From: Anaerolineae bacterium
GTDB taxonomy: Bacteria; Chloroflexota; Anaerolineae; S140-20
Length of the DNA stretch: 15,564 bases
NCBI GenBank assembly: GCA_027021705.1
Contig: JALUTT010000031.1
Span: 1-15,564, forward strand
Reading direction: 5' to 3'
Shown: positions 1 to 15,564 of the stretch, piece after piece
Layout of the letters: each line of letters opens with the position of its first letter
Position numbering within the stretch: the first letter of the stretch is position 1
The notes under the pieces: model-generated
Told to the model about the DNA's origin: nothing
What the model saw: the letters and a program-made list of their open reading frames with translations, nothing else
Database searches by the model: none
Translations under genes and position numbers: made by a program

Positions 1-714
1 ATGCCTGAAAGCCAGGCGGGCTGGCTCACCTGCCCGCCCCAGGTGGTGGTGGTTCCAGGAGGTCAACGGTATGGGCGACGCCATAGCCCGAGGTGTGACG
101 GCGTCCATCCCGGTGCCGGCCGGTGGTATCTGTCTCACACCTGGCATATCCCCCTTCTGCGCAGCCTGTTGCTGGGAGGCTTGTGGCATCTCAGCGGCCG
201 GGAGGGGCCGGCCTGGGTGAGTCTGATCCCCTGGGTGCAGTGGCTGTGGCAAGGTGGGGGGCGGTGGTGGCCCTGGCTGCTTCATCAGCCCGAGTGGCAG
301 GCGGTGCGCTGGCTGCTGGAGCAGGGGCAGCTCCTGGCGATGGCCGCCCTGGTCGGGCTGAGCCTGGGGGCGCTGCTGAGGGGCGAGGGGGTAACCTTCC
401 CCCTGCCGGCGATGGGGAAGGGGGGTGGGGGCCCCGGCCTCTGGACGATGGGGCTGGGCTGCACCCTCTGTGGTCGGGAAGAGCCCTGGGTTGACGTGGT
501 GCAGGAGGAGGACGGGAGTTACAGGGCCACCCTCTGCGGCCACTTCACCCTTTCGGTCAGGGGAGACCATCCCTTTCGGATACGGTTGCCGATGCTCTTC
601 CTGCGCCTTTTGGAAGTGCCGGGCCCCCGGCGGGGAGGACGCCGCACCCGCTGGTGGGGGGTGGAGCGCGTCCACCGGCACTTGCGGGAGCAAGGGGTGC
701 TTGCGCCGGCCTGA
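1..714 (+). CDS. Hypothetical Trp-rich protein, possibly a truncated or internally deleted remnant of a large transposase-like gene; 5' end uncertain at the window edge
   Basis: 237-aa ORF with hydrophobic W/L-rich segments and CxxC...CGH. The end (FLRLLEVPG..RRTR / WWGVERVHRHLREQGV) resembles my unverified recollection of N-terminal regions of Chloroflexota transposase-like proteins. No DDE domain is present. Confidence 0.3.
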   Translation: MPESQAGWLTCPPQVVVVPGGQRYGRRHSPRCDGVHPGAGRWYLSHTWHIPLLRSLLLGGLWHLSGREGPAWVSLIPWVQWLWQGGGRWWPWLLHQPEWQAVRWLLEQGQLLAMAALVGLSLGALLRGEGVTFPLPAMGKGGGGPGLWTMGLGCTLCGREEPWVDVVQEEDGSYRATLCGHFTLSVRGDHPFRIRLPMLFLRLLEVPGPRRGGRRTRWWGVERVHRHLREQGVLAPA

Positions 715-1051
715 GCGTCGTCTGGCCTTTGGAGGCAACTCAGAATGAGGTCCCAAACTCGTGACGGTCGCCAACACTCGCTCGAAATCTTGGCGGATCT
801 GGTGTATAATCCGCTCGGAGTTGGAAGACAGAGAAGGCGGTAAGGCCCATCGCGATCGAAAGTTTGGTCAGCAAGACGGTGGTACCGCCCGATGTCCGGC
901 TCCTCTACCGTGATCATCCATAAGCAAGTGGTGAATCGGGAGCCTCCCAGCAACCGGTACCCCCGCTTGCTCAGAGCCCACGTCAGGCCCTCCTCTCGGT
1001 TGTCGGTTGCCTATGCGCATCATCGCCGTAATCACCGGCGTTTGCACGGCG

Positions 1052-1060
1052 TGGTATACT
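1052..1060 (+). promoter_or_regulatory. Possible extended -10 promoter (TG-G-TATACT) for the glycoside hydrolase
   Basis: TGnTATACT lies about 45 nt upstream of ATG 1104; no good -35 element. Confidence 0.3.
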
Positions 1061-1103
1061 TCCTGCGCTCTAATCTCCATAAGTTCAAGGACGGATACCC
1101 TAT

Positions 1104-2885
1104 ATGGCGCGGACGAAACGACGGACCCTCTTCCTGTTCCTGGTGCTCCTCTCCACCGTGTTGGCCGGCCCTGTGGCGGCCGGCGGGCCTCCTGATCGCC
1201 GCTTCGGAGTGATCGAGTCCTACGACGCACCGGCTGCGGCAACGGCGCTGGGGGCTGGCTGGACCCGCATTCCCTTCCGCTGGGCAGAGATCCAGCCCAC
1301 CGGCAATCAGGAGTGGATCCCCCCTATCTCCGACGATGCCCTGGCCGCCGAGATCGCCGCCGGTCGGGAACCGGTGGGGATGCTGGTGACGACGCCGGCC
1401 TGGGCCACCGACCTGGGCATCGGTCCCGGCGTCCCCCTGGGCCTCCACCTGCCCCACACCAATCCGGACAACCAGTGGGCCACCTTCGTCCGCCAGGCGG
1501 TGGGACGCTACGCGGGTCGCATCAACGCTTGGATCATCTGGAATGAGCCCGACGTCTGGGACCCCAACCACCCCGGCTACACCTGGGGAGGCTCCGTCGA
1601 GGACTTCCTGCAACTCCTACGAGTGGCCTATGTCACGGCCAAGGAGACCAACCCCAACGCGGTCATCCTCTTCCCCGGCACCAGCTACTGGTGGGACGCT
1701 GCCTACGGTCGGGACCTCTTCTTCCGTCGCTTCCTGGAGGTGTTGGTCCGGGATGGCAACGCGGTGGGGAACAACTACTACTTCGACGCCGTGGCGCTGC
1801 ACCTCTACTTCCAGCCGGAGAAGATCTACGACATCATCGGCCTCTACCACAACCTGATGCGCGGCTACGGCTTCGACAAGCCCATCTGGCTGGTGGAGAC
1901 GAACGCGGCCCCTTCCAACGACCCGGCCCGTCCGGTTCCCAACCCTCGCTTCCAGGTGACGCTGGAGGATCAGGCCACCTTCATCATCCAGACCTTCGCC
2001 CTGGCCATCGCAGCGGGGGCTTCCCGCGTCGGCGTCTTCAAGCTCATTGACACACCCGGCGACATCGCGGCCAACCCAGAGCCCTTCGGCCTGGTGCGGG
2101 CCGATGGGAGTCGCCGGCCCGCCTTCACCGCCTTCCAGGTGGCGGCGACCTACCTGGCCGGCTTCACCCAGGGCCGGCTGGAGCGCCGGGACGAGGTGGC
2201 GATGGTCGTCGTCGAGCGCCAGGGGGGGACGACAACCGTCGTCTGGTCCCGCTCCCCCAGCCCCCAGACGGTGATCGTGCCGGCCCGAGCCGCCTCAGCG
2301 CTGGTGGTGGATCAGTGGGGCCGACGCCGACGGGTGAGGGCCCAGGCCGGCGGGTACACTCTCTCGCTGGCTGGGGCAAGCTGCACCAATCCATCCCCCT
2401 GCCTGATGGGCGGGCCTCCCCTGCTGGTGGTAGAGGGAGCAGAGGGAGCCGTCCCGGCCCCATCAGTGGCTCCACCGCCCGCCTCGGCACCGGCCTCTCC
2501 CACACCCACGCCGGCCGCAACAGCCCCGCCGCAGGAGAGGACGCCGGAGGTCCAACCCACCGCCACGCCGACGAGAACGCCTGCGCCCGCCCCCACGGCC
2601 CCGGTCTCGCCCACGCCGCGTCCCACGGCCACCCCGTCGCCGACGGCCACAATCACCCCGTCGCCGACGGCAACTCCCTCTCCAACGCCCTCTCCGGAGC
2701 CCGAGGAGAGCCCGTCACCGACGCCAACGGCCCCTAAGCGTTCCGTTGCGCCGACGCCTACGCCCTCTGCCACCCGGATTCCCGATCCCCCCCTCGCCAG
2801 AGGGAAGCTCTCCCTGTGGTCCCTGCCGGCCTTGATCCTCCTGCTTGGTGGTGCGATCCTGATGCATCGGAAGATAAGGCGGTGA
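1104..2885 (+). CDS. Secreted, C-terminally anchored clan GH-A glycoside hydrolase (GH5/GH39-like)
   Basis: N-terminal signal peptide (MARTKRRTLFLFLVLLSTVLA..), WIIWNEPD acid/base motif, DAVALHLY, KPIWLVETN nucleophile motif, long P/T/S linker, and a C-terminal hydrophobic helix followed by the basic tail HRKIRR. Confidence 0.8.
   Translation: MARTKRRTLFLFLVLLSTVLAGPVAAGGPPDRRFGVIESYDAPAAATALGAGWTRIPFRWAEIQPTGNQEWIPPISDDALAAEIAAGREPVGMLVTTPAWATDLGIGPGVPLGLHLPHTNPDNQWATFVRQAVGRYAGRINAWIIWNEPDVWDPNHPGYTWGGSVEDFLQLLRVAYVTAKETNPNAVILFPGTSYWWDAAYGRDLFFRRFLEVLVRDGNAVGNNYYFDAVALHLYFQPEKIYDIIGLYHNLMRGYGFDKPIWLVETNAAPSNDPARPVPNPRFQVTLEDQATFIIQTFALAIAAGASRVGVFKLIDTPGDIAANPEPFGLVRADGSRRPAFTAFQVAATYLAGFTQGRLERRDEVAMVVVERQGGTTTVVWSRSPSPQTVIVPARAASALVVDQWGRRRRVRAQAGGYTLSLAGASCTNPSPCLMGGPPLLVVEGAEGAVPAPSVAPPPASAPASPTPTPAATAPPQERTPEVQPTATPTRTPAPAPTAPVSPTPRPTATPSPTATITPSPTATPSPTPSPEPEESPSPTPTAPKRSVAPTPTPSATRIPDPPLARGKLSLWSLPALILLLGGAILMHRKIRR
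2450..2793 (+). repeat. Pro/Thr/Ser-rich low-complexity linker coding region (PTATPSPT-like units)
   Basis: Translation shows repeated PTATP/SPTP units; boundaries are approximate. Confidence 0.8.
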
Positions 2886-2978
2886 GAGGGAGAGAGGCCC
2901 AACGCCCTTCGGGGCCGCCTTCCAAACCCCAGAAACCGGGATCAAAGCGCCGATAAGCCCGGAGCCTCACCAGCCTCC

Positions 2979-3007
2979 TTGCCTCTTCAAGAATCCTGGA
3001 GTACAAT
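2979..3007 (+). promoter_or_regulatory. sigma70-type promoter for yacL-cysS-rlmB
   Basis: TTGCCT (2979-2984), 17-nt spacer, TACAAT (3002-3007). Confidence 0.65.
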
Positions 3008-3012
3008 TCTGG

Positions 3013-3092
3013 AGGTGGTCGCTTGGTCAGGTGGTCCGTGTCCCTTGCTCTCTGTCCCTTGTCCCTCAGTCGGCGGTCGGTGGTCGGCAGTC
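3013..3092 (+). repeat. Short mosaic array of degenerate 8-mer and 7-mer tandem repeats
   Basis: aggtggtc gcttggtc aggtggtc | cgtgtcc cttgctc tctgtcc cttgtcc | ctcagtc ggcggtc ggtggtc ggcagtc; these are the same unit types as at 14817-15096. Confidence 0.8.
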
Positions 3093-3127
3093 GGGACCTT
3101 TGACCGTTACTTTGCACAGGACTGGTG

Positions 3128-4192
3128 ATGAGCATTGAATTCTTCTTCCGCCTGGTTGGGATGGTCGTGATGGCCATTCTGGGATGGCAGGTCGGCATCA
3201 CGCTCTCAGGGGGAAGTACAGAAGCGGAGATCCGATACGTGCTGGTGCTCTCCCTGGCCGGTGCCGCCCTGGGCCTGCTCCTCACGCCTTGGGTGACGAC
3301 CCGTCCCTTCCGGGCGATCCGTCAGCAACTGCGCCAACTGCCGGCGCAGCAACTGGTCGCCGCAACCCTCGGCCTGATCGTCGGTCTGATCATCGCCGCT
3401 CTGCTCGCCTTCCCCATCTCCCTGCTCCCCCCTCCCTTTGGTCAGGTGCTCCCCTTCCTAGGCGCACTGTGCTTTGCCTACCTGGGCAGCGCGGTGATGG
3501 TGATGCGCCAGAAGGACATCTTCGCCGTCTTCAGCGGGCGCTGGTCGGCGCGGGAGCGCGGGCTCGGCAGCCCTTCAGACAGCCGCCCCATCCTGCTGGA
3601 TACCAGCGTGATCATAGATGGGCGCATCGCCGACATCGCTCAGACCGGCTTTATCTCCGGGGAATTGCTGGTTCCCCGCTTCGTGCTCAACGAGCTCCAG
3701 TACATCGCCGACTCTCCTGACCGGCTGCGGCGCAACCGAGGCCGACGCGGCATGGAAGTCCTGCGTATCCTGCGGGAGGATGCCCCTATCCCAGTCCGCA
3801 TCACCGATATGGACATCGAAGGCACCCGCCAAGTGGACGACAAACTCATCCTATTGGCCAAGCGGCTCCACTGCCCCATTATGACCAACGACTACAACTT
3901 GAACCGGGTGGCGGAACTGCAAGGGGTGCAAGTGATGAACATCAATGAGCTGGCTAATGCCGTGCGAGCCATCTATCTCCCCGGTGAGACCCTGGAGATC
4001 GAGGTCATCCAGGAAGGCAAGGAGATCGGGCAGGGGGTCGGCTATCTGGACGATGGGACGATGGTGGTGGTGGAGAGCGGTCGGGACTACATCGGCAAAA
4101 CCATCCCGGTGATCGTCACCAAAGTTCTGCAAACGGCCGCCGGGCGGATGATCTTCGCCCGGCCTCACCTGGACAGCAGCCCCCAAAGATGA
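3128..4192 (+). CDS. yacL: YacL-family membrane protein with PIN and TRAM domains
   Basis: Four N-terminal TM segments, LLDTSVIIDGRI PIN motif, RRNRGRRG, TNDYNLN, and TRAM motifs GQGVGYLDDGTMVVVE and VLQTAAGRMIFA. Start is either GTG 3125 or ATG 3128. Confidence 0.92.
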   Translation: MSIEFFFRLVGMVVMAILGWQVGITLSGGSTEAEIRYVLVLSLAGAALGLLLTPWVTTRPFRAIRQQLRQLPAQQLVAATLGLIVGLIIAALLAFPISLLPPPFGQVLPFLGALCFAYLGSAVMVMRQKDIFAVFSGRWSARERGLGSPSDSRPILLDTSVIIDGRIADIAQTGFISGELLVPRFVLNELQYIADSPDRLRRNRGRRGMEVLRILREDAPIPVRITDMDIEGTRQVDDKLILLAKRLHCPIMTNDYNLNRVAELQGVQVMNINELANAVRAIYLPGETLEIEVIQEGKEIGQGVGYLDDGTMVVVESGRDYIGKTIPVIVTKVLQTAAGRMIFARPHLDSSPQR

Positions 4193-4212
4193 GCTTTCGG
4201 GAGGAAGCCTCC

Positions 4213-5673
4213 ATGAGCCTGCAGGTCTACAACTACCTCACCCGGAAAAAGGAGCCCTTCGTCCCCCTGCACGAGGGAGAGGTGCGGATTTACGTCTGTG
4301 GCCCCACCGTCTACGACCACGCCCACCTGGGCCACGCCAAGACCTACATCTCCTTCGACGTGATCGTGCGCTACCTGCGCTTCAAGGGCTACCGGGTGAA
4401 GTACGTCCAGAACATCACCGATGTCGGTCACCTCCTGGAGACCGGTGAGGATCGCATCCTGAAGGGCGCCCGGCGGGAGCGGATGGACCCGATGGAGCTG
4501 GTGGAGATCTACACCCGTAGCTACTTCGAGGATATGGATGCGCTGGGCGTCGTGCGCCCCAACATCTCCCCCCGGGCCAGTTGCCACATCCCCGAGCAGA
4601 TCGAGATGATCCGCGTCCTGCTGGAGAAGGGATACGCCTACGAAGTGGACGGCAACGTCTACTTCTCTGTGGAGAAGTTCCCCGAGTACGGCAAGCTCTC
4701 AGGGCGAAAGGTCGAGGAACAGGAGCCGGGAGCCCGGGTGGCCGTGCGGGAGGAGAAACGCCATCCCGCTGACTTCGCCCTCTGGAAGCGGGCCGAGCCG
4801 GAGCACATCCTCCGCTGGCCCAGCCCCTGGGGATGGGGGTACCCGGGCTGGCACATCGAGTGCTCGGTGATGGCCACCAAGTACCTGGGGGAGACCTTTG
4901 ACATCCACGGCGGCGGCGTGGACAACATCTTCCCCCACAACGACTGCGAGATCGCCCAGGCCGAGGCGGCGACGGGCAAGCCCTTCGCCCGCTACTGGCT
5001 GTTGACCGGCTCGCTGACGGTCAACGGGGTGAAGATGAGCAAGAGCCTGGGTAACTTCCTGACCATCAAAGATGCCCTGAAGCTCTACAGCCCCTACACC
5101 CTTCGCTTCTTCATCCTCTCCAGCCACTACCGCAGCCCCGTTGACTTCAGCCGGGACGCGCTGGTGGCGGCGCGGCGGGGCGTGGAGCGGTTGCACAACA
5201 CGGTGCGCCTGCTGCGGACCCGCCTGGAAGCGACGATGCCCTCGGGGACGGCGGACCTCTCGTACATGACCGACTTAGATTCCCACCGGGAGCGCTTCCT
5301 GGAAGCGATGGACGATGACTTCAACACGGCAGGAGCCCTGGCCGCCCTCTTCGAGCTGAACAAGGAAGTCAACCAGCTCCTCAGTTCCGGCCAGCCCCTC
5401 AGCCGGGGCACCCTGGCCGCCATTGACCAACTCTACCGGGAGCTGGGGGGCAAAGTGTTGGGCATCATCCCCGACGATCTGGGACCCACCAGGGAGAAAC
5501 GGGGCTTGGAGAGCAACCTCATCCAACTGCTGGTGGACCTGCGCAACGAGTACCGCCAGGCGAAAGAGTGGGACAAGGCGGATATGATTCGGGACCGCCT
5601 TCTGGTGCTGGGCGTCGCCCTGGAGGACCGCCCGGACGGCACGACCTGGCGGTACGTGGAGGATGAAGACTGA
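4213..5673 (+). CDS. cysS: Cysteine--tRNA ligase
   Basis: [11 protein letters not shown] (HIGH-type), [25 protein letters not shown] and MDDDFNT motifs. GGAGG RBS precedes ATG 4213; the ORF track start is 4189. Confidence 0.97.
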
Positions 5674-5687
5674 GCCGTTCCGACAGG

Positions 5688-6437
5688 ATGGGTCTCCCCG
5701 GCTATGAGCACATCTATGGACGCCAGGCAGTACGGGAGGTGCTGCGGGCCGGCCGCCGTCGGGTCCACCGCCTCCTCCTCGCCCAGGGCGTTCGGGTCAA
5801 GGGTGGGGTGGAGGAGATCCTGAGGCTGGCCGAGCGGCAGGCGATCCCGGTGCAGCCCGTTCCCCGCCGAGAACTGGACCGGATCCACCCAGGACACCAG
5901 GGGGTTGCCCTTGAGGCAACCCCCTATCCCTATGTGGACCTGGATGCCATCCTGCGCCGGCCGGCGCAGCGCGGCGAGATGCCGTTGTTGCTGCTCCTGG
6001 ACTGTCTGCAAGACCCCCAGAACTTCGGCTCCCTGCTGCGCACGGCCGAGGCGACCGGCGTCCACGGCGTCATCATCCCCCAGCGGCACGCGGTGGGGGT
6101 GACACCGACCGTGGTCAACACGTCGTCCGGAGCCGTAGAGCACCTGCTGGTCACCCGCGTGGTCAACCTGGCCCGCACGATGGCTCGCCTCCGGGAGGCG
6201 GGGATCTGGCTGGCGGGGCTGGAGAACCTCCCCCAGGCCCACGACTACACCCAGGTGGACCTGACCGTCCCCCTGGGAGTAGTCGTGGGCAGCGAGGGGA
6301 AGGGGCTGCGGCGTCTGGTCCGGGAGCGGTGCGACCTCCTGCTCCGGCTCCCGATGCGAGGGCGCATCAACTCCCTGAACGCTGCCGTCGCCGGCTCCAT
6401 CGTGCTCTACGAGGTGCTCCGGCAGCGGGAGGGATGA
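5688..6437 (+). CDS. rlmB: 23S rRNA (guanosine-2251-2'-O)-methyltransferase, SpoU/TrmH family
   Basis: IYGRQAVRE, HQGV, LDCLQDPQNFGSLLRTA, GSEGKG and SLNAAVA motifs; conserved position after cysS. Confidence 0.93.
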   Translation: MGLPGYEHIYGRQAVREVLRAGRRRVHRLLLAQGVRVKGGVEEILRLAERQAIPVQPVPRRELDRIHPGHQGVALEATPYPYVDLDAILRRPAQRGEMPLLLLLDCLQDPQNFGSLLRTAEATGVHGVIIPQRHAVGVTPTVVNTSSGAVEHLLVTRVVNLARTMARLREAGIWLAGLENLPQAHDYTQVDLTVPLGVVVGSEGKGLRRLVRERCDLLLRLPMRGRINSLNAAVAGSIVLYEVLRQREG

Positions 6438-6441
6438 TCCC

Positions 6442-9099
6442 TCACGCACGCTGCTCCGACGAGTCGTCCTTCTCCTTCTCTGCCTTCTCGGCCAGGACTG
6501 CCCTCAGCTCTTCCGACAGAGGGGTATCCCCGATGGCCGACCGGCCGGTGATCCGCTCGTACCAGAGGGGATGGTGCAGCCGGGCCCAGCCCTTGGTCAC
6601 CCAGCCGGCGAAGATCGCCTGCAGGGTGCCCGGGTTCGCCCCCGTGCTCAGGTAGATGTGGGAAAGCACGCCCGAGATGCCGAAGAAGGCCGCCAGATCG
6701 TGGACGACGATGGCGACGAAGACCAGGTCGTTGGGCAGGGACTTCCTGAAGAAGAGGATGATCCCGGTGACCAGGAGGGTGAGGCCGCCGATGACGACGG
6801 TCCAGAAGTAGACCTTCTGTCCCGCATTGAAGCGGTCGGCCGGCACCGGTTCGTGCCCGCCCAGGTAGCCGCCCAGCTTGCGCAGCCACTCTCGGTCGCT
6901 GGGGACCAGCACCGCGTCGCGCCACCAGAGGACGAACATCAGGAGCACGCCTGCGCCGAAGACGAAGCCCAGCCAGCCGTGCCAGACGCGGGGGGTGACG
7001 GTGCTGTTGAAGATCAACTGCAACCACCGCCCGCCGTTAAAGGCGAAGGCCAAGCCCGTGAGCGCCAGGAAGAGGAAAGTTATCAGGACCACCAGGTGGA
7101 CTAAGCGCTCGAACCAGTTGAACCGCTCGATCCGCTCGTAGTCATCCCCTCGGGGGTCCATAGGCCGGCCGCCGAAGTCGTGGGGTCCGTAGCGGGTGAA
7201 GTGGAGCGTGGTGGCGAAGAAGACGAGCATAATCAGCCCGCCGATCCAGGGGCGCACCAACGGACAGTGGACGGCGCAGAGGGTGTAGCTGAAGTCGCTC
7301 ACCCCGATGGTCCAGCGCACCGGCTCGACGACCGGATTGCCCGTCTCGTCGAAGGGGTCCACGATGTGGGTCCGCTGGAAGAACTCCCCCTGGAAACCGT
7401 GGCAGTCCACGCACCCACCGGCCCCCAGCGCCTCCTCGGCCGGCGCGACGTTGTGGCTGATGGAGAAGGCTTCGCTGACACACTCCGGCGCAGGATGGCC
7501 GGTCAGGGTGCCGTCGGGACCGAACTCCCACAGCTTGTCCCCCTTGACGAAGACGGGATGCACCTGGGTGAAGCGGGCGTTGCCGGCCAGCGTCTGCTCC
7601 AGGGCCTGCAGCCCGGCTGTGATCTCCTCGGGCCGGTTCACCTCGGGGAAGCCATCCCCGTTGTCATCGGTGACCTGGTCCTTGTACTGCTCCCAGGCTG
7701 CCGCCAGCTCCCGCGCGAAGAGGGGGTAGACGACTCCATCGGCATCCCGGTTCCCCCACCAGATGCCGAAGATGGGGTTGACGGGGTGGATCTGGCCATC
7801 GAAGAACTCGTAGGCCGGATACCAATCGGCCGGCTGTCCCCACTTCTCCGCCTCGCCGATGATGTCCCAGTGGAGGCTGCCGTAGGTGGAATCAAAGTAC
7901 TCCCCCGCCGCCCGGTGCTTCTGGGGGATGTGGCAGGTCTCGCAGGCGATGGTCTCCAGATGCGAGGGTGGGATGTTCAAGTGCTGCGGGATGGAAGCCC
8001 CCAGATAGCCGGTGGTGTGGCAATCCTCGCAGGTGCGCATCGTGTTGTCCAGGTCGTCGCGCACCGTCTCGATGGTGGTATGCCCCTTGGCGAAGTTGTG
8101 GGCCAGGTCGCCCGGGTGACAGTCCACACAGTGGATGCCTTGCTGGTTGTGGACATCGGGGTTGATGGGATCGTCCCAACTGAAGCCCCGCTTCTTCATA
8201 TCGGCCGGCCCATGGCACTGCATACAGTTGGCGTCCGCAGGGCGGTAGTTGATGGACAGCACGACTTTGCCGTCCTCGTTGAAGAGACGCCGATTGTAAA
8301 CCACCGTAGGGGTCTCCCCGGTGAGCTGTTTGGTCTCAGGGTTAAAGATGCGCCCCTTGACCACGCCCAGCCGGCCGGCCGCCGTCGCAGCCCACTTCAG
8401 GTTCCAGCTCTTGAGCTGACCGATCCGTCCCTTCCAGTCGTACTCGGGCGAATGGCAGATCAGGCAGTCGGCCTCCAGCACGCCGCTCTTGTCCCAGTGG
8501 CTGCCGATGTAGTCCCCGTCCAAGGAGTCCCGCAGCGCCGGATTGGCGGCCAGCGTCACGTCATAACGCTTGCCCTCGCGGTCGTGCTCCAAGGGACCGC
8601 CACCCGGGTGGCAGCCGGCGCAGGGAGGCAAGTTGGGCGGTGCTGTGGTCACCCACTGCCAGACGGTGATGTCTATCTCGTCGGGGCTCTCGTTGTGCTT
8701 TTTCGCCAACTGGCGAAAGGAGGGCGGTCAGTACTTCCCGAACATGCCGTCGGAGAGTACCCACGGCCGTTCGGGGTCAAAGTGATCGTTGATGACATCC
8801 GCGCCCTGCTGGAAGTGGTATCCCAGCGTAATGGTGGCGTAGTCGTGGCATCCCTCGGCCCCGCAGGTTTGGCGGGGGCTGTAGGGCTGATCCGCGTTCT
8901 CGCCGGTTAGCGGATTGATCACCTCACCGGTCTCGGTGCGCAGGAAGAAGGGGGGATGCTGCTTGGGGACGACCTGGGCCGGAGGGGCTTCTACCGGTCC
9001 GGCCAACACTCCCGTGCTCCAGAGGAGTCCGGCAGCCAGCACCAGGGCCATCGCTGCTAGGACTCCCCCTATCCCTCTGAGGAGATCGTGGACTCTCAT
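6442..9099 (-). CDS. Putative selenoprotein: OTR-like octaheme cytochrome c fused to an FdnI/formate dehydrogenase gamma-type cytochrome b (~885 aa, in-frame TGA at 8728-8730)
   Basis: ORFs 8728-9099 and 6442-8709 share a frame and are joined by TGA-CCG-CCC-TCC-TTT-CGC-CAG-TTG. There is a strong RBS (AAGGAGG) and a signal peptide at 9099. Heme motifs are one CX4CH plus seven CXXCH. The C-terminus has FdnI motifs (ERFNWFERLVH, VWHGWLG, RFNAGQKVYFW, HIYL, WARLHHPLWY). Confidence 0.8.
8701..8718 (-). promoter_or_regulatory. Candidate bacterial SECIS hairpin
   Basis: mRNA reads UGA-CCGCCCUCC-UUUCGCC-AGUU-GGCGAAA: a perfect 7-bp stem with a G-containing apical loop 16 nt after the UGA. Confidence 0.65.
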
Positions 9100-9159
9100 A
9101 ACTCTCCCTCCTTAATCGAATCAAGGAGCTCAAAAGTAGCGAGGGGATACACATCTATC

Positions 9160-9202
9160 ATCATATGCGTTTGGAGGGAGAGAGCTAGTGATAAACGTCA
9201 CA
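9160..9202 (-). promoter_or_regulatory. Activator-type promoter for the cytochrome gene, with a CRP/FNR-like box and a -10 element
   Basis: On the minus strand TGTGA-cgttta-TCACT (9202-9187) and TATGAT (9165-9160). The box centre falls at -41.5 from the inferred TSS near 9153, and the -35 is weak (CTAGCT). Confidence 0.55.
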
Positions 9203-9265
9203 TTCAGGAAACGCGCTTTGTCATTCTCAACATTTATAAGATGAATGGTTGCTCATTCCTCCTGC

Positions 9266-10621
9266 TTATACCCCGAGTTCGTTGCGCCATCGGCCCAGCA
9301 GGATGCAGGCATTCTGGCCGCCGAAGCCGAAGGAGTTGGAGAGGGTCACGTCTACCCGGGCTTCACGGGCTCGATTGGGCACATAGTCCAGATCGCACTG
9401 GGGATCCGGCGTCTCGTAGTTGGCCGTGGGATGGATGCGCTGGTCGCGCAAGGTCAGCACGCAGACCACCGCCTCGAAGGCGCCGGCCGCGCCCAGCATG
9501 TGACCGGTCATAGACTTGGTGGCGCTGACGGGGATGTCGTAGGCCCGCTCGCCCAGGGCCATCTTGATCGCCTCGGTCTCCACGATGTCGCCCAGAGGCG
9601 TGGAGGTGGCGTGGGCGTTGATGTAGTCCACATCTTCGGGGCCCAGCCCGGCCGAGGCCAGGGCCCGCTGCATAGCCAGGGCTTGCCAGCGGGCGGTGGG
9701 TGCGGTGATGTGGTTGGCGTCCGACGTCCCCGCCCATCCCAGCACCTCGGCATAGATGCGGGCGCCTCGGGCCAGGGCGTGGTCCAGCCGTTCCAGGATG
9801 AGCACGGCTGCCCCCTCTCCCGGCACCATCCCGTCCCGATCCGCGTCGAAGGGACGACAGGCCCGCTCTGGCGCGTCGTTGCGCTTGGAGAGCACGCCCG
9901 TGGCGGTATAGCTGGCGATGGCGATCTCGCTGTCGCAGGCCTCAGCACCACCGGCCAGGACCACGTCCACGTCTCCTCGCAAGATCGCCTCAGCCGCCTC
10001 ACCCAGGGCCTGGGTGCCGGAGGCGCAGGCGGTGACGATGGTGGCGTTGTAGCCGGTCAGGCCGAAGGTGCGGGCCACATGGTAGGCAGCGATGTTGGGC
10101 CAGACGGCGGTGAAGGTGATGGGCGAGATACGCTGGCCGCCCAACAAGCGCCGCATAGCCCGCTCCGTCTCGATGATCCCGCCACCGATGGCCGTCCCCA
10201 AGATCACCCCCACCCGGGTGCGATCCTCATCCTCCAACCTCAGCCCGGCATCCTGCACCGCCATCGTTGCGGCGGCGACGGCGAACTGGCTGGACTCCGT
10301 CATCCGGCGGGCTTCCTTGCGGCTGATGTAGGCCAAGGGGTCGAAACCTCGGATCTCCCCGACGACTCGGTTAGGGTAGCGCTCGATGTTGGGGATGTGC
10401 TCGGCCAAGCGGGTGCCGGAGCGCCCGGCCAGCAGCGCCTGCCAGCTCTCCTCGGCCGTCAACCCCACGGGGGAGATGGCTCCCACCCCGGTGATGACGA
10501 CCCGGCGAGAGGGCGGGCGTTCCCAGGATGGAGCCGGCCGGCCCAGGGGGCGGCCGCAAGCCAAACAGTAGCGGGCTTCGTCGGGGTTCGCGGTACGACA
10601 GGTGGCGCAGCGTTGGGTCAT
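9266..10621 (-). CDS. fabF: Beta-ketoacyl-ACP synthase II with an N-terminal zinc-ribbon extension
   Basis: RRVVITGVGAISPVG, catalytic TACASG, RPFDADRDG, NAHATST, KSMTGHMLGAAG and SNSFGFGGQNA motifs; N-terminus CATC-x10-CLACG. Confidence 0.9.
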   Translation of the reverse strand: MTQRCATCRTANPDEARYCLACGRPLGRPAPSWERPPSRRVVITGVGAISPVGLTAEESWQALLAGRSGTRLAEHIPNIERYPNRVVGEIRGFDPLAYISRKEARRMTESSQFAVAAATMAVQDAGLRLEDEDRTRVGVILGTAIGGGIIETERAMRRLLGGQRISPITFTAVWPNIAAYHVARTFGLTGYNATIVTACASGTQALGEAAEAILRGDVDVVLAGGAEACDSEIAIASYTATGVLSKRNDAPERACRPFDADRDGMVPGEGAAVLILERLDHALARGARIYAEVLGWAGTSDANHITAPTARWQALAMQRALASAGLGPEDVDYINAHATSTPLGDIVETEAIKMALGERAYDIPVSATKSMTGHMLGAAGAFEAVVCVLTLRDQRIHPTANYETPDPQCDLDYVPNRAREARVDVTLSNSFGFGGQNACILLGRWRNELGV

Positions 10622-10666
10622 CGCTTGTCCCCCTTTCTACGTAGACGGACGCTCCTAGCAGGCAGG

Positions 10667-10695
10667 ATTGTACTTCAGGCTCCCCGAAGAGGCAA
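10667..10695 (-). promoter_or_regulatory. sigma70-type promoter for fabF
   Basis: On the minus strand TTGCCT (10695-10690), 17-nt spacer, TACAAT (10672-10667). Confidence 0.65.
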
Positions 10696-10880
10696 GGTCT
10701 TCACCGGGCAAGGGATCGTGAAAAAGTTCGATCCTCGTAACGGTTCACCCTCCCGCAGGTTAGGCGCGTTTCCGACGCGAAACCGTGCTTCAAATAGCCC
10801 ATCGGAGCTGAAAGCACCCTCGACCGGTGACCTGTGGGAGAGTAGGTTGATAGATACCCCGGAAAAATGACGTTCATCCC

Positions 10881-10910
10881 TTGACAGCGAGGTGGGTCGT
10901 GACGTATAAT
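10881..10910 (+). promoter_or_regulatory. Consensus sigma70 promoter for the GntR-carbamoyltransferase-carbamate kinase operon
   Basis: TTGACA (10881-10886), 18-nt spacer, TATAAT (10905-10910). Confidence 0.85.
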
Positions 10911-10915
10911 GGACC

Positions 10916-10931
10916 TGTCTGACATCCGACA
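10916..10931. promoter_or_regulatory. Candidate GntR operator over the transcription start
   Basis: TGTCTGACATCCGACA contains an inverted repeat (TGTC..GACA) and a direct repeat (TCTGACA/TCCGACA), directly downstream of the -10 element. Confidence 0.55.
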
Positions 10932-10947
10932 AGTTGGGAGCGCCAGC

Positions 10948-11688
10948 GTGAAACCGATAGCCTCTTTGAGGCGGGACCCCCGTCCGCTCTACCTTCGGAT
11001 TGAAGAAGCCCTGAACGACCTCCTGGCTCAGATGGAGGCCGGCGAACAACTCCCCTCTGAGCCCAAGCTGGCCCGCCAACTGGGTGTCTCCCGTTCCACA
11101 TTGCGGGAGGCCCTGCGCTCGTTTGAAGAACGCGGGCTGGTGATCCGCAAGCAGGGCATCGGCACCTTTGTCAACACCCCGCGTCCCCTCATCCCCAGTG
11201 GCCTGGAGACGCTGGAGAGCGTGGATGTGCTGGCCCGCCGTATGGGACTGCAATGCGAGACGGAGGACCTGGTCATCGAACGGGTTCCCGCCAGCACCGA
11301 GGCGGCCCGGGCGCTGGGCTTGTCTCCCGGCAGCAGCCTGATCCAGGTCGCCCGCCTCAAGACGACGGACGGGGTGCCGGTGGCCTACATAGTGGACAAC
11401 GTGCCGACGACGCTGGTTAGCCTGGAGGCCCTGCAGGCCGACTTCGAGGGCTCGGTGCTGGACTACTTGCGCACCCACGCCACACCGCCTCCTGCCTACG
11501 CCCGGGCCAACATCATCCCCACGCGGGCCGGCCCCCTGAGCACCGTCCTGCGGGTGCGCCCTGATGCCGTCCTCCTGCTCCTGGAAGAGGTGCTTTACGG
11601 CCAGGACCACACCCCGATGGACTATTCCCGGAACTACTTCGTCCCTTCCTACTTCCGCTTCCACGTAGTGCGGCGGGTCGTGGCCTGA
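10948..11688 (+). CDS. GntR-family (HutC subfamily, UTRA domain) transcriptional regulator
   Basis: PLYLRI, LPSEPKLARQLGVSRSTLREAL and GIGTFV winged-HTH motifs, plus a UTRA-type C-terminus. GTG 10948 with a GGGAG RBS is preferred because ATG 10909 overlaps the -10 box. Confidence 0.92.
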   Translation: MKPIASLRRDPRPLYLRIEEALNDLLAQMEAGEQLPSEPKLARQLGVSRSTLREALRSFEERGLVIRKQGIGTFVNTPRPLIPSGLETLESVDVLARRMGLQCETEDLVIERVPASTEAARALGLSPGSSLIQVARLKTTDGVPVAYIVDNVPTTLVSLEALQADFEGSVLDYLRTHATPPPAYARANIIPTRAGPLSTVLRVRPDAVLLLLEEVLYGQDHTPMDYSRNYFVPSYFRFHVVRRVVA

Positions 11689-11748
11689 TCCAGACCGGGC
11701 TCGACACCGCCCAGCCTACACCAAAAACCGTTGAGAGGAGTGAGAACA

Positions 11749-12792
11749 ATGCGCACGGACACCTTCCGAGGAAAGGACTTTATCACCCTGCTGGACTGGA
11801 CCAAAGAGGAGATCGAGACCATCCTGGACGTAGCCCTGGACTTGAAGCGACGCCGGGCGATGGGCGAGCTTCACGATCACCTCTTGCGCGGCAAGACCCT
11901 CTTTATGATCTTCTACAACCAGTCGCTGCGCACCCGCAACTCCTTCGAGGCCGGCATGCACCAGTTGGGTGGTCACGCCCACTTCTTGGACCCGAGCAAG
12001 ATCTACACGCCGGCCCTCCCCGGCAAGGAGATCGCCTACACCACCGAGCGCGTCTCTGACGTGGCCCGCGTCCTCTCCCGCATGGGGGAGGCCATCGCCA
12101 TCCGCTGCTACGGCGACCCGGTGGACTGGGTCTACGGCGGGGCCAACGAGATCATCCGCAACTTCGCCTACTGGGCCGACATCCCCGTCCTCAACATGGA
12201 GGACGACAAGTACCACCCCTTCCAGGCCCTGGCCGACATCCTCACCGTCTACGAGAAGTTCGGCACCTTCAAGGGGGTGCGCTTCGTGATGAGCTGGGCC
12301 TACTCCCCCAGCGTCCACAAGCCCCGCGCCGTGCCCCAGAGCGCCATCATCGCCGCCACGATGATGGGGATGGACGTCACGCTGGCCCACCCCAAGGGGA
12401 TGGAACTGGACGACGAGGTGTTGGCCGCCTGCCGCAAGTACGCCGAGCAGACCGGCGGCTCCTTTGACATCAGCTACTCCTTCGAGGAGGCGATCAAGGG
12501 GGCCCACGTCGTCTACCCCAAAGCCTGGACGGCGGTGCCGATGTTCAAGCCCCCCGTCGGCGAGGACAGCCCGGAGAAGGCTCAGGAGATCTTCGACGCC
12601 AACAAGGACTGGATTATGGACGCCGATCGGATGGCCCTGGCCGACCCCAACGCCATCTACATGCACTGCCTGCCGGCCGACCGAGGCTTCGAGGTCACCG
12701 ACGACGTCATTGACGGCCCCCAGTCGGTCGTCTTCGACGAGGCGGAGAACCGGCTGCACGTGCAGAAGGCAGTGATGAGCCTGGTGATGTGA
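11749..12792 (+). CDS. Carbamoyltransferase 1 (YgeW/AOTCase-like knotted type, substrate uncertain)
   Basis: SLRTR, HPFQALAD, SWAYSPSVHKP loop, YPKAW, MHCLPADRG and EAENRLH motifs; the OTCase DxxxSMG motif is absent. GAGGAG RBS precedes ATG 11749. Confidence 0.88.
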   Translation: MRTDTFRGKDFITLLDWTKEEIETILDVALDLKRRRAMGELHDHLLRGKTLFMIFYNQSLRTRNSFEAGMHQLGGHAHFLDPSKIYTPALPGKEIAYTTERVSDVARVLSRMGEAIAIRCYGDPVDWVYGGANEIIRNFAYWADIPVLNMEDDKYHPFQALADILTVYEKFGTFKGVRFVMSWAYSPSVHKPRAVPQSAIIAATMMGMDVTLAHPKGMELDDEVLAACRKYAEQTGGSFDISYSFEEAIKGAHVVYPKAWTAVPMFKPPVGEDSPEKAQEIFDANKDWIMDADRMALADPNAIYMHCLPADRGFEVTDDVIDGPQSVVFDEAENRLHVQKAVMSLVM

Positions 12793-12810
12793 GTACCAAA
12801 GGAGCCCGCT

Positions 12811-13848
12811 ATGGACCTCTACGGACGCGATCTCATCTGCACCCAGGATTGGTCCTTCGAGGAGCTGATGGCCGCCCTCGACCTGGCGGCCAAGATGAAG
12901 CGGGATCGCTTTAACCCCCGCTGGACCCGCATTCTGGAGCACCGGACCTTCATTATGTTCTTCTACAACCCCTCGGTGCGGACCCGCCTCTCCTTCGAGG
13001 CGGCGATGACCGAGCTGGGGGGGCACGCCCAGTTCATGACGCCCTCGGCCGGCCGCTTCAAGACCCAGAAGCAGGCCGGCGAGACCATCGAGGATGCGGC
13101 CAAGGTGATGGCCCGCTACGCCGCCGGCATCGGCATCCGCATCCTGGAGGACAAGGTGCCCTACTACGGCGCCGGCGACGAGATGCTGCGGGAGTACGCC
13201 TACTGGGCCGACGTTCCCATCTTCAATATGGCCGACGACAAGTTCCACCCTATGCAAGGGCTGGCCGACGTGATGGGCTGGGCCGAGTGGTACGGTGAGG
13301 GGCCGGGCCGGCCCGACTACAGCGCCTTGGAGGGCAAGAAGTTTGTCCTCACCTGGGCCTCGGGAGCCCTCGCCCGCTCCTGGTGCTCCGTCCAGGAGGC
13401 CCTGCTCGTTGCCTCCCGCTTTGGCATGCACGTCACCCTAGCCTACCCCGAGGGCTACGACCTGGACCCTGAGGTGATCGCCCAAGTTCGGCAGAACTGT
13501 CAGGAGCGGGGCACCGACTTCGAGGTCGTCCACGATCCCGAAGCCGGCTACGAGGGGGCCCACATCGTCTACGCCCGCAACTGGATGAGCCCCAACGCCT
13601 ATCGGGATGGCGTCTTCCACAAGCAGGAGGAGATCGAGAAGGCGCTCCAGTACCCGGAGTGGATCCTCACCGCCGAGAAGATGGCCCGCACCGACAACGC
13701 CATCTTCACCCATCCGATGCCGGTGGATCGGGGACACGAGGTGACCGACGAGGTGGCCAGCGGGCCTCGCTCCGCCATCTACGACATCGCCGAGAATCGG
13801 CTCCACGTCCAGAAAGCGGTCATGGCCCTCACGATGGGGAACCTGTAG
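12811..13848 (+). CDS. Carbamoyltransferase 2 (divergent paralogue, substrate uncertain)
   Basis: SVRTR, HPMQGLAD, YARNW, THPMPVDRG (in place of HCLP) and AENRLH motifs; it has its own AAGGAG RBS. Confidence 0.88.
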   Translation: MDLYGRDLICTQDWSFEELMAALDLAAKMKRDRFNPRWTRILEHRTFIMFFYNPSVRTRLSFEAAMTELGGHAQFMTPSAGRFKTQKQAGETIEDAAKVMARYAAGIGIRILEDKVPYYGAGDEMLREYAYWADVPIFNMADDKFHPMQGLADVMGWAEWYGEGPGRPDYSALEGKKFVLTWASGALARSWCSVQEALLVASRFGMHVTLAYPEGYDLDPEVIAQVRQNCQERGTDFEVVHDPEAGYEGAHIVYARNWMSPNAYRDGVFHKQEEIEKALQYPEWILTAEKMARTDNAIFTHPMPVDRGHEVTDEVASGPRSAIYDIAENRLHVQKAVMALTMGNL

Positions 13849-13873
13849 CACGGGGCGAGGAGGAGGAACGGGA

Positions 13874-14818
13874 ATGAGTCGAGGCGTTGCTATCGTCGCC
13901 GTCGGTGGGAACTCGCTGATCAGGGACAAAGCCCATCAGACCGTACCGGACCAGTACGAGGCGGTGAAGGAGACGGTGAAGCACATCGCCGGGATGATCC
14001 AGCAGGGCTGGGACGTGATCATCACCCACGGCAACGGCCCCCAGGTGGGCTTCATCCTGCGCCGCTCCGAGTTGGCAGCCCACGAACTGCACACGGTGCC
14101 CCTGGACTCCTGCGGGGCCGACACCCAGGGGGCCATCGGCTACATGTTCCAGAAGGCCCTCTACAACGAGTTCAAGCGGCGGGGGATGAAGAAGCAGGCC
14201 GCCACCGTCGTCACTCAGGTCTTGGTGGATCGGGATGACCCCGCCTTCCAGAACCCGACCAAGCCCATCGGCTCCTTTATGGACGAGCGGACGGCCAAGG
14301 AGCGGGCGGCCCAGGAGGGATGGGTGGTCAAGGAAGACGCCGGCCGGGGATGGCGGCGCGTCGTGCCCTCCCCCATCCCCCGACGGGTGATCGAGCAGGA
14401 GGCGATCAAGACGCTGATCAAGGCCGGCTTCACCGTCATCGCCGTAGGTGGAGGCGGCATCCCCGTCGTCGAGGACGAAGAGGGCAACCTGGTGGGCGTC
14501 GAGGCGGTCATTGACAAGGACTACGCCAGCAGCCTCCTGGCCCGCAGCATCGGTGTGGACCTCTTCCTCATCTCCACAGCGGTGGAGAAGGTGGCCATCA
14601 ACTTCGGGAAGCCCGACCAGCAGTGGCTGGACCGGATGACGTTGGAGGAGGCCAAGCGGTACTACGCCGAGGGCCACTTCGCCCCCGGCAGCATGGGGCC
14701 GAAGATCAAGGCGATCATTGACTACTTGGAGGCCGGTGGCAAGCGGGCCATCATCACCAATCCGGAGAACATCGAGCGGGCCCTGGCCGGCGAGACGGGA
14801 ACCCTGATCACCCCGTAG
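13874..14818 (+). CDS. arcC: Carbamate kinase
   Basis: VGGNSL, THGNGPQVG, PTKPIG, GWRRVVPSP, GGGGIPV, EAVIDKD and GSMGPK motifs. Confidence 0.96.
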   Translation: MSRGVAIVAVGGNSLIRDKAHQTVPDQYEAVKETVKHIAGMIQQGWDVIITHGNGPQVGFILRRSELAAHELHTVPLDSCGADTQGAIGYMFQKALYNEFKRRGMKKQAATVVTQVLVDRDDPAFQNPTKPIGSFMDERTAKERAAQEGWVVKEDAGRGWRRVVPSPIPRRVIEQEAIKTLIKAGFTVIAVGGGGIPVVEDEEGNLVGVEAVIDKDYASSLLARSIGVDLFLISTAVEKVAINFGKPDQQWLDRMTLEEAKRYYAEGHFAPGSMGPKIKAIIDYLEAGGKRAIITNPENIERALAGETGTLITP

Positions 14819-15096
14819 CAGTCCGCAGTCCGCAGTCCACAGTCCACAGTCCTCAGTCCGTGGTCGGCGGTCAGCAGTCGGCGGTCTCACTTGGTCGCTT
14901 GCTCCTTGCCGCTTGGCCCTTGCCCCTTGCCGCTTGATCGGCGGTCGGCCTTCGGCGGTCCCGCTTGGTCGGGTAGTCACTTGGTCGCTTGGTCAAGTGG
15001 TCGGGTGGTCGGGTGGTCGCTTGGTCCTTACCGCTTGCCCCCTGCCGCTTGCCCCTTGCCACTTGCTCCTTGCCGCTTGGCCCCTGCCCCTTGCGC
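14817..15096 (+). repeat. Mosaic tandem array of degenerate 7-mers and 8-mers (~38 units)
   Basis: 10x nnYRGTC 7-mers (14817-14886), one 8-mer, 6x CTTGnnn, 3x GGCnnTC, 8x nnnTRGTC 8-mers (14963-15026), and 10x CYTGCCn-like 7-mers (15027-15096). Confidence 0.92.
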
Positions 15097-15119
15097 CGGG
15101 GGCGGGATGATGCTACAAT
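15091..15119 (+). promoter_or_regulatory. sigma70-type promoter for the Rpn-like gene
   Basis: TTGCGC (15091-15096), 17-nt spacer, TG-C-TACAAT extended -10 (15111-15119). Confidence 0.65.
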
Positions 15120-15170
15120 CCCCGGCACTGCCGATTCCAGGAGCGACACACCGACGAGAGGAGGAATGCC

Positions 15171-15564
15171 GTGGGCCGGGCGGACATCGGGAGCAAGTAC
15201 GTGCTGGCCGGCGAGCCGACGGAGTGGGCCCGCTGGCTGCTGGGAGACCAGACCATTTGGGTCGAGGAGCGGCTTTCGGGAGAGTTCCAGTTCCTGATGC
15301 GCCACAGCGATGAGGTGCTGCGGGCACGGGGGCGGGAAGGCCCCTTCGTCCTGGTGGTCGAGGTCCAACTGCGGGCGGACAAGCGGATGCCCCGGCGGAT
15401 GCAAGCCTACGCGGTGCTGGCCGAGGAGCGATACGATCTGCCGGCCTACCCGCTGGTGCTCTACCTGCTGCCGCCGGGGGAGGGGGTGCAACTGCCGGAG
15501 CGGTACCATCAGGAGTTTATGGGCTTGACGGCCCGTCGGGACTTCCAGGTGGTGCGGGTGTGGG
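15171..15564 (+). CDS. Rpn-family recombination-promoting nuclease/putative transposase (PD-(D/E)XK-like), truncated by the window end
   Basis: Manual translation from GTG 15171 after a GAGGAGG RBS gives MGRADIGSKYVLAGEPTEWARWL...SGEFQFLMRHSDEVL...VVEVQLRADKRMPRRMQAYAVLAEERYDLPAYPLVLYL...EFMGLTARRDFQVVRVW. The frame is open to the window end and is absent from the ORF track. Confidence 0.8.
   Translation, partial: MGRADIGSKYVLAGEPTEWARWLLGDQTIWVEERLSGEFQFLMRHSDEVLRARGREGPFVLVVEVQLRADKRMPRRMQAYAVLAEERYDLPAYPLVLYLLPPGEGVQLPERYHQEFMGLTARRDFQVVRVW

Follow-up and report, generated by a model that had tools for sequence, protein, structure and literature searches.

The window analyzed here is a 15,564-nucleotide stretch of an Anaerolineae genome (contig JALUTT010000031.1). 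On its minus strand, an open reading frame (ORF) of 123 amino acids (aa) is followed by one of 755 aa, and the first-pass annotation had proposed that the two are joined in frame through a TGA. This was confirmed. Read through, the gene spans 6442..9099 (minus strand) and comprises 885 codons, from an ATG at 9099 through the internal TGA at codon 124 (8730..8728) to a terminal TGA at 6444..6442. Direct reading of the sequence gives SDGMFGKY before the internal TGA and PPSFRQLAKKH after it, and the product is 885 aa long. Full-length homologues without an interruption are 830 to 895 aa, and the open frames of orthologues with a single in-frame TGA measure 900 to 905 aa.

The upstream part had been said to hold a ribosome-binding site, a signal peptide, and a heme motif, and all three were found. 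A Shine-Dalgarno-like AAGGAGGGAGAG (9102..9113, minus strand) can be read directly just 5' of the ATG at 9099. A hydropathy scan and sequence reading point to a signal peptide at residues ~1 to 34 (8998..9099, minus strand), with a hydrophobic core at residues 9 to 27 and a putative cleavage site at ..VLA/GP. The heme motif differs in type from the expected CXXCH, being CX4CH (C79..H85). For the downstream ORF, the sole start is indeed a TTG at 8709, located inside the loop of the hairpin described below and preceded by no purine-rich stretch. This 755-aa piece has no ATG or GTG start, no ribosome-binding site, and no signal peptide, and it carries seven heme c motifs. A consensus scan of 6300-9300 found no sigma-70-like promoter, and a terminator scan of the same interval returned a single terminator-like site, located within the gene and no more than expected by chance.

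Profile searches and the hydropathy scan place a predicted periplasmic octaheme c domain at residues ~35 to 610 (7270..8997, minus strand), with heme motifs at residues 79, 160, 212, 292, 324, 357, 386, and 563. Heme motif 1 (CGAEGCH; 8845..8865, minus strand) is of the CXXCH type in many relatives, and its C79, C84, and H85 are invariant in alignments of 63 and 119 sequences, as is K134. The pair K133-K134 (8698..8703, minus strand) aligns with the Lys56 "GK" of octaheme tetrathionate reductase (OTR; numbering mapped onto 1sp3_A) in the N-terminal part of the hhalign comparison (88% probability). In that enzyme, Lys56 is reportedly a heme ligand. A linker transmembrane helix was predicted by the hydropathy scan at residues 614 to 632 (7204..7260, minus strand), followed at residues 656 to 850 (6550..7134, minus strand) by an FdnI-like diheme cytochrome b domain with four transmembrane helices. 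The latter scored 157.9 bits against TIGR01583 (cutoff, 115.85) and 66 bits against PF01292, and it matched 1kqf_C with an E value of 7.7e-27 in a PDB sequence search. H668, H707, H800, and H814 are invariant and are presumably the heme b ligands, as judged from FdnI. PDB sequence searches with the protein and the family profile returned only FdnI and weak NrfA matches (E value of 2e-4), and a protein atlas placed the natural Cys-type homologue P0032 only in generic cytochrome clusters. At ~8 kDa per heme, the octaheme domain falls into the "peptide-replete" multiheme class, which passages of an earlier paper describe as catalytic (PMC7096707).

The UGA column (codon 124; 8728..8730, minus strand) was located in 91 of 94 related DNA loci from Chloroflexota, Desulfobacterota, and metagenomes. 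It had been suggested that homologues be checked for Cys or a conserved TGA at this position, and both were found: the codon is TGA in 25 loci and Cys in 60, with Tyr (2), Gly (2), Asp (1), and Leu (1) in the others. Three orthologues from another family of the same class (81 to 83% identity) each contain one in-frame TGA, at the same column. In a sample of 301 Desulfobacterota genomes, one TGA was present in 22 of the 39 matches. On a 119-row tree, TGA-type rows occur in both major clades, and at least five changes are needed to explain them. The database fragments agree with this placement: 149 short proteins match the N-terminal piece, and among the matches listed, all 120 end one residue before the UGA column.

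Judging from the wider alignments, however, this is not a strict Sec/Cys column. Among the best 120 protein matches, Tyr predominates (88), followed by Cys (17), Arg and Ser (4 each), and Ala and Gly (1 each); 5 are truncated. Asn or Asp occupies the position in a distant clade of the same class, and a 47%-identical homologue (G176) has a non-Cys residue. A variable residue at this position had been named as evidence against Sec. The computational checks advised in the first-pass annotation all favored Sec, with one qualification here: close and distant relatives keep TGA or Cys, but Tyr dominates the best protein matches. Because Tyr, Arg, Ser, Ala, Gly, Asn, and Asp all occur, the residue is dispensable or replaceable in many lineages, and the step to an essential catalytic Sec is therefore weaker. 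In a phylum sample around the window's genome (401 genomes; E value of ≤1e-30), only G000 matched, which suggests that the family is rare in the sampled phylum.

A SECIS-like hairpin lies at 8701..8718 (minus strand), across the F-R-Q-L-A-K codons. Its arms, UUUCGCC (8718..8712) and GGCGAAA (8707..8701), form a perfect 7-bp stem around an AGUU loop (8711..8708), exactly as first described. Rules of the bSECISearch type describe a bacterial SECIS element as a stem-loop that immediately follows the UGA, with an apical loop that carries a G near its start and lies 16 to 37 nt beyond the UGA. Here, the hairpin starts 9 nt and its G-containing loop 16 nt after the UGA, and in clade B of the family the loop begins after 22 nt, so that the hairpin fits this pattern. 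Taken alone, it is within chance. In its 66-nt context, the fold has a z-score of -0.63, and folds of equal or greater stability arose in 52 of 200 shuffles; an Rfam search over 8500-8900 (E value of ≤10) gave only chance-level matches and no SECIS family. Its significance comes only from comparison with relatives.

That comparison is informative. A local hairpin with a dG of ≤-4 was found in 24 of 25 TGA-type genes versus 5 of 60 Cys-type genes, and the dG values of the two groups differ with a Mann-Whitney p of 1.4e-12, uncorrected for relatedness. The concern that relatives might lack the TGA and hairpin was thus not borne out, as the hairpin travels with the TGA and has disappeared from most Cys-type genes. 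The codons for RQLA are CGC (18) or CGU (1), CAG, UUG, and GCG in 19 of 19 TGA-type genes with the identical peptide, whereas all four codons vary in Cys-type genes encoding the same peptide and UUG occurs in no more than 2 of 32. Across 11 TGA-type genes of clade A, the entropy of these codons is 0, versus a gene mean of 1.07 bits, and just 2 of 207 sliding windows show synonymous variation as low as that at the hairpin. Two loci (L070 and L121) retain the 7-bp stem through coupled changes, CGCC/GGCG to CCGC/GCGG. Overall, 81.8% of the cells pair in the stem, versus 47 to 67% when the partner is slid. A covariation test with a fixed structure had little power, because in three sequences the pairing register is offset by one base; covariation was modest, with two of eight pairs changed on both sides and the covariation score reached by 4 of 500 shuffles. 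Part of the hairpin signal reflects shared ancestry, since the hairpin also persists in a Cys-type gene (L068) and a Gly-type gene (L087).

In bacterial Sec insertion, the SelB-GTP-Sec-tRNA(Sec) complex docks on the apical loop of a hairpin of this kind and brings Sec to the UGA that occupies the ribosomal A site. The first-pass annotation had advised a search for the Sec machinery, and it was found in this genome: selA (566 bits), selB (303.7+44.3 bits), selD (375.9 bits), and a tRNA-Sec(UCA) are present, with selD itself containing an in-frame TGA for Sec. We consider it very likely that the TGA at 8730..8728 is a selenocysteine codon, that the downstream hairpin is a bacterial SECIS element, and that the frame encodes one 885-aa protein. 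In the proposed mechanism, the hairpin 9 nt after the UGA would act as the SECIS element through which SelB-borne Sec is inserted at codon 124. A Sec-type signal peptide would then export the octaheme c domain with Sec124 between heme motifs 1 and 2, and beyond the transmembrane helix the FdnI-like four-helix diheme cytochrome b would exchange electrons with the quinone pool.

The frame conserved on both sides of the UGA, the many residues tolerated at the column, and the small hairpin of unexceptional stability could also be accommodated by read-through without Sec, in which a near-cognate or suppressor tRNA inserts Trp, Cys, or Arg and the hairpin is a general read-through stimulator. We regard this as improbable, because Cys is what mostly replaces the TGA among the DNA loci (60 of 91) and the hairpin spacing and G-containing loop fit the bacterial SECIS pattern. 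In addition, the GUU-containing loop matches that of the hairpin downstream of this genome's selD UGA. The distribution of selA points the same way: it was found in 9 of 10 TGA-type genomes, with no match in one TGA-type MAG (G407; 2.0 Mb), and it was not found in two Bacteroidota Cys-type MAGs. TGA is also an ordinary stop for 7 of the 10 genes in the window, including the read-through gene itself, and genome-wide reassignment of TGA was rejected on this basis.

It is less probable still that the TGA is a true stop, yielding an exported monoheme protein of 123 aa with or without a separate protein of 755 aa. Gene callers and public databases treat the locus in this way, and RefSeq/GenBank split the gene into an N-terminal "hypothetical protein" and a C-terminal "formate dehydrogenase subunit gamma." Heme c motifs need export, yet the downstream piece with its seven motifs lacks the start codons, ribosome-binding site, and signal peptide of an exported protein. 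The two pieces are always adjacent and in frame, the uninterrupted homologues span the junction with conserved sequence on both sides, and synonymous change is additionally constrained in the codons that immediately follow the TGA. Despite its broken appearance, the locus is almost certainly an intact gene encoding a single membrane-anchored cytochrome with eight hemes, in which the internal TGA specifies selenocysteine, and the earlier claim of a single selenoprotein of about 885 aa that annotation divides is strongly supported.

Although the genome is a 183-contig assembly (94.9% complete), a pseudogene or a sequencing or assembly error has next to no probability and was rejected, as the same TGA is found in contigs from two other studies, in 24 further loci, and in the Desulfobacterota matches, and both halves of the gene are conserved, with 81 to 87% protein identity to orthologues carrying the same TGA. 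Logan contigs from four runs cover 8701-8730 without a difference: X1, which may be the source of the window, X2 (study P2), and X3 and X4 (study P3). The contigs differ from the window at nine other places, from 8344 to 8596. Because those from the two other studies are identical at 8701-8730, the TGA is not an assembly error, and the doubt raised earlier about a sequencing error is removed by these independent assemblies.

The heme domain appears from profile comparison to be a distant relative of the OTR family rather than a member. Against this family, hhalign gave 99.0% probability (E value of 7e-18), with heme motifs 2 to 7 corresponding one to one. Like OTR of Shewanella oneidensis (PDB 1SP3; TIGR04315), the protein has an octaheme c-type domain, and heme motif 1 and the "L-x-K" segment align at lower confidence (88%). 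Both families place a Sec/Cys residue in the loop that connects heme motifs 1 and 2; the OTR family includes Sec forms annotated in GenBank, and a TGA was present at its "NN[F/Y]-U" column (Cys64 of 1sp3_A) in 10 of 26 genes examined. However, the 885-aa protein scores only 39.9 bits against TIGR04315 (cutoff, 375), over residues 285 to 397, and 1SP3 was unmatched by HMMER searches of PDB sequences. In the 88% part of the alignment, U124 falls within an insertion of 5 residues, ~10 residues ahead of the aligned Lys, and Cys64 of OTR aligns with V150 rather than with U124. The heme domain here is also ~130 residues longer than OTR, and it continues into a fused transmembrane helix and FdnI-like cytochrome b.

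To our knowledge, Sec in multiheme cytochromes was experimentally demonstrated only in 2026, in MccSep. ExtH, encoded next to ExtKL, is a rhodanese. According to passages of the report, MccSep/ExtKL is the Sec-containing pentaheme polysulfide reductase of Geobacter sulfurreducens (GSU2937-2936; NF040886), and its polysulfide reduction requires the Sec, which lies next to a His/Cys heme (PMC13510729). Both it and the protein described here are periplasmic multiheme c selenoproteins whose genes annotation breaks at an in-frame UGA with a SECIS-like hairpin downstream of it, and as far as those passages go, Pro follows Sec and Cys-type relatives exist in both. In clade-B relatives, Cys replaces His48, which recalls the His/Cys heme of MccSep as portrayed there. 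Rhodanese genes adjoin three of nine clade-B loci, porin-like genes adjoin four, and ars-like genes adjoin five; the rhodanese and porin-like neighbors recall ExtH and ExtI, the latter a porin in the passages of a previous study (PMC5877670). The window's gene has no conserved sulfur-related neighbor. Differences are also clear: MccSep is described in excerpts of its report as a soluble tetramer of ~49-kDa subunits with 5 hemes, without cytochrome b, and with Sec325 in a C-terminal Ig-like domain (PMC13510729), whereas Sec here lies between motifs 1 and 2 of 8. Identity with MccSep/ExtKL was rejected on the heme count, the Sec position, and the lack of an NF040886 match; no ExtKL model was among the 12 NCBIfam matches (E value of ≤0.01), and the PDB sequence searches returned no MccSep/ExtKL chain.

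In domain order, the protein resembles CbcL of G. sulfurreducens (GSU0274), an inner-membrane bc-type cytochrome with a periplasmic multiheme c domain at the N terminus and a HydC/FdnI-like diheme b membrane domain at the C terminus, proposed to be a quinol oxidase in passages of its description (PMC6295460). This likeness concerns architecture only; CbcL has nine CX2CH motifs and six transmembrane helices, and the same passages report no Sec (PMC6295460). The match to FdnI, the gamma subunit of Escherichia coli formate dehydrogenase-N (PDB 1KQF, chain C), covers residues 656 to 850 in full length, but here it is a domain fused to an octaheme cytochrome and no molybdoenzyme subunit itself. No FdnG/FdnH-type genes were found in the window or in 14 related loci scanned. 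Because the domain is fused and no FdnG/H-like gene is in the window, the database name "formate dehydrogenase subunit gamma" is misleading.

With regard to function, the loop that forms the active site of OTR at heme 2 would hold both Sec124 and the invariant Lys134. Because of this placement, Sec124 probably serves as a catalytic nucleophile or sits close to the heme and is less likely to be structural, an assignment that we hold with moderate confidence. A catalytic role is plausible given the ~8-kDa-per-heme class, the MccSep precedent, and the rhodanese, porin-like, and ars-like genes near clade-B relatives. We infer a periplasmic reductase that is linked to quinol and may act on sulfur or selenium species. 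The whole protein would then be a self-contained quinol:substrate oxidoreductase acting on periplasmic sulfur, selenium, or a similar small inorganic substrate, a possibility that we put forward tentatively. A further and rather unlikely extension is that a heme-plus-selenium center evolved independently for a second time. Sec124 would then be located at heme 2, the Lys-ligated active-site heme in an OTR-like fold; the change of residue 48 from His to Cys in relatives would place a His/Cys heme beside Sec, as in MccSep; and one polypeptide might hold the entire chain from quinol to a sulfur, selenium, or arsenic-sulfur substrate, as a single-gene terminal reductase transferred horizontally between phyla. 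In any case, a quinone-reactive cytochrome b fused to a Sec-bearing octaheme enzyme would constitute a very compact respiratory module.

Public databases thus cut a widespread octaheme-cytochrome b family in two and mislabel it. Because annotation splits the gene, the family is missed in selenoproteome counts, cytochrome inventories, and metabolic reconstructions of, for example, sulfur-cycling and vent communities. In the main text of a 2026 catalogue of prokaryotic selenoproteins, the passages on cytochromes name only ExtKL and the OTR family (PMC13188914). The present family is likewise not described in the listed titles and abstracts of openly accessible papers on selenocysteine multiheme or octaheme cytochromes. 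It differs from the MccSep family and is apparently larger, and its TGA type is common in Desulfobacterota, as the 22 of 39 matches indicate. Since cultured carriers exist, namely, Ammonifex degensii, whose strain KC4 has the split gene underlying WP_015739405.1, A. thiophilus, Desulfothermobacter acidiphilus, and Desulfobacca acetoxidans, both Sec insertion and the substrate can be examined directly.

The octaheme cytochrome of the window is encoded by a single gene, whose conserved internal UGA is accompanied by a hairpin tied to it and which resides in a genome (G000) with selenocysteine (Sec) machinery. The gene starts at an ATG at position 9099 (minus strand), preceded by AAGGAGGGAGAG, and ends at a TGA at 6444..6442 in the same frame as its upstream part. 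Codon 124 is the internal in-frame TGA (8730..8728, minus strand; ...SDGMFGKY-TGA-PPSFRQLAKKH...). The first-pass annotation had joined a 123-aa and a 755-aa open reading frame (ORF) across this UGA and had seen only a TTG start, with no ribosome-binding site, for the downstream part. Both points held. The frame is uninterrupted across the TGA and gives a read-through product of 885 residues, and the 755-aa ORF can start only at a TTG within the hairpin loop, which no purine-rich stretch precedes.

Hydropathy scanning of the protein placed a signal-like segment at residues 9-27, a transmembrane helix at residues 614-632, and four further helices in residues 669-811. Eight heme c motifs were located by motif scan at residues 79 (CX4CH), 160, 212, 292, 324, 357, 386, and 563. 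Residues 656-850 matched formate dehydrogenase gamma/FdnI (TIGR01583, 157.9 bits against a cut-off of 115.85; 1kqf_C, E value of 7.7e-27), and four His residues of this FdnI-like domain were invariant in the family alignment. Heme motif 1 (window 8845-8865) has the CX4CH form (CGAEGCH), likewise in the orthologues from genus g86; it is an ordinary CXXCH in the Chloroflexota MAG L067 and most other relatives.

The TGA at 8730..8728 is real. Logan contigs of four runs span the site and are all identical to the window at 8701-8730; the same contigs show nine differences elsewhere, from 8344 to 8596. One run is possibly the source of the window, and the remainder come from two further studies, whose independent contigs carry the same TGA. 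TGA is the ordinary stop for 7 of the 10 genes in the window, including the end of the cytochrome gene itself, so the internal TGA requires a local signal, not an altered genetic code.

Three orthologues (81-83% identity) emerged when 401 genomes of the same class were searched in six frames, each with one in-frame TGA in the same column (GMFGKF-TGA-PPSFRQLAKKH). A further scan of one genome per species yielded TGA-type genes at 40-87% identity in L066 (the same genome as L037), L067, and five Desulfobacterota MAGs (L070 and L074-L077), and Cys-type genes (TGT) in L068, L069, L071, and L073. When metagenomes were scanned with the family alignment, 80 loci were kept of 552 confirmed relatives. 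Together with the window and 13 genome loci, these made up the 94 loci examined, with L037 (duplicate genome), L040, L072, L078, and L079 left out. The expectation that the column would hold Cys or a conserved TGA was largely borne out in this set. The column was found in 91 loci, with TGA in 25, Cys in 60, Tyr and Gly in 2 each, and Asp and Leu in 1 each; the three loci without a located column had Ser, Gln, and Met by tblastn. The column is not strictly Sec/Cys among the best 120 protein matches to the heme domain, where Tyr prevailed (88), followed by Cys (17), Arg (4), Ser (4), Ala (1), and Gly (1), with 5 truncated. At this position, Asn or Asp occurs in a distant clade (32-39% identity) that is frequent in the same class. 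Within a Desulfobacterota sample (301 genomes, E ≤ 1e-30), 38 genomes matched and 22 of the 39 matches contained one TGA.

Among database proteins, 149 short ones (67-216 aa searched) matched the N-terminal piece of the protein, and all 120 among the matches listed stop one residue before the column, at ...GK[F/M/H/Y/L/W] or GRW. These pieces bear the names "hypothetical protein" or "Cytochrome C," and among the organisms that carry them are Ammonifex degensii KC4, A. thiophilus, and Desulfothermobacter acidiphilus. Public records call the large piece "formate dehydrogenase subunit gamma." In a FastTree phylogeny of 119 rows, for which the column was masked, TGA-type rows lay within both major clades (A and B), often as early branches, with at least five changes; the tree is unrooted, and gain and loss of TGA are thus indistinguishable.

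The hairpin (UUUCGCC-AGUU-GGCGAAA, 8718..8701, minus strand) begins 9 nt after the UGA. On its own it was within chance (z = -0.63; 52 of 200 shuffles folded equally well or better), and an Rfam search at the hairpin recognised no family. The proposed link between the stem-loop and the UGA emerged from comparison with relatives. When the 24-nt segment around the R-Q-L-A codons was folded, -4 kcal/mol or lower was reached by 24 of 25 TGA-type genes versus 5 of 60 Cys-type genes; p-values from this and the other hairpin comparisons overstate independence, since the sequences are related. Where the RQLA peptide is identical, the codons of the 19 TGA-type genes are CGC (18) or CGU (1), then CAG, UUG, and GCG; in 32 Cys-type genes all four codons vary, with Leu UUG in just 2. 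Across amino-acid-invariant degenerate columns of 11 clade-A TGA-type genes, mean codon entropy was 1.07 bits (216 columns), against 0.51 over residues 125-134 and 0 at RQLA, and only 2 of 207 sliding windows were equally low. Under a single fixed structure, the share of paired cells is 81.8%, compared with 47-67% when the partner is slid. The 7-bp stem is retained with altered sequence (CCGC/GCGG, loop AGUUG) via coupled amino-acid changes in L070 and L121, and the L077 hairpin has one G-U pair. Covariation was modest, with both sides changing in 2 of 8 pairs and the score reached by 4 of 500 shuffles. CGCC-AGUU-GGCG is also retained in two non-TGA genes, L068 (Cys, TGT) and L087 (Gly, GGA, one base from TGA), which look like relics of recent Sec replacement.

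As for the decoding apparatus, which was to be sought in the genome, G000 contains selA (566 bits), selB (303.7 + 44.3 bits), selD (375.9 bits), and a tRNA-Sec with anticodon UCA. Its selD has its own in-frame TGA, 3' of which lies a GC-rich hairpin whose loop contains GUU. GGCGUGA-like heptanucleotide repeats lie just upstream of the selD start (L010, contig C41 of G000). selA was found in all but one (a 2.0-Mb MAG) of 10 TGA-type genomes and in 2 of 4 Cys-type genomes; a search of the two Bacteroidota MAGs among the latter did not find it. We propose that Sec124 would be inserted in a SelB-dependent manner, that the whole N-terminal domain would be exported and its hemes attached, and that electrons would be exchanged, via the cytochrome b domain, between the quinone pool and a heme-domain active site.

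The heme domain matched the octaheme tetrathionate reductase (OTR) model TIGR04315 weakly (39.9 bits; cut-off, 375). In a family-model search, the model of ExtKL (the Sec-containing pentaheme polysulfide reductase, MccSep) did not match the protein, and sequence searches for a solved relative of the heme domain found none beyond weak NrfA matches. An OTR-family alignment built from 26 genes above the TIGR04315 cut-off matched 1sp3_A (E value of 8e-176), in which "GK" is Lys56 and "NNF-C" is Cys64. Profile-profile comparison of the OTR family with that of the window gave 99.0% probability (E value of 7e-18), with heme motifs 2-7 aligned one to one. When only the N-terminal profiles were compared (88% probability), heme motif 1 was aligned, F120-U124 fell in a 5-residue insertion relative to OTR, QLAK133K134 lay opposite OTR KLGK56, and OTR Cys64 lay opposite V150. 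The profile match and this alignment indicate that the family is a distant relative of OTR. The predicted Sec lies in the same heme 1-heme 2 loop that bears the OTR active-site residues, but at a different position. Lys56 of OTR reportedly ligates the active heme 2, a finding ascribed to Mowat and colleagues in 2004.

Among OTR-family genes of Desulfobacterota (L160-L188), 30 matches exceeded the TIGR04315 cut-off, 11 with one in-frame TGA. TGA occurred in 10 of the 26 OTR-family genes examined, always at the "NN[F/Y]-U" column, which is Cys64 of 1sp3_A. This Sec form is listed as "GenBank annotated" in the available text of the catalogue PMC13188914, where ExtKL and the OTR family are the only cytochromes named and "Formate dehydrogenase gamma" is absent from the main-text portion. 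No description of the family was found in the literature searched, a scope without supplements and subscription journals. We assign the protein to the class of Sec-containing multiheme cytochromes, within which its predicted Sec occupies a new site and a quinone module is fused to it. Its closest architectural analogue is CbcL, likened by architecture alone to the extent described in the available part of PMC6295460.

A catalytic role is plausible, because the heme domain amounts to about 8 kDa per heme (weighed with the available part of PMC7096707), the family alignments contain many invariant Asp, Arg, Tyr, and Lys residues, and MccSep offers a precedent, in which polysulfide reduction requires a Sec next to a His/Cys heme (PMC13510729, available part). 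Residue 48 (window 8956-8958, "KQHPPFFL") is His in the protein of the window and Cys in all clade-B members and some clade-A TGA-type genes. The column 124/residue 48 pairs were U/C (16), U/H (7), C/C (60), C/H (8), and Y/H (13). From this distribution, residue 48 could be a heme axial ligand that switches between His and Cys.

Clade-B loci adjoin rhodanese genes in 3 of 9 cases, porin-like genes in 4 of 9, and ars-like genes in 5 of 9 (named neighbour loci: L073, L075, L132, L076, L077, L128, L121, and L139). The rhodanese-domain genes are immediate neighbours of the cytochrome gene in L073, L075, and L132, and the porin-like genes lie near it in L076, L077, L132, and L128. ArsR, a low-molecular-weight phosphatase, an ArsP permease, and an SBF/Acr3-like transporter recur nearby, as do methyltransferase, radical SAM, TauE, and DsbD-like genes. 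The genes next to that of the window are all housekeeping genes (cysS, a SpoU-type methyltransferase, and a ketoacyl synthase). The cysS (4189-5673) is 74-78% identical to those of three same-family genomes and only 50% to that of genus g86. The cytochrome gene (6442-9099) shows the opposite pattern, with 81-83% identity to the g86 orthologues; a search of the three same-family genomes did not find it, and in a phylum sample of 401 genomes (E ≤ 1e-30) G000 alone had a match. This distribution suggests that the gene may have undergone horizontal transfer.

Elsewhere in the window, a 593-aa ORF (1104-2885, plus strand) has a hydrophobic N-terminal segment, a long Pro/Thr/Ser-rich stretch, and a hydrophobic C-terminal tail, and had no Pfam match at E ≤ 1e-5. 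At 10909-14818 (plus strand), a gene for a GntR/UTRA regulator precedes two carbamoyltransferase paralogues in tandem and a carbamate-kinase-like gene, an arrangement that looks like a catabolic carbamoyl-phosphate cluster.

Follow-up and report, generated by a model that had tools for sequence, protein, structure and literature searches.

The window analysed here, 15,564 nucleotides that make up an entire contig of an Anaerolineae bacterium (JALUTT010000031.1), carries on its reverse strand a single gene that databases split in two at one TGA (6442..9099; 885 codons plus the stop codon at 6444-6442). With this TGA read as selenocysteine (Sec), which is very likely, the gene encodes, from N to C terminus, a predicted signal peptide, eight heme c motifs, a linker helix and an FdnI-type cytochrome b. 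By its predicted fold the protein represents an uncurated sister family of octaheme tetrathionate reductase (OTR), outside the curated OTR family. We propose, with confidence slightly short of even, that it would be a self-contained quinone-linked membrane enzyme whose heme 2, located outside the membrane, serves to form or cleave sulfur-sulfur bonds. All features of this gene for which positions are given below lie on the reverse strand.

An In-Frame TGA Very Probably Encoding Selenocysteine

Codon 124 (8728..8730) is the sole internal TGA of the gene, along whose entire length GC3 ranges from 0.73 to 0.97. An assembly error can be dismissed, because the contigs of runs X2, X3, and X4 span positions 8600-8900 with 0 differences from the window; X2 and X3 differ from it at 17-21 other sites over 3 kb. 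Across 83 loci, alignment column 124 contains Sec in 29, Cys in 32, Tyr in 9, and other residues in 13 cases. A SECIS-like hairpin (8701..8718) with a 7-bp stem, whose AGUU loop starts 16 nt past the UGA, overlaps the codons for F-R-Q-L-A-K. Its 12-nt core is identical in all 27 distinct Sec loci, over GC 0.37-0.71, versus 2 of the 30 non-Sec loci that encode RQLA. Folded alone, the hairpin reaches z values of only -1.2 to -1.8, and of only four independent Sec-SECIS pairs two to three were concordant and none discordant, which is not significant (median p 0.25). The genome contains selA, selB, selD, and tRNA-Sec. The alignment of Sec with Cys, the conserved hairpin and this complete Sec machinery bear out an earlier note on this DNA, which had read Sec in its GK-Y-U segment. 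It is highly improbable that the TGA is a real stop leaving two separate ORFs or a pseudogene, as in the database annotation: gene calls begin at position 131, directly past the TGA, in 40 of the 120 listed homologues, RefSeq contains forms of 707-712 aa in three Fundidesulfovibrio species, and the modest folding and the scarcity of independent pairs would suit a stop, but against it stand the recurrence of TGA at one column shared with Cys, the constancy of the hairpin core, the Sec machinery, a downstream part without signal peptide and the continuity of the read-through homologues.

The Octaheme Domain and Its Relation to OTR

The AlphaFold2 model of the 885-aa protein has a mean pLDDT of 89.8 and a pTM of 0.83. 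A predicted signal peptide or N-terminal anchor with a putative cleavage site (residues 1-33, 9001..9099; hydrophobic at residues 3-36, model helix 3-28) precedes the heme motifs, which start at residues 79 (8845..8865), 160 (8608..8622), 212 (8452-8466), 292, 324 (8116-8130), 357 (8017-8031), 386 (7930-7944), and 563 (7399-7413). Next follows a linker transmembrane helix at about residues 613-633 (7201..7263; model helix 602-637). The first motif is a non-canonical CxxxxCH (CGAEGCH); its C79, C84, and H85 are conserved in 63 of 63 rows, and most homologues have CxxCH at this place. The fourth motif together with D300-x-x-K303 (8191..8226) is collinear with D150-x-x-K153 of OTR. All motifs quoted in the earlier note (DVHNQQGIHCVDCH, ACETCHIP, HNVAPAEEALGAGGCVDCH, WIGGLIMLVFFATTLHF, and GK-Y-U) were found in the translation, which also confirmed the architecture described there, namely eight heme motifs, a linker transmembrane helix and a four-helix cytochrome b with candidate His ligands.

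The OTR-like fold postulated earlier was checked, as had been recommended, by comparing a predicted structure with Shewanella OTR (SO4144; PDB 1SP3). The predicted fold is OTR-like from end to end: the whole model matches 1sp3 with Z 14.3 and rmsd 4.2 over 334 of 436 residues, model residues 45-611 lying on chain residues 1-437, and of the 48,161 chains compared with the heme domain alone, none but 1sp3 reached Z ≥ 5 (Z 12.1, rmsd 4.3, 284 aligned). Profile-profile comparison (hhalign) to OTR gave P 99.9 and E 7.9e-33. The link to OTR derives from these two approaches; a direct PDB sequence search with the protein or its profile as query did not find 1SP3. Since the predicted fold matches OTR but the score against the curated OTR model TIGR04315 (39.9 bits) is far below the cut-off of 375, we regard the family as a sister of OTR; 13 relatives score 28.6-57 bits, and a control OTR (locus L114) 551.6 bits. 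A Sec-containing protein of the OTR superfamily is already included in Table 1 of a previous study under TIGR04315 (PMC13188914). It is probably a canonical OTR, because none of 14 members of the window family comes near the cut-off of that model (best 57 vs. 375). Likewise, the match to the MmcA model TIGR04314 is weak (42.3 bits vs. a cut-off of 250). MmcA of Methanosarcina, an OTR-related multiheme protein, is described in PMC11024163 as being without heme 2 and its Lys, whereas heme 2 and K134 are present in the window protein.

OTR and the window protein have their eight heme motifs in the same order and share the DxxK after heme 4. In OTR, heme 2 is the catalytic heme and is ligated by Lys56, giving a 7+1 ligand pattern (PMC11024163). 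Counted by conservation, the window protein also offers seven distal ligands for eight hemes: the candidates His95, 317, 334, 373, 380, and 549 are invariant in all rows with a residue, and position 48 (8956..8958), which is His in 74 and Cys in 68 of the 142 rows with a residue, is likely the distal ligand of a wire heme, as it is kept in relatives without heme 2. Thus, no distal His is spare for heme 2 (CAGCH-PGGG), the predicted catalytic heme that aligns to heme 2 of OTR and that, with seven ligands serving eight hemes, would be special here too. Raw counts (58 of 68 Cys48 rows) suggested that Cys48 covaries strongly with Sec or Cys at position 124, but independent pairs gave a median p of 1 and the covariation is not claimed. 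The candidate equivalent of Lys56 is Lys134 (8698..8700), which is Lys in 154 of 156 rows; K303 is found in 155 and D300 in 118 of 158 rows. In contrast, K122, the Lys of GK-Y-U that had previously been considered as heme ligand, is Lys in only 46 of the 144 rows with a residue, and was rejected for this poor conservation.

That the Sec loop falls on the stretch of OTR carrying Lys56 and Cys64 is supported, as had been expected, but its exact OTR counterpart differs between the sequence and structure registers. The hhalign alignment puts K134 on the Lys of the OTR G-K (Lys56) and V150 on Cys64; in the structural register, from a fragment beginning at G118, whose end (pLDDT 75) is its least dependable portion, G118 falls on OTR G55 and U124 near OTR 61-64, in conflict with hhalign. 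Cys64, D150, and K153 of OTR are residues that we take to have roles in the active-site pocket. The earlier suggestion that Sec may be catalytic is weakened for the family as a whole: neither Sec nor Cys is required, because other residues substitute at position 124 in relatives; across 158 rows, Tyr occurs 49, Ile 6, and Arg 3 times, and the nearest sister clade of the window protein has Arg, Ala, or Cys. The window protein further differs from OTR by an identity of only about 20%, by the lack of the GKxxxINNFC motif (INNFC is absent as sequence), by carrying Sec, Cys, or Tyr in a longer loop, by the His/Cys switch at position 48, and by its fused FdnI-type cytochrome b. OTR genes, for their part, often precede a separate cytochrome b gene (L108, L111, L113).

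Seven-Heme Relatives Adjacent to Canonical OTR

The class to which the window belongs provides a natural control. In all of 16 loci, drawn from four families of this class, a seven-heme relative without the heme-2 motif and Sec is encoded directly after a canonical OTR, and losses of Lys134 and Lys303 were tabulated for 13 of them. These relatives match the window family in hhalign with P 100 and E 2.5e-54 and resemble MmcA in the loss of heme 2 and its Lys. Of 97 distant representatives whose N-terminus is available, 31 have the heme-2 motif, and 27 of these also have K134, compared with 5 of the 66 that lack the motif. The joint loss of heme 2, Lys134, Lys303, and Sec beside a true OTR argues that the stand-alone, heme-2-bearing form is catalytic. 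The OTR-paired form may stem from a single origin. At one of these loci (L114), the next two genes encode YeeE/YedE sulfur transporters, one of them with a rhodanese domain.

The Cytochrome b Domain and Other Multiheme Systems

Residues 656-850 (6550..7134) exceed the FdnI cut-off (TIGR01583; 157.9 vs. 115.85 bits). Alignment to E. coli FdnI (1kqf_C; E 7.7e-27) places His668, 707, 800, and 814 on FdnI His18, 57, 155, and 169, and the model superposes on the same chain with Z 20.8 and rmsd 2.5 over 200 aligned residues. The four heme b His and the N758-A-G-Q-K motif are conserved, so that the FdnI-type assignment proposed earlier holds. The quinone site of FdnI is located on the cytoplasmic side. 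Unlike FdnI, the window version is a fused C-terminal domain without adjacent fdnG/fdnH. The database name "formate dehydrogenase subunit gamma" covers only this cytochrome b quarter of the protein.

The fusion itself is not new. CbcL, MtrH, and MtoC are already known to join, in a single chain, a multiheme c domain at the N-terminus to a HydC/FdnI-like di-heme b domain at the C-terminus (PMC6295460), and the window protein, likened to them here on the basis of published descriptions, shares this domain order. CbcL of Geobacter (GSU0274), however, carries nine c hemes, all bis-His, with ten distal His, and acts as a conduit (PMC9129911), whereas the window protein has an OTR-type domain with Sec, a His-less heme 2 and at most seven conserved distal His for eight hemes. 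MccSep/ExtKL of Geobacter sulfurreducens (GSU2937-2936; NF040886) resembles the window protein in that it is a multiheme c selenoprotein cut by annotators at the UGA, has natural variants with Cys and is encoded with a SECIS-like hairpin. It differs in being a soluble pentaheme tetramer with a Cys-ligated heme, compared to the eight motifs of the window protein. Because the NF040886 model gave no match to the window protein at E ≤ 0.01, we treat the likeness as analogy, not homology; the fold matches of the model included no structure of MccSep, which does not by itself exclude a relation.

Distribution and Genomic Context

The family comprises 818 matches when clustered at 90%; with the seven-heme relatives included, clustering at 50% identity (E ≤ 1e-30) leaves 660 clusters. 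Source names include Chloroflexota, Deltaproteobacteria/Thermodesulfobacteriota, Gemmatimonadota, Zixibacteria, and Methylomirabilota. Family matches were obtained in 2 of 401 genomes of the phylum (E ≤ 1e-20) and in 5 of 41 genomes of relatives (E ≤ 1e-8), all of them, except the window's own genome, being the distant seven-heme form; three genomes of the same taxonomic family (64-91% complete) yielded no match. The read sets that best carry the window sequence are hydrothermal vent metagenomes, and no RNA dataset is among the listed read sets carrying it.

The other genes of the window encode a glycoside-hydrolase-like protein, a PIN-domain-like protein, RlmB, FabF, a GntR regulator, two carbamoyltransferases, a carbamate kinase, and, as read from the sequence, a CysS-like protein. 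A promoter and terminator scan of the window revealed nothing exceeding chance. The stand-alone context stated in the earlier note was upheld: no fdnG or fdnH was found on the contig, none of the eight molybdopterin-family matches of the genome lies on it, and homologues do not regularly cluster with molybdoenzymes, such an enzyme being encoded next to just one of the 83 loci. Elsewhere in the genome, fdnG is located with its own fdnH and fdnI on contig C56, and a second Sec-containing molybdopterin enzyme with no obvious FdnI gene nearby is encoded on contig C5. ORFs that carry four or more heme motifs number at least 18 in the genome, which further has menA and two Ccm-type matches; searches for menB and mqnA stayed below the respective cut-offs.

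Proposed Function

In the mechanism that we propose, the heme domain would be exported and loaded with heme by the Ccm system. Menaquinol or menaquinone would react at the conserved NAGQK/His814 site, which would face the cytoplasm like that of FdnI, and electrons would pass between this site and heme 2, in one direction or the other, through the pair of b hemes and the seven bis-ligated c hemes. Heme 2, without distal His, would be lined by Lys134, Lys303, Asp300, and Sec124, whose selenolate might attack an S-S bond as U325 does in MccSep. The latter serves as precedent, since its reduction of polysulfide relies on Sec together with heme (PMC13510729). Candidate substrates are polysulfide, sulfane sulfur, and thiosulfate/tetrathionate, and the reaction could run either way, as gradient-driven reduction or energy-conserving oxidation. 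With an FdnI-type quinone site, the transfer would be electrogenic, as suits a sulfur couple of low potential. Sulfur-sulfur chemistry is our best inference as to function, and the gene neighborhoods, of which just 27 of 83 have at least 2 kb of flank on both sides, bear on it unevenly: a DsrE-like gene adjoins 6 of 28 Sec loci and no non-Sec locus, but all six belong to one clade and the window genome has no match to that DsrE subfamily; a TusA gene is a neighbor at L053; and the window's own neighbors give no sulfur signal.

An unlikely alternative is a CbcL-like conduit, a quinol oxidase or quinone reductase feeding partners encoded elsewhere, in which the residue at position 124, whether Sec, Cys, or Tyr, would serve heme 2 as sixth ligand or redox tuner rather than as a catalytic nucleophile. 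All three residues are possible iron ligands, the domain order is that of CbcL, MtrH, and MtoC, and potential partners exist in the multiheme ORFs and the eight molybdopterin enzymes, including the Sec-containing one. However, here one distal His is missing where CbcL is described as entirely bis-His, K134 and K303 are nearly invariant, the likely conduit forms of this fold (MmcA and the OTR-paired relatives) lose heme 2 and its Lys, and the genome's fdnG already has its own partners.

Rather less probable is a reductase of nitrite, hydroxylamine, or NO that draws its electrons from quinol, a one-chain analog of NrfHA in which the substrate would bind to a Lys-ligated heme 2 with an open site. 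This reading would suit the Tyr variants best, a distal-pocket Tyr being typical of NrfA, and the OTR-like residues K134, D300, and K303 are retained. Nitrite and hydroxylamine are also reduced by OTR (PMC11024163). Yet nitrogen-oxide reduction needs no selenium, MccSep showed no nitrite activity (PMC13510729), no nitrogen-cycle genes recur among the neighbor clusters, and a cytoplasmic-side quinone site combined with a high-potential acceptor would be expected to cost proton-motive force.

The least probable function is the reduction of metalloid oxyanions (selenite, tellurite, arsenic species) for detoxification or selenium supply. Selenite is a further substrate of MccSep (PMC13510729), and a deep Cys clade recurs in arsenic-resistance-like islands with Acr3-type (10 loci) and ArsR (10) genes, an ArsP permease, a methyltransferase, thioredoxin, DsbD-like genes, and porins; an ExtI porin adjoins L078, and a LysR regulator resembling a selenium-associated family (235 vs. 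250 bits) adjoins L001. These islands, however, belong to that clade, which is about 40% identical to the window protein and often has a degenerate cytochrome b, and the clade of the window lacks such context.

Implications

A bolder and rather doubtful extension of the sulfur hypothesis is that Sec124 is the sixth ligand of the heme-2 iron, making it a naturally selenium-ligated heme, with Cys or Tyr exchanged for Sec in evolution to retune this site, and that the chain forms a complete respiratory loop, giving many uncultured anaerobes a molybdenum-free sulfur respiration or sulfide oxidation. If true, a catalytic heme, an eight-heme wire and a quinone site would be masked by the annotation "formate dehydrogenase gamma subunit." No paper on a family combining Sec, an octaheme domain, and cytochrome b was found in the literature searched; selenoproteome surveys could list members in their supplements. 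Among the experimentally studied proteins found, only MccSep combines selenocysteine with multiheme chemistry; the window protein would add another such case, unrelated in structure and based on the OTR fold, for which the physiological role has been described as cryptic. As the family is often cut at the UGA and named as a formate dehydrogenase gamma subunit, it can mislead metabolic reconstructions. Its natural Sec, Cys, Tyr, and heme-2-less variants, together with cultured hosts such as Fundidesulfovibrio, would make both the role of the OTR active site and that of selenium at a heme directly testable.

Gene Architecture and Genomic Setting

The gene at 9099..6442 (minus strand) encodes 885 residues when its single internal TGA, at codon 124, is read as selenocysteine (Sec); a reading with table 11 splits it into ORFs of 123 and 755 aa. 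The eight heme motifs, linker helix and four-helix FdnI-type cytochrome b with candidate His ligands described in the earlier note were all recovered in the translation, where they follow an N-terminal hydrophobic helix in this order, heme motif 1 being CxxxxCH. Residues 656–850 score above the cut-off for FdnI, the formate dehydrogenase-N cytochrome b (157.9 vs. 115.85 bits), and His668, 707, 800 and 814 align with His18, 57, 155 and 169 of E. coli FdnI, as does NAGQK with N110–K114. The window comprises contig C31 in its entirety, and the gene's neighbors on it are fabF, which has the same orientation, and rlmB, which is convergent. As the earlier note had also stated, no formate dehydrogenase genes lie beside it: all eight molybdopterin-family matches of the genome are located off this contig, and fdnG has its own fdnH and fdnI on contig C56. 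Cytochrome c assembly genes and menA are present in the genome, while searches for menB and mqnA gave no match above cut-off there. The closest named loci (85% and 76% identity) belong to Chloroflexota MAGs, and the best read holders are hydrothermal vent metagenomes.

Elsewhere in the window, a GntR regulator, two tandem ornithine-carbamoyltransferase-like paralogues and a carbamate kinase (10909–14818) form a putative catabolic operon; both paralogues score below the OTC cut-offs, and the first exceeds the N-acetylornithine-type cut-off (300 vs. 288 bits). Positions 1–650 hold a multi-copy, coding-looking element with 93–96% identical copies on contigs C160, C123, C175 and C29, a short repeat near 10700 (10700–10800) has ~190 matches in the genome, and in the segment 14820–15564 low-complexity repeats precede a multi-copy ORF that lacks annotation (15171–15563).

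Predicted Selenocysteine at Codon 124

The TGA region is identical in contigs from three sequencing runs. The comparison covered 83 loci (the window's own, two from genomes and the best 80 of at least 509 metagenome matches): 29 have TGA at codon 124, 32 encode Cys, nine Tyr and 12 some other residue, and one has a gap. An identical 12-nt stretch lies downstream of each TGA and makes up the core of a hairpin whose loop is AGUU. Once duplicates were removed, this core was found in 27/27 Sec loci (GC 0.37–0.71) vs. 2/30 non-Sec loci encoding RQLA, and these two carry GGA and TGT at codon 124, each one base off TGA. Because the rows are related, the corresponding Fisher test (p 3e-14) makes the association look stronger than it is; on independent pairs, two to three of four were concordant and none discordant, which is not significant. 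Taken by itself, the hairpin has modest folding scores (z −1.2 to −1.8). The genome encodes SelA, SelB and SelD above cut-off as well as tRNA-Sec, and we infer that Sec is almost certainly inserted at codon 124. Loci L043, L066, L071 and L083 have GGA or TGT at this codon yet retain the full hairpin, and the sister proteins nearest to the window's (P0004–P0006) have Arg; both might represent recent losses of Sec.

Predicted Fold and Heme Ligation

The AlphaFold2 model (111 sequences; pLDDT 89.8, pTM 0.83) yielded two Foldseek matches at E < 0.001, FdnI and octaheme tetrathionate reductase (OTR) of Shewanella (PDB 1sp3). VIA-align scored FdnI at Z 20.8 and OTR at Z 14.3 (rmsd 4.2, 334/436 aligned, model residues 45–611), and with the heme domain alone 1sp3 was the sole match at Z ≥ 5 among 48,161 chains. 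Likewise, the family profile aligned from heme 1 to heme 8 with a profile of 22 OTR-type sequences (P 99.9, E 7.9e-33). The curated models were not reached, neither OTR (39.9 bits, cut-off 375) nor the Methanosarcina multiheme MmcA (42.3, cut-off 250); 13 relatives scored 57 bits at best, and no NCBIfam model covered the heme domain (June 2026). The proposed OTR superfamily-type octaheme thus holds for the predicted fold and fails for membership of the curated OTR family. The genome encodes a second OTR-superfamily octaheme, P0122 (L090:794-2335; G000:C37:17793-19334), which matches 1SP3 with E 5.5e-31 and TIGR04315 with 162 bits, lacks equivalents of Lys56 and Cys64, and has a cytochrome b as well as two nonaheme proteins encoded in its cluster. 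P0149, P0153, P0154, P0164, P0175 and P0185 are longer members (1070–1450 aa) that carry additional domains inserted in the chain or as many as 16 heme motifs.

Six His (95, 317, 334, 373, 380 and 549) never vary over 158 aligned rows, and residue 48 is a His in 74 of them and a Cys in 68, so that by sequence the eight hemes appear to be served by seven distal ligands. OTR likewise has seven for eight hemes, heme 2 being Lys-ligated and catalytic (accessible text of PMC11024163); this Lys is named as Lys56 in PMC3769277 (accessible text). K134 is conserved in 154/156 rows, vs. just 46/144 for K122, the Lys of the GK-Y-U segment in the earlier note, and K134 replaces it as the candidate heme-2 ligand. 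K303 is Lys in 155/158 rows, and D300-x-x-K303 is collinear with OTR D150-x-x-K153. The placement of the Sec segment in the OTR Lys/Cys active-site region was borne out at the level of the loop, since both alignments put residues 118–134 on the Lys56–Cys64 segment, but their registers disagree: the profile alignment sets K134 on Lys56 and V150 on Cys64, so that Sec, ten residues before K134, would fall in an insertion, whereas a fragment cut to begin at G118 is superposed in the structural alignment from OTR G55 onward, and Sec would then lie near Cys64.

Position 124 is Tyr in 49 of 158 rows, its Sec state switches at least seven times in a FastTree tree, and Arg, Ala or Cys occupies it in the clade that is sister to the window's protein; these observations argue against a universally catalytic Sec. 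At residue 48 (window 8956–8958), the most N-terminal of the distal-ligand positions, all 48 Tyr124 members having a residue there carry His. The alignment suggests His/Cys-ligated wire hemes in about half of the family.

Relatives Paired with OTR

Screening 401 genomes of the phylum for canonical OTR gave 18 proteins above cut-off, 17 of them in one family. In all 13 OTR loci obtained in full, the next gene encodes a 900–970 aa relative of the window's protein that combines seven hemes with a cytochrome b. These relatives lack the heme-2 motif, K134, K303 and Sec124 (Asp or Asn instead) and retain His48, 95, 317, 334, 380 and 549; three more loci from three further families have the same gene order and also miss the heme-2 motif. 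At L114 the OTR pair is followed by two genes for YeeE/YedE sulfur transporters, of which one also has a rhodanese domain, and similar ORFs come next in the other loci. This arrangement has the look of a thiosulfate/tetrathionate module with two cytochromes that has yet to be described. The operon is conserved in the window's class, in the order canonical OTR, seven-heme/cytochrome b relative without the heme-2 motif, YeeE/YedE and YeeE-rhodanese, and was located at L114:775-6920 (G006:C179), L115–L126 and L131–L133; at L132 a putative sulfide:quinone-reductase-like ORF was recognised nearby by eye.

Of 147 newly listed distant representatives, 97 include an N-terminus; among these, K134 is present in 27/31 with the heme-2 motif and 5/66 without, a pattern rather than a statistic because the heme-2-less forms may descend from few events. 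MmcA, a conduit, has lost heme 2 and Lys as well (accessible text of PMC11024163), a loss mirrored by these relatives. The comparison suggests that catalysis is what has kept heme 2 and the Lys residues in the stand-alone form. P0207 and about 60 other distant representatives constitute a large second clade, mostly of 600–800 aa, with RFGRHxPGGG replacing the heme-2 motif and neither K134 nor K303.

Genomic Neighborhoods and Possible Function

Searches with the genome's eight molybdoenzyme domains detected a molybdoenzyme in one of 83 flanks (L053, about 6 kb off), flanks of at least 2 kb on both sides being available in just 27 of the loci; constant clustering with molybdoenzyme subunits, considered in the earlier note, is not observed in these flanks. 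Fused Sec and Tyr members mostly lie among unrelated genes; a DsrE-like gene adjoins 6/28 Sec loci, all of one clade, and no non-Sec locus. Contig C2 of the window's genome (38863–39330) has a YeeE/YedE-family match that contains one in-frame TGA and adjoins a molybdoenzyme gene; this match is probably of the Sec-containing YeeE type already known.

Architecture, conservation, the predicted fold, co-loss and gene context make up the observed part. In the proposed mechanism, an exported heme wire would link heme 2 with a quinone site of the b domain, and Sec, K134, K303 and D300 would act on a substrate at this heme. FdnI-type quinone sites are located on the cytoplasmic side. Sulfur–sulfur chemistry is our favored overall reading, held tentatively at close to an even chance, because Sec plus heme performs it in the Geobacter selenoenzyme MccSep (accessible text of PMC13510729), YeeE/YedE and rhodanese genes accompany the OTR-paired relatives, Sec members have DsrE and TusA as neighbors, and a cytoplasmic-side quinone site would suit a low-potential couple. 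A conduit resembling the single-chain c-plus-b cytochrome CbcL, with residue 124 as a tuning ligand, is unlikely; the near-invariant K134 and K303 speak against it. A nitrogen-oxide reductase, which the Tyr members would fit best, is somewhat more doubtful. Slightly less probable again is a metalloid reductase; Acr3-type, ArsR, ArsP, methyltransferase, thioredoxin, DsbD-like, TauE and porin genes recur in the deeper, mostly Cys clade, whose cytochrome b is often degenerate (heme ligands lost) or absent. Islands of this clade (L046, L050, L060, L061, L075, L077, L081, L082 and others) also hold DGC and DUF169 genes. That the TGA is a true stop is scarcely credible given the alignment with Cys, the hairpin and the Sec machinery, even though 40 of 120 listed homologues (of 818) are annotated as starting at position 131, right after the TGA, and short forms stand in RefSeq for three cultured Fundidesulfovibrio species.

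Precedents exist in the cytochrome b gene adjoining that of OTR, in CbcL as a single-chain c-plus-b cytochrome (PMC9129911, PMC6295460, accessible text) and in MccSep as a multiheme selenoenzyme. Table 1 of a 2026 review (PMC13188914) includes one GenBank-annotated Sec-containing TIGR04315 protein and, in its accessible part, no octaheme–cytochrome b fusion; literature searches, with one key survey outside their reach, found no paper on the family. We conclude that this is an uncurated, widespread and mis-annotated selenoprotein family, each element of which has precedent, and for which the present analysis contributes the count of distal ligands, the replacement of K122 by K134 as candidate, the alternation of His and Cys at position 48 and, in the heme-2-less OTR-paired relatives, a natural control.
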